Shown: piece by piece, positions 1 to 64,000 of the stretch | How the letters are laid out: every line of letters starts with the position of its first letter | How positions within the stretch are numbered: the stretch's first letter is position 1 | Assembly (NCBI GenBank): GCA_964016885.1 | Contig: OZ024742.1 | Span: forward strand, 176,080,001-176,144,000 | Direction of reading: 5' to 3' | Origin: Eledone cirrhosa | Taxonomy: Eukaryota | DNA: 64,000 nucleotides | Translations under genes and position numbers: made by a program | The notes under the pieces: model-generated | What the model saw: only the letters and a program-made list of their open reading frames with translations | What the model was told of the DNA's origin: nothing | Databases searched by the model: none

Positions 1-389
1 TTTGTTAAGGCAGAATTCTAGTAGAAGGAAAACTCTGATATAACACCTGCAACCCTGATGGTATCCAATGATGTTGACTTGTTCTTCTTTTTGGTAAATA
101 CCATCTAGGTTAACAGAGTGGGACTGGCTTTGTGCAGTGCCTTTGCTCACTATAAAAGCTTCACGGCACAGGCATTACTTTATATCTGGAGATCTCTCTG
201 CACTTGTCGTCACATGGTACCATGGGCCCAGCACTATGTGTCAATAATTGTCACAGGTGTAATGTTTGTCCCAGAGTTTTCAAGTCGCTGGCTGGACTAA
301 AAAGTCACACTCGTTCAGCGCATCCGTGGGGGTTCTCCAACATGGATATAAAGTAGTAGCGTACTAGAAAACGAGTTGGCAGCCACCAT
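1..389 (+). mobile_element. 3' part of ~600-bp non-coding interspersed repeat (family A, SINE-like), cut by window start
   Basis: Colinear high-identity match to 9010-9398 and to the reverse complement of 56817-57205; contains AGAAGGAAAACTCTGA motif; ends in (TATG)n. Confidence 0.85.
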
Positions 390-914
390 GTATGTATGTA
401 TCTAGTTCATTTGTATGTATCTAGTTCATTTGACAAATGAACTACTGAACATCTCAATGCGTCCGCCACCACTATAACGTCTACACTCACTCCCCACCAT
501 CACATTTACATTTACACATGTCATTACCCTATCTAGACAAAAGTCACCGACCTGTTGTCAAACTCTCTACTCTGTGTTTAATGTGTGTGTGTATATATAT
601 ATGTATGTATATGTGTGTATATACATCACTCAGTCAAACGACCAGATTTGAACCCCAATATCTACAACAACAACACCGGCACAAATGTTTACAGCAACAA
701 CAGCTTCAGAATGAATTGAAATGAACATTTACAACAACAACAACAGCAGCAGCATCAAACGATAAAACAAAAACAAAAATCAAACAACAAACAAACAAAA
801 AAACTAAAAATAACAAAACACACACACGCACACAACGCAACAACAACAACAACAACAACTGCCACCACCACCGCCGCCATCACTGGGCCTTAAGGAAACA
901 ACAACTTTAATAAT

Positions 915-1060
915 ACTTTTTCTGCTTGTCTCAGCACATTACTGGTACTCTCTTTTGTTGACTCCGTGGGGATGAAAGGCAAGGTTGACCTCGGCAGATT
1001 TGAGCTCAGAGCGTGGAGAGCGATAGCTCTATGCTGTAAATACTGAACTGTAACACGAAC
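915..1060 (-). mobile_element. Diverged tRNA-derived SINE fragment (same family as 19143-19330)
   Basis: ggatgaaaggcaaggttgacctcggcagatttgagctcaga is the reverse complement of the B-box/core seen at 19215-19265. Confidence 0.65.
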
Positions 1061-1131
1061 GGCTTCATCTATGCGAACTCTTGAAAGTCAACAGTTGACA
1101 TAATCTTGTAATCTTGTATCAGTAATGACGG

Positions 1132-1187
<56 letters not shown>

Positions 1188-1318
1188 GTGAGGTTTTTTT
1201 TACAAAATGAAAAGTAACCGAGGTGTCCTACACGAGTAAAAGTATAAAGAAAAAGAGATGAAATCGAAAATGCAACTGAAGTCTTATTTTAAAAAAAAAT
1301 ATATATATTTATTTGGTT

Positions 1319-1356
1319 CCTTTACCGGTTTCGCAGTTCTTCTGCTTTTCAAAAGG
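1319..1356 (-). ncRNA. Minimal type-I hammerhead ribozyme, U3-A8 variant (inverted copy)
   Basis: Exact reverse complement of 1490-1527. Confidence 0.65.
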
Positions 1357-1489
1357 TGAGTTGAGATGGAGGGTCTGTGGTTTTTCTCACATGGGCATAG
1401 TTCTTGAAGATAAGCAGATCAAAATGTGTTGATATAGCAAGAGTGCTTAGTTTATCCATGATGGAGGCAAATGGTAGCATCTCAACTCA

Positions 1490-1527
1490 CCTTTTGAAAA
1501 GCAGAAGAACTGCGAAACCGGTAAAGG
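1490..1527 (+). ncRNA. Minimal type-I hammerhead ribozyme, U3-A8 variant
   Basis: cctt-TTGAAAA-gcag(aagaa)ctgc-GAAA-ccgg-TA-aagg: 4-bp stem I, 4-bp stem II, palindromic ACCGGT stem III, GUA site. Confidence 0.65.
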
Positions 1528-1595
1528 AACCAAATAAATATATATTTTTTTTTAAAAATAAGACTTCAGTTGCATTTTCGATTTCATCTCTTTTT

Positions 1596-1659
<64 letters not shown>

Positions 1660-1825
1660 CTAAGTGAGTAGCGTGTGTGTGTGTGTTTGTATGTATGAGT
1701 GTTGGTATGTGCGCGCGTATGTATGTGTGCGCGTGTGTGTATGCGCATGTGTGTATGTTGTACGTATAAGTGTCAATAAGTGAGTTTTTTTGTTTTGTTT
1801 TTTGCGCGGGTACATAGAAATAATC

Positions 1826-2120
1826 GGGCTGGATGCCCGATCACGCAGTTAAACCACTGGAGGTCAAGAACCCCTAGCCCTTGTCAGGGTATTCTTCTAG
1901 GAGACGGCATCTCAAGAAACTGGGTCAACTCCGACATAAAACATGCGGCTCAGTAGTTCCCGATGATGTTGATCTTTTCTCCTTTTCGGGTTATAGCTAT
2001 TGTCGCTCAGAGAGTGGGATTGGCTCAGTGGCAGTCTTACCTCACTTTAAAAATATTCGTCACGCCCAGGCATTGCACAATTGCATTAATTAAAGTCAGC
2101 CCGTGTGGCCAATAAAGAAA
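1826..2120 (+). mobile_element. SINE-like fragment distantly related to family A
   Basis: Shares gatgttga..ttct..tttt..agagagtgggattggct..ctcact.taaaa..cacg..caggcattg core with 9070-9186; ends AATAAAGAAA. Confidence 0.55.
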
Positions 2121-2147
2121 TCATTAATTAATAATTATTAATAGTGT

Positions 2148-2970
2148 AGTCGACGAAAATCAACTAGCCAATCCCTTCGGAAGAACTTTCGGGCCAGGGG
2201 CTATGGACAACTTCCAGAAATCCCTGGCCTGGCAGTGCTACCGAGGAGCTTAGCCAGTTCGGGATAAACTCTACAGGCATTGAGGTGCCGTCAGCCGGGC
2301 ATGCCCAAGATGCGCGCAGGGCGACGAAACCGTCCTGCACGCACTCGTCCAGTGTCCGAGCATTGCTGACTTGAGGGTTTATGTCGAACACCTGCTGTCG
2401 TGTGTAGGACGGATCCAGCTATCAGCTGAGTCCATCGTGAGGATTGCACCGCCCTCTTCCTTTAGCCGGGAAGGGCAGGCAGTTTTTAATCTGTCTGGTG
2501 GCCATGGCGAAAGAGATAGTATGGTGGACATGTTTGAAAGGGCTGAAGACGAGCACTTACCTCTTCGGTGATGCCCTGATTAACTTTTTCAAATTTCGTT
2601 TGAAAAGGAAAATCAGGGTAGAGAGGGAAGTGACCTCTTCCCAGCGTTTTGTTGAAAGATGGGTGAGAGAGGCAAGAATGGCCCGAGAGAATGGGCTTAC
2701 TCTGAGTATGTGTCTGTAAATTAAAGTTGGAAAACTGGGAGAGGGCACTTGCCCTGGTGGTCAGGGTCACTGTGGATTTTCAATGGGCTTTCTCCACGAA
2801 TGTCCCTCGGAAGTCTCCCCTCTATTGGGGAATTGTTTCAGTGTTCTGTTATTACATCCACTGTTTCTTGTTTTTTACACGCAGAAATGCCCATTTGTAC
2901 CGTCATGTATTGTCCTGTACTGCCCTTAATGTCTACTTTATGTAAACCCTTGTGGTTAATAAAGAAAGCA
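2148..2970 (+). mobile_element. 5'-truncated L1/Tx1-clade LINE, ORF2 C-terminus plus 3' UTR
   Basis: Interrupted frame reads LAWQCYRG..PVRDKL..CPRCAQGDETVLHALVQC (zf-RVT CCHC), continuing AKEIVWW..FVERW to stop at 2719; AATAAA near 2958. Confidence 0.8.
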
Positions 2971-2997
2971 TTATTATTAATATTATTATTATTATTA

Positions 2998-4790
2998 CAG
3001 CTGCATTTATCTTGCTTTATGTTCATACGAGTTATCACCAAGTCACAACCAGTGACCTCAAGAGACAACAAGGTCCGCCATGTTCAAGAAAGAACATACA
3101 TACTCACACATGCATCTTTAGGTGTTTAGACTTGTGATGTACTTATATTGACAGAATCTTCCTTAGTATATGGGCAGTTTCCATTAGTACTATCTTTTGT
3201 ATTTCTCCTATACGTGGGTTTCCTGGGATTTGCGATAAGTAATCATTAGACCCCTTAGGTATAATTCCTAGAGCGCCTACAGCCACTGGTATTGTTTTAG
3301 TTCTCAATTTCCACATTTTTCCAATTTCTATCTCCAGGTCCTTATACTCGCTCAATTTTTCAAATGTTTTTATAGATAGATTCTTGTTTATTGGAACGGA
3401 CATATCAATTGGCAGGCATACCCCTTTTTAAAGTACTTCAGTATTATATCAGGTTTATTTGCATCTATGTTTCGGTGTTTGGATGCTAAAGTTCCACAAG
3501 ATTGAGATATGATCTTTTTCAAGTATGGGAGGTGGTTGATGCTCCCAACAATTCTTTTGATGGGGCAGGTCAAAATGCTTACACATTATCAAATGTATGT
3601 ATTGTGCAGCTCTGTCATGCCTGTTTAGGTATTCGGTTGGAGCTATAGGACTGCACATTGAAATTATATGGTCAATGGTCTCTGGTTGTTTTTTACATAC
3701 ACGGCATAATGGGCTGCATCCATTTTTTATTAAGTTGGCTTGGTAATTTTTGTTGGCAGACACTGATCTTGTGCTGATATAATCAGACCATCAGTCTCCG
3801 ATTTCAGTCCAGAGGATGCCAACCACTGATGGGTTAAAGTTTTGTCAACATCAGGATTGTTAGCTCGTTATGGGTATTTTCCATATAGAGGCTTTTCTTG
3901 CCATTTCTTAGCCAGTTTCTGTAGCAGTTCTTTCTTTGCAGTTACTTTTACCTGCTTTGCTTTTTCTGTGTTTTCCATTTCAGCAGTAAATGGGACTTCT
4001 GAAATGTGTAGTCCATTACTGTATCTTTGTGCATCTTTTGTAATGGAGTATGATCTTTTGATGCTTTCGTGTTTCAAAACGAGTTTGATCATCCAACCAT
4101 GTGATTCCCTTAGATATGTATATAATCCAATTGTTGCAGTTTTCAACGCAATATCTAACTGGATTAACCCACGTCCTCCTTCTTTCCTAGGGAGATATAT
4201 TCTATCTGTATCTGCCTTAGGGTGATGCATTCTGTGCATGGTTAAGAATTTTCTAATTTTTGTATCGAGCCTACGGATCTCTGTGCTTGACCAGTTGATG
4301 ACATTGTAACTGCAGGTTACTACTGGTATGGCAAGCGTGTTTATGGCATCGATCCTATTCCTTGCATTCAATTCCGTTCTTAAGATTGCTCTTACTCTGC
4401 GGTAACATTCCTTCCTTATCCTTTCCCTCATTGTCGAGTGCTTGATTCCGTCTCCTTCACAAACACCTAGATATTTGTAAGTTTCCTCTTGATCAAGTTC
4501 TCTTATCACATTCCCCCGATCAAGATTAATGTCTGAACTTTTCAGCAGCTTTCCTCTGGTGAACGTTGCTTTGGCGCATTTATCTAGTCCAAACTCCATT
4601 TTAATGTCATCACTGAACTGCGCCACAGTGGATAATAACCCTTGCAATTGTTCATCATTTTTTACAAATAGTTTCAGGTCATCCATGTAGAACAAGTGAT
4701 TAATGGTTTTATCATAGACTTTATATCCATGTTTTGTTTCATTGAGCATTTTACTTAATGGTATAAGTGCGATGCAGAATAAAAGCGGTG
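2998..4790 (-). mobile_element. 5'-truncated Dong/R4-clade LINE (RT plus restriction-like endonuclease), pseudogenised
   Basis: ORF 3868-4749 HLFYMDDLKLF, YKYLG, GGRGL; ORF 3455-3763 CRVC..ETIDHIISMC..YLNRHD; NKPDII and EK..Y.DL RLE motifs; flanked both sides by (TTA)n. Confidence 0.92.
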
Positions 4791-4939
4791 TATTATTATT
4801 ATTATTGTTGTTACTATTATTATTACTTTTTTTTTTTCCCCCAATTCAATGATGTTCCAGAACAATATAAAAGAGATAATTGGCAATTTAGGTTCTGGAA
4901 CAATAAAGATAATTGGTAATAAGGGCAGTTTATCACAGC

Positions 4940-7900
4940 CTGGGTCCGCTCGTCATCGTGCCATTGTAATAGAGCCAAAATAAGGCATTTAGTCATGGCT
5001 GCTGGAACGTATGGACGCTGCTTGACAGGGATTCCTTGGAGCGTCCTGAACGAAGGACCGCTCTTGTTGCAAAGGAGCTTCGACGTTACGATATTGACAT
5101 CGTGGCTTTATCTGAAACGAGGTTAGCTGGAGATGGTGATCTTACAGAATTGTGTGGAGAATATACATTCTTCTGGAAAAGAAGATGTGAAGGAACCAGA
5201 CGAGAGGCTGGGGTAGCATTTGTTGTTAAGACTGTTCTTGTGAATAAATTAGAAGAATTCCCAGTAGGGATTAGTGAGCGTCTTATGTCCATGAGAATTC
5301 CGCTGGGCAAAGGAAGATATGCGACCCTGGTGAGTGTGTATGCTCCAATTATGAATTCTGTCGATGAATAAAAAGTGTCCTTTTACCATGCCTTGAAAGG
5401 TGTTTTAAGAAATATCCCTCAGGCAGACAAAGTCATCGTACTTGGTGACTTTAATGCTAGAGTGGGTAGGGATTTTAACACATGGAATGTAATCGGAAGG
5501 CATGGGGTGGGAAAGTGTAACAACAATGGTATGCTCCTACTGCAGATGTGTGAGAAGCTGGATCTGTGTGCTACCAACACCATGTTCCAACAAAAGAACA
5601 AATTCAAGACCACATGGATGCATCCTGCATCTAAGGAATGGCATCTTTTGGACTACGTCCTAGTCAGGATGCGTGACAGACAGGATGTGCAGTGTGTTCG
5701 TGCTCTTCGTGGAGCTGAGTGCTGGACGGACCACCGCCTGGTACGCGCAAAAGTGAAACTAATCACTAAACTTAAAATCCGGGCTCCTGGTGTTGCCCTG
5801 CCCAAAAGATTGAATGCTGCTCGTCTTAAGGATAAACATGTGAAGAGGACATTGCAAGAAGAGATGCAGGTTGCAGATCTTGGTGATAATTGTCCGACCC
5901 TTAAAAAGTCGGTTTATGATGTAGGCAGGCGTGTTCTGGGATTGGTGCAGAGAAAACATCAGGACTGGTTTAATGATAATGATGTACATATAGAAGACTT
6001 GTTGGCTGATAAGAGGCGTGCTCTGTCACACTACTTGACGGCAAAACCACAGGAGAGGAATACGTTGCATGAGGAACTCAAGGATGTAAAATCACGTGTT
6101 AGGTGGAGTCTTTCTCAGATGAAGGATCAGTGGTGGAGTGAGAAGGCTGATGAGATACAAACTGCGTCAGATTCCAATAACACAAAACTGTTGTACAGTT
6201 CCTTGTGTCAAGTTTATGGACCGTTTTTTATCTGGTGACACCGCTTCGCAGCAAGGATGGCAAATAACTTCTTCGTGACTCACAAGGAATTCTACGAAGG
6301 TGGCGAGAGCACTTTGATGATCGTTTGAATCAGCCGTCTGTCGTCAATGAAGATTTCGGCAATCTAATTCCAGAAAGTCCTGTGAAAGTAGCTCTCGCAG
6401 AACCACCGACGCTTGTGGAGGTTGCAGTGGCTATCTCGAAGCTGAACAGTGGAAGGTCTCCAGGTATAGAGGGCATACATGCTGAGCTCCTACAATATGG
6501 TGGTGAGGGACTCCTGCAACATCTTCACTCTTTGTTTGGCAGGATATGGGCTAATGAATCCGTACCTGAGGACTGGAGAGATGCAGTAATGGTGGTCTTG
6601 TACAAGGGAAAGGGTAACAGGAATGATTGTGGGAACTACAGAGCTATATCGTTGCTTTCTGTCGTAGGGAAAGTTTTATGTAGGGTGCTTCTGGACCGTC
6701 TGCTGACACACATTGCATATTGTGTTCTTCCTGAAAGTCGATCTGGTTTTCGTGTTGGACCCGGCACTACTGATATGATCTTCTCAGCTAGACAGCTCCA
6801 GGAGAAGTGCATGGAACAATGTTTAGATCTGTATCAGGTTTTTGTCGATCTGACAAAAGCTTTCGATACTGTTAACAGAAATGCATTATGGAAGGTTCTC
6901 CAGAACTTGGTTGCACTGATAAGCTCCTTGCTTTAGTTAGGTCTTTCCATGACGACATGAAGGCTTTGGTTAATGTTGGAGGTAACATGTCGGAACCTAT
7001 CTGAGTAAAAAATGGAGTGAAACAGGGGGATATTCCAGCACCGACCCTGTTTGCTATATACTTTGCAATGGTGTTCTGTATTGCATTCAAGAATTGCGAA
7101 CATGGTGTTTACATCCGATATCGAACATCAGGTAGCATATTTAACATCAGGTGCTTTGCTGCAAAGACAAAAGTATTTACACCAATCGTAAGAGACCTCT
7201 TATATGCAGAATATTGCGATCTGGTAGCGCACACAGAGAGTGATATGCAGCACATTTTGAATGCATTTTCTGACGCTTGCACTGCCCTAGGATTGACTAT
7301 CAGTCTCAAGAAAACCGTCGTCATGTACCAACCTGCCCTGGTAAGCAGTAAAGTGAACCAAATAGCTATGTGTATGTTAAACGACTTGAACTGGTTGATC
7401 AGTTTGTCTACCTGGGAAGCACTGTCAATCGATACAGCAACCTTGATAGTGAAATCTCACTTAGGATTAGGAAAGTAAGTGATGCTTTCGGAAAGCTAGA
7501 AAGGCGACTCTGGGGTCGGCGAGACATATGCAAGAAGACAATGGTAAATATGTACAAGGCATGTGTGCTCTCTTCTCTTCTTTATGCCTGCGAGACCTGG
7601 GTCACATATCGACACCACCTTAAGCAATTGTAGCGTTTCCATCAGATGTCTCTCTGACGGATCCATGGCGTTCACTGGAGGGATAACATCAGTGATGTCG
7701 AGATTTTGGAAAGCTCTATGTGTGACAGTATAGAAGCTCTTGTGCTTAAGCAACGACTCAGTTGGATTGGTCACCTTGCCAGGATGAAGAATTCTAGAAT
7801 ACCAAAACAACTCTTTTATAGAGAGTTAGTTAAAGGAAAACGACCGCCACATAAACCAAAAAAGAGGTATAAGAATTCCTTGAAAGCCTCTTTGAAAGAC

Positions 7901-8370
7901 GCTAACATCTCTGCTGATACATGGGAAAATATTACTGCTGATCGTAATACATGGAGAAAGACTGTATATGAGGGAAAAGTTGCCGTTGAGGCATCTCGAA
8001 TCGCATACGAGAAAGTAAAGGGCATTGCTGTTGTCTTCCAGACGGCGAGGGTCCTCCTATGGTGCTAACATGCAGCGTCTGTGCGAGACTCTGCCTAAGC
8101 AAAGCTGGACTCGAAAGTTATCTTCGCAGTCATAAAGTAAGACCAGTGGTTGACTACCAGGCTGATGTTGGAGGTGCTACTCATCATGCTTGCCAAGCAT
8201 GTGGTAAAGAATGTAAATCAGCAGGAGGGATCAAACGACATGTAAAAGTACCGAAACTCCAACCACAGCCGGCTATTCCCAGTGAATATCTTGGTTGCCG
8301 ATTCTGTGCAAAAGATTTTAGATCATTGGCTGGGCTAAAAAGACACATTCGATCGCAGCGCTGTTAGTTT
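4940..8370 (+). mobile_element. Near full-length RTE-clade LINE (APE endonuclease, RT, C-terminal C2H2 fingers) with stops and frameshifts
   Basis: RPERRTALVAKEL..ALSETR, VYAP, GDFNARVG, LDYVLV, TDHRLV; RT NYRAISLLS, FVDLTKAFDTV, KQGD..APTLF, LLYAE; three CxxC..GL..H..(H) units at 8059-8367. Confidence 0.93.
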
Positions 8371-8517
8371 CTATCGTGTGTGTGTGTGTATAGATATGTT
8401 TATGTGCGTGCGTGTGTGTGTATATATATATATATGTATATTCTTATTGTTGTTGTTGTCGTTATTATTATTGTTGTTATTATTATTATTATTATTATTT
8501 TTATTAATATATATCTA

Positions 8518-8596
<79 letters not shown>

Positions 8597-8733
8597 TTTT
8601 TTCTAGTGCAATGGCCATACTCGATAACGGGGGGGAGGGGGTCAGCCATCATGTATGTAAGTATGAATGTATATATATCTGTATGTATGTATATATATCT
8701 ATTTGTATGTATGTGTGTATGTATGTATGTATA

Positions 8734-8766
<33 letters not shown>

Positions 8767-8802
8767 ATATATCTATTTGTATGTATGTATATATATCTGT
8801 GT

Positions 8803-9398
8803 ATTGGTGCTACTGGTAACATGTATCCCAGTACAACCTGTCTCATGGTCGGGTCGTTGGCGACTAAACTGGCTACCCCACCAAGGTTTCTTGGTGAGGA
8901 GGGTGACTTTGGACATCCTGCAGGACTAAAAACAAAACCTGACAAAGGGCAAGGGAGCTCTTAAGAGTCAATAGCCATCCAAAATCACCGGGAGAGATGA
9001 CCCCTTAGCTTTGTCAAGGCAGAATTCTAGGAGAAGGAAAACTCTGATATAACACCTGCAACCCTGATGGTATCCAATGATGTTGACTTGTTCTTCTTTT
9101 TGGTAAATATCATCTTGGTTAAGAGAGTGGGACTGGCTTTGTGTAGTGCCTTTGCTCACTATAAAAGCTTCACAGCACAGGCATTGCTTTATATCTGGAG
9201 ATCTCTCTGCACATGTCATCACATGGTATCATGGGCCCTGCACTATGTGTCAATAATGGTCACAAGTGTAGTCTTTGTACCAGAGTTTTCAAGTTGCTAG
9301 CTGGACTAAAAAGTCACATTCGTTCAGCGCATCGGTAGGGGTTCTCCTACATGGATATAAAGTAGTGGCCGTACTCGAAAACGAGTTGGCAGCCACCA
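8803..9398 (+). mobile_element. Full copy of family A repeat (~600 bp)
   Basis: Matches 1-389 and the reverse complement of 56817-57413 end to end; embedded in TA/TG microsatellite. Confidence 0.85.
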
Positions 9399-9559
9399 TA
9401 TATATATGTATGTATGTATGTATATATATATATGTATATATATATGTATGTGTATGTATGTATGTATGTATTTATATATGTACATATATATGTATGTGTG
9501 TGTATGTATGTATGTATATATATATATATGTACATATATATGTATGTATATATATATAT

Positions 9560-9896
9560 GGAATCACAAGGTTTAGAGGTTAGAGCATTGGGCTTGCAAT
9601 CGAAAGGTTGTGAGTTCAATTCTCAGACCGGGTGATGTGTTGTTTCCTTGAGCAAGACACTTTATTTCACATTGCTCCAGTTTACTCAGCTGTAGAAATG
9701 AGATGATAGGACTGGGGTCCCTATCATTCCACTGCAAAGTGGTCATGGAGGTGCCACGGCTAAAAAGCACCCAGCCCACACTGTAAATGAGGTTGATGTT
9801 GGGAAGGTCATGAAGCTGTAGAAATCAAGCCAGAATCAGTTCCCGTCCCACCCTTGCAAGCAGGGAAAACGGACGTATGATGATGATGATGATGAT

Positions 9897-9897
<1 letters not shown>
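9560..9897 (+). mobile_element. tRNA-derived SINE with RTE-type 3' tail ending (GAT)n
   Basis: A-box-like GGTTTAGAGG, B-box GAGTTCAATTC, core CCTTGAGCAAGACACTTTA; homologous to 26080-26410 and 33235-33561(-). Confidence 0.85.
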
Positions 9898-9944
<47 letters not shown>

Positions 9945-10009
9945 ATATAGATGTATGTGTATGTATATATTTATATGTATGTGTCTATGTAAATACATAC
10001 ATATATATA

Positions 10010-10067
<58 letters not shown>

Positions 10068-10070
<3 letters not shown>

Positions 10071-10200
10071 CGAAGGAAATGTGGTAAGGAACCAGGTGGA
10101 CCATAACGCACCAAAGTACTCAATACTTGGGGCAGTAGAGTGGGTAATAGGAACCAGTAAGACCCCAATTGTACCCCATTGGGGTCTTACTGGTTCCTAT
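10068..10200. mobile_element. Short TA-inserted repeat (family B) ending in a fold-back hairpin
   Basis: Matches 54230-54328 and reverse complements of 11560-11640 and 29370-29472; hairpin ataggaaccagtaagaccccaa..ttggggtcttactggttcctat at 10147-10200. Confidence 0.75.
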
Positions 10201-10224
10201 ATATATATATATATAAACGGAAAA

Positions 10225-10400
10225 AATGAAACGAAATTTCATTTCCCACTCTTAGTACGGCTGTTACTTAAATATAAGTATGTACGCGTACATTCATATA
10301 TGTATACAGACGTACAGTAGTATGTATATATATATACATACATGCACACATATATATATATATGTACGTATGGATTCACCGAACATTTATTATAATCCTC
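10225..10400. mobile_element. Diverged fragment of the ~500-bp HHR-bearing unit at 33861-35702
   Basis: aatgaaacgaaatttcatttcccactcttagtacgg..ttacttaaat..tatacagacgtacagtag matches 34394-34495. Confidence 0.75.
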
Positions 10401-10795
10401 GGTGTGTTTTGGGTAGTAGATATATATATATATCGGTAGTATATATATATAGGTAGTATATATATATATATATATATAGGTATTATATATATATAAACAC
10501 TATAAACACACATTACACATACTAGGTATATATATACAATTGTCACTCAGATGAATGATAACATTTCAAAGTGTATCAAATGATGATTCTGTTGAAATGA
10601 ATTTTTTTCAAGTACCGATGTTCATCTACAAATGTACACATGGTGAGATTAAGAAAATAATGCATGTACTTAATTTTTTCTTTTAATATATATCCTGTTT
10701 ATTTACATATTTGAAAACAAAATAACACCATGAAGAGTATTTAGCGAACATCTTATCTGTATTTATATTTTGTTATATATATATATTTATATATA

Positions 10796-10866
<71 letters not shown>

Positions 10867-11004
10867 ATTTTTTTTTATATATATATATTTTTTTTATATA
10901 TATATATATTTTTTATATATATATATTTTTTATATATATATTTATATTTTATATATATATATATATATTTTTTATATATACATATTTATATATATATATA
11001 TTTT

Positions 11005-11038
<34 letters not shown>

Positions 11039-11440
11039 CAGAACAAATGCTATTCTATTGTTATTCATCACTGTCAAATATTTATTTGTGCCTCAACCTT
11101 TAACACTAAGAAGAGGCAGTGGAGAAGTTCTCAAAGTGCATTTGATTGAGGAATAATAACAATGCTCTCCATATGGCTTCAATACCCTACAGACAACAAT
11201 TTTCCCATATCTAAATATTTAAAGAGCATCAGCAGGAGGGCATATTTTGAGTATAAGTAGTTAAGGACAAAAACACTTACAAGAGAGAAGCTTCATATCT
11301 GAAGACGTTTTGCTCTTCAGCTTTTCCAAGAATTTTGTACTGCCTGCTTCATATTCAATATAGAAAATTACACTGTTCATGGAAGGAGTAAATAATACAT
11401 AGTCTCTTCACCAAATCTATGTTTTTAATTATATATATAT

Positions 11441-11645
11441 AGGGAAAGAGTCAGGACCCGACAGCTGAGCTCCTGCCGTTTTGACAGCTAGATCCGTTTT
11501 TTTAGTTCGGATCTAGCTGTTGAAATGGCCAGAGCTCAGCCATCAGGACCCTGGCTCTTTTAATATTACCCATTCTACTAACCTAAGTATCCGGTACTCT
11601 GATGCATTATGGTCTACCTGGTATCTTACCAAACCTTCTTTTTTT
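11441..11645. mobile_element. Family B copy with ~110-bp fold-back
   Basis: Imperfect palindrome 11446-11558 centred near 11500, followed by sequence homologous to 29390-29470. Confidence 0.65.
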
Positions 11646-12829
11646 ATATATATATCTATATATATAATTAAAAACATAGTTTTAGTGAAACTATGTATTA
11701 TTTATTCCTTCCACTCACTGTAAATGAGGTTGGCATTGGCAAGCGCATCCAGCTGTAGATACCAAGCCAAAATTGTTTCTCTATGAGCAATGGTCACCTA
11801 AACATGGCATTACTCACAACAGGATAACTCATCTAACCTATGCTAGCGTGGAAAAGTAGACATCAAACAGGGATGATGATGATATATATAGATATAAACG
11901 AAGTTGTACCTGAAATAGTGCAGATATTTATTGAATTATTTGTGGTAGTCACAAAGAACTGAATGAGTTAACACATAAAGTTATATAATGGTGACACTTT
12001 GAATGTATGGACAAGGTGCATATAGCCATAGTATATAGCCACAACAACACCAAATACCAACAGGTCAAAGGCACATTTGAACCAATTCAGTTTCTGCAGC
12101 CTCAAAAATGTGCCTTACAAATTGCAACATTCATATACAATTCCTAAGTACATCTAGCAGTTGTTATGCAAAAGTTCAGGAACTCTTCTGTTAGCAGGTA
12201 TTTGTTAATTATATCACGAAGAGGCAGGTTAATGACATACTGTAGTAGTAGTCATTCCTACAGAGTCACGTGATCTCTCTCAAAAGAGGAAGCTCACTTG
12301 ACAAACTTTTAGGTGGCTACTTCCAAGGGTGAATAGAACAGAGATATTTTTAGATTCAAAATTAAGTTCTCAACTAGTAATTAATTATAAATGAATTAAA
12401 CACTAAATTATTAATCAATTTAAAGTTAGGAGAATATTATTATATGATATATAAATAGAAGTTGCAACTACATTAGGGTAGATACCAATCAAATTATTTG
12501 AGGCACCCAGAGCACTCAATGGTGCAAACAGTTAATAAATATCTTGACCTGTTAACACATAAAGTTATATTAATGTAACACCATGAATATATCGACTAGG
12601 TATATGTAGCCATAGTATATAACCAAAACAATATCAAATAACAACAAATAGAAGACTCACCTAGACCGATTTGGTTGCAGGAACCCTGTTAAAAGTGCAT
12701 TCTGAGTTGAAATATGCATATGCCAGTTGTAAGTGCACCTTGCAGTTATTATTCAATATATATATACTTTAATCAACATTAATATTTTATGTTTGATTTT
12801 TTTTTTTTTTTACTTCTTGCAAATTTTCA

Positions 12830-13912
12830 CACCCAGTAGGTCTTTGAGAAATCTTGGGCGTACTTCCGAGGGGTAAATTCTTGCTTTGTAGACCTTGTAT
12901 GACCATGTTTCATTGGACCGGCTGTAGAGGTTCTGCAAGGGTATGGGATTGATGGTCAGCTTCTTATTGCCTTGATGTCTCTATATGAATGCCTGAGTAT
13001 TTGCGTTCAGATAAATGTTGCTGAATTTAAACCATTCAATATGGGAGTTGTATTCTGTCAAGGGTGCATATTGTCACCCCTCCTATTCATTATTTTCATG
13101 AACAGGATTGACATGTGCAGTCAGGTTGGAAGAGCTATCATGACTGGCTACTGTAGTATCAGTCGGCTGGATGACATGGTATTATTTAACTCAACAGAAT
13201 GTGATCTTTGACTTACACTTCATAGGTTTGATGCTGAGTGCTGCATGGCTGGAATGAACATCAGTGCTGCAAAAACTGAGATACTCGTCCTCTCAAGGAA
13301 GCTTGCATAGTGCACTCTACCTGTGAATGGAGTTCCCTTGATGCAGATAGAGAAGTTCTAGTATCTCAGAGTTGTGTTCACAAGTGATGGAAAGCAGGAG
13401 ACTCATATAGGTGGAAGAATTGCAGGAGCTGGTGCAATTATGAGCCAAACTCAACATTTGGTAATCAGAAGGAAGGAAGTTAGATGTAAAAGCCAAACTC
13501 ACTATCTTCATTTAGTATTAATGCCAATTCTGAAAAATGCTCATGAATTTTGGGTAACGACTAAAAGAATACGATCAAATACAAGTGGCTAAAATGAGGT
13601 TCATCAGAAGGGTCTTTGCTCCAAGTAGAGCCACTATTTCTTTGAATTGAGGCATCACAGCTCCGATATTATGAGCATGTGGTTAGAATGACTCAGGAAA
13701 ATGCGCTGGACAGATTTTGTGGGAGAAAGCAACTGGGAGCAGACTCAAGGGTAGACCCCCCAAGCAAGATGGTTGGACAAAATCCATTACCTTGTTTGGT
13801 CTCAGTTGTGGATCCAGTCAGATCAATTAGAAATCTTTGCTTCTGACAGGACCCACTGGAAGGAGTGTTTGAGGACTCTGCCCCCATGACCCTCTCAGGA
13901 ATAAGTTGGCAA
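12830..13912 (+). mobile_element. Decayed RTE-clade LINE, 3' half of RT plus 3' end
   Basis: QGCILSPLLFIIFM, DDMVL, GMNISAAKTE, KF*YL motifs; 3' end ATGACCCTCTCAGGAATA shared with 35720-35946. Confidence 0.8.
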
Positions 13913-14390
13913 AGTAAAATATATGTATGTGTATGTACATATGTATGTATCTATGTGTGTGTGTGTATGTGTAGTGAGCTGTGCAGTTTATTTCTAGTGC
14001 ATGTGGTTCAGGGCAAGGTAAGAAGAATAAGTTATAGGGAGCTAAGTGGGAGAAGCTAGAATATAATAAAATACAATGTGATAAACCTTGATTAGTAAAT
14101 GCTATACGTTTTGTATTTTATTGTTAATTTATGGGAAGGTAGAGGTATGGGAGGATGACTATGTGAGAGTTAATGTTATAATTAAAGTCAGGGTTAGATT
14201 TAGAATTCGAAATAGGAGTAGGATTTGTAAAGTTACCATGAATGGTCGTGTAGCTAGTCTTGTTGCCGCGTTAATATTTTTCACTTGATAGTGGGTGCTT
14301 TCGAATTATAATCTTTCATCAGATTATATCATCATCATCATCATCATCATCGTTTAACGTCTATCTTCCACGCTAGCATGGCTTGTATAT

Positions 14391-14426
<36 letters not shown>

Positions 14427-14465
14427 GCAAAAGTTATATTTAAAGTTGTTGGGATACAACAAGTA

Positions 14466-14710
<245 letters not shown>

Positions 14711-14808
14711 CTCTACTAATGTATTGAGTACCTTACTTACTGTGGTTTCCCCAGATTGAACCTAGGACTCACACAAACAGACACACAGACACAAACAGAC
14801 ACACACAG

Positions 14809-14860
<52 letters not shown>

Positions 14861-14867
<7 letters not shown>

Positions 14868-15367
14868 AATAGGATTTAGCTTCAAGCATAGCTGTATACA
14901 GATATGTATAGAAATTTCGTATTTCTAAAGAAATACGGTATGTTTACAGGGTAAACATTTAGGAAGCCGTAGCTATGCAAAACACCGGGGCTAGCGCCCT
15001 CTAACACTCGAGAATATTTCTTTAGAAATACGAAATTTCTATACATATCTGTATACATTGATACTTGAAGCTAAATCCTATTTCTATTCTAAGTTGAGCC
15101 AACTTAGGCAGCTTCATATGCAAATGAGATTAATCACCTCATTTACACAGACGTGAAAACTATATATTATCCACTTGTTCTCAAGTCTAGCAGTCGCAAA
15201 TGTGGGAGATATCGTCCTGATGAAGATTAGTTAAGTCTGAAATGCATAGACAATTGTCCCCCTTGCTTCTGCTGGACACCACCAGAGGACATTAGCCCCG
15301 GTGTTTTGCATAGCTACGGCTTCCTAAATGTTTACCCTGTAAACATACCGTAAATGAAATTTCTATA
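14861..15367 (+). mobile_element. HHR-bearing non-coding element (family C) with 5' inversion, in (TA)n
   Basis: 14861-14995 is the reverse complement of 15292-15352 joined to 15018-15088; homologous to 17030-17465 and 41614-41690. Confidence 0.8.
15211..15254 (+). ncRNA. Minimal type-I hammerhead ribozyme
   Basis: atcgtc-CTGATGA-agat(tagttaa)gtct-GAAA-tgca-TA-gacaat; palindromic ATGCAT stem III; one stem I mismatch. Confidence 0.78.
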
Positions 15368-15462
15368 CACACACACACATATATATATATATTTTTTTTA
15401 AATATATATATATATATATATATATGTATTTGTACATATATATGTATATATATTTGTACATA

Positions 15463-15524
<62 letters not shown>

Positions 15525-15584
15525 CATCTTCATCATCATCGTTTAACTTCCATTTTCCATGCTAGCATGGTTTGTATATATGCA

Positions 15585-15631
<47 letters not shown>

Positions 15632-15635
15632 ATAG

Positions 15636-16075
15636 AAGTGGTTACACAACAGTTAGTTCACCATACCGAGAACAATTGTTTCATCTTCTGAAGAGATTAC
15701 GCAATAACGATTGCCTAAACTGAAGATTTGAATTCTTCGCACGTTTTCCACATGTCTGGAAACACCTCTTACATAACAAAAACACTCCGGATTGAATTAC
15801 AACAACATCCTAATTTTCTTATCAACTAGAAACTTACGGACTTTGGCAGTTATCTCCCTTACACCCCTCGCACGCAATTTAGTATTGCCTGAGTGAAGTG
15901 ACCGTTTCTACGCATCCGCGTTTCTACGGTTGTCCTTCCTGTTCCGTATAATCATGTCCATTATGAGCAGAGGATCCGCTAAGGTGAAACAATTGTTCTC
16001 GGTATGGCGAACTAACTGTCCCATGGAACGAGTGCTATACGACTACGGATATTACCTTCCAGTGTTCTACCACTA
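15636..16075 (+). mobile_element. pLTR-like insertion with ~35-bp inversion and degenerate HHR-like motif
   Basis: 15649-15687 inverted vs 15981-16019; gag-CAGAGGA-tccgctaaggt-GAAA-caattg-TT-ctc at 15965-16000; TA flanks. Confidence 0.5.
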
Positions 16076-16089
16076 TATATATATATAAT

Positions 16090-17010
16090 TTTGATAACCT
16101 CGAGAGGTTTCAGCCAGTATTGGCCCAGGCTATATCTAACTTAATAGCTCCACCTGGCGAAGTCTTTCCAATCAGGATTTGTTTACAGAGACATATCCAG
16201 ATGTAGGAAGTTTATCCGTGATTTCTTGGAGTTATTTGTCCAAAGATATTTTAACTGTATGGGATCCGTATCTGTTTCAATGTGTTTTGGTGCAGGACCA
16301 GTTGATGTGAAATAATTGTGCTGTAATCTTGTTATAAGCTACGAGTTTAAGTTCTAAATATAAATATATAAATTTCTTTTCAAAAAATAAATTAACATAA
16401 TTCATAATACAGGGCCCAAGTCTTAGTTGAACTTTAAAGTTGATGCCATCATCATTTGGGCAACACTAATGGAATATTTTCCACATCCTGCAAACTATGT
16501 ACCGCACATGGAGGCGTTGGAGAGAGTTGAGTTTGAGCTTTTCTAGTCAACCCCAATATTCAAGGCCTGTTATGCCATCTATCTTTGTGATTGGCCTTCG
16601 AAGTGCTTCAATTTTCATAATGCTTTGTTTCATGTGAGGAAACCATAGTAGACAACAGTATTCAAGGTGGGATTGGGAAAAAGTAGAGAAGAGAAGTATA
16701 ATGGTGTGGATATGTCTCTAATGGAAAGTTTCTAGAATCCACGAACACATCCTGCGGGTTATCATCTTTGATGTTTATATGAGTGGCCCAGCTTATGTTG
16801 TTATCAATATTTACTCCCAGGTCTCTGATGTTGTTGGATGCCATGAGTGTTTCACTTGAGGTAAAGGAATATGAATGTTTCAGTGCATCCTCTTTTCTAA
16901 AGTGAATTAATTTGAATTTATCCTCATTCAGCAGCATATTGTCTTTTTCTGCCCACTGGATAACAGCTAGTAGAAGGATTGAAGGCATATCTGGTCTCCC
17001 ACTCCAGTGA
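16090..17010 (-). mobile_element. Decayed CR1/L2-type LINE, 3' fragment
   Basis: QWAEKDNMLLNEDKFKLIHF..IRDLGVNIDNNISWATHI, LEYCCLLWFPH, LEKLKLNSLQR motifs typical of CR1-group RT C-terminus. Confidence 0.8.
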
Positions 17011-17029
17011 TGACATATATATAAATATT

Positions 17030-17464
17030 GAATTTCGTATTCCTACAGAAATACGGTATGTTTATAAATAAACATTTAGAAAGCTATAGCTATGAATAAC
17101 ATGCTGGTAGCTAACACACCCAGGTGGTGCCTGGCAGGAGCCAACTTATACAGCTTCATATGCAAATGAGATTAATCACCTCATTTACACAGATGAATAT
17201 ATATATTTTCGGCTGTTTTCAAAGTCCGGCAGCTGCAAGAGCGGGAGAGATCGTCCTGATGAGAATTAGTTCAGTTCGAAAAGTATCGACGATTGTCCCC
17301 CTTGCTTCTGCTAGGTATGGCCTGGTGGCATTAGCTACCAGTATGTTATTCATAGCTATGGCTTTCTAAATGTTTATTTATAAAAATAACGTATTTCTTT
17401 AGAAATACGAAATTGAACTACATATTTGTATACAGTTATGTTGGAAGCTAAATTCTAATTCTAT

Positions 17465-17465
<1 letters not shown>
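17030..17465 (+). mobile_element. Second family C element with 5' inversion
   Basis: Homologous to 14861-15367; 17030-17113 inverted vs about 17330-17415. Confidence 0.8.
17250..17293 (+). ncRNA. Minimal type-I hammerhead ribozyme (stem III palindrome broken)
   Basis: atcgtc-CTGATGA-gaat(tagttca)gttc-GAAA-agta-TC-gacgat; perfect 6-bp stem I; stem II covaries with the 15211 copy. Confidence 0.72.
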
Positions 17466-17507
<42 letters not shown>

Positions 17508-17526
17508 CTGTGTGTGTGTGTGTGGC

Positions 17527-17569
<43 letters not shown>

Positions 17570-17869
17570 TAATAAAAGATCGGAGGGCATATTTAGTTGA
17601 TTCAGGTTTATTTAAAACTCCGTTATACATATTTAACTGAGGATAGTTAAGATAACCTGAGCTCTTCGAAGGGCAAAGCCTAAAATAAATATTGAAAGTT
17701 CCTAAGAATCCTTTAAATTTGGAAAAATCCAATTATTTCCCTGAAAAATATTTTCTTTTCATGATACAGGGGGCCGAGAGAAAATATGTTTGATAGACCA
17801 CTGACAGACAAAATGGGTGTAACAATTATAGCATTAAATCAAACATAGGTTAGTTTACAAATCTTTTAA

Positions 17870-18074
17870 CCCTTTAGCATTTACAATGCTCTATATATAC
17901 TATTGTATTTTCATGGTAAAAGCTTTACCACTTATCTCACATAATATTGAATCTATAGAATGTTGATATTATTTATTTTGAGAACAATACTTTAATATGA
18001 GTATAAGCAGCCGGTTTGAAGAGAAAGAGGTGAGAAAATTCTGACCCGATGTGGCCGGTTTAAATGCTAAAGGT
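17870..18074. mobile_element. piggyBac-like MITE
   Basis: TTAA|CCCTTTAGCATTTA ... TAAATGCTAAAGGT|TTAA; homologous inverted copy at 23690-23883. Confidence 0.75.
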
Positions 18075-19142
18075 TTAATTTATAAACAAAGTAACATAAT
18101 TTTTGTAAGCTCTACCAAACCTTTTTACTGCTTTCCACCTAGGAAATTCTATAACACTTAAACATTGGCTATAGCAAATATACTTGTGTGGTTAAAAACA
18201 TTACTTTGCAACATGATTTCAGGGTTTGCATTTTTACTTTTTTTTCTGTTGGTACAATATAGATGAATATTTAATGAATTTGCTTCACAAATTATATTTC
18301 ACTGCATGACATCTTAAATAAGTGACATCTTCTATAAATGTGGGCTTGCCAAAACCTTGTGTGTCAAATTGGATAGCTGGAAAGTGTTCGGAAGTTTGTC
18401 TAATGAACTGTACCTTTAATTCATATGGTCAGTCTTGCCACACCCTGTGCTGCATCTTGGAAAAATATTTTCCATCATATTCATGGATTTATCAATACCT
18501 TATGAGTAGAATGTGGTTATCAGAAATTGTGCAAAAAATAACATCATATATTTTTTCCCATTGGTTGCTGATCGAATGGAAACACTGTAGAGTTAAAAGC
18601 ACTGTTTAATTATGGTAAATTCATGGGAATGCCTCTGGGTGCCATGATAAAATACAACCTGTATATATTGGTGTTAGGAAGAGAATCCAACTGTAGAATT
18701 GATGCCAGCAATGGAATATACATATATAAACAAAAGGTGTGATATTTGTCCTTTATATGGTAAACTGAGAGAAAAAAGTAATGTAGAACCAAGTCTATTT
18801 TCTACCATAATTATAAATATACAACCCAATCTAAAAAACTAAATTAAAGAGAAGCAGTCAAACACTCACAAATATAAATAAATACTTACATCTTGTTTAG
18901 ATATATCCAGTGAAATGTAGTTATTGATACTATGCAATGATACCAGCAATTTTCCTTGCTAAAGCTGAGGTTGGTTTTGAGTATTCAATGATGTATGTGA
19001 TCAAACTACACATGTAGCAGTAATTTATGACTGGATGCCTTTCCTGTGGCCAAAGAGTCTTCTCTGCAAATGATAATAAAGAATATATTCTATTGATGTA
19101 TCCCAACGCTTTCATTGTATATAAGTTCACATTTATCTCACT

Positions 19143-19510
19143 CGGGCGGTGGATTGGCAGTAACAGCAGAGGGTCAGACGCCATGCTTTCCAGCATAGTT
19201 ACACCCCTTTACCATCTGAGTTCAAATCCCGCCGAGGTTGACTTTGCCTTTCATCCTTACGGGGTCGATAAAATAAAGTACCAGTAATACACTGGGTAAT
19301 TGCTGGCCTTGTGCCTAAAGTAGAAACAATTATTTATCTCACTCAAGGGTGGTGGATTGGCAAATCAGTAGAACATCAAACATGCTTTGTAACATAGATA
19401 TGGCCCTTTACACTCTGCGTTCAATCCTTACGAGGTCGATAAAATAAAATAAAATACCAGTAATGCACTGGGATAATTGCTGGCCTGTGCCAAAAGTAGA
19501 AACAATTATT
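19143..19510 (+). mobile_element. Two tandem tRNA-derived (CORE-like) SINE copies
   Basis: GAGTTCAAATCCCGCCGAGGTTGACTTTGCCTTTCATCC..GGGGTCGATAAAATAAAGTACCAGT; second copy 19346-19510 is internally deleted. Confidence 0.8.
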
Positions 19511-19592
19511 TATCTTACTCTTTTTTATCTTATTACTCACTTTCCTCTCATTACTCCAACTGAACCACACCTCATACCACCACCAACATAGC

Positions 19593-20483
<891 letters not shown>

Positions 20484-21409
20484 CGAACACTACCGACATG
20501 AGCAATTAAGTATGAAATGTATACTGTTTGAACTAGTCATCATAATCATTGTATGTCTGCTTTCCATGCCTGTATGGATCGGATAGGTTGTCATAATCTG
20601 AGACCAGATAGGTCTGAGTGACCTGTCTACCTCATTCCTTTTGTGTAATTTCTATGGTTGGATGCCCTTTCTAATGTCAACCACCTTACAGAGTGTACTG
20701 GGTGCGTTTATTTATGGCATAATCACTACAGCTTTACAGGGTGTATTGGGTTGTGTTTTTTATGGCTCCAACACTAACACTTTACATGATGTACTGTGTG
20801 AATTTTTATCACAGCACAAGTACTAGAGAGGAGGTCATATTCTTTTCCAGACTGAAGGATCTTCTCAATCTTTCTATCATCTCTGTTTAATCACCAGCAT
20901 TGTAGCCTCATTTAATGTTATTTTCATTGCCACATTTTCACTTTGTTTCACTTCATCTCTTGTTCCTGTTTACCTTTCAACTACAAACAACTATATTAAC
21001 AACTATATTAACTGCAACACCAAATAAAGAAGCATATTCTTTTTAAAGAAAAATCTATTTATTAAATTGGTGCACAATACATCATTACAATTTCCCTAGA
21101 GATCATAACTATTGCTGTGTTATAAGAACATTAACAACTAAAAGGCCACTTGTGTGTGTGTGGATGCTTCATGTCTAAATTGCTAAGGAGTTTGCTTCAT
21201 AATCATTAGTTCTTGAGTTCAAGCCCACTATATAGTATCATGGGTGCCATTTACCATAACCTTAGGTTGACCTGTATTAAAACTGAGTGAAACTGAGAAG
21301 AGGGGGAACTGTTAAAAAGCACATAAGATAGATTATAACTGTAATTAAAAAGGCTAATCTTGTGAAACGCACTGTGCCATGCTGAATTTCTCTGATAATT
21401 ACATTAAAG

Positions 21410-22748
21410 CAGAGTTTCTCAAACATTTTGGGCCACCTCCCCCCTCAGGGCCATGTAATACCTTCAGAGAGACTTGCCTACACGCAAATTTTAAATAATA
21501 TATAATAAATAAAATCGTAAATTTATATATCATCATCATCATCATCATCACTGTTTTACGTCCCTTCTTCCACGCTAGCATGGGTTAGACGGGTTGTCCT
21601 GTTATGGGCAGTCCCCGGTCAACTGACCTTGTCTTGCTAATACGGGAACTGATTTTGGCTAGATTTCTACAACTGGATGACCTTCCTAACACCAACCTCA
21701 TTTACTGTGAGTGCTGGATGGTTTTTTTTCATGGCACCTACACGACCACTTTGCAGTGTGGGCTGGGTGCTTTTTGTCGTGGCACCTCCACGACCACTTT
21801 GCATTGGAAGGGGGTGGGGGAATATTGTCTATATGCTTCAGCTTCGGCTTGTACCCGGGGGAAGTCGGGTCTTCTATTACTGCATCACGCGAGAGTCACA
21901 GTCCTGCAGCATCGCCTGAGAGAGGTGCAATTGTGGAAGGTCGGATTTTATCACCTCATCCCAAGTCTTCTTGGGTCTCCCCACTCCAGGGCTGCCATCA
22001 ACTTCTAGTGCTCTGCACCTTTTTATGCGGCTTTTTATGTCATCCTTCATACACATCACATGTCCATACCAACGTAACCTCCTCTTCTGCACACAACAGT
22101 TGATACCTCTTATGCTCAGTCTCTCTCTCAATTCGTTTATACTTTGCCGTTCACGTATATTACTATTACACATCCATCGGAGCATGCAAGCTCCATTTCT
22201 TTCTAATCAACGTAATTCTTCTACACACAACGCCCAGGTCTCAATGCCATGTAACATTGATGTTCATATGAATGCATCATACAGTCTGCCTTTCATTTTG
22301 AGGGAAAAGTCTTTTGCAGCTAGCAGTGGCAGTAGCTCCCTGAACTTCTTCCATCCCATTCTTACCCTGGCTACTGTACTTTCCGAACACCCACCTCCAC
22401 TGCTAATTTGGTCACCTAGGTAGCAAAAGCTGCCTACTGTTTCTACAGAGCCCTCCCAGAGTTTGGTGGTGCTTGTTTCCTGCAACCGATTGTTGCTTGC
22501 TGTCCCGGTGCAGCTGCTGCATGTAAAGCCTATATATAATAAATAATATAATATATACTATGTATAAATAAATATATATGTTTTATTTTACTACATTTAT
22601 ATATAATAACTATCATTTGTTATTTAATATACTTTTATATCATCTCTACTGCGCACTGCCCCACTTAGGCTACAGCCTCCATTGGTCCTCTCGAGCCCCC
22701 CCCCCCCCCCCTGAGGGAGAGGGGTAGTGCCCATTTTGAGAACCTCGG
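21410..22748. mobile_element. hAT-like MITE interrupted by an RTE fragment
   Basis: TIRs CAGAGTTTCTCAAAC / TTTTGAGAACCTCGG (12/15); 8-bp TSD-like cattaaag / ctttaaag. Confidence 0.65.
21528..22531 (-). mobile_element. 5'-truncated RTE-clade LINE with (GAT)n tail
   Basis: SFCYLGDQISSGGGC..RVRMGWKKFRELLPLL..KGRLY, MLRWMC, RRLRWYGHV, GRPKKTW; (CAT)n at 21528-21551. Confidence 0.88.
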
Positions 22749-23689
22749 CTTTAAAGGAACACGTGTCTGTGCAATATTCAGCAACTTAAATGCTAATTTC
22801 ATGAACAGGCTGTTTCATTTTTCGAACAATTGGAACACCCAATCATTGAAACCAGCAATAATTTGCTCACTTTCTGTGTGTATACATATATGTGCACACT
22901 TAAATTCGTTTTAAAAAAAATAATTTATCAGAAATGAGTATGGTACACCATTTTCAGCCATGTTGTTTTTATGTCTTTCATGAATCAAATGAAAAATACG
23001 TTTTTAAAACTATTTTCATAGGTCAAACTGCAAAGATATTAATCAAGAGAAGATGAATTTTATCAAGTACTAATGCTGTATTAGTTTTGGTTATCATCAA
23101 CAATTAGTCACAGTCATGAAAGTCAACAACATTAGAATAATCAGCTATTTTATTTACAAAAAGGAATAAATTACCAATTGATATTTAAAAACAAATTTAC
23201 ATATTTAGCCATTTCTTCTTCTCAAATGAAATGTCGTTAGGTACAACTTCTTAAAGTTATTAATTGCAAAATAATGACGCAATATGAAATAACCAAAATA
23301 TGGAGTTGACAGAAGACAAATAAACAATTTTACAACTATATCAGAATGATAATGATAGAGTAAAAATGGATTTTTTTTATCACGATAGAAAGGCAGACAA
23401 TGAATTTGTTAAATATATTTAAGAATATTACATAAAAAAAAATGTAATTCTTTATTCTTCAACTAGTTTTTAGCCATTCAACTATGGCCATGCTGGGTCA
23501 ATTTCATCAGGGTAATTGTTTTTTTTTTTTTTTGCTTTTTTAGGGTGGGGGTACAACATTTTCTGTTCATAAGAGAAAGACAGACAGAGGAAGAAATCAA
23601 GCCAGATAGATAGATAGATAGAGACTGAAATAAAAAGAACAAGCAAGTAAAGTAAATGTTACATGATACATAGATACATAGACAGTTAA

Positions 23690-23883
23690 CCATTTAGCAT
23701 ATAAAGTAGCCATATCTGGCCAGAATTCTCTCACCTCTTTCAGTTCAAATAGGTTGTAACCAGCCACTCATACTTATGTTAAGGTATTGTTCTCAAAATA
23801 AATAACATCAAAATCTCATAGATTCGATATTATTTACCTTGAAAATACAATAGTAAATATAGAGTAATGTAAATGCTAAAGGG
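23690..23883. mobile_element. piggyBac-like MITE, second copy
   Basis: TTAA|CCATTTAGCAT ... AAATGCTAAAGGG|TTAA. Confidence 0.75.
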
Positions 23884-24505
23884 TTAAATAGAGGCTGACA
23901 TAAGAAGAAACAAAAAAGAATGTTACTGAAAAATATGTAAAATACACCATATAGAATGATTATGCAGTTAATGCATTTGCTTTAAACCCATGTAGGCTCA
24001 GGTTCACTTCTAATTTGTAGTAATCTGGGAAAGTATCTTTTACTATAGACTTGGTTAGACAAATACTTCCGTTCAGATTTGAGTAAGCAATTAGCATGAA
24101 TATCATAGCTCATTTTAAAAGAATATTCTAATTAAAGTGATATTTTCTTTCAGATCCAATATATGCCTTAACAACCATGTATTCAAATGCATCATCATCT
24201 ACATCATCGTTATCCTCTGGATTATAATCTGGTAAGTTAGTACACCATCACAATGTAATTTTCATACTCAGAGTATCTTGAAAATAGCTTCTATATTGGT
24301 TTCACATAACGATTTTAAACCGGAGTTTCTAAATGTGAGGCCCAAAACGACTTGTATATATATATATAAGTGTGTGTGTATGAATTGTTTCAATACAGCT
24401 TTTGAAAGCATTGTGACAATATCATAACAAATGTAAATGATTAGAAGAACAAAAAAAAAAGGAAACTTGTAACACTGAAAATTTGTAATAATATATATAT
24501 ATATG

Positions 24506-24564
<59 letters not shown>

Positions 24565-24878
24565 GAAAGGTATAGAAATTGTTTTAGCGAGAAGCTAATA
24601 GTATTCTATAACATATATGCGACTATGTCGTCAAGATGGGAAAAGTAGTTAACGTAAGATTTAGGAAAAATAATTCAAACTCATCTCAAAGAGAATCAGG
24701 ATATAAATTCACCCACAGAATTTAGTGAAATCCAGGGAAAAATCAATAGACCTTTAACTCATGATAAAATAAAGTTTAAAACACTCACACACAGACACAC
24801 ACACAGGCCGCCTACATATATATGTATATATATATGTATATATATATGTATGTATATATATATGTATATATATATGTA

Positions 24879-24950
<72 letters not shown>

Positions 24951-25164
24951 AATTTTTCGAATATTAATAATAAAATTCGATTCGTTTGCAATTATGCAAA
25001 CAAGCCTCATTTTTAAAGCCATGTCAGTAGAATGAGTCCCTCATTCTTGCTCTTGTTTGCATAATTGCAAAGGAATCGAATATTATTATTAATAATTCGA
25101 AAAACTCAGATTACATTTATTGTATTCAACCATGTAGATTTATATATATATATGTATATATATA

Positions 25165-26068
25165 CGAGGGCAATCCCAAAAGTAAGGTCTCCAAAGCGAT
25201 GCGGACGCAGGGAAACTGTTCGTACGGCTGTTGGCAACACTGTTGTGATTGGTGCTTCCTTCACTCCCAAACACGCATGCGCGCGCTTCGCTGGGATACT
25301 CAATCTTGGCTTGGCAGCCGTTGAGAATGGAGCTCCTGTTGAACGCTACGGCCAAGTGCTGAGTTCCTGCAGTTATTCGGTTTTTGAACGCCAGAGGCGT
25401 TGAACCGAATGAAATTCATCGCAAATTGACGGTAGTGTATGGATAGTCGTGCATGGATGTCAAAAACCTTCGCAAGAGGTATAGAGAGTTTACAGCCGGT
25501 CATACTGAAATTCACGACGAACAAAGGAGCAGGAGACCGTCATTATCCGACGAGACAGTCGCAAAGGTTGAGGAAAACATGCGTAAAGATCAGCGGATCA
25601 CTCTGGATGCTCTCTGCATTTTCGTTCCTGAGGTTTCCCGAAGCACCATCCACAGGATTTTAACGGAAAAATTGCGACTGTCTCGGAAATTGACAGTCTC
25701 CCGCTCCTTTATTCGTCGTGAATTTCAGTACGACCGGCTGTAAACTCTCTACACCGCTTGCGAACGTTTTGGACGTCCATGCACGACTGTCCATACACTA
25801 CCGTCAATTGGCGATGAATTTTAATCGGTTCAACACATTTTGCATTCAAAAACCGAATAACTGCGCGAACTCCGCACGTGGCGGTAGCGTTCAACGGGAG
25901 CTCCATTCTCAACGGCTGCCAAGCCAAGATTGAGCATCCCAGCGAAGCGTGCGCATGCTTGTTTGGGAGTGAAGGAAGCACCAATGACAACAGTGTTGCC
26001 AACAGCCGTACGAACAGTTTCGCTGCGTCCCCATTGCTTTGGAGACCTTACTTTTGTGATTGCCCTCG
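25165..26068. mobile_element. Palindromic mariner derivative made of two 5' ends
   Basis: TA|CGAGGGCAATC..GATTGCCCTCG|TA; ~400-bp inverted arms each encoding a mariner N-terminus (AVIRFLNA..EIHR.L..VYG..M....RK..REF..G.TEIHDE.RS). Confidence 0.9.
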
Positions 26069-26079
26069 TATATATATAT

Positions 26080-26410
26080 GGATGCACATGGCTTAGTGGT
26101 TAGAGCATTGGCCTTGCAATCGAAAGGTTATGAGCTCAATTCTCGGACCTGGTGATGTGTTATTTCCTTGAGCAAGACACTTTATTTCCCATTGCTCGAG
26201 CTTACTCAGCTGTAGAAATGAGATGATAGGACTGGGGTCCCTATCATTCCGCTGCACACTGGTTGTGGGGGTACAATGGCAAAAAGCACACAGAAGTCAC
26301 TGTAAATGAGATTGCTGTTGGGAAGGACATCCAGCTGTAGAAATCAAGCCAGAATCAATTCCTGTCCCACCCTTGCAAGCAGGGAAAAACAGACGTAAAA
26401 TGGTGATGAT
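26080..26410 (+). mobile_element. tRNA-derived SINE (same family as 9560-9897)
   Basis: A box TGGCTTAGTGG, B-box-like GAGCTCAATTC, shared core and tail. Confidence 0.85.
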
Positions 26411-26426
26411 ATATATGTATGTATGC

Positions 26427-26478
<52 letters not shown>

Positions 26479-26489
26479 CAATAATAATA

Positions 26490-28720
26490 CTAATAGTAAT
26501 AATAATAATAAATTTGAAGACTAAAATCCAAAGAGGGCTCGATAAGGATAAATATATATCAAATATATAGGAACCGTAGAGCAAATATTTAATAAAAGAA
26601 CAGATTAAAGTTTAAGCAAAGAATCGCTGCATTCACCCATAACGGGATCTGCTGAAACTAACAAAGTCAATCTGTGAACGCAGAAGTGAATATTTCAAAA
26701 AACGTTGCAACCGGAGGAAGACAGGAAGACGATACTTTGCTTCGTGGAAACGTTCCCTAGCAAAGAACGGGAAGAAACGAATATAATAAGTCACTATTTG
26801 GAGCGGTGAAAAACAATTACACGCAAAGACAGAACCACGTTTATGGTATAAAAGAAGTCGTAGACTAATATTTTATTAGGTGGTTCATACAGACGTTCTC
26901 TAGCAATGAACGGAAACAACGAAGATAATACGTCATATATGGAGCGGGGAGAACAATTGCACGCAAATACAAAACCACGTAAATGGTATAACTGAAGTCG
27001 TAGACTAAAATTCTAACTAGGAAACCGAATGATTCTCGACTTCAGAGTTAAGAATAAAGTAAATAAAATACAGAGGTAATAGAAATTAAATAAATACATA
27101 CACGCATCCATATACGTATATACACAAGCTTACGCGAAAACACTCGCCATAGGTATACAAATACACGCACGTACACAAAAAAAGAGAAAAAAAAACAAAA
27201 AACCCGCACGCACATACAGAACCCACGCAACGCCTGTATCCGCACGCATAAGAATGAATACACCAAACACACATAAAATATATATTTAAAAAAAGATATA
27301 TATATATGTGTTTGTGTGTGTGTGTGTGTATACATATAATTAAATAAACGTATATAAATAAATAAATACGTATATAACAAGCGCACAACATACCTACATG
27401 TAAATACTCATATGTTCGGAGACGTACGTCAACCAAAACACAAAGTACACATATACACACACACTACATACGTACGAACCCGCATACACACACAGACGCA
27501 AAGCTCCAGTGTACACATAAGCAAAGCATATGTACCAGAATATATAAGATATACGCCATAACCTATACAATAAAATATACGTACGAGAAAGTATACGTAC
27601 CTTCACAAAACATACAGGTAATATATACTTACCTATACAAATAATTAATGGTATAAACATAACATATACTTAGCTACCACATCAAGACGTAAAATATCCG
27701 CGTATAGTTCGTACTATCCGTTAGGGTATAATGTGGGGCTGTAATACAGGAAAATTTTGTGCAATTTATGTTTACAAGCCGAAATTGCTTCTGATTTTTT
27801 GTTTAAGATGTTGTCTTTGGCATAGAGTATTTCCAGGGCTTCAGCGGCGCAGAGGTCACAAGGTTTTTATTTCCGTTATACGATCTAGCCTTAGCTTGGA
27901 TCTCCCAGTGTAACTTATATTGGGTTTAGTTGTCTTTTAGACTCCAGATATAAGCTGAAAGTGACGTGATATTCCTTCTTAAAAGGTAACGAAAAGAATA
28001 GGTGGGCATGTAAAGACGCTGCTTGAATCTATTGGCGGTTAACCCTATGTAAGCCCTACGGGACGTGGGTGTTTCAACCTTACATTTGTAGACAATGTTA
28101 CTAGAGAGGCATTTCCCGGATAGGGGGCAGTCAACCCAATTTCTACAATTACAGTTAGTACTAACTACAGGGTTGCACGTGTTCCTACGGCTAGGTAGTT
28201 TAGCTAAATTTGAAGCTGTGATGTTATGTGGAAGGTTAGGAGTTGTAGAGTAAGACATTTTAATAGTATTTCTATTAAACATTTTACTATATTTATGTGT
28301 AGGGGGAAAATGTTTTGTAATAAGGGAGAGAAAGATCTTAGTTAATGGTGTGGCCACCTCCATATTATAAGGTGGGTTATACCATATAATGCATCGGGAT
28401 CTATTTCTTCTAGGTCTCTTCTCGTACTCTGTATAAGCTACCTTATCGACAAATCTACTCCGAGCAAGAGCTTCATTGTAATATGTGGAATGGTCGTTGA
28501 AAATATGCTCGTTAGTAGATAGACGGGAAAGCCTCAAAGGAACGTTTCTTACCTGGTTCTTGGTTATGCTGGCAGGATGGTTAGAATGCATACTTATATA
28601 ATTAAGCGTATCATTCGCTTACTATGCGGGTAATGCAAGCCATTCGATAAATTGAGGGTAACGTCGAGGTAATCAACGACCGAGAGGTTGGCCTCAACCA
28701 GTATGGAGAGGTTGAAGCTC
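26490..28720 (-). mobile_element. 5'-truncated Penelope-like element: RT C-terminus, Cys-rich linker, GIY-YIG endonuclease, long 3' UTR/pLTR
   Basis: ORF 27926-28591 SNHP, IIWYNPP, HFP..H..KMFN.NT.K.SYS, CNCR..CPL.GKCL, IVYKC..YIGLT..FKQR; shifted frame CDLCAAE..ILNKKSE..SACKH near 27760-27860. Joining the 26490-27700 tail to it is inference. Confidence 0.85.
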
Positions 28721-29099
28721 ATTACCACCTGATTCTGTTACCTAGAGATAGATGTAATTCTTTTCTTTTGTCCCTTTATCTTTTTTCTCACTTCCTTCCA
28801 CTCCCTCTCCTCTTCCTTTTCCTTTACCTTTTTCCTCTTTCTCTTACCCTGAGGCAGTCCATCGGGATTTTATAACCTCAGTACACTCACCCCCGTAAAT
28901 TGTATATAGCATTGGCCAAAAACGCATTACCTGCTAATGATATAGCAGCTGTTTTAGACGCCAGTTTTTTTTTATGTTTTAATTTTTTGATTTTAGTATT
29001 TTAATTTTATAATTTCCAATTCTCAGATTCCTGTAGAATTTTTTTGTCACCTGCTTTCTAGCTAGCTAAATTCATCCACACTCCTTACAATTTGTTGTG

Positions 29100-29472
29100 T
29101 AGAATTTATTTTCAACGCTTGACCGGCTTCACCCACACCCTCATTGTTCTACAGGCAAGTTCAGCCACCCTCCACCACTACCTACCGCCATGAAAGATTT
29201 AACTGTGTTTACAAGAAATTTTGACCAATTCTTTTGACAACTACAACCTTCAGAAATGCATGATTATCGCATGACTATACGTAATTACCTCTTGAAAAGT
29301 TCGGCTATTTATTTCCACGTTAAAAATCTAATTTAGTCCAGAAATAGCCGTAGAAATGGCTTGAACTCTGCCATTGGGGTCCTGAACATTTTCCTATAAC
29401 CCACTCTACTACACAAAGTATCGAGTACTCTGGTGCGTTATGGTCCACTTTGTTCCTTACCACACTGCCTTC
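29100..29472 (+). mobile_element. Family B, longest copy; possible Penelope 3' end with degenerate U3-A8 HHR-like motif
   Basis: ctc-TTGAAAA-g..cggctattt(...)aaatagccg..GAAA-tggc-TT at 29289-29365, then the family B tail. Confidence 0.55.
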
Positions 29473-29473
29473 A

Positions 29474-29548
<75 letters not shown>

Positions 29549-29607
29549 CAAGGCTCTGATGCCATCAACACCATAAACACACAGCTGGCATATCTAAGAA
29601 CTGACGA

Positions 29608-29663
29608 ACTGGCTGATGAGGTCATAGACATTGAATTGCTATCACCGAAATATATATAGCAGT
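29608..29663 (+). ncRNA. Minimal type-I hammerhead ribozyme in a ~170-bp TA-flanked insert
   Basis: actgg-CTGATGA-ggtcatag(...)ctatcacc-GAAA-tatata-TA-gcagt followed by AATAAA; one mismatch each in stems I and II. Confidence 0.7.
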
Positions 29664-29721
29664 AAATAAAGGATTATGAGTTCATGTAATTGACTTATGT
29701 TTCGTAACTATATATAAATAT

Positions 29722-29802
<81 letters not shown>

Positions 29803-29807
<5 letters not shown>

Positions 29808-30611
29808 CGGGTAGAATTCCCGAGATCCATGGACGAGTTCTCTCCAACGGTCTGTGTCCCTCATTATCGCTGCCATGTCCTGCGTCTCCAACAGACCAGT
29901 GTCTGTCCTTAGGGTATCAACATACGTTAACATTGCTCTTCCTCTTCCAGTGTGCCCATGTAGGGGCTCCCACAGGAGCACTGAGTGCAATGTCAAATCT
30001 GGATGTCGGTGAGGATGTCCAGCTAACCTCGGTCTCCTCTGTGTCACTTTTGAGCTGACATTTTGGAGGCTCCCATACAGCTCTTAGTTTTTCATCCTCA
30101 GTATATACTGATTAATGTTCAGAGCCATCCTCAGCATTCTCGTGTAGCACCCATCCACCTTCTGAGTGAGTGTATTGGCCTTACTGTAGCACCGGCTAGA
30201 GCAGGAGAGTTAAGGCGAAAAAGGTATCAGATGCTGAATTTGCCGGTGACATAGTTTTGGTGACAAATACAGTGAAGGAGGCAGATAATTTTATGCAGGA
30301 GGTTGAGACTGTGTCGATGAGTGTGAGGCTGTGAATAAATGAGACTAAAACAAAATATCTGGTAGAGAATGTTGAGAAGCCAGAGGGGATCACTAATGTA
30401 GGCGGGAAGCCGCTAGAATTGGTTGAGGACTCCCTGTATTTGGGAGCAAATATTGGGAATACGGAAGATAATGTGGTTGAGAGGAAGAGCAAAGTCTGGT
30501 TGGCGTGCCACAGCTTGAGATCGGTGTGGTAGTGGGACCTTCGTAAAGACCTGAAAATCCGACTCTTCATTGCTGTAGTGGAGTCTGTGCTGCTGTACGG
30601 GTCTGACACTT

Positions 30612-30612
<1 letters not shown>
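29803..30612 (-). mobile_element. RTE-like LINE fragment with 5' inversion
   Basis: Minus 29803-30190 reads DGCYTRMLRMALN..RLAGH..LLWEP.HG..GRGR; plus 30196-30612 reads EFAGDIVL..INETKTKY..YLGA..VESVLLYGSDTW. Confidence 0.82.
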
Positions 30613-30649
<37 letters not shown>

Positions 30650-31414
30650 ACACATATGCACCCGTATGTATTCATGCACAGACACACGGACTTAGGCCCA
30701 CGCGTACATACATATATAATTACAGACACTCCCAGATATGCGCGTGTGTGTGTATGCGTGACGCTGCTGGCACTCTTGCAAACATAGCACTATATACGCA
30801 TATAAACACACCCCCATATATACCTTGAGTAGGCCAGCTTAGGATGTTAACTTGAGATACTCCACGTAAAAACCACATATAAACAAAATACAAACATATG
30901 AAAAGAAACTGTACAAAACTATTTGGAAAGTACATAGGAACATGTATATAATGCTGTAAATCAGGGAATACACAAAGAAAATTTGCGTGAAGAAATACGT
31001 AAAAAAAAAAAAAATGCATATACGGAATACGTCAAAGAATGCATGTAACATCTCACGTAGCTGTATATACGTGTATGCAAACACACTTTGATGCACACGT
31101 TGAGTGAGTTGGCATTAGAGTGTTAACGTGAAATAATCCACATAAAGAAACCATATAAACAAAATTACATATGGGAAGCTCATAGGAACAATGCAAAGGA
31201 TATACTTTAAAAGTATATAAAAAATACATAAAACATTCCATAAATTGTGTTCCGATGCATCACTGATTCTTCGTTTTCCATATTATTATACTCTGCTCTG
31301 AGGGAGCATTGAGTGTCTCAACTGGCATGCTGCCTATGGACGCATCCAAGCAATCTTACTACAAATATATATATAAATTACAGAATAACCAAAACTATGT
31401 TCAAATCATTTTAT

Positions 31415-31461
31415 TGCTGACAATCGTTTCTTCCAAACTTCCGTTTGGAATCATCGGAGCA
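31415..31461 (-). ncRNA. Type-I hammerhead-like motif with U4C core change
   Basis: tgct-CCGATGA-ttccaaac(ggaa)gtttggaa-GAAA-cgattg-TC-agca; 8-bp stem II, GUC site. Confidence 0.65.
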
Positions 31462-31935
31462 CTAGCAAAGTTTAGACATATGATTAACCTTCTATTCCAC
31501 AGACCAATTGTAAAGATATGTAGATATTGGTGTTGTTATTAATAGTGTCATGTTTAAAAAGTAAAGATGATGTGGTCAGTATGAGAGGATGCGACAAATA
31601 TTATAAAAGAATAATAAAACAATTATAGAGGAATTAAAGAAGAAAGTTACTCGCAATATGAGGACATTAGCGGTACATATGCAAAGGTATAGAAAGAGTT
31701 CAGAGGTATTAGGGATGTGCAGAATAACCAAACAAGAAACAAGCAATGGTACTAAGCATAAATATATATCACAGTATGGTAAAGGTATCACATAATACAA
31801 TACAGGTATAAAAGCATATTAAGCAGACAGAGATGCGTGGGTAAGAAAAGCATTTTCTATGAAGTTTGTGATGGATGCAATGTGATAATTGTTCCGGTAA
31901 TGTTCAAATGTGCATGTACGAATATATATATATAT

Positions 31936-32151
31936 AGTAATAATAATAAATGTGAAGACTAAAATCAAAAGAGGGCTTGATAAGGATAAATATATATCAA
32001 ATATATAAGGACCCTAGAGCAAATATTTATTAAAATAACAGATTAAAGTTTAAGCAAAAAATCGCTTCCTTCACCCTTAACAGGATCTTTAGAAGATCAT
32101 GTTAAGGGTGAAAGCAGCAATTCTTTGCTTAAACTTTAATCTGTTATTTTA

Positions 32152-32157
<6 letters not shown>
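31936..32157 (-). mobile_element. Short copy of the 26490-26660 Penelope-associated terminus (family D) with fold-back
   Basis: gaagactaaaatc.aaagagggct.gataagg..acagattaaagtttaagcaa; inverted 32024-32088 vs 32093-32157; further copies at 54450-54520, 57565-57765, 59242-59330 and 62490-62655. Confidence 0.75.
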
Positions 32158-32194
<37 letters not shown>

Positions 32195-32197
<3 letters not shown>

Positions 32198-32690
32198 TCA
32201 TCATCATCGTTTAACGTCTATCTTCCACGCTAGCATTGGTTTAGACGGGAATTGTCCTACGTGAGGCAAGATTGGTCGGGTGACCATGTCTGGCTTGTAT
32301 AGGACTGTCTGGCAGGTTTTCTACGGCTGGATACTCTTCGTAACACCAACCACGTTTACAGTGTGGACTGGGAGGTTTTTACCGTGTTACCTACATGGCC
32401 ACATTACACCTTGGACTGTGTGTTTTTTTGTCGTGACACCTACACGAGCTCATTTATTTTGGACTGGATGTTGTGGTACCAACATAACTTTACAGAGAAA
32501 GGGTGGTGTTAGTGGGAGTGGGGGGAAGTAGGGGGGTAGGGGAGTGGGATGGGTTATATATTTGGGTAAGACGTGCCTACTGACTCTAGTTTTCGCTTTG
32601 TACATAGGCAAGGCGGGTCTTCTGTATTACTGCTTAGCGCCAAAGATCTCAGTCCAGTGACATTGTCTTAGAGAGGTGTAAGTGTGGAAG
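32195..32690 (-). mobile_element. RTE-type 3' UTR/SINE fragment with (GAT)n tail
   Basis: Homologous to 21550-21900 and 47060-47558. Confidence 0.7.
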
Positions 32691-32694
32691 GTTG

Positions 32695-32757
<63 letters not shown>

Positions 32758-32763
32758 CACACT

Positions 32764-33016
32764 AGGTGTGTCAGAAAAGAGGGTCATCAAGGTGACCCAT
32801 TTTCTGGATGTAGATCTCATCAAGATGACCGTAATGGTGAAGCTGTGGTGAATACCAGGAGAATGCTTCCAGGAATGTGTGGATATGTGGCGGAGAATGA
32901 TGGGAAAGTGTGTTATATTCAAGGGTGATTATTTTGAGGGGAAAACTTTTAGTTTGCCGTTTGGATTTGAAATATTTTCTTGTGACTCCATTCCTGTTTC
33001 TTTTCTGACACACCTT
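32764..33016 (+). mobile_element. Mariner MITE retaining only the transposase C-terminus
   Basis: TIRs AGGTGTGTCAGAAAAGA / TCTTTTCTGACACACCT; reads IPGECFQEC..W....KCV..KGDYFEG. Confidence 0.8.
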
Positions 33017-33234
33017 ATATATATATATATACATACATATATACATATATTTACATATATATACATATATTTATATATATATATATATTTATTTATATAC
33101 ATATATATATATAATACAAGGACGATTGGTTAAGCATTCATTGTATTGATCTGGCCCGATACTGGAATCAAAAGCTCATCAAACCACTGTTGGAGGAATG
33201 ACAGAGTGTTACACTCCCTCAGTATATATATATA

Positions 33235-33561
33235 TCATCATCATCATCATTTTACGTCCGCTTTTCCCTGCTTGCAAGGGTGGGACGGGAACTGATTCTT
33301 GCATGATTTTTACAGCTGGATGCCCTTCCTAACACCAACCTCATTTACAGTGATTGCTGGGTGCTTTTTTTCCGTGGCACCTCCACGACCACTTTGCAGT
33401 GGAATGATAGCCCCAGTCCTATCATCTCATTTCTACAGCTAAGTAAACTGGAGCAATGTGAAATAAAGTGTCTTGCTCATGGAAACAACACACCACCCGG
33501 TCTGAGAATTGAACTCACAACCTTTCGATTACAAGGCCAATGCTCTAACCACTAAACCATG
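33235..33561 (-). mobile_element. tRNA-derived SINE (same family as 9560-9897)
   Basis: Reverse complement match including A/B boxes and (GAT)n tail. Confidence 0.85.
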
Positions 33562-33633
33562 TGTGTGTGAGTGTGTGTGTGTGTGTGTGTATGTGTCTGT
33601 GTGTGTATATATATATATACATATATATATATA

Positions 33634-33860
<227 letters not shown>

Positions 33861-33979
33861 ATAAGTTGTAATATAATGAAACGAAATCTCATTTCGCACG
33901 CTTAGTACGGCACTTACTTAAATGTAAGTATGTATGTATACGTACATACATATATCTATACAGACGTACAGTAGCATGC

Positions 33980-34068
<89 letters not shown>

Positions 34069-34217
34069 CAGGTACACATATATATATGTACGTATCAGTT
34101 TAGCGAGCGTTTATTATATCGCCCGCTTTGTTCGTTTGTAAACAAGCGAACAGCCTGATTTATGCCATACGGTGTTAAGGCAACCACGTCACCCTTTTGT
34201 TCAACACTGACACAGGA

Positions 34218-34260
34218 ACGATGTACTAGTTTCAAGCTTGTTAACTATCATCAGCACCGT
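34218..34260 (-). ncRNA. Minimal type-I hammerhead ribozyme
   Basis: acggtg-CTGATGA-tagttaacaagctt-GAAA-ctag-TA-catcgt. Confidence 0.82.
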
Positions 34261-34495
34261 ATACCCTTCTGCCAGATAGTTGAACGTTTGAAAGTATATA
34301 CTTTCCTTATGAAAATTAACGGCTGAGCAGCCTAATTTGCATATCGAGTGAGTTAAGTCGGCCAGGCGTACCGAAAACGATAAGTTGTAATATAATGAAA
34401 CGAAATTTCATTTCTCACTCTTAGTACGGCACTTACTTAAATGTAAGTATGTATGTATACGTACATACATATATCTATACAGACGTACAGTAGCA

Positions 34496-34553
<58 letters not shown>

Positions 34554-34702
34554 CAGGTACACATATATATATGTACGTATCAGTTTAGCGAACGTTTACT
34601 ATAACGCCCGCTTTGTTCGTTTGTAAACAAGCGAACAGCCTGATTTATGCCATACGGTGTTAAGGCAACCACGTCACCTTTTTGTTCAACACTGACACAG
34701 GA

Positions 34703-34745
34703 ACGATGTACTAGTTTCAAGCTTGTTAGCTATCAGCAGCACCGT
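34703..34745 (-). ncRNA. Hammerhead copy with A6C core mutation (probably inactive)
   Basis: Same fold but core reads CTGCTGA (change at 34736). Confidence 0.7.
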
Positions 34746-34980
34746 ATACCCTTCTGTCAGATAGTTGAACGTTCGAAAGTATATACTTTCTTTATGAAAA
34801 TTAACGGCTGAGCTGCCTAATTTGCATATCGAGTGAGTTAAGTCGGCCAGGCGTACCGAAAACGATAAGTTGTAATATAATGAAACGTAATTTCATTTCT
34901 CACTCTTAGTACGGCACTTACTTAAATGTAAGTATGTATGTATACGTACATACATATATGTATACAGACGTACAGTAGCA

Positions 34981-35022
<42 letters not shown>

Positions 35023-35366
35023 CAGGTACACATATATATATGTACGTATCAGTTTACCGAACGTTTATTATAACGCCCACTTTGTTCGTTTGTAAACAAT
35101 CGAACAGCCTGATTTCTGCCATACGGTGTTAAGGCAACCACGTCACCTTTTATTTATTTTTTTTTTTTTTTACTTACATATTTACTTTTAATAAGTGCCG
35201 TACTAAGAGTGAGAAATGAAATTTCGTTTCATTATATTACAACTTATCGTTTTCGGTACGCCTGGCCGACTTAACTCACTCGATATGCAAATTAGGCTGC
35301 TCAGCCGTTAATTTTCATAAGGAAAATATATACTTTCGAACGTTCAACTATCTAGCAGAAGGGTAT

Positions 35367-35409
35367 ACGGTGCTGATGATAGCTAACAAGCTTGAAACTA
35401 GTACATCGT
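35367..35409 (+). ncRNA. Minimal type-I hammerhead ribozyme
   Basis: acggtg-CTGATGA-t-agct(aaca)agct-t-GAAA-ctag-TA-catcgt; 6-bp stem I, palindromic ACTAGT stem III, GUA site. Confidence 0.85.
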
Positions 35410-35568
35410 TCCTGTATCAGTGTTGAACAAAAAGGTGATGTGGTTGCCTTAACACCCTATGGCATAAATCAGTCTGTTCGCTTGTTTACAAACGAACAAA
35501 GCGGGCGTTATAATAAAGGTTCGCTAAACTGATACGTACATATATATATGTGTACCTGTATGTATATA

Positions 35569-35648
<80 letters not shown>

Positions 35649-35719
35649 TGCTACTGTACGTCTGTATACATATATGTATGTACGTATACATACATACTTA
35701 CACATATATATATAAATAA

Positions 35720-35946
35720 TTTTAAAAGCCATACAATGCCTTTTATGGGCAAAACGAACTGGCAAGAGACACAGAGATAGACCCCGAGCAAGATGGTTGG
35801 ATAACATCGATGAGCTTGGCTGGTCATACTTGGGGTTCCAGCCAGATCATTTGGAGATGGTTGCTTCTGACAGACTCCACTAGAAGGAGTGTCTAAGGAC
35901 TCTTCCCCCACGACCCTCTCAGGAATATGCGGGTGAAGAAGAAGAA
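35720..35946 (+). mobile_element. RTE LINE 3'-end fragment with (GAA)n tail
   Basis: [13 protein letters not shown] motif; homologous to 13700-13905. Confidence 0.7.
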
Positions 35947-36509
35947 GGTTTGATGAAGCTTTTGATCAACATGACAGGAATATCCATTCCTGCAATATTG
36001 TCCTCATCAGAATCTGTCCAATAACATAACATATTTACCAACATACGTCCATGTTATCGCAAGTCTAAAAAACGTTTGGGAAATAGTTTGTTATTTGATA
36101 GATTTTCATGAGATCAACATAGCAGGAATGGATATTATTGTTATGTTGATGGAAATGTTCATCAACCCATTGAAGGATATAATTCAATTTAATCCTGGTT
36201 ATTTTTATCCATTTATATATATATTCTGTGATACTGTAAAACTACTGTGATTAGAAATTTACCGATTGTATTGAACTCTGAACTGTCTTTTATCTATATT
36301 GCTGTAGACTATAAAATCACATTTGAGCTTTGGAATATTCTTTGCCTTTATAAGGTTGAGTTATCAACACATCTAAACTATTTATATATATGTATACATG
36401 TGTGTATATATATTTCCATGAGATGTGACAATGAATAGACCTGTTATCTAAAGAAATTTTTTCAAACTCCACGCTGCCCGTCTCTTCAATCTATCTTATT
36501 TTTCATTCT

Positions 36510-36546
36510 TTCTTCTGATGAAGGACTAGTGTCCGAAAGTTTAAAA
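36510..36546 (+). ncRNA. Degenerate hammerhead-like motif
   Basis: CTGATGA-a-ggac(tagt)gtcc-GAAA intact; stems I and III poorly formed. Confidence 0.45.
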
Positions 36547-39500
36547 CCCTCTTCCTGTTATTTCAAGTTTTAACTTAATATATTCCTTCCATTGTACCGA
36601 TTGTGTTGTTATTTCTGTTTACATTTTACCTTTTATATATATATATATATATACATATATATATAGGTGCATTTTGTTATATACTGTGCTTTACTCTAGG
36701 CTATGTACTAATTTATCCACTCATGGTTGTCTGGACATTTTTACAGGAAAAACTTTAGTAGGGTCTTGTATAAAACATAGAGAAACCCTGAACCAAGCAA
36801 TTTTGAATATAATTCTATGTTAGGTTAACATTTGCAAAGTTCTTGGAAAATAATTAAAATAAAACAACCAAAAAATAGCATCTAAGTGTATTTTTTACAA
36901 ATTAATTCTGCCATTTAAGCAATTTGTTCATAAAGCCTTTAATTTCTTTCTTTTATTAAAAAAAGAATTGACAACTTTGGACATGATTCAGACATTTGTC
37001 CTGGGAGTATTCCATTAATTTGTTGATTGACTCAAACATATCACTTTAGGAAAAAAATAGAAAAAATGTCTTTTGTTTCACCATTTACCAATTGGTCAAC
37101 AATTAGTTTGTTGTATGTTTGTTTTTTATATCTGGTCCATTCAATGATGATGTGAACTGTAAAAAGTTGATTAATGGCTCCATTAGCGTAATTACTATAG
37201 TGAGTCTCTTGCTCTTGGATAGCCACCATACTTCCGTTTGTAGCAGCATCAACAAAGTCTTAACATCGTCATCATTTGAGGCAGTGCCTTAGTAAAATCT
37301 CTGGCAAAGGACTGAAACTACTAAAAAGAAGAAAAGATTATAAAAAATTACAAAATTGCTTAAACATTCTGTCATCAAAATATTTTGCTTTGATAAAAAT
37401 TAATTGCTGAGACTGTAATAGAAACAGCCTGCATTCATGTTGCCCCTTAAGTACATTGCTTCCAGATGCTGACTATGAATAATGCAGTGTGCATGTAAAA
37501 TACAGGGCAGAGTTTCTTTCATTTATGTTAAAAATCCTTTTTGGGTTTTTAACCAATCATTACTCCAATGCTATCTGAACTAAATGCAAACAATTTTCTG
37601 TAAGATGTGCTTATTCTCTTGGTACTATTTTGTTTTATTGAATATGTCCACTAGTCATCATTATCATCACCATCAACATCGTATGCCCATTTTCCATTCC
37701 TTCATGGGCTGGATAGGCTATAACAGTCTGATAACAGACAGGGCAGTAACATCTTGCTAATATGTTCCATATTTTGACGTGGCTGCTAAGCCTAGATGTC
37801 CTTCTTAATGGCAACTACATTACACAATGTACTGGGTGCATCATATCCTGGCATCAACAGTAGGGAAGTTATGAGATTTTCGAAAAGACAAATTGGTTCT
37901 TTCTAACCTGTTTTCTTTGTTCAATTATCAACCACTTCATAGGGAGGTGGATAAGGAGTACATTCCATCATGACACCAATACCAGAAATGTTGTCTCATT
38001 TACTGCAATCTAAAAGATACATCTTCACTTCATATAGTCTCATACTTCTCTCATGACGCTATGTCATCTCCTTCAACGAGTTTTGTAATTATTCTTAACA
38101 TCTTCGTCCTTTGTCTTCCTAACTCTCCCTCTTCAACAGGTTCCATTTACTTCAAGTGCTTGGCTCTGCTTATGCAGCTCTTGCTCTCACATGTCCATCT
38201 CATCTCAAACATTTCTCTTGCATACTACATTAGATTCCTCTTAAATACAATATTTCTCTCAACCCACTTGTGCTCTATTGATATCCATGCTTATAACATT
38301 ATACATCCAGTGTAGCATGCAATGCATGCTTTTTCTCTGTCAAGTCGACTATCTGCAAAATATTCTCCAAATAATGAAGAGCAGGTTGGGAGGGAGAGGA
38401 TGGAATATTAAATGTACGAATGAATGGTTTTGTTTATAAAAAGAACAACAACTGAAAGCAAAGTGAATATATTATTATTATGTATGCACTGGCTTAAAAA
38501 AGGTAAACATTTATATTACTATAAGACAACAAAAATATAAAGTTCAGTACAAAAAGAACAAAAGAGAGTAATAATAACAGTTCTTATAAAAAGAGAGAGT
38601 GTGTGTGAGAGAGAGAAAATATGTGTGCGTGTGAGAGAAAGAGTGTGTGTGAGAGAGAGAAAATATGTGTGCGTGTGAGAGAGAGAGTGTGTGTGAGAGA
38701 GAGAGAGAAAATATGTGTGTGTGTGTGTGAGAGGGAGAGATAGAGAATGAGTATATAGCACATTGTGCTCTACTGTAAATATATAAAACTAGTAGACACA
38801 TAAAAACTGACAGATGTAAAGATTTCATTTTTAATCAGTTTGTCTATCAGACAGGTGTCAATATTGATGATGTTTGAAAGAAAGCTAAAATGATTTGATA
38901 AATGTTACATAAAAGAAACAACAACAACAACAGTCACAACAAATAAATAGATAAATAAATAAATAAAATTGTGTTAGAACATGTTTTTACTTTTGTGGGC
39001 TTGGTGTATGTGTTTTCCATTCATATCTTAATTGGTCTTTCAGCAGTATCCAATTATCTCTAACTTTCTGTCATTGTTCTTTTCTTGGCTTTTATTGTTC
39101 GGAGAGAGGGAGAAGAAAAAAAGTAAAAGAAAAATGTGTTACGTTTGAAGTATTGAGAGTCTAAAAGTTGTATGTCAAATATGAACATTTATATATTTAC
39201 TGAATTTGTCTAGGGAAAAATAAATAAATAAATAATTGCTAGTATGCTTGTGTGGTTAAGGTGATCGGTTTGCAACCACATGGTTTCGGGTTTGGTCCCT
39301 TTGTGTTAAAGCATTTGCTACTGTGGTACTATAGCCATGGCTTGTGAGTGATATTTTGTATATGAAAACTGTGTGGAAGCCTGTCATATATATGTATGTA
39401 TGTGAATATCATCATCATCATCATCATTCAATATCCATTTTCCCTGCTAGCAAGGGTTTTACATAATATATATATATATATATATATACACACTTTGATT

Positions 39501-39556
39501 ATCTGTACAGGCAATATTTATTAGAATGCTGTTGAAGTGTGTATACATTTTTGGGA

Positions 39557-39604
<48 letters not shown>

Positions 39605-40070
39605 AAATATATATATACATACATGCATATATACATACATATATACATACATATATACATACATATATACATACATATGTACATACATATATACACATAC
39701 ATACATATTTGTTTCTGAGGATGAATGGCTGAGTGGATGTATTTAATTGAGGCTACTACCATGAATTTACGTACGTGCTATCGATTAGTCAATATATCAA
39801 TATTTATTTTTTCTTTGAAACAATCATAAAAGAATGGATTAATTAACTACAAACCTTGTCTTATTTGTTTTCATTGTTCAAGTTTACATATATATGACTC
39901 TGTAGTTTTTGCATACTCAACATAAAATAAGATACCACTTATCCACAAAAACAAATTTAATTTTACTTCAATGAGATATTCACATCTACACTACATTGAG
40001 GTCTAATATGGTTATAAGTTTTACTTTAATTGGTTAGAATCTTAATGTATATATCTGTATGTGTATATAG

Positions 40071-40988
40071 TATATATATAAATGGCAATTTCTGTCTGTT
40101 TATGTGTGTGTTTTTTTATGGATTTGTTTGTGAACCTAAAACTCAAAGAGTACCAAACTGATCTTGATGAAACTTGACACATGTGTGGAGCTCATGCCCA
40201 TTTGATTTTTTACGTATATTTCTTTTCAATCAAAGGGTTTCCCCTGGGCTCAAACCGCTGCTGAAAATGTTTTCCCTTTGATTTATATGAAGTATAAACC
40301 GTAGGTAAATGACAAGATTTGATGCCTATTCATAAACTTTCAGCAAATTTCAATAATATAAAGACGCCCTGATGGGGGTTAAACATCCTAAAGTGAAAGT
40401 TTTGGCCAATAAATGGAACAAGATTTTATGAACTCCTCCTTTAGTTTTGGAGATAGACCCCATAACCATATATATTCTGAAACTACATTGGCCAAGGTAC
40501 TTGTATAAGTATATTTCATTTTAATTGAAGGGTTCTCCGGGGGCACAAAACCCCTGCTGAAAACCCCACTGAAACTTTTTTCCCTTCGATTTATATAAAA
40601 TTTAAACCATAGGTAAATGACAAGACATGATGCCTAATCAAAAGATTTCAGCAAATGTCAATAATATTAAGACACCCTAATGGGGGTTGAATCCCCTATT
40701 AGGGTTCCCCGGAGGTACAAAACCACGCTGAAAATGTTTTTCCCTTCGAACTATATGAAATTTAAGCCATAGGTAAATGACAAGATATAATGCCTGCCTA
40801 TTCACAAAAGTTTTGAATTGATATTCTGAAAGAAATTATTTACAAGAAACAAAATAAGAATAAGATTTAATAATGTAATTTTGATTTGATATATTACAAA
40901 AAATAATGTTTTCCAGTTTTTCATGCATTACATTTTACATATAGTAATATTACAAAAAAATGCAGCCAGGCGCGGGTAATTCGGCTAG
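40071..40988 (+). mobile_element. Non-autonomous Helitron-like element with internal ~300-bp reiterations
   Basis: 3' end GGCGCGGGTAATTCGGCTAG|T; homologous to 55710-56204; segment taggtaaatgacaaga occurs three times. Confidence 0.7.
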
Positions 40989-41050
<62 letters not shown>

Positions 41051-41930
41051 AATGTGTGTGTGTATTTAGGATATCCTTAGATGAAACACCAAGGAAACCA
41101 ATGCTCAATCTATTACAAGTAAGCTTATATAGTATAATTAAAATTTCATACACTTAGCATATATGTACAACCTTAGTTTTGGATGTCCAGTTTCCGCCAC
41201 CACTGTATAGAAAAGGAGATGTTCAAATACGGGCTTTTCATCCGGCATTAAGAAGAATTACAACAAAAAAGACAGTTAACTCACACAGTATTGCCTTATT
41301 CCATGGAGAGCTCTTTTTCAAGTAATATGGAGGCAATTCACAAAGCAATATTCAAATACTAGGGGCTAGAATCTTTGAAACGTCTGCATGCATAATATGT
41401 GCATGACTTAAGTTTTAAGTTCATCTCTGTCTATGTGTAATATGCACGTGTCTTGAGATATAAGCTAATATTTTTAAATCTTGAAAACATTAAAGGAGTT
41501 TACTACAAACAGACCATAGGATGTTTGTTCTTAAGGAGATCCTTCTCAGTAAGACGTATTTATAAATGTATATGTTACTTAGTGCATATGTTATTCTGCA
41601 AACATTTAAATCATTTCTTTGGAAATACGAAATTCCTATACATATCTGTATAAAGCTATGCTCAAAGATAAATCCTAATTCTATTCTTTTCTAACTAATT
41701 TTTAAATTACCTGCATTTGTTTAAACTCTTATGATATATTTCTAAAAGGAAATTACAATCAACCCCAGGTGGCCATCTTTTTTTTCATTTTTCTTATGAC
41801 AGGCTGAATGAGTTGGGGGCCAGGTCCCAACGATACATAAGTACCTGTTATTATTTCTAGCAATATTATTACAACAATATGACCCTCCCCAAGTATAACA
41901 ATACATATATATATATATATATATATATAT

Positions 41931-44900
41931 GATTGTAGACTTGTTCTATATGTGACGGTATTTTAACGATAGTTATAGCTCTGATTCATCTGAATTATTG
42001 AGCCCTCTGCCGCTCATATCGAATTTCGTTTTTCGTGAACTCGTGCGCCGATTTTTCGATACTCGATCTTTCTAATATATTTAGCTCTGGACATAGCTAT
42101 CCACCAGTTAATTTTATTGCTCATTTTTTGTCGATTCTATTGAGTGATGAATAGCTTTTGTTTTATTTTAACATGTCTATTGAGCACTCTAATTCGATAT
42201 GTGTATTTCCACATTCACTCGAATTGTTTTCGCGGATATAGGGGTCATCTCCCTTGTCTAATGCCATGTGCGTTTTTCACCGCTAGTTGACTCCTCTGCC
42301 GCCAGGAAAAAACTCGTTGACAACGTAAACTCCATTCCACTTATTCTAGTAGGCTTTTATATTTATATGTGAGCTGATAGAGTACAGTCTAAGGATTTAC
42401 AGAAACCCATGAAGCTAGATTTAACACCTTTCTAGTGGGTCCGGGTATGATTTTACATTCATTTAAATTATTGACGTATTGTTTTATTGATATTTTTTAT
42501 CTGTTTGGCCCGAATCTTCCTTTATCGATTTTAAATCGTATGGTTGATTGTAGACTTGTTCTATATGTGACGGTATTTTAACGATAGTTATAGCTCTGAT
42601 TCATCTGAATTATTGAGCCCTCTGCCGCTCATATCGAATTTCGTTTTTCGTGAACTCGTGCGCCGATTTTTCGATACTCGATCTTTCTAATATATTTAGC
42701 TCTGGACATAGCTATCCACCAGTTAATTTTATTGCTCATTTTTTGTCGATTCTATTGAGTGATGAATAGCTTTTGTTTTATTTTAACATGTCTATTGAGC
42801 ACTCTAATTCGATATGTGTATTTCCACATTCACTCGAATTGTTTTCGCGGATATAGGGGTCATCTCCCTTGTCTAATGCCATGTGCGTTTTTCACCGCTA
42901 GTTGACTCCTCTGCCGCCAGGAAAAAACTCGTTGACAACGTAAACTCCATTCCACTTATTCTAGTAGGCTTTTATATTTATATGTGAGCTGATAGAGTAC
43001 AGTCTAAGGATTTACAGAAACCCATGAAGCTAGATTTAACACCTTTCTAGTGGGTCCGGGTATGATTTTACATTCATTTAAATTATTGACGTATTGTTTT
43101 ATTGATATTTTTTATCTGTTTGGCCCGAATCTTCCTTTATCGATTTTAAATCGTATGGTTGATTGTAGACTTGTTCTATATGTGACGGTATTTTAACGAT
43201 AGTTATAGCTCTGATTCATCTGAATTATTGAGCCCTCTGCCGCTCATATCGAATTTCGTTTTTCGTGAACTCGTGCGCCGATTTTTCGATACTCGATCTT
43301 TCTAATATATTTAGCTCTGGACATAGCTATCCACCAGTTAATTTTATTGCTCATTTTTTGTCGATTCTATTGAGTGATGAATAGCTTTTGTTTTATTTTA
43401 ACATGTCTATTGAGCACTCTAATTCGATATGTGTATTTCCACATTCACTCGAATTGTTTTCGCGGATATAGGGGTCATCTCCCTTGTCTAATGCCATGTG
43501 CGTTTTTCACCGCTAGTTGACTCCTCTGCCGCCAGGAAAAAACTCGTTGACAACGTAAACTCCATTCCACTTATTCTAGTAGGCTTTTATATTTATATGT
43601 GAGCTGATAGAGTACAGTCTAAGGATTTACAGAAACCCATGAAGCTAGATTTAACACCTTTCTAGTGGGTCCGGGTATGATTTTACATTCATTTAAATTA
43701 TTGACGTATTGTTTTATTGATATTTTTTATCTGTTTGGCCCGAATCTTCCTTTATCGATTTTAAATCGTATGGTTGATTGTAGACTTGTTCTATATGTGA
43801 CGGTATTTTAACGATAGTTATAGCTCTGATTCATCTGAATTATTGAGCCCTCTGCCGCTCATATCGAATTTCGTTTTTCGTGAACTCGTGCGCCGATTTT
43901 TCGATACTCGATCTTTCTAATATATTTAGCTCTGGACATAGCTATCCACCAGTTAATTTTATTGCTCATTTTTTGTCGATTCTATTGAGTGATGAATAGC
44001 TTTTGTTTTATTTTAACATGTCTATTGAGCACTCTAATTCGATATGTGTATTTCCACATTCACTCGAATTGTTTTCGCGGATATAGGGGTCATCTCCCTT
44101 GTCTAATGCCATGTGCGTTTTTCACCGCTAGTTGACTCCTCTGCCGCCAGGAAAAAACTCGTTGACAACGTAAACTCCATTCCACTTATTCTAGTAGGCT
44201 TTTATATTTATATGTGAGCTGATAGAGTACAGTCTAAGGATTTACAGAAACCCATGAAGCTAGATTTAACACCTTTCTAGTGGGTCCGGGTATGATTTTA
44301 CATTCATTTAAATTATTGACGTATTGTTTTATTGATATTTTTTATCTGTTTGGCCCGAATCTTCCTTTATCGATTTTAAATCGTATGGTTGATTGTAGAC
44401 TTGTTCTATATGTGACGGTATTTTAACGATAGTTATAGCTCTGATTCATCTGAATTATTGAGCCCTCTGCCGCTCATATCGAATTTCGTTTTTCGTGAAC
44501 TCGTGCGCCGATTTTTCGATACTCGATCTTTCTAATATATTTAGCTCTGGACATAGCTATCCACCAGTTAATTTTATTGCTCATTTTTTGTCGATTCTAT
44601 TGAGTGATGAATAGCTTTTGTTTTATTTTAACATGTCTATTGAGCACTCTAATTCGATATGTGTATTTCCACATTCACTCGAATTGTTTTCGCGGATATA
44701 GGGGTCATCTCCCTTGTCTAATGCCATGTGCGTTTTTCACCGCTAGTTGACTCCTCTGCCGCCAGGAAAAAACTCGTTGACAACGTAAACTCCATTCCAC
44801 TTATTCTAGTAGGCTTTTATATTTATATGTGAGCTGATAGAGTACAGTCTAAGGATTTACAGAAACCCATGAAGCTAGATTTAACACCTTTCTAGTGGGT

Positions 44901-46373
44901 CCGGGTATGATTTTACATTCATTTAAATTATTGACGTATTGTTTTATTGATATTTTTTATCTGTTTGGCCCGAATCTTCCTTTATCGATTTTAAATCGTA
45001 TGGTTGATTGTAGACTTGTTCTATATGTGACGGTATTTTAACGATAGTTATAGCTCTGATTCATCTGAATTATTGAGCCCTCTGCCGCTCATATCGAATT
45101 TCGTTTTTCGTGAACTCGTGCGCCGATTTTTCGATACTCGATCTTTCTAATATATTTAGCTCTGGACATAGCTATCCACCAGTTAATTTTATTGCTCATT
45201 TTTTGTCGATTCTATTGAGTGATGAATAGCTTTTGTTTTATTTTAACATGTCTATTGAGCACTCTAATTCGATATGTGTATTTCCACATTCACTCGAATT
45301 GTTTTCGCGGATATAGGGGTCATCTCCCTTGTCTAATGCCATGTGCGTTTTTCACCGCTAGTTGACTCCTCTGCCGCCAGGAAAAAACTCGTTGACAACG
45401 TAAACTCCATTCCACTTATTCTAGTAGGCTTTTATATTTATATGTGAGCTGATAGAGTACAGTCTAAGGATTTACAGAAACCCATGAAGCTAGATTTAAC
45501 ACCTTTCTAGTGGGTCCGGGTATGATTTTACATTCATTTAAATTATTGACGTATTGTTTTATTGATATTTTTTATCTGTTTGGCCCGAATCTTCCTTTAT
45601 CGATTTTAAATCGTATGGTTGATTGTAGACTTGTTCTATATGTGACGGTATTTTAACGATAGTTATAGCTCTGATTCATCTGAATTATTGAGCCCTCTGC
45701 CGCTCATATCGAATTTCGTTTTTCGTGAACTCGTGCGCCGATTTTTCGATACTCGATCTTTCTAATATATTTAGCTCTGGACATAGCTATCCACCAGTTA
45801 ATTTTATTGCTCATTTTTTGTCGATTCGATTGAGTGATGAATAGCTTTTGTTTTATTTTAACATGTCTATTGAGCACTCTAATTCGATATGTGTATTTCC
45901 ACATTCACTCGAATTGTTTTCGCGGATATAGGGGTCATCTCCCTTGTCTAATGCCATGTGCGTTTTTCACCGCTAGTTGACTCCTCTGCCGCCAGGAAAA
46001 AACTCGTTGACAACGTAAACTCCATTCCACTTATTCTAGTAGGCTTTTATATTTATATGTGAGCTGATAGAGTACAGTCTAAGGATTTACAGAAACCCAT
46101 GAAGCTAGATTTAACACCTTTCTAGTGGGTCCGGGTATGATTTTACATTCATTTAAATTATTGACGTATTGTTTTATTGATATTTTTTATCTGTTTGGCC
46201 CGAATCTTCCTTTATCGATTTTAAATCGTATGGTTGATTGTAGACTTGTTCTATATGTGACGGTATTTTAACGATAGTTATAGCTCTGATTCATCTGAAT
46301 TATTGAGCCCTCTGCCGCTCATATCGAATTTCGTTTTTCGTGAACTCGTGCGCCGATTTTTCGATACTCGATC

Positions 46374-46385
<12 letters not shown>
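41931..46385. repeat. Tandem array of a 615-bp non-coding unit, 7.24 copies, inserted in (TA)n
   Basis: Unit starts at 41931, 42546, 43161, 43776, 44391, 45006, 45621, 46236; only one substitution seen by eye (45828 T>G). Confidence 0.97.
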
Positions 46386-46418
<33 letters not shown>

Positions 46419-47059
46419 TATCCATCCAGAGCACTGATAATAATTCCTAATTGTTGCTAGATCGGCAACTGCTCTGTTTAATCAGGTTTTAAACATCACT
46501 GGAATTCTATAAGAATCCAGCTTCTATAAATCTTGGCAGAAGCTAAGGGATATGCAATCTTGATAACCGCTAACAAGCGAGAAATGGCTGTCGCTTGATT
46601 CCCTTTGTTTTTGCCAAGACTAAGTGACATAGTCATTACTTTAAAACTCATAACGAATGGTCTTCAAAATGTTTTAAAATAAACATACAGTATATTATCA
46701 AATATACTCTACATACATTCATACATACATCACTATTCCAGAAAACTGATACTAATTCCTAATACATATATATATATATATATAAATGAATGCATATACT
46801 GCATATTAAAAGTGTTTCGCAGCAATCATTACACAATGAACTTTAATATGAAATTATCTGTTTGATGTGTGGCCGAGCTATATCCTATTATTTTAAAGTA
46901 TGTTAATGTATTAATTGCTATCAGTGATTTGCGTGATGTCTATGGAAAAGGATAAAAGAATATATTAATTTAGTTAATTTGATATTCTAATATTCCTCAC
47001 TTAAAGCACGTCAATATAGAAGGAGTGAATAAAAGAAATATGACAATATATAAAGAGTA

Positions 47060-47945
47060 ATTGTCTTGCTCGCATAGGACTGTCTGGCGGGTTTTCTACA
47101 GCTGGATGCCCTTCCTAACACCAACCACATTTACAGTGTGGGGCTGGGAGGTTTTTACCGTGTTGCCTACACGGCCACATTACAGCGTGGACTGTCTGGC
47201 AGGTTTTCTACAGCTGGATGCCCTTCCTAACACCAACCACATTTACAGTGTGGGGCTGGGAGTTTTTTACCGTGTTGCCTACACGGCCACATTACAGCGT
47301 GGACTGTGTGTTTTTTGTCGTGAGACCTACACGATCTCATTTGTTTCGGCCTGGATGTTGTGGCACCAACATAACTTTACATTGAAAGGGGCGGTGTGGA
47401 TGGGGTGGGGGTGGTGGGACGGGGGTGTGTTTTGTTAGAGATGCCTACTGACTGTAGTAGGTTTACCTTGTATTTTAGGTAAGGCGGGTCTTCTCTATTA
47501 CTGAGTACCGCCAAAAGTCTCGGTCCAGTGACATTGTCTTGGAGAGGTGTAAGCGTGTAATTGTTTCTACTTTAGGCACAAGGCCAGAAATTACCCAGTT
47601 CATTACTGGTACTTTATTTTATCGACCCCATTAGGATGAAAGGCAAAGTCAACAATCTTGTAGTGTATTATGGTATATTGGAAGGGTTATGCAACATATC
47701 TGTTAACTGTTTTGTCACTAACCCACTCAAAACCACCTCTGGTCCTATCAACCAAAATATATTAATAATTGTTTCTACTTTTGGCACAAGGCCAGCAATT
47801 ATCCAGTGCATTACTGGTACTTTATTTTATCGACCCCGTAAGGATGAAAGGCAAAGTCAACCTCGGCGGGATTTGAACTCAGATCGTAAAGGGACGTAAC
47901 TATGCTGGAAAGCATGGCGTCCGACTCTCTTCCGATACTGCCAAA
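47060..47945 (-). mobile_element. Cluster: RTE-type 3' UTR fragment with ~110-bp internal duplication, plus two SINE copies
   Basis: 47077-47188 repeated at 47189-47305; SINE reverse complements at 47560-47653 and 47767-47945. Confidence 0.7.
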
Positions 47946-48313
47946 AGACAATATAGGTAAACATAGTTAGTGTTAAGTAAATAGTGCATCATGAAATATC
48001 TTGTTATTGATTATTGTTATCAATGTGTAAACTACTAATTAATAATTTGAAAAGTAGAATTATATTGAAGACAATATTATCCACCTATTGAATCTAAAGT
48101 GTCAGACAGGGTGCATGGTGGTTCGAATGAAAAGGCCATTGCTTTCTGGCACCAATTAAATCTCGAAGGATTTGACTTAGATTTTAGCATGAATCAACCT
48201 CGACTCAAATCTTATGAGAGAAAAGTGTTTCCATAGTACTAACAGTTATTTCGCTTTTGTACTTGAGTTGAAAGATTCTTGTTGTGAAATAACTTGTTGA
48301 ATCTTATAGTGTA

Positions 48314-49352
48314 CTAGCAGTAAAGCCCGGCGTTGCTCGGGGTCGCTCAGTAGCTGTGTTAAAGTTAAAATGTTAAGTTTCTTTTTTGGCTTAAAAACTG
48401 TAGTGTCTACTGTGCAGACTTGCATGTGGTGTTTTTGATTAATATTCCCTCAACCAACAATATGCCTTATGAAGTTAAGAAAACATAACGATAACCCGAA
48501 TGTTATAACAAAAGAGGATGCTGGGGATAGAAACTGCACTGGTTATTTATTAACAAAGATCGAAAATGTAAACACTGCAACGCAGAGAAAAACATTAGCG
48601 TAACTAGATTACCAGTTATGTCTGTCTGCACGCCTATATCACCTCTCTGCACGACTGTCTGTCTGCACGCGTATATCACCTCTCTGCACGACTGTCTGTC
48701 TGCACGCCTAACGAAATTTACAGATACATATATTTTAAATAAACTTATATAATTTTTGCTTTTTTTTTACGAAATATTTGCTTGTTTTACGTAGTCTTTA
48801 AATAGACTTGTTTTCAAATAAAAATATTGTTTTAAAATGCTTTTAAATGGAAATGAAGCAAAACGGAAGCTTAGTGTTCGAACTGATGAATTTTGCATAT
48901 TTGCTTGTTTTACGTAGTCTTTAAATAGACTTGTTTTCAAGTAAAAATATTGTTTTAAAATGCTTTTAAATGGAAATGAAGCAAAACGGAAGCTTAGTGT
49001 TCGAACTGATGAATTTTGCAGGTCAATATTTTGCTGGCTCGACAACAACTGTTCGTGTATTGTGTTAATGTCATTTTAAACGCTGAGAAAGCCAGCGTAA
49101 TTTTTTACGTAAGACGCTCAATGTAAACAGAACAAAGAGAAATAACTGATAACTTACGCTCAAAAATCGATACATTATATTCGATTTCGTCACATAGGGT
49201 GGGTCAATTTGAAATATTTTTTTTCCGATGTCTTCGCTAGGGCTCAATGTACAAGTATAGCAATTACGGTGCAATTCCGTGAGAGATTCTAAGAGGAGAT
49301 GTGTGCCAAAAATCGATAGACAGACAGACAACCACAGTTTTATATATATAGA
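48314..49352 (-). mobile_element. Non-autonomous Helitron
   Basis: Minus strand A|TC...CTAG|T, (GTCT)n near the 5' end, GC-rich subterminal ccgagcaacgccggg; internal 123-bp tandem duplication at 48774-49020. Confidence 0.85.
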
Positions 49353-49976
49353 TTATGGTATATTGGAAGGGTTATGCAACACATCTGTTAACTCTTTTGT
49401 CACTAGCCCACTCAAAACCACCTCTGGTCCTATCAACCAAAACCACCCATTTGAAATATTCTTGTGGCAGAGAAATTTGGAAAACACATACATTGTATTC
49501 AACATGTGATAATATACAAGAAACATATATTATGCCCTAAGGCAGAGAACCTGAGCCCACTAATGTAATATAACTCTGTTCCTTGTGTTTGAATATATTG
49601 ATCTATTCAGTTGGAAATTACATAACTCCCTGTAGGTTACAGGATGTTTAAGCAGAAGGAAGAGAGACCTTCCTACCCACCTGAGAGGATGTATTTATTT
49701 GATCTTTTAAAAATCATAGATTCCAATTACTGATTTATTTAAAGTTAATAAAAATTCCTTTTATCTTAACTTACAATAGCAAAAAATAAAATTTAATAAT
49801 CTAATTTAAGAACTTATAAATTATAATTTAAAATCAGGAAAATGTTCTCTTATTTCAAAGCCTAGCCAATTTCTTGCAGGCTCATATATGTTACCACCTA
49901 TGGTAAAATTAGCCTAGTTTTGTCATCATCTGCTTTTAATGGTAGCTCCATAATTGGAATTAATTATGAACTATTA

Positions 49977-50168
49977 TAATTGTTTCTACTTTTGGCACAA
50001 GGCCAGCAATTATCCCAGTGTATTACTGATACTTTATTTTATCGACCCCGTAAGGATGAAAGGCAAAGTTAACCTCAGTGGGATTTGAACTCAGAATGGC
50101 AAGGGCCGTAACTCTATGCGTCAAAGCATAGCATCCGACCCTCTACTGATACTGCCAATCTGCTGCCC
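49977..50168 (-). mobile_element. tRNA-derived SINE (19143 family)
   Basis: Reverse complement match across head, B box and tail. Confidence 0.8.
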
Positions 50169-52170
50169 TTTTCAGCTGAGCCAATATTACCTACGGCCTA
50201 GGCCTCAAATGAGCCTAAAGCTAAGTGAGACTGCCCCTGATCCTAATATACACACTTGTTTTTTTTTGTTTTTTAAGTGTTAACCTTCCAATACAATTTT
50301 TATGTATGAATCTTTAAGTTACATTTCTATCACCAGATTAATAATGAGCAAGTTATATTACTAAATCCCTCCATATACTTGATTGTTTCAAAATCATAGG
50401 CAAAAACCTTTTTTAGAAATATGGCAATAAAAAGTTTAAACATTGGTCAGACACTTAGGCCTGCAGGTATTTTTGGCTCCTTAACCATTTGAGCCCTAGG
50501 GCATAGGTAATATTGGCTCAGCTGAAAAATATTGGTGGGTTCCAAGTCTCTCTGGGACTTTGAGGCTACAACCTTGTTAGCCTTATAATTGGCATGGCTC
50601 TGAACGCTAACCAAATTGATAAAACTATTAGTTCACTCTATATATGTGGTGGCATTGTGTTTTTTTGTTGAACACTTTGTTGCTAGGATTATAAAAGGTA
50701 ATATTGTGGATATTTCTGACTGACTTGATCTTTTTCTGTGAATATTAAGATGGGAATTTTAGACAAACAATTTTAAGATTTTTAACTAGATGCCATTGAA
50801 TTAAAAATATTTTTATTGTTATATTTATTAATATTTTTAGAGTCTGCATGAGTAATGGATCACTCAATTTGTTGTGGGTGAATTTTCTTTATTAGAAATG
50901 TTTGTGGTCCATCAAGACAGAAGCTTTTAATAATAAATTCATGGCAGGTATTAAAAGGTGAGCACTAATTCCAATTTTTTTCTTTTGCATTTAATTTGTC
51001 ACAGCCATCATCTATGTCTGGATATTTAAAAACTATTTTTCATATAGATGACAGATATTTGCTGAAAGAAATGTCAAAAGGTATCCAGTAAGATTTTGTA
51101 ATGCAATTGATTACATCCATTTGGTAATCTGTGTTGACATCATAAGCAATTATTTAACCCTTTCATTACCATATTTCTAATAAAAGATAATACCTATGAT
51201 TTTCAACTAGTTTTGAAAATAATTTGGAATTTATAATAATTTAGCTATATCATTTTCTCAATATTAATTTGGTGTTTGGAGCATTATTTAACAAAGGTTC
51301 CTACATAAAATTAGGATGGCAGGTTTTTAGATAAATATACATACTTAAAGAATGGTTTGTTATCATTGAGCCCAGAGTGATTTCAGACATTTTGATATCA
51401 AAATAATTAATATCTATTTTTCCATAATGGTATGGAATGTTTAACTCTACTATAAAACTTTTAACTATTTTTACTGCTCCTACTTTGTCTTGCACAAGCA
51501 GGACAATCATCCTGAGATCTGACCATACAACTTTATTCTATATTTTCATTGGGTATCCTCTGCAATAATCAACCTCTGTCATTACAAACACCTCTCCAGC
51601 AGATATTCACTCTTCATTTAAAGCACATGTCGCTACGAGTGCAGTCATCTCTTCTGTACTCACCAGCTGATGCAATGATGTACAATCACTATGTCAGATC
51701 AATTGTGCATGCACTTGTTTTCGATCTAAGTTCTGTAGGATATTTCGGAAAAAACTAATGTGTCTCTGCAATATAATATTGTCTCTTATTGAATTTCATA
51801 TCTGAAATAATCCATCCAAAAAAGCTGAAGGGAAAGCCATTTCCACAGACATTCATAAATGATACAGTATTGCGTAGACTTCTTATTTCACTTGAATTAT
51901 TTAATTATATTGGAATCAAAGAAATGTAAAAAACTATATATATATATATATATATGCACACACACACACAAATGCATATATAAATATATATGTATGTATT
52001 TATATATATGTATATACACACATATGTATATATATGAATGTATATAAATATGCACACACACATATATACATTTACACACACATATGTATATATGTTTATA
52101 TATAAATATATATATATATATGCACACACACACAAATATATATATGCACACACACACGTATATACATATG

Positions 52171-52201
<31 letters not shown>

Positions 52202-53108
52202 TGAGTAATTCTTACAAAGAAGTAAGAATTTCAGTAATAATATAAAAATTATAAATAATTCCAATTCACAATGAAATCAATCATTTAAAGAAATCCCCAA
52301 TAGGATTAATTTATCAATGCTGTCATATGCAGCTTCGTTTGGACAGAGAAGGAAAGAACAAATAAAATAGATTTCAAATTTACTTGGACAGCTTTTATAG
52401 AATATGGTCAGCTTTCTCTTGCAATGAAAATAACTCCTTCCATTTTGTTTTTCCATCAGAGTTGGTAATTACAGTATTAGCTAAACTGTTCAGCTTTAAC
52501 CCTGGCCTTACACACAAATGAGAATAAAATCTCTTCGAGTAGATTAAATATGTAGACAGTGAATTGGCAGAGTTGTTAAAGCATCAGATAAAATTTCTCA
52601 GTATGTGTTCTGGCTCTCTGCTCTCTCTGCTAAAATTCACCCCAGGTTAACTTCGCCTTTCATACTTTTGAGGTAAATAAATAAATTACCAATTCAGTAC
52701 TGTAGTGAGGAGGAGCTATGCCAGATTTTAAAGGTCTAAAGCATGTCATATGTCAGAACAATACACCTATAATTCCATGAAAACTTAAGAGTTGTTTACA
52801 TTTTTTTAATCTTAGATAAAATACCTAAATGTGATGTTTGAAAAATTAAGATAGGGAGGAAACTAATCAAATTGTCAACAAGAAGGCAATATAATGGCTG
52901 CTGGAATTAGAATTGCCAGTTACAATCATGTTTTTTAATAGTTTCTTAATCATTTCTTTTTCCATTAGACTACGAGCATTTTATGGCAGCACCTTGAAGG
53001 GATTTATCAAACTTTGTATTTGTCTTTTCCATGTCTGGTACTTAATTTATCAATCTCTGTTTGATGAACCACTTATTTTGGGACATAAATGAACACATAT
53101 ATGCATAT

Positions 53109-53196
<88 letters not shown>

Positions 53197-53202
<6 letters not shown>

Positions 53203-54210
53203 ATACTTGGGGAGGGTCATATGTGTGTAATATTGCCAGAATTAATAACAGAACACACTCACTGTTTGGTTGGTTTTCGATTCTCGCTTCTGTGTCTTTT
53301 ATATCGGTAATCTAACTTACTCGGTCCTCAATGTTGCCATTGACTGACCGACGGTCAAAAATAATACAGATACAATATAGACACAAACACATATATATAG
53401 TTTATCATAAATCTTTCGTTGCACATCTGCAACATCGTCAGTGTTGCTATATTTTCCTCCTGTTGTATTGTATGTCTACGCCATTTTTATTCAGTCTGTC
53501 TATATATTTATTTATTTATTTGCTTGTTTGTTTATTTTATTTTGTCTTCTTTGCGCATCCGTTTGCGTGTGTGTATAGTGTTTTGTTTGCTGTATGATGT
53601 GTGACTAGTGTGTGTTTATGTGCTTGTTGTTATTGTGCTTGTGTATGTATTTATTTATTTATTTATTTAATTTTATTTACTTATTTATACTTCTCTTAGG
53701 TCAGTGTTGTTTGGTTGGGTGTTGTTGTTATTCCATTCATTCTTTCTGTTTAGTCTTGGTCTTCTAATTTCTATTTCACTGGCCTCTCTGATTTGCCTAT
53801 CTGCTGGGTAATTTCTATGTTTAGATATTATTTTAATTTCTATGTTGTCTATGTTACCGTCATGTTGTTGTCTAACATGTTCGTATAGTACTGACCCGTT
53901 TTTTTCGTCCTTTTAGTTCCCCCCAGTGTTGGTCTATCCTTTCACCTATGCTACGAGTTGTCTCACCTATGTATGTTGTTGTCATGTTTCTGCAAGTACC
54001 CTCTGTACATCTTATGCTATAGACTACGTTTCTAGTTTTACAGTTTATCCGGGGGTTCAATTTACATATGATACATTTCCAACCAAACAGTGAGTGTGTT
54101 CTGTTATTAATTCTGGCAATATTACACAAATATGACCCTCCCCAAGTATAACAATATTTGTTTCGACACACGATTTCATATAATAAACCTCGCAAAACCA
54201 ATTCATCGCC
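53197..54210 (-). mobile_element. Penelope-like fragment (GIY-YIG) with ~75-bp inverted termini
   Basis: CIIC..CKTRNVVYSIRC..C..YIGETTRSIGERIDQH, then shifted LYEH..RQIREASEI..PRLNRKNEW; 53197-53273 inverted vs 54079-54154. Confidence 0.85.
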
Positions 54211-54229
54211 GTTATATATATATATATAT

Positions 54230-54433
54230 AACGAAGGAAATGTGGTAAGGAACCAGGTGGCCCATAACGCACCAAAGTACTCAATACTTAGGGTAGTAGA
54301 GTGGGTAATAGGAACGAGTAGGACCCCGACGGCTTAGCTCAAGCCGTTTCGACGGCTAATTCTGGACTGAATTAGTCCAGAATTAGCCGTCGAAACGGCT
54401 TGAGCTCAACCGTCGGAATCCTACTCGTACCTA
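54230..54433. mobile_element. Family B copy ending in ~125-bp fold-back
   Basis: Palindrome 54308-54433 centred near 54370. Confidence 0.75.
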
Positions 54434-54545
54434 TATATATATATATATTTTAAAATACCAGCTTAAAGATTAAGCAAAGAATCGTTGTTTTCACCCATAA
54501 CGCGATTTTCTGCTCTAGGGATCATTACTATATATCATATCATTA

Positions 54546-55709
54546 TCTATAAAAGGCAGATTGTTGTTGCTGTTGTTGTGTGTGTGGGTGTGTGTGTGTG
54601 CATGTTCCATGATTATACATTTGAAAAATTTCAAACCGATTCAACTCAATGTCTGTAAGAATGTTGTAACTGCTTTAACTTAGGTTAATGATTTTTATTT
54701 CATTCAAACTCGCCCAAAATTACGGAAATAATCGATAAAACTAAATATATGACGCTTTACCCCTCTAATACAATCTGAAATCCTCTCTCTACTCCCCTTA
54801 AAATTCGATAAAACTACATACATGCTGCAACGTTGTCTTATATTGCTTAAACTTACAAACTTCCTTTAGGAACGCCGAAGAAAGAAGAGAGAGAGAAGAG
54901 AGTGAGGGGGGAGAGATGAGAACATTTGTTTTTGAGTGTGGAACGTTTTTTTTTTAGTGTGGAACGGTCAAACATTTATTTACTTCAATGACAAAGAGAA
55001 CTTATTACATTTCATACGAAACAACAATTATTCAAAAGCAACAGATACATTTATTCAACAACAACAAAAATAGCGATAAATCTGTTTTAAAACATCTCTC
55101 AACGAACGTAGGAGAAAGAAGTATCAGTTCATTTACTATACACAATAATATGACGTCACTAAACCTGCTAGAAACAGCAGCTAACTCTCCCCCATATCAC
55201 ACCCGTCCCTACTGTCTTAAATTTAGAAAACATATCCTCTATGAGGTCACTAAACCTGCTAGCAACAGCAGCTAACTCTCCCCCATATCCCACCACTCCC
55301 TACTGTCTTAAATTTAGAAAACATATCCTCTATGAGGTCACTAAACCTGCTAGAAACAGCAGCTAACTCTCCCCTATATCACACCCCTCCCCACTGTCTT
55401 AAATTTAGAAAACACACATTAGACAACAATGCAGAACAACTCCATCGCAGCTCTGTTGTTCGGCTGGCATCGTCTATGCGCGTGTTGCGCAAGTACTGTG
55501 AAACAATAAATTTCCTCACTTCTTTGCACAGAGATAATATCCATAGGCAAAACTATTGTCACTGCTGGCGGAGCTGCTGCTTCGGCAGTCCAGGTCTGCA
55601 ATTCATTCACCCAGTGCCTGGCAGACAAAAAAGTGCTGCCATAAAATGGGTGGTGCAACCTAACTTTGGTAACTTACTGATCCCGAGCAACGCCAGACTT
55701 TAATGCTAA
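54546..55709 (+). mobile_element. Non-autonomous Helitron-like element with 91-bp internal minisatellite
   Basis: A|TCTATAAAA start; end cccgagcaacgccag..gCTAA|T resembles the 48314 terminus; repeats start at 55150, 55241, 55332. Confidence 0.65.
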
Positions 55710-56204
55710 TATATTTATAAAGTTGTATTCCTGTCCATTTGTTTGTTCACGAAATCCTCCTACGGTTTTGGAGATAGACCCCCATAACCATATACATACT
55801 GAAACTACATTGCCCAGGGCACTTGGATAAGTATATTTCATTTTAATCAAAGGGTTCCCCAGGGGGCACAAAAGCCCCGCTGAAACCTTTTCCCTTCGAT
55901 TTATTTGACATTTAAACCATAGGTAAATGACAAGATATGATGTCTATTCACAAAAGTTTTGAAATGATATTTTGAAAAAAATTATTTACAAGAAACAAAA
56001 TAAGAATAAGATTTAATAATATAATTTTGATTTGATATATTACAAAAAATAATGTTTTCCAATGTTTCATTCATTACATTTTACATTGAGTAATATTGAA
56101 ATGCAGAGTTTTTCTCCATAAATTAATCACTGATTTAAAATCAATCATCATTTTTTTACCAAAATAATGTGTTAAACTCAGCAAGGCGCGGGTAATTCGG
56201 CTAG
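55710..56204 (+). mobile_element. Non-autonomous Helitron-like element (40071 family), directly after the previous one
   Basis: Homologous to 40430-40988; ends GGCGCGGGTAATTCGGCTAG|T. Confidence 0.7.
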
Positions 56205-56220
56205 TATAAATATATATATT

Positions 56221-56802
56221 AATGCGATGTAATACCAATGATGGTTGGAAAATCACTGACGAAGGACTATTTTTATCATATGCAACCCATGTGCAAACCA
56301 CGCAGTATTCTTCTTTCTTCTCATGTTTTTTATATATATTTACCTCGGCTGCGTTTGTCTGTTTCTCGCTTACTGCTTCCCCGCTCTCTCTGTTTCTCTC
56401 ACCTTCTTTCGACCCCTCTGTCAGTTACACTTTCTCTCAACTGTCCTCTTCCTCACATTTCCACTCACTCACTCTCTGTTTCTCCCTTCTCACTTCCTCC
56501 CGTTTGGCTTGTGTGGGTCTCTTCTTGCTCACATCTCACACACATCAACACGGTCTGTACCTCTCTCGCTCATGAAATCCACCCAGCTTATGCAGACCGG
56601 ACAACCATGTTGCTTGTTTATTTTCCTATCTTCGGTTTGCTTTTATCCTTCTATGTTGTTTACTTGTCCCCCTCGCCTTACGCGAATTCTGGTCCCAATA
56701 CCCTTTTTTAGTTATTGCTCGCATCAACCTGAGGTATCTGATTTTTAATGCGATGAAATACCAATGATGGTTGGAAAATCACTGACGAAGGACTATTTTT
56801 AT
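56221..56802 (+). mobile_element. 526-bp unit with 56-bp terminal direct repeat containing a CTGACGA core
   Basis: 56221-56276 is nearly identical to 56747-56802; TA flanks; pyrimidine-rich non-coding interior. Confidence 0.65.
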
Positions 56803-56816
56803 TATATATATATATA

Positions 56817-57413
56817 TGGTGGCTGCCAACTCGTTTTAGAGTACGGTCACTACTTTATATCCATGTAGGAGAACCCTTACCGATGCACTGAACGAGTGTG
56901 ACTTTTTAGTCCAGCCAGCGACTTGAAAACTCTGGTACAAACACTACACTTGTGACAATTATTGACACATAGTGCTGGGCCCATGGTACCATGTGACGAC
57001 AAGCGCAGAGAGATATCCAGATATAAAGCAATGCCTGTGCCGTGAAGCTTTTATAGTGAGCAGAGGCACTGCACAAAGCCAGTCCCACTCTCTTAACCAA
57101 GATGATATTTACCAAAAAGAAGAACAAGACAACATCATTGGATACCATCAGAGTTGCAGGTGTTATATCAGAGCTTTCCTTCTCCTAGAATTCTGCCTGG
57201 ACAAAGGCTAAGGGGTCATCTCTCCCGGTGATTTTGGATGGCCATTGACTCTTAAGAGCTCCTTTGCCCTTTGAAAGGTTTTGTTTTTAGTCCTGCAGGA
57301 TTACCAAAGCCACCCTCCTCACCAAGAAACCTTGGTGGGGTTGCCAGTTTAGTCGCCAACGACCCGACCATGAGACAGATTGTACTGGGATACATGTTAC
57401 CAGTAGCACCAAC
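56817..57413 (-). mobile_element. Full copy of family A repeat
   Basis: Reverse complement of 8803-9398. Confidence 0.85.
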
Positions 57414-58271
57414 TGATGACCTGACATATGTGTGTATATATATATATACACACACACACACACAGGGTGCCCCCCCCAAAAAAAAGTAAAAATGCATACA
57501 CATTTGAGTTATTTGCTGTTGAAATATGTATACATTTTTGCTAGACATTATATATATATATATATTAATATAACAGATTAAAGTTTAAGCAACGAATCGC
57601 TGCTTTCACCCTTAATGGGATTCCGATTTTTTGCTTAAACTTTAAACTGTTATTTTAATAAATATTTGTTTTACGGTTTATATATATATCTATATATATA
57701 TAATCCTTATTGAGCCCTCTTCGGATTTTAGCCTTCACATTTATTATTATTATTATTATCATTACTATATATATATATATATATTGAACTCACAAGGCAT
57801 TGGTCAACCCAAGGCTATTGTAGGAGACACTTCTCCAAGTTGCCATGCAGTCTGACTGAACTGTAAACCACATGGTTGCTAATTGTATACTTTAACCACG
57901 CAGCCATGCCAGCACCTATATAAGACTAGTTGAAATACAAACAATTACTGTGTTATCTATATTGTGAATCTTTAAGCATAGCTGAAAAGAATGTCTATTC
58001 TTTTCCAGTTTTAGCTAGCTTAAAGGTGAAACTTTTGGTCAGGTTCTCATTTGTGTCACTTTGGGAAAAATTGGAAAAAATATATGGTCAAAAATCTTTA
58101 CTACACTTCTTGATAATTCCTTTGACAGTTATGATATAAAAATTTCCAGCTGACTTATTACATCACATTATTTTATGTCACAGCAAAAATGTTGTCTTGC
58201 TAGAAATGGGCTATATTTATGTCACTTTTAGAGACAATTCTTGTCAATCAAATCAATACGAAAGGATTTCA

Positions 58272-58458
58272 TAGTGGATTGGCAGTATCGGTAGAGGGTC
58301 TGACGCCATGCATTACAGCAAAGAGTTACGGCCCTTTATGGTCTGAGTTCAAATCCCGCCGAGGTTAACTTTGCCTTTCATCCTTACAGGGTCGATAAAA
58401 TAAAGTACCAGTAATGCACTGTGAATTTTCTGGCCTTGTGTCAAAAGTAGAAACAATT
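58272..58458 (+). mobile_element. tRNA-derived SINE (19143 family)
   Basis: GAGTTCAAATCCCGCCGAGGTTAACTTTGCCTTTCATCC core. Confidence 0.8.
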
Positions 58459-58566
58459 AATATTGTATATAATATAAAATATGTATTACAGGGTGATCAC
58501 ACAACTTTTTATCTTTAGGGGATATTACTGGTTTCAAGCATTGAATACTCAACAATAATTACAAAG

Positions 58567-58595
<29 letters not shown>

Positions 58596-58597
<2 letters not shown>

Positions 58598-59219
58598 TTA
58601 GAAAATATATAGCTTTCACCGTATTTTTGACTAAAGGAATTTTAGCTTGATAACGGGGTTTAGAACCCCCAGATGAATGGAAAAAGATGAGTATTGACGT
58701 ACATGGGAGTCGAACCCACATCTGTGGTTATCGCGACCACTGTGCTACCATTACACCCATCACCCATCTCTTTCCATTCAAATTAGAAACTACATTCTTA
58801 GCGGGTTCGACTCCCATGTACGTCAATACTCATCTTTTTCCATTTATCTGAGGGTTCTAAACCCCGTTATCAAGCTAAAATTCCTTTAGTCAAAAATACG
58901 GTGAAAGCTATATATTTTCTAATTTCAAACTCGCTCACTGTTTCAAAACATACTTACTTGCCATTTAAACTCGCTAAGAATGTAGTTTCTAATTTGAATG
59001 GAAAGAGATGAGTGATGTGTTGGTGTAATGGTAGCACAGTGGTCGCGATAACCACAGATGTGGGTTCGACTCCCATGTACGTCAATACTCATCTTTTTCC
59101 ATTTATCTGAGGGTTCTAAACCCCGTTATCAAGCTAAAATTCCTTTAGTCAAAAATACGATGAAAGCTATATATTTTCTAATTTTAAACTCGCTCACTGT
59201 TTCAAAACATACTTACTTG
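58596..59219. repeat. 259-bp unit containing a tRNA-like gene: ~1.6 tandem copies plus an inverted copy, in (TA)n
   Basis: GGGTTCGACTCCC at 58803 and 59062; 58596-58803 is the reverse complement of about 58972-59182. Confidence 0.85.
59014..59084 (+). tRNA. tRNA-like cloverleaf with atypical anticodon loop (pseudo-tRNA)
   Basis: Acceptor gatgtgt/gtacgtc (G-U rich), D gtgt/gcac, anticodon stem gtggt/accac with loop cgcgata, T gtggg-TTCGACT-cccat; A and B boxes; TTTTT at 59094-59098. Confidence 0.55.
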
Positions 59220-60879
59220 ATATATATATATATATATATATATAGTAATAATAATAAATTAGAAGACTAAAATCCAAAGCGGGCTCGATAAGGATTCTTT
59301 GCTTAAACTTTAATCTGTTATTTTAATAAATATATATATAATGAACCACACTATGATAGAGTTATTGATACTTTATCCTAGCCAGTCAATATGACACAAT
59401 ATGTTGATGAGCATCAGCAGCTGATGATTAATGCACAAGAAGCATATAGGCATTAGCTTATTCTTGTCTCAGTACCAAGCGAATAAATGTCACTGATGAT
59501 GGATACCAAATCAAGAAACGGCTCTCTTGTATCCCCACAAACTACTGAGATAGTTGCATTATTATCACAGCCTAAAACATTCATAGCATGACTCTCATGT
59601 GTTTATTATACATTAATATATCGTATATGCTTTCTTATACACCTCTATTATGAACCATGGTATGTTAGTTCTACTAACCACCTCTCCTTACAGAGGCCCG
59701 TGAAGCTTTCTGAATGGCTCACTCAAGTAACCTAAGTGAAATATTTCTGAGTTTTTTACCCCAACTTTTCAGTCATAATTTATCTTTCTATTATGTTTAC
59801 GATTGAGGAAAACAACGTGTACGAATTCTGAAGAAACAAATCAAAACAACCTGAGTTACTGCCTGATGATGAGCCATATCTCATGCGGCCTGCTTCTCAA
59901 AGAAGGTTGCCCATGCCTGGTATATATGGTATGAAATAACAACAATATTTTTCATTGTTTGTAAATATGGTATATTTGTTAACAAGTCATGTTGTATTTT
60001 ATATATTACATGAATCATAATTTTCATTTTTATATCCATGATTGTCACTTGCCAGTCAAGTACAACTCTGAAAACAAATGTTGTTTGAGAAATAAGAAAG
60101 AATACCCTCAGTATATAAAAGTGACCATAAAACTAGTGGAAAGTTTTATTGACAACAGTCTTTAGAATGGTTACAACAGTTCAGACAGCAATCTAGTAGA
60201 TATTTAAGAAGATTAAAGCAACTGTTAGAAAACTGCAAAGATGATAGCATAACTCATATTCCAAATAGTCTATAATGTTGGTATGTGCTCAAGAAGAAGG
60301 TTAGAGATCAGAAAACGACATCCTCTAGAGATAAAACAATACTCACATATTTGATAGACCCAACTTAAATGAATTGAATATAATATTAAACAAAGAAAGC
60401 TTACTCTTGGTTCTTTAAGATATAAAAGTTAATATAAAATTCCAAAATAAAAAATTTCAATTAAAAAAAAACAGCAAAAACATAAATAAATGCAATGTTT
60501 TTGTATTGCCTGCTTCAGTCAATTGCCAAAATAGATTGACTACTTAAAAGAAATGGCTCATATTCTACAGACAGAAGTCATTTGAGACTATGAAGATGCA
60601 TTAACACAACAGTGTTTTCATGATGCTATTAATTTTCAAACAATTTTATGAATTCATTGACTTTTATGACATTGGTTTATAATTAAGAATGAAAATTATT
60701 GAGATTAAAGAATTCTGTGTAATATCTATTGTCATCATTTCCTGTCTATGTTCCATGCAAGCATGAGTTGGAATGGTAGTCATCTTACATCAGTTGATGG
60801 GTTAGAAATCTACATCTTGCTCATATTTCCCATATTGTGGGATGCTTTCTATGGCTCAATGTCCCTCTTGATGCCAAAA

Positions 60880-61240
60880 TCATTGCAATGTATATGGGGC
60901 ACATTTTATCATGGCACCAGCAATATTGCTTTACTGAGTGTACTGGGTGTATTTTATCATAGAACCAGCACTATTACATTAGAGTGTATATTGGGTGCAT
61001 TTTATCCATGGTATTAGTACTATTACTTTACAGAGTATACTGGGTGTATTTTAACATGCCACTAGCATTATCACTTTACAGAAAACATCGGGTGCATGGT
61101 ACTAGTAGTATCGTTTTACAGGGTGTATTGGATGTATTTTATCATGGTACCAGCACTCTCATTTTACAGAGCATACTGCATGTATTTTGATATGGCTCCA
61201 GCACTATCACTTTATAGAATATAATGGTTGTATTTTATTA
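60880..61240. repeat. Degenerate ~48-bp minisatellite derived from a SINE/RTE tail
   Basis: About 7 diverged copies of actttacagagtgtactgggtgtattttatcatggcaccagcactat; related to 20680-20820. Confidence 0.65.
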
Positions 61241-61242
61241 TT

Positions 61243-62854
61243 ACTAGCTGAGGTACCCAGCTTCGCCAAGGTTAACAAATGATAATAGAAGACTGGCAGA
61301 AGAGAAAACGTCTGTATTGAATGCATTGTCTTGTTTACAGGGTGTGTTTATTGTGTGTGTGTGTATGTTTGTGTGTGTTTGTGTATATATATGTGTGTGC
61401 GTGTGTGAGTGTTCGTGCGTGTGTGTGTGTGTGTGTGTAAACCACTGTTGGAATCGGAGACATAGGCCGTGAAACACGATCATCACTGACAACGAACTCG
61501 CAGAGAGAATGCCTTATGGTTGATTCCCAATCTGCTAGAAATAGCAGTCAGGTTGGTTAGCATACGTGGTATGTCTTTCTTCTTCTTTGGTGTTATAAAA
61601 TTAGTATCAATAAACTTTCCTGGATATACTATTATCCCAATCATGTACATACTTTCCGATTGTCACGTTAGTTTTTTTTCGTGTGACACGCTAAGGAACC
61701 AACCAACAAACATCTCTCTTTTATATCTCTTTTATTTGTTCATTCAAAATATTTTTCAGCTAATTCTGTCGTACAATGTACATCAGCAATCGTTATCTAA
61801 TGTTTAAAACATATGAATAGCTGCGATATATGCACCATATATATCAAAAACGATATGAGAATTGAATACCATACTAAAGCGCCAGTAAGCTTGCTAAGAA
61901 CCTGCAGATAGAAATGTTAATAAATACAACATTTGGCTTGGGTAAACTTTAAGATGTTCTTTCATTGTAGGTTTCTTTTCTCAGCTAGTACGTTAAAGAA
62001 AATTGATAGTTACAACAATAAAGGTTGAACAGAGAACACATTTTTTAACAAACTTTACAATAATTTGTACAACCATAATGGAAATTCCAAGTAACAGAAA
62101 ATACATAAATTACATTGTTAGAGCCTCAGCGTATACAATATTTTTTGTTTGGCTCTCGGGAGCAAAGATGAAGAGATTGTTTGGCGAGCTCAACCTTAGC
62201 ATCCAACATACACCTGACTATGGTTTTCCCAGATGAAAACCAGCCACTTTTAGGGTTTGACCCTGCGCCTTCTTGATGGTAATCGCGAAGCTAATCTCTC
62301 TGTTTCTCTAGTAATATTTTTTTCTTCTTGAAAATCTGATCTTGCGGCCAAGCTAAGACCTTTTGGGTGGCATCTCGGCAGTAACAATGACGATAAGCCG
62401 TCTGTGCTTTCGTGAAATAAATACGTTTGTTTATATTGTGTTTTTGTGTATGCAAAAATATCTGTACACGAATATATAATTATATATATATTAAAATAAC
62501 AGATTAAAGTTTAAGCAACGAATCCCTACTTTCACCCTTAACGGGATCTCTAAAACTAAAAAAAATCAATCTCTAAACGCAGAAGTAAATATTTTGAAAA
62601 AAATTGCAAATGAAAGAAAACAGGAAGATGATACTTTGGTTCGTGAAGACGTTAGGAATTGACATTTGAACATTTTAAAGAAGTGAATATTTAAATAATG
62701 TCTTTAATCTTTTAACAAAATTCAGTAGACATAAATACCCTCAGTTTCTTACTTCGGAAAAGTTACATCTATGGGGCAAATTTGGTGGTGTTTCGTCCAA
62801 CCGCTTGGCGGAAGGTTTGTTACTTACATACGATCATCAGCTTTATAGTATAGA
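61243..62854 (-). mobile_element. Non-autonomous Helitron-like element containing a nested family D fragment
   Basis: Minus strand A|TCTATACTATAAAG start near 62854 and ..gcgaagctgggtacctcagCTAG|T end at 61243; pairing of these two ends is inferred. Confidence 0.55.
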
Positions 62855-62959
62855 TGGTCAATATAATCTATATGTATATATGTGTGTGTGTGTATATGTG
62901 TAGGTGTGCATATTTATATTTATGAATCAGCTCGGCTAGGGTGAGAAATAAAATTCTAA

Positions 62960-63028
<69 letters not shown>

Positions 63029-63768
63029 TATATATATACTCACATATATACTTACTGACATTTAATTGGTTCATTCATGTGATAAGAAATTAAATCAGTA
63101 AGAGTAAATGTTGACACACTTAACTTATGTTCACTCAATTTAATTATATATTAATTAATTCTATATATATCGGTATGTCTACATTTTCTTTTTATATTTT
63201 TTTCTCTTTTTTAAACTATTTATCTTGTGATGAGCATTCATCAGTAGATAGAACCAAATTTGTAACAGATTATCTGTGAGATATATTTAGAGTTCCGGAG
63301 AAGATTTAAAAAATCAAAATTAATAGTAGTGAATGTATCTGTACACAGATTTTGTTTCTATTTTAATATATTGTATTATATGTTTCAATCTATGTCCATT
63401 ACACATGATACAGCATCACTTTAAAAATTATTACTATTAGTTTAGTGAAAATTTTCAGAACACTTTGTCCACAAGCACAATACTATAAACATTTCAATTA
63501 ACAAACCCATGAAATCATAGGAGCAAGTTATTCTTCAAACGTTTTAAACAGCACTATGACTGTATTACAAAAAAATGCCACTACTTTAGTTTACTCCAAT
63601 TTTTTACATCAATCTACTAGTAAAAATACTATAAACATTTGGCATAACAACCCCGTTTTAGATATACTCTGCTAAATGATTACAAGAAATTAAGGAGAAG
63701 AAAGACTGCAGCAATCTTCATTGTGTTGAAGAATACTTCAGTACTGATTTCTGAAAATAGTTTGTAAA

Positions 63769-63889
<121 letters not shown>

Positions 63890-64000
63890 AGAGTATTGAA
63901 GTTTGCTTGAAGCATTGTGGAATAATAAGTAAATATCTTTATGTCGTTTGGAAGCCTCGACAATGCAAATGGGTAAATCTCCGGGTAACAAGATCCGGTG

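What the first reader, a model, noticed from the sequence alone, without database searches (positions are those of the whole stretch)
33861..35702. Multimeric ~500-nt hammerhead-bearing non-coding retroelement (retrozyme-like) with tandem and inverted copies
Seen: a non-coding unit repeated head-to-tail ~2.6 times then inverted ~1.1 times, inside (TA)n. Each full unit holds one type-I HHR (CUGAUGA/GAAA core, palindromic ACUAGU stem III, GUA site), and the HHR-sense 3' end (..caacttat) merges into the TA tract. Established: minimal type-I HHRs with palindromic stem III mark Penelope pLTRs and metazoan non-LTR retrozymes, cleave best as dimers, and can yield circular RNAs. Inference: this is a non-autonomous retrozyme copied from a circular or multimeric RNA by a Penelope RT. 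A diverged relative at 10225-10400 shows it is a dispersed family.
Basis: partly seen in the sequence, partly recalled or inferred. Interest (0 to 1): 0.85.

Follow-up and report, generated by a model that had tools for sequence, protein, structure and literature searches.

The report
Self-cutting RNA repeat riding Penelope enzymes
This is one insertion of a 485-base non-coding repeat, present over ten thousand times in this animal genome, that carries a hammerhead motif predicted to cut its own RNA; its back-to-back arms, a motif like the host's own U6-gene promoter and direct fusions to Penelope transposon genes suggest that it likely transcribes itself and is likely pasted in by those transposons' enzymes, probably from an RNA circle, so it is a new member of a known kind (retrozymes) whose copying route can now be tested.

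Summary
Observation largely confirmed: 2.6 tandem units (minus sense) joined head-to-head to 1.1 inverted units in (TA)n. Two units keep the type I hammerhead core; the middle unit has CUGCUGA, not CUGAUGA. The 36-nt core has 10,391 exact genomic matches. In 77 loci, 45 show two arms; all 30 pairs classable at both ends use one of each of two fixed 3' sites, the Penelope 'tail' signature. None of the 77 is the UTR of a coding element, but 3 are fused directly to ORFs of young Hydra-type Penelope elements. Units of one insertion share haplotypes across the inversion and read through the cleavage site seamlessly, which fits a circular or uncut multimeric template. Each unit carries the motif-plus-TATA found upstream of host U6, U6atac and RNase MRP genes (absent from U1/U2), with 4-6 nt shorter spacing. 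Cleavage, circles and expression are untested; no RNA run was listed. Verdict: new family of a known class (animal non-LTR retrozymes). The scan already noted this class many times in this and other genomes.

The parts
33606..33860 (.). (TA)n target tract, left flank
   Evidence: sequence; TRF array starting at 33606
33861..34379 (-). Unit 1 (519 nt; long internal TA tract); its 3' end at 33861 is the 'long' fixed end (unit position 485)
34380..34864 (-). Unit 2 (485 nt; reference unit used for numbering q1-q485)
34865..35151 (-). 5'-truncated unit 3 (q183-q485), no ribozyme
35152..35170 (.). 19-nt T-rich filler at the head-to-head junction, next to an A-run of the unit; likely polymerase slippage (inference)
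   Evidence: sequence; gap of 19 nt between arms
35171..35702 (+). Inverted arm, q408 through one full unit to the 'short' fixed end (q423-427)
35703..35714 (.). Short (TA) right flank
   Evidence: sequence
35367..35409 (+). Minimal type I hammerhead, canonical core, U-U at base of stem II, palindromic stem III, predicted cleavage after 35403
   Evidence: covariation
34218..34260 (-). Hammerhead of unit 1, canonical core, predicted cleavage after 34224
34703..34745 (-). Hammerhead of unit 2 with core change A6C, predicted inactive
35285..35332 (+). U6/MRP-like promoter motif (35285-35295) and TATA-like box (35327-35332); predicted start near 35357
34295..34342 (-). Same promoter-like pair in unit 1
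34780..34827 (-). Same promoter-like pair in unit 2
10225..10409 (-). Separate, truncated copy of an older subfamily (3' part only, no ribozyme)
   Evidence: 86% to unit 2; 90% to loci L221/L222

Best explanation
It is one insertion of a high-copy, non-coding, hammerhead-bearing repeat (an animal non-LTR retrozyme) that is likely transcribed from its own U6-like promoter, predicted to cut itself into unit-length RNA that likely circularises, and likely copied into (TA)n by the reverse transcriptase/endonuclease of a Hydra-type Penelope element. Shown by the sequence: unit structure, copy number, (TA)n targeting, two fixed 3' sites 58 nt apart used one per arm, random 5' junctions, single-haplotype multimers, seamless passage through the cleavage site, promoter-motif match, three ORF fusions. 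Inferred: the enzyme, predicted elsewhere to be a dimer, nicks both target strands and primes each at one of the two internal sites on one RNA, runs 0.1 to more than 6 units, and the two cDNAs are joined head-to-head. Because the promoter motif lies upstream of its predicted start, only a tandem or circular copy can regenerate it, which would explain why the element exists as permuted multimers. My odds: non-autonomous and Penelope-mobilised 0.92; Hydra-type helper 0.8 (family D first); promoter motif functional 0.65; self-cleavage 0.8; circle rather than uncut multimer as main template 0.55-0.6.
For: Copy number 10,391 exact cores, control 0; 23,695 with sister families. Longest ATG-started frame in the concatemer 31 aa sense, 57 aa antisense. 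45 of 77 loci have a head-to-head junction; 30 of the 45 are classable at both ends and all 30 pair the two different ends, none the same. Autonomous family A does likewise in 4 of 4 loci where both ends were found, of 7 examined. 115 of 127 canonical 3' ends are followed by TATA/ATAT within 10 nt. Two internal start sites and extension of both target strands are the in vitro behaviour of a Penelope enzyme (PMC11167929). 77 of 94 arms cross the cleavage site and 53 exceed one unit; 1 of 94 5' ends falls at q150-163 (3.3 expected); no gaps at q150-165 in 108 copies. Diagnostic haplotype identical in 62 of 75 within-locus pairs against 395 of 5703 between loci; 3 locus-private changes are shared across the inversion. 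3 of 77 loci abut a Hydra-type ORF within 3 nt with no TA at the joint. Hammerhead helices covary across subfamilies and a sister family: 93.5% of cells paired, 10 of 22 pairs with changes on both sides, slid controls 33-47%. Strand-swapped dimer -19.0 against -13.0 kcal/mol for two monomers. Promoter motif at -76 to -78 with TATA at -30 in three U6 loci, one U6atac and RNase MRP, absent from 6 U1 and 2 U2 loci; all 5 hits in the window lie in hammerhead elements.
Against: No RNA evidence at all. In vitro, a Penelope hammerhead was dispensable and unprocessed RNA was the main substrate (PMC11167929). Only 1 of 9 predicted frog retrozyme dimers cleaved in vitro. The motif-to-TATA spacing is 42-43 against 46-48 in host genes, no upstream CCCTT element like that of the U6 genes was seen in the unit, and T4 runs (T5 in the sister family) would tend to stop Pol III before the next ribozyme. 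5 of 26 multi-copy loci are not uniform at diagnostic sites and 2 private changes are shared by only some units. Two long sister-family arrays show recurring shared changes, so arrays also grow after insertion. The fusions could be deletions between neighbours in one TA tract, and the family A fusion pairs two short ends. The unit has no detectable homology to the UTRs of the three Hydra families tested. The covariation rests mostly on one split (family A against B), not on many independent events.
Confidence: 0.6

Rival explanations
1. Same element and same helper, but the template is an uncut read-through multimer; the ribozyme is incidental to copying and circles are absent or by-products.
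For: HHR mutants inserted normally and unprocessed RNA dominated in vitro (PMC11167929). Uncut RNA also gives seamless passage through the cleavage site. Minimal hammerheads often cut poorly.
Against: 20 diagnostic haplotypes among 65 loci, nearly always uniform within an insertion, imply repeated single-unit bottlenecks. No pile-up of 5' ends near the predicted start (4 of 94 at q104-117, 3.3 expected). The hammerhead is kept with compensatory changes.
Confidence: 0.28
2. Insertions begin as 1-1.5 units and multimers arise later by unequal exchange, as satellite-like local amplification.
For: Recurring shared changes among the 30 and 14 units compared in two long sister-family arrays; partial sharing in L030 and L108; the model proposed in the 2026 preprint.
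Against: In multi-copy loci 84 of 91 locus-private changes are in one unit only, including all those of this window, so units diverged independently from about the time of insertion; private changes cross the inversion in 3 loci. It explains neither the inverted arm nor the two-site rule.
Confidence: 0.07
3. The copies are only 5'-truncated terminal repeats (pLTRs) of an autonomous Penelope element not yet found.
For: Tandem and inverted truncated copies are typical of Penelope elements (PMC8557442). Only three of several Hydra-like families were tested for homology, and 77 loci are a small sample.
Against: 0 of 77 loci have the unit behind a stop codon; 53 of 94 arms run past a whole unit into another unit and never into a UTR or ORF; no homology to the UTRs of families A, C or D in 78 loci; the unit has a promoter motif not seen as part of those elements.
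Confidence: 0.05

Closest known systems
Metazoan non-LTR retrozymes (Cervera and de la Pena 2020, PMC7229834, parts 2-4 of 6 read; Li, Clavereau and Pollet 2026, 10.64898/2026.07.22.740005, parts 1-3 of 5 read)
   Same: Non-coding tandem units each with a type I hammerhead, low GC, thousands of copies, no LTR features, coexisting Penelope elements. Weak stem III and U-U at the base of stem II resemble the axolotl HHR_Amex motifs.
   Different: 485 nt is above the 150-450 bp of the 2020 paper but inside the 51-972 bp of the preprint. The parts read do not describe two-armed inverted insertions, two fixed 3' sites, fusions to helper ORFs or a U6-like promoter. Unlike many frog families, no homology to a pLTR was found. 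Circles are shown there, not here.
Hydra clade of Penelope-like elements (Craig et al. 2021, PMC8557442, section 11 and passages read)
   Same: (TA)n targeting, tandem plus inverted 5'-truncated copies, a tail at one end only, hammerheads. [quoted passage not shown]
   Different: The unit encodes nothing. The tail is 58 nt here (about 95 in family D, 170 in family A) against 30-40 bp in the paper.
Anolis Poseidon element PAc in vitro (Frangieh et al. 2024, PMC11167929, parts 1-2 of 4 read)
   Same: Two internal start sites that define the tail; both target strands cut and extended; AT-rich targets; predicted dimer.
   Different: There start sites did not differ between strands and cleavage was dispensable; here the two arms of one insertion never share a site, and the RNA is non-coding.
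Newt satellite 2 and schistosome satellite hammerhead repeats (one sentence and reference titles in PMC2220036; the original newt paper was not held)
   Same: Hammerhead repeats with their own promoter: snRNA-type Pol II in newt, Pol III in schistosome.
   Different: Here the motif matches the host's U6/U6atac/MRP genes and not its U1/U2 genes; polymerase untested.

Membership tests
Metazoan non-LTR retrozyme | Tandem units of a few hundred bases, each with a type I hammerhead | tested here: met
   2 of 3 cores canonical in this insertion
Metazoan non-LTR retrozyme | Two consecutive units with complete hammerheads (the preprint's 'active' criterion) | tested here: inconclusive
   Not met at this locus (unit 2 has A6C); met at many family loci such as L004, L031, L077, L091
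Metazoan non-LTR retrozyme | No protein-coding capacity, not attached to a coding element | tested here: met
   0 of 77 loci as UTR of an ORF
Metazoan non-LTR retrozyme | Dispersed high copy number | tested here: met
Metazoan non-LTR retrozyme | Self-cleavage of the RNA | not testable with these tools
   core and covariation only
Metazoan non-LTR retrozyme | Accumulates as unit-length circular RNA | not testable with these tools
   no RNA holder listed
Penelope-type insertion | Two internal 3' sites (tail at one end), 5' truncation, inverted 5' arm | tested here: met
Penelope pLTR of an autonomous element | Follows an RT/GIY-YIG ORF as its terminal repeat | tested here: not met
   sample of 77 unit loci and 78 ORF loci from three families
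Hydra clade (candidate helpers A, C, D) | DKT motif, CxCx5C linker, C-terminal endonuclease, (TA)n ends | tested here: met
   DKT in all three; CxCx5C in C and D and in the L031 copy of A (not in the L063 copy)
Hydra clade (candidate helpers A, C, D) | RWK motif | tested here: inconclusive
   present in A; RWR in C and RWT in D
Hydra clade (candidate helpers A, C, D) | Phylogenetic placement with reference Hydra proteins | not tested
   no tree built; Pfam gave no RT or GIY-YIG family for 4 fragments
Type 3 Pol III promoter (U6-like) | Host proximal motif plus TATA at conserved spacing | tested here: inconclusive
   motif and TATA-like box present; spacing 42-43 against 46-48
Plant LTR retrozyme | Type III hammerhead within LTRs | tested here: not met
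   type I topology, permuted tandem units

The most novel reading that the evidence does not exclude
A self-sufficient RNA parasite of animals: each unit carries inside its own circle a captured U6/MRP-type promoter and a dimer-activated ribozyme, and a dimeric Hydra-type reverse transcriptase rolls round one circle from two fixed start sites, one for each strand of the cut, occasionally switching between the circle and its own mRNA, so that enzyme, template and start sites for rolling-circle target-primed reverse transcription are all identified from the genome.
Probability: 0.35. Interest if true: 0.75.

Novelty: new member of a known kind. Interest (0 to 1): 0.5.

Why it matters
The idea that animal retrozyme circles are copied by Penelope enzymes has been a proposal resting on co-occurrence and terminal-repeat similarity. 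This family offers a young template, two mapped start sites, intact 713-821-residue candidate helper ORFs and direct fusions, enough to set up the in vitro assay already published for a lizard Penelope protein and to ask whether a circle is the substrate. The strict one-site-per-arm rule is a concrete prediction about how a Penelope dimer engages both strands. A host U6-type promoter in unrelated retrozyme families would explain how such repeats are expressed. The class itself is known and recurs widely in this scan, which caps the surprise.

Tried and rejected
Rfam: no hammerhead at E<=1 over the window, mostly microRNA-model hits on microsatellites; sub-threshold HH9 on a short stretch. Expression: no RNA holder listed among 6 runs; laying 4 runs of unknown kind gave only contigs, which cannot show strand, ends or circles; no evidence either way. 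Parent element: no homology between the unit and UTRs of Hydra-type families A (38 loci), C (20) and D (20); the hits were sister-family neighbours (L052, L064) and the L103 fusion; other Hydra-like families seen in flanks (L016, L069, L085, L108, L109, L124) were not tested. In-frame TGA codons in the L031 ORF are not a recoding signal, since sister copies are open for 808 codons. Long arrays as proof of one long rolling pass: rejected, they show later expansion. Lower mutation load inside the hammerhead is not used, because 50 of the 77 loci were chosen by an exact match to it; absence of diagnostic changes there has P about 0.06. RNA-editing marks, a lead from earlier notes: A>G 3 against T>C 0 among 11 all-unit changes, P 0.25, inconclusive. 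Target-site duplications cannot be read inside (TA)n. Pfam did not recognise the helper fragments. Paper searches; none listed a cephalopod retrozyme paper or a retrozyme promoter of U6 type, but most subscription papers are not held, the 2020 supplement was unreadable, the preprint's supplements are closed, and the first places of the Craig supplement showed only Naiad rows for cephalopods (two of four Octopus places not seen).

Full report
Observation. The window shows a 485-nt unit repeated head-to-tail on the minus sense strand (33861-34379, 34380-34864, partial 34865-35151), a 19-nt T-rich filler, and an inverted arm on the plus strand (35171-35702). I number the unit q1-q485 on the hammerhead-sense strand of the 34380-34864 copy. 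The ribozyme is a minimal type I hammerhead: stem I ACGGUG/CAUCGU, core CUGAUGA, a 4-pair stem II over a U-U pair, GAAA, a palindromic two-pair stem III, predicted cleavage after q156 (35403 in the inverted arm). Rfam does not recognise the motif at its cut-off. An alignment of 14 distinct versions from this family, older subfamilies and a sister family gives 93.5% paired cells, 10 of 22 pairs with changes on both sides and 33-47% in slid controls; most changes come from the one split between the two families. A strand-swapped dimer is computed 6 kcal/mol more stable than two monomers, in line with dimer-dependent cleavage in axolotl (PMC7229834).

Family. The genome is 3.0 Gb; earlier scan notes call it cephalopod, which I did not test. 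The 36-nt core matches exactly 10,391 times (reversed control 0), and a looser pattern 23,695 times, including a 466-469-nt sister family B. I mapped 77 distinct loci: 27 from the best BLAST hits (this window included) and 50 from the first exact-core matches along contig 1; overlapping duplicates were dropped. Both sets are biased, towards high identity and towards an intact core.

Insertion anatomy. 45 of 77 loci contain a head-to-head junction. In 30 of these both outer ends could be classed, and all 30 pair the end near q427 with the end near q485; none has the same end twice. The other 15 have one end in the internal TA tract, at an alignment break, at a fusion or at the edge of the fetched DNA. 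115 of 127 canonical ends run into TA. The 5' junctions are scattered. This is the Penelope signature: inverted 5'-truncated copy and a tail at one end (PMC8557442), which in vitro equals the distance between two internal start sites, with both target strands extended (PMC11167929). Coding elements of this genome behave alike: family A pairs long with short in 4 of 4 loci where both ends were found, of 7 examined, and family D has two ends about 95 nt apart.

Helper. Three young coding families with open frames of 808, about 713 and 821 codons end on (TA)n. They show DKT, a CxCx5C linker (C, D, one copy of A) and a C-terminal endonuclease, the Hydra features of Craig et al. section 11; RWK is exact only in A and no tree was built. 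Their UTRs have no homology to the unit, and no locus has the unit behind a stop codon. 13 of 77 loci have a helper-like ORF hit within the fetched DNA; 3 abut an arm within 3 nt with no TA between, the other 10 lie 48-1354 nt away. L031 joins 2.8 units head-to-head to a truncated family A ORF. L103 runs from a unit at q389 into a 5'-truncated family D element that is 98% identical to full-length copies. L100 runs from a family D ORF fragment into a unit at q405. The two D fusions keep the long-plus-short rule; the A fusion does not. Template switching is the simpler reading, but deletion between neighbours in one TA tract gives the same picture; I put switching at about two in three.

Template. 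A cut linear monomer (q157 to q156) primed at q485 or q427 would stop at q157. Instead 77 of 94 arms cross the site, 53 exceed one unit, 17 exceed two, the longest is 6.4, and only 1 of 94 5' ends lies at q150-163 against 3.3 expected; 108 copies show no gap there. Units of one insertion share their haplotype at 16 diagnostic sites in 62 of 75 pairs, against 395 of 5703 between loci; 21 of 26 multi-copy loci are uniform; three private changes are shared across the inversion, while 84 of 91 private changes sit in a single unit. So both arms derive from one kind of monomer and most multimers date from insertion. A circle explains this most simply. Uncut read-through RNA from uniform source arrays is not excluded and has in vitro support. 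Two long family B arrays show recurring shared changes, so very long arrays also grow after insertion. A test for editing marks was inconclusive.

Promoter. The block best conserved between this family and family B outside the ribozyme (q27-85, 76-78%) holds ATGCAAATTAG and a TATA-like box 42 nt on. The same 11-nt motif lies at -76 to -78 with TATA at -30 in 3 of 5 U6 loci examined (one standing for a tandem cluster), in 1 of 6 U6atac loci (one mismatch, read by eye from the output) and in the single RNase MRP gene; the loci lacking it look like dispersed pseudogenes (inference). It is absent from 6 U1 and 2 U2 loci. All 5 matches in the 64-kb window fall in hammerhead elements: 3 here and 2 in an otherwise unrelated family at 15118 and 17160; helper loci give 5 matches in 354,860 bases. 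Thirty bases past the TATA is q110, ten bases before stem I. Against: spacing is 4-6 nt shorter than in host genes, such spacing is reported as closely conserved in insect U6 promoters (PMC1761439, passages), and T4-T5 runs would hinder Pol III read-through. The polymerase is therefore open. A precedent exists in newt and schistosome hammerhead satellites (one sentence in PMC2220036).

Comparison and verdict. It works like, and by the testable features belongs to, the animal non-LTR retrozymes, proposed in 2020 to be copied from circles by Penelope enzymes and argued in a 2026 preprint to derive from their terminal repeats. Cleavage and circles, which define the class biochemically, were not testable; no RNA run was listed. 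In seven searches of the held library I found no report of this family, of the one-site-per-arm rule or of a U6-type promoter in retrozymes, with the limits noted under Tried and rejected. The scan's own notes already hold many reports of the class and of the two-arm pattern in this and other genomes (326 notes fit the genome look-up); a search by this sequence found none and one on promoter words found none, though one first-reader title mentions promoter-plus-hammerhead units. New member of a known kind; interest 0.5.

Noticed in passing
window 14862-15370 and 17024-17464: Two copies of an unrelated non-coding family, each with a type I hammerhead (cores at 15217 and 17256) and the same U6-like motif plus TATA upstream (15118, 17160), in (TA)n.
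   Followed up: partly
window 27878-28710 (-): Truncated, broken Hydra-type Penelope ORF fragment of family C; sister copies have 713-codon open frames.
   Followed up: partly
window 29613 (+) and 36515 (+): Further CUGAUGA...GAAA motifs; the first may be another hammerhead family, the second has no clear stem I.
   Followed up: no
G000:C1:5738327-5752443 (L216-L217) and C1:14044536-14051102 (L218): Sister family B (466-469 nt, no internal TA tract) forms arrays of about 31 and 15 units, each still with an inverted arm and TA flanks; recurring shared changes point to expansion after insertion.
   Followed up: yes
L010:2380-3206; also L015, L026, L070: The unit's internal TA tract is itself a target: family B and other TA-seeking elements appear inserted in it, splitting the unit.
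   Followed up: partly
L063 3' UTR (family A): The family A terminal repeat has an atypical hammerhead-like motif, core CCGAAGA with a stem II of about 70 nt (read by eye).
   Followed up: no
L071, L073, L085, L088, L100: One subfamily has a run of 6 or more T just before the long 3' end, which would be a strong Pol III stop, yet forms multimers.
   Followed up: no
L186-L188, L236, L242 against L201, L203, L243-L250: In this genome U6/U6atac/MRP genes and U1/U2 genes have different proximal promoter motifs, while U6, U1 and U2 share a CCCTT-containing element 250-285 nt upstream.
   Followed up: partly
window 59014-59084 (+) and 58695-58761 (-): tRNA-like matches over the Rfam cut-off.
   Followed up: no

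What the first reader, a model, noticed from the sequence alone, without database searches (positions are those of the whole stretch)
41931..46385. Near-perfect 7.24 x 615-bp concatemer in a (TA)n tract: possible rolling-circle insertion
Seen: 4455 bp of essentially identical complex units (one substitution noticed, at 45828), a non-integer copy number, no credible ORF, and (TA)n on both sides. The right end shares TATAT microhomology with the tract. It looks far younger than anything else here. Inference: a single recent event copying a 615-nt circular template (circular RNA by a processive RT, or eccDNA), not a satellite that expanded gradually. The target and junction style match the HHR elements in this window. 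A short relic of the 53197-54210 Penelope terminus lies just upstream (about 41850-41902).
Basis: partly seen in the sequence, partly recalled or inferred. Interest (0 to 1): 0.8.

Follow-up and report, generated by a model that had tools for sequence, protein, structure and literature searches.

The report
Retrozyme-like array with hidden hammerhead
This block of seven near-identical 615-base repeats is one young copy of an abundant, protein-free repeat whose every unit holds a predicted self-cutting RNA motif, and it was likely pasted into an AT repeat by a borrowed Penelope-type retrotransposon enzyme copying a small RNA, probably a circle, which is a known kind of animal jumping element in an unusual form.

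Summary
In detail: 7.24 units of 615 bp (41930-46385), one substitution (45828), (TA)n on both sides, no ORF. Public runs hold the unit as closed 615-nt cycles and, in one run, as a deep, diverse family. Two contigs there end in (TA)n at the same point as this array's right end, so that end looks fixed rather than random-phase. Best reading: a non-LTR retrozyme-like element inserted in one event by a Penelope-like reverse transcriptase, likely from a circular RNA. Cleavage, the circle, the helper and this locus's copy number are untested; a linear multimer template remains open. This scan already noted such arrays elsewhere in this genome, including a 615-nt one with a hidden hammerhead; those notes gave me the lead. 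One addition: the array's end motif TTTCTAAT recurs at the TA junctions of two unrelated elements in the window (post hoc, suggestive only).

The parts
41930..46385 (+). Tandem array, 7.24 x 615 bp, non-coding, about 36% GC; + strand is the inferred RNA sense
   Evidence: sense inferred from the hammerhead strand
42312..42446 (+). Predicted type I hammerhead, unit 1: stem I 42312-16/42442-46; core UUGACAA (U3-A8) 42317-23; C42324 opposite A42401; stem II 42325-42400; GAAA 42402-05; stem III 42405-09/42436-40; predicted cut after 42441
   Evidence: stems II and III form unconstrained (pair probabilities mostly 0.9 or more, end pairs of stem III 0.4-0.8); stem I only 0.01-0.1; hammerhead fold 1.1 kcal/mol above the local minimum; 0 of 3000 shuffles reach 5/5/5 bp
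42927..46136 (+). Six further identical hammerhead copies starting at 42927, 43542, 44157, 44772, 45387 and 46002
45828..45828 (+). Only substitution (T>G, unit 7); absent from all 4 runs laid on it
46374..46385 (+). Right (3') terminus TTTCTAAT running into (AT)n; inferred reverse-transcription start, 249-254 nt downstream of the predicted cut
   Evidence: 2 contigs of X2 end in ATATAT behind the equivalent position 42080
41905..41930 (.). Left (TA)n tract joined directly to the inferred truncated 5' end; no inverted second arm
46380..46415 (.). Right (TA)n tract, inferred primer side
41845..41903 (+). Older relic of the terminus of the Penelope-like element at 53198-54204; neighbour, not homologous to the unit

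Best explanation
The array is a young, near-identical 7.24-unit copy of a multi-copy non-coding repeat with a predicted U3-A8 hammerhead ribozyme in every full unit, likely inserted in one event when a Penelope-like reverse transcriptase copied the element's RNA, probably a 615-nt circle, round and round from a nick in a (TA)n tract. Shown: the array, the TA flanks, the hammerhead motif, the family, head-to-tail junctions in other data, and the same 3' end in other contigs. Inferred: (1) read-through transcripts of genomic arrays are cut by the hammerhead into monomers and ligated into circles; (2) a GIY-YIG endonuclease nicks (TA)n and the 3' end pairs with the UAUAU in the RNA just after UUUCUA; (3) the enzyme starts inside the RNA, about 250 nt downstream of the cut site, runs 7.24 rounds and stops; (4) the cDNA end is joined to the other half of the tract. 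The helper is likely a (TA)n-targeting Penelope-like clade such as Hydra, but it is not identified.
For: Hammerhead in 7 of 7 full units; 0 of 3000 dinucleotide shuffles (both strands) give stems of 5/5/5 bp, 2 give 4/4/3 and 27 give 4/3/1. None of 8 listed substitution sites in the 135-nt motif hits its 40 core or inner-stem positions (P=0.055); one is N7 and two keep outer stem II pairs. X1 holds one closed 645-nt unitig (a 615 cycle, 2 differences); X3 also shows the end-to-start joint; X2 lays 515 contigs, with that joint at depth 8990. Two X2 contigs end in ATATAT behind 42080, and summed depth falls from 158,308 to 22,558 there. The 45828 variant stays in one unit. Literature: tandem cDNA from a primed circRNA with Penelope-like helpers is proposed in PMC7229834; U3-A8 cores occur in Schistosoma Penelope-like elements (PMC4209133); internal initiation after cutting AT-rich DNA was shown in vitro (PMC11167929); Hydra and Naiad clades target (TA)n (PMC8557442). 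The window holds a Hydra-like fragment with a CxCX5C linker and two-armed hammerhead elements at TA tracts.
Against: Stem I is barely populated in the predicted ensemble (0.01 in the circle), and the extra A before GAAA is non-canonical, so the ribozyme may be slow or dead; 8 of 9 predicted Xenopus retrozymes did not cleave in vitro. The descriptor was widened after seeing the motif. 42386 A>U in X1 and X3 breaks an outer stem II pair; a one-base insertion falls in inner stem II in one depth-3 contig of X6, 59 variant rows were not shown, and a deep X10 contig is unalignable across 45967-46079, the first half of the motif. In PMC11167929 unprocessed linear RNA was the main substrate and ribozyme cleavage was not needed. 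No homology between the unit and any Penelope-like fragment in the window or, by 10 short motifs, in the Craig et al. supplement. No A>G editing mark relative to the X1 cycle. Summed contig depth is not copy number, and the shared right end rests on 2 contigs.
Confidence: 0.55

Rival explanations
1. Same element and helper, but the template was a linear multimeric read-through transcript of a young, homogeneous donor array: ordinary Penelope-type partial-tandem insertion with no circle.
For: Penelope-like elements make partial tandems, and non-autonomous Chlamys elements make multicopy head-to-tail insertions (PMC8557442). Unprocessed RNA was the main substrate in vitro. Stem I is weak.
Against: Family copies in X2 are diverse (of 515 contigs, 175 at 99% or more, 158 at 95-99, 140 at 90-95, 42 under 90), yet the units here differ at 1 of 4456 sites; an active hammerhead would cut multimers.
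Confidence: 0.27
2. A short retro-insertion (1-2 units) was expanded in place at the DNA level, by unequal exchange or by rolling-circle copying of an excised DNA circle.
For: Local amplification of retrozyme repeats is proposed in bioRxiv 10.64898/2026.07.22.740005. Closed 615-nt unitigs cannot tell arrays from DNA circles.
Against: The single variant is not shared between units. Flanks are not co-amplified. The end coincides with the family's TA-joined end. eccDNA would not predict a ribozyme or a fixed end.
Confidence: 0.1
3. The family is real but the copy number at this locus is an assembly or consensus-polishing artefact.
For: No run spans the locus. Near-perfect identity could follow from polishing, and the 45828 G is seen in none of 4 runs.
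Against: Head-to-tail joints exist in 3 runs of 3 studies. Both junctions are clean. Seven units is within the usual range for retrozymes.
Confidence: 0.07

Closest known systems
Metazoan non-LTR retrozymes (Cervera and de la Pena 2020, PMC7229834; Li, Clavereau and Pollet 2026, bioRxiv 10.64898/2026.07.22.740005)
   Same: Non-coding, low-GC tandem units with one type I hammerhead each; no LTR signals; unit size and copy number inside the reported ranges (51-972 bp; 75% of families with at most 7 units); Penelope-like helper proposed.
   Different: U3-A8 core, 76-nt stem II, long self-contained stem III and an extra A before GAAA, where canonical animal motifs have 6-bp and 4-bp helices and a 1-2 bp helix III. 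Monomer longer than the 170-400 nt invertebrate circles. Cleavage and circles are untested here.
Non-autonomous Penelope-like elements (Chlamys-derived MRC1 type) and the Hydra clade, including Hydra-1_Obim (PMC8557442)
   Same: Multicopy head-to-tail partial tandems, fixed 3' end, (TA)n target. The Hydra-1_Obim consensus has a hammerhead near its 3' end and TTTCTAA 26 nt before its end.
   Different: No sequence similarity to an autonomous element was found. No inverted second arm or tail at this locus.
U3-A8 minimal hammerheads of Schistosoma Cercyon elements (PMC4209133)
   Same: U3-A8 covariation, 5-bp helix I, unpaired base 5' of helix II.
   Different: Those are minimal motifs with a 7-8 bp helix II and mostly single; this one has long helices II and III and sits in a tandem array.

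Membership tests
non-LTR retrozyme | Head-to-tail tandem units, dimers to multimers | tested here: met
non-LTR retrozyme | Type I hammerhead motif in every unit | tested here: met
   7 of 7 full units; 0 of 3000 shuffles; prediction only
non-LTR retrozyme | Canonical or minimal helix sizes and C3-G8 core | tested here: not met
   U3-A8 core, 76-nt stem II, extra A; missed by scans limited to stem II of 50 nt or less. Filed therefore as a variant that works like a retrozyme
non-LTR retrozyme | Non-coding, GC under 50%, no LTR, PBS or PPT | tested here: met
   no TG..CA ends, primer site or purine tract at either end by reading the sequence
non-LTR retrozyme | Self-cleavage | not testable with these tools
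   folding only; stem I weak
non-LTR retrozyme | Expressed as circular RNA | not testable with these tools
   no RNA data were laid
non-LTR retrozyme | Dispersed, multi-copy family | tested here: met
   515 contigs of graded identity in X2 and diverged subfamilies in X10 and X8; loci not counted, no genome held
non-autonomous Penelope-like element | Fixed 3' end with variable 5' truncation (partial tandem) | tested here: inconclusive
   right end shared by 2 X2 contigs; left-end variability not seen because the tool skipped the TA tract
non-autonomous Penelope-like element | 3' sequence similarity to an autonomous element | tested here: inconclusive
   none in the window or by short motifs in one supplement; only a 7-nt motif shared with Hydra-1_Obim; genome not searchable
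non-autonomous Penelope-like element | Microsatellite target that hides a target-site duplication | tested here: met
   (TA)n on both sides; longest shared flank word 7 nt
non-autonomous Penelope-like element | Inverted truncated arm or 30-40 bp tail (optional feature) | tested here: not met
   absent at this locus; present in other window elements
TRIM / non-autonomous LTR array | TG..CA terminal repeats with PBS and PPT | tested here: not met
   read from the sequence on both strands
viroid-like circular RNA | Rod-like fold, ribozymes on both polarities, no genomic family | tested here: not met
   branched fold, 62% paired, z -2.5; no motif on the minus strand; genomic family present

The most novel reading that the evidence does not exclude
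The array records rolling-circle reverse transcription of a ribozyme-made RNA circle by a Hydra-clade Penelope enzyme, and the short signal UUUCUAAU is the start site that lets unrelated RNAs (this 615-nt circle, a minimal-hammerhead element at 1182-1598 and a tRNA-derived element at 58597-59219) hijack the same enzyme. That would define the cis signal of Penelope-dependent parasites, including tRNA-derived ones.
Probability: 0.2. Interest if true: 0.7.

Novelty: new variant of a known kind. Interest (0 to 1): 0.4.

Why it matters
How animal retrozymes enter genomes has been proposed (primed circular RNA, tandem cDNA, Penelope-like helper) but was not shown in the passages I read. A young, near-perfect array with a defined start point, plus a candidate start motif shared by unrelated elements, gives a concrete substrate for an in vitro test. 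The ribozyme form also escapes Rfam and short-stem descriptors, so retrozyme surveys may undercount. The value of this single locus is limited: the class is known and this scan has many similar notes from the same genome.

Tried and rejected
No whole genome was held, so loci, phases and helper could not be counted. My first hammerhead reading used CUGAUAGA at 42374; it has no stem I and was dropped. Scans capped at a 50-nt stem II missed the real motif. Rfam gave only two tRNA hits at 58.7-59.1 kb and nothing credible in the unit. TRIM/LTR, coding repeat and viroid-like RNA were rejected (see membership). Sequencing runs: no RNA holder listed; this says nothing on expression. X18 gave 0 reads from about 1 in 100 of the run, which is no test. 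The 11 stronger holders carry 8 organism labels from 7 studies; X2, X6, X8 and X10 also hold unrelated flank repeats at 46620-46720, so related hosts or trace DNA can explain the spread and I make no horizontal-transfer claim. Left-end variability was not visible because the TA tract was skipped. Metagenome patterns gave 0 hits and 32 hits with no real extension beyond the pattern (best 22 nt at 95%, or 39 nt at 79%); viral contigs gave 0. Earlier-finding look-ups by sequence found no look-alike, so identity with the 615-nt note is unverified. Eight paper searches listed no description of this unit or of a cephalopod retrozyme; the library lacks most subscription journals. The O. vulgaris supplement (listed) and the bioRxiv supplements were not read and may hold the family.

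Full report
Observation. The array is as described. Identity at lag 615 extends from 41930 to 46385 (4456 bp, 7.24-7.25 units) with one substitution, 45828 T>G in unit 7. (TA)n tracts flank it at 41905-41930 and 46380-46415. The right end overlaps its tract by 5-6 nt and the left by one. The unit is about 36% GC and T-rich on +, has no frame above 62 aa, no Pfam hit in 3 frames tested and no Rfam match. It has no homologue elsewhere in the window (best BLAST hit 49 nt, 78%, AT-rich). The relic at 41845-41903 is about 90% identical to both termini of the Penelope-like element at 53198-54204 but unrelated to the unit. One difference in 4456 sites would mean about 62,000 years (95% range 1,600-347,000) if one borrows the rate implied by PMC13282606 (0.09 per 25 million years; passages). 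The host is only presumed to be a cephalopod, from earlier notes and repeat style, and a copying or assembly error would make the array younger still.

A hidden hammerhead. My first scans found no proper hammerhead. Earlier notes of this scan on other DNA of the same genome mention a 615-nt array with a hidden non-canonical hammerhead and 591-nt arrays with a U3-A8 core, so I re-read the unit. On the + strand, UUGACAA (42317-23) and GAAA (42402-05) are joined by a 76-nt stem II. Stem III (42405-09/42436-40) ends in GUC, and stem I pairs 42312-16 with 42442-46. Stems II and III form without constraint (most pair probabilities 0.9 or more); stem I is at 0.01-0.1, and the hammerhead fold lies 1.1 kcal/mol above the local minimum. 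With a general descriptor (C3-G8 or U3-A8, stem II up to 100 nt, both strands), 0 of 3000 dinucleotide shuffles gave stems of 5/5/5 bp, 2 gave 4/4/3 and 27 gave 4/3/1; the descriptor was widened after I saw the motif. The motif occurs in 7 of 7 full units and not on the minus strand. Of 8 substitution sites listed in the motif, none hits the 40 core or inner-stem positions (P=0.055). One is the variable N7, two keep outer stem II pairs and one breaks such a pair. This support is weak: 59 rows were not shown, a depth-3 contig has an insertion in inner stem II, and a deep X10 contig is unalignable across the first half of the motif. U3-A8 cores and an unpaired base 5' of helix II are described for Schistosoma Penelope-like elements (PMC4209133; part 1 of 4 and passages). 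The extra A before GAAA and the long stem II are not in what I read. Activity is untested.

It is a family, with a shared right end. No genome was held. A run search with one unit listed 17 holders among 24 rows, 11 with half the words or more. Laid on one unit, X1 gave a single closed 645-nt unitig, that is a 615-nt cycle with 2 differences; X3 also showed the end-to-start joint; X2 gave 515 contigs of graded identity, the joint at depth 8990, and difference-free unitigs at depths 6500 and 7323. Two X2 contigs run into ATATATATATATA behind 42080, the unit position where this array meets its right tract, and summed depth falls there from 158,308 to 22,558. The tool warns that such depth is no copy number; I read it only as a sign of many copies ending at that point. 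Laid on 45771-46740, none of 4 runs carried the 45828 G, diverged subfamilies appeared in X10 and X8, no piece spanned the locus, and the TA tract was skipped, so left-end variability is untested.

Mechanism. Taking + as RNA sense, the right end is the 3' end of the insertion, 249-254 nt downstream of the predicted cut. A fixed internal start fits the one Penelope-like enzyme studied in vitro, which cuts AT-rich DNA and starts reverse transcription inside its RNA (PMC11167929; parts 1-2 of 4). Hydra and Naiad clades target (TA)n, and non-autonomous relatives make multicopy head-to-tail insertions (PMC8557442; passages and sections 6 and 11). Tandem cDNA from a primed circular RNA with Penelope-like helpers is the model proposed for animal retrozymes (PMC7229834; passages), and a 2026 preprint links them to Penelope terminal repeats and reports units of 51-972 bp (10.64898/2026.07.22.740005; parts 1-3 of 5). 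I favour a circle because units are identical within the array while the family is diverse. A homogeneous young donor transcribed as a multimer would look the same, and PMC11167929 found unprocessed RNA to be the main substrate. I found no RNA-editing mark: against the X1 cycle the array has A where X1 has G or T. Unlike several neighbours, this insertion has one arm only.

A possible start signal. The array ends in TTTCTAAT then (AT)n. The same junction occurs at 1181 (a two-armed element with U3-A8 minimal hammerheads at 1352 minus and 1494 plus) and at 58598 (a two-armed tRNA-derived element whose other arm ends 37 nt further on). That is 3 of 112 TA junctions; given the first, two more has P about 0.004. 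After I filtered simple flanks and collapsed duplicates, the 58598 junction was dropped by the filter, leaving 2 of 47, and two other 6-mers also recurred twice. The published Hydra-1_Obim consensus has TTTCTAA 26 nt before its end (supplement search). The window holds a decayed Hydra-like fragment with a CxCX5C linker at 27.9-28.6 kb (no Pfam hit), not similar to the unit.

Verdict. A real, young copy of a retrozyme-like, probably Penelope-mobilised element with an atypical hammerhead: a new variant of a known kind. Eight paper searches listed no account of this family; unread supplements could hold it. The scan has noted the same pattern many times in this genome; those notes are unchecked leads, and I could not confirm that the 615-nt note concerns this family. 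Cleavage, circle, helper and locus copy number remain open. Interest 0.4.

Noticed in passing
window 1182-1598: Two-armed, mirror-image element between TA tracts with U3-A8 minimal hammerheads at 1352 (-) and 1494 (+); the left arm runs about 60 nt beyond the right arm's end and ends in TTTCTAAT.
   Followed up: partly
window 58597-59219: tRNA-derived (Rfam/tRNA hits 58695-58761 minus, 59014-59084 plus) two-armed partial tandem between TA tracts, 96-99% identical arms; one arm ends at TTTCTAAT, the other 37 nt further on, like a Penelope tail. Possible tRNA-derived element moved by a Penelope-like enzyme.
   Followed up: partly
window 33860-35702: Older two-armed 485-bp array with an internal (TA)n and C3-G8 hammerheads at 34254 (-) and 35373 (+); units 97% identical outside the TA run.
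   Followed up: partly
window 53198-54204 and 41845-41903: Penelope-like element with a GIY-YIG frame on the minus strand (Pfam E=0.0017, below cut-off). The recurring TA-joined terminus reads antisense to that frame, the opposite of what sense-strand priming predicts; unexplained.
   Followed up: partly
window 27750-28700 (-): Decayed Hydra-clade-like Penelope C-terminus with a CxCX5C linker and GIY-YIG-like motif.
   Followed up: partly
window 15205-15260 and 17244-17320: Two related C3-G8 type I hammerhead motifs in a dispersed repeat.
   Followed up: no
runs X1-X11: The unit is held at half its words or more by runs with 8 organism labels from 7 studies, while other runs of labels A, D and G hold next to none; related hosts or trace DNA not distinguished.
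   Followed up: partly
window 3868-4845 (-) and 4973-8367 (+): Two decayed LINE-type reverse transcriptase/endonuclease copies.
   Followed up: no
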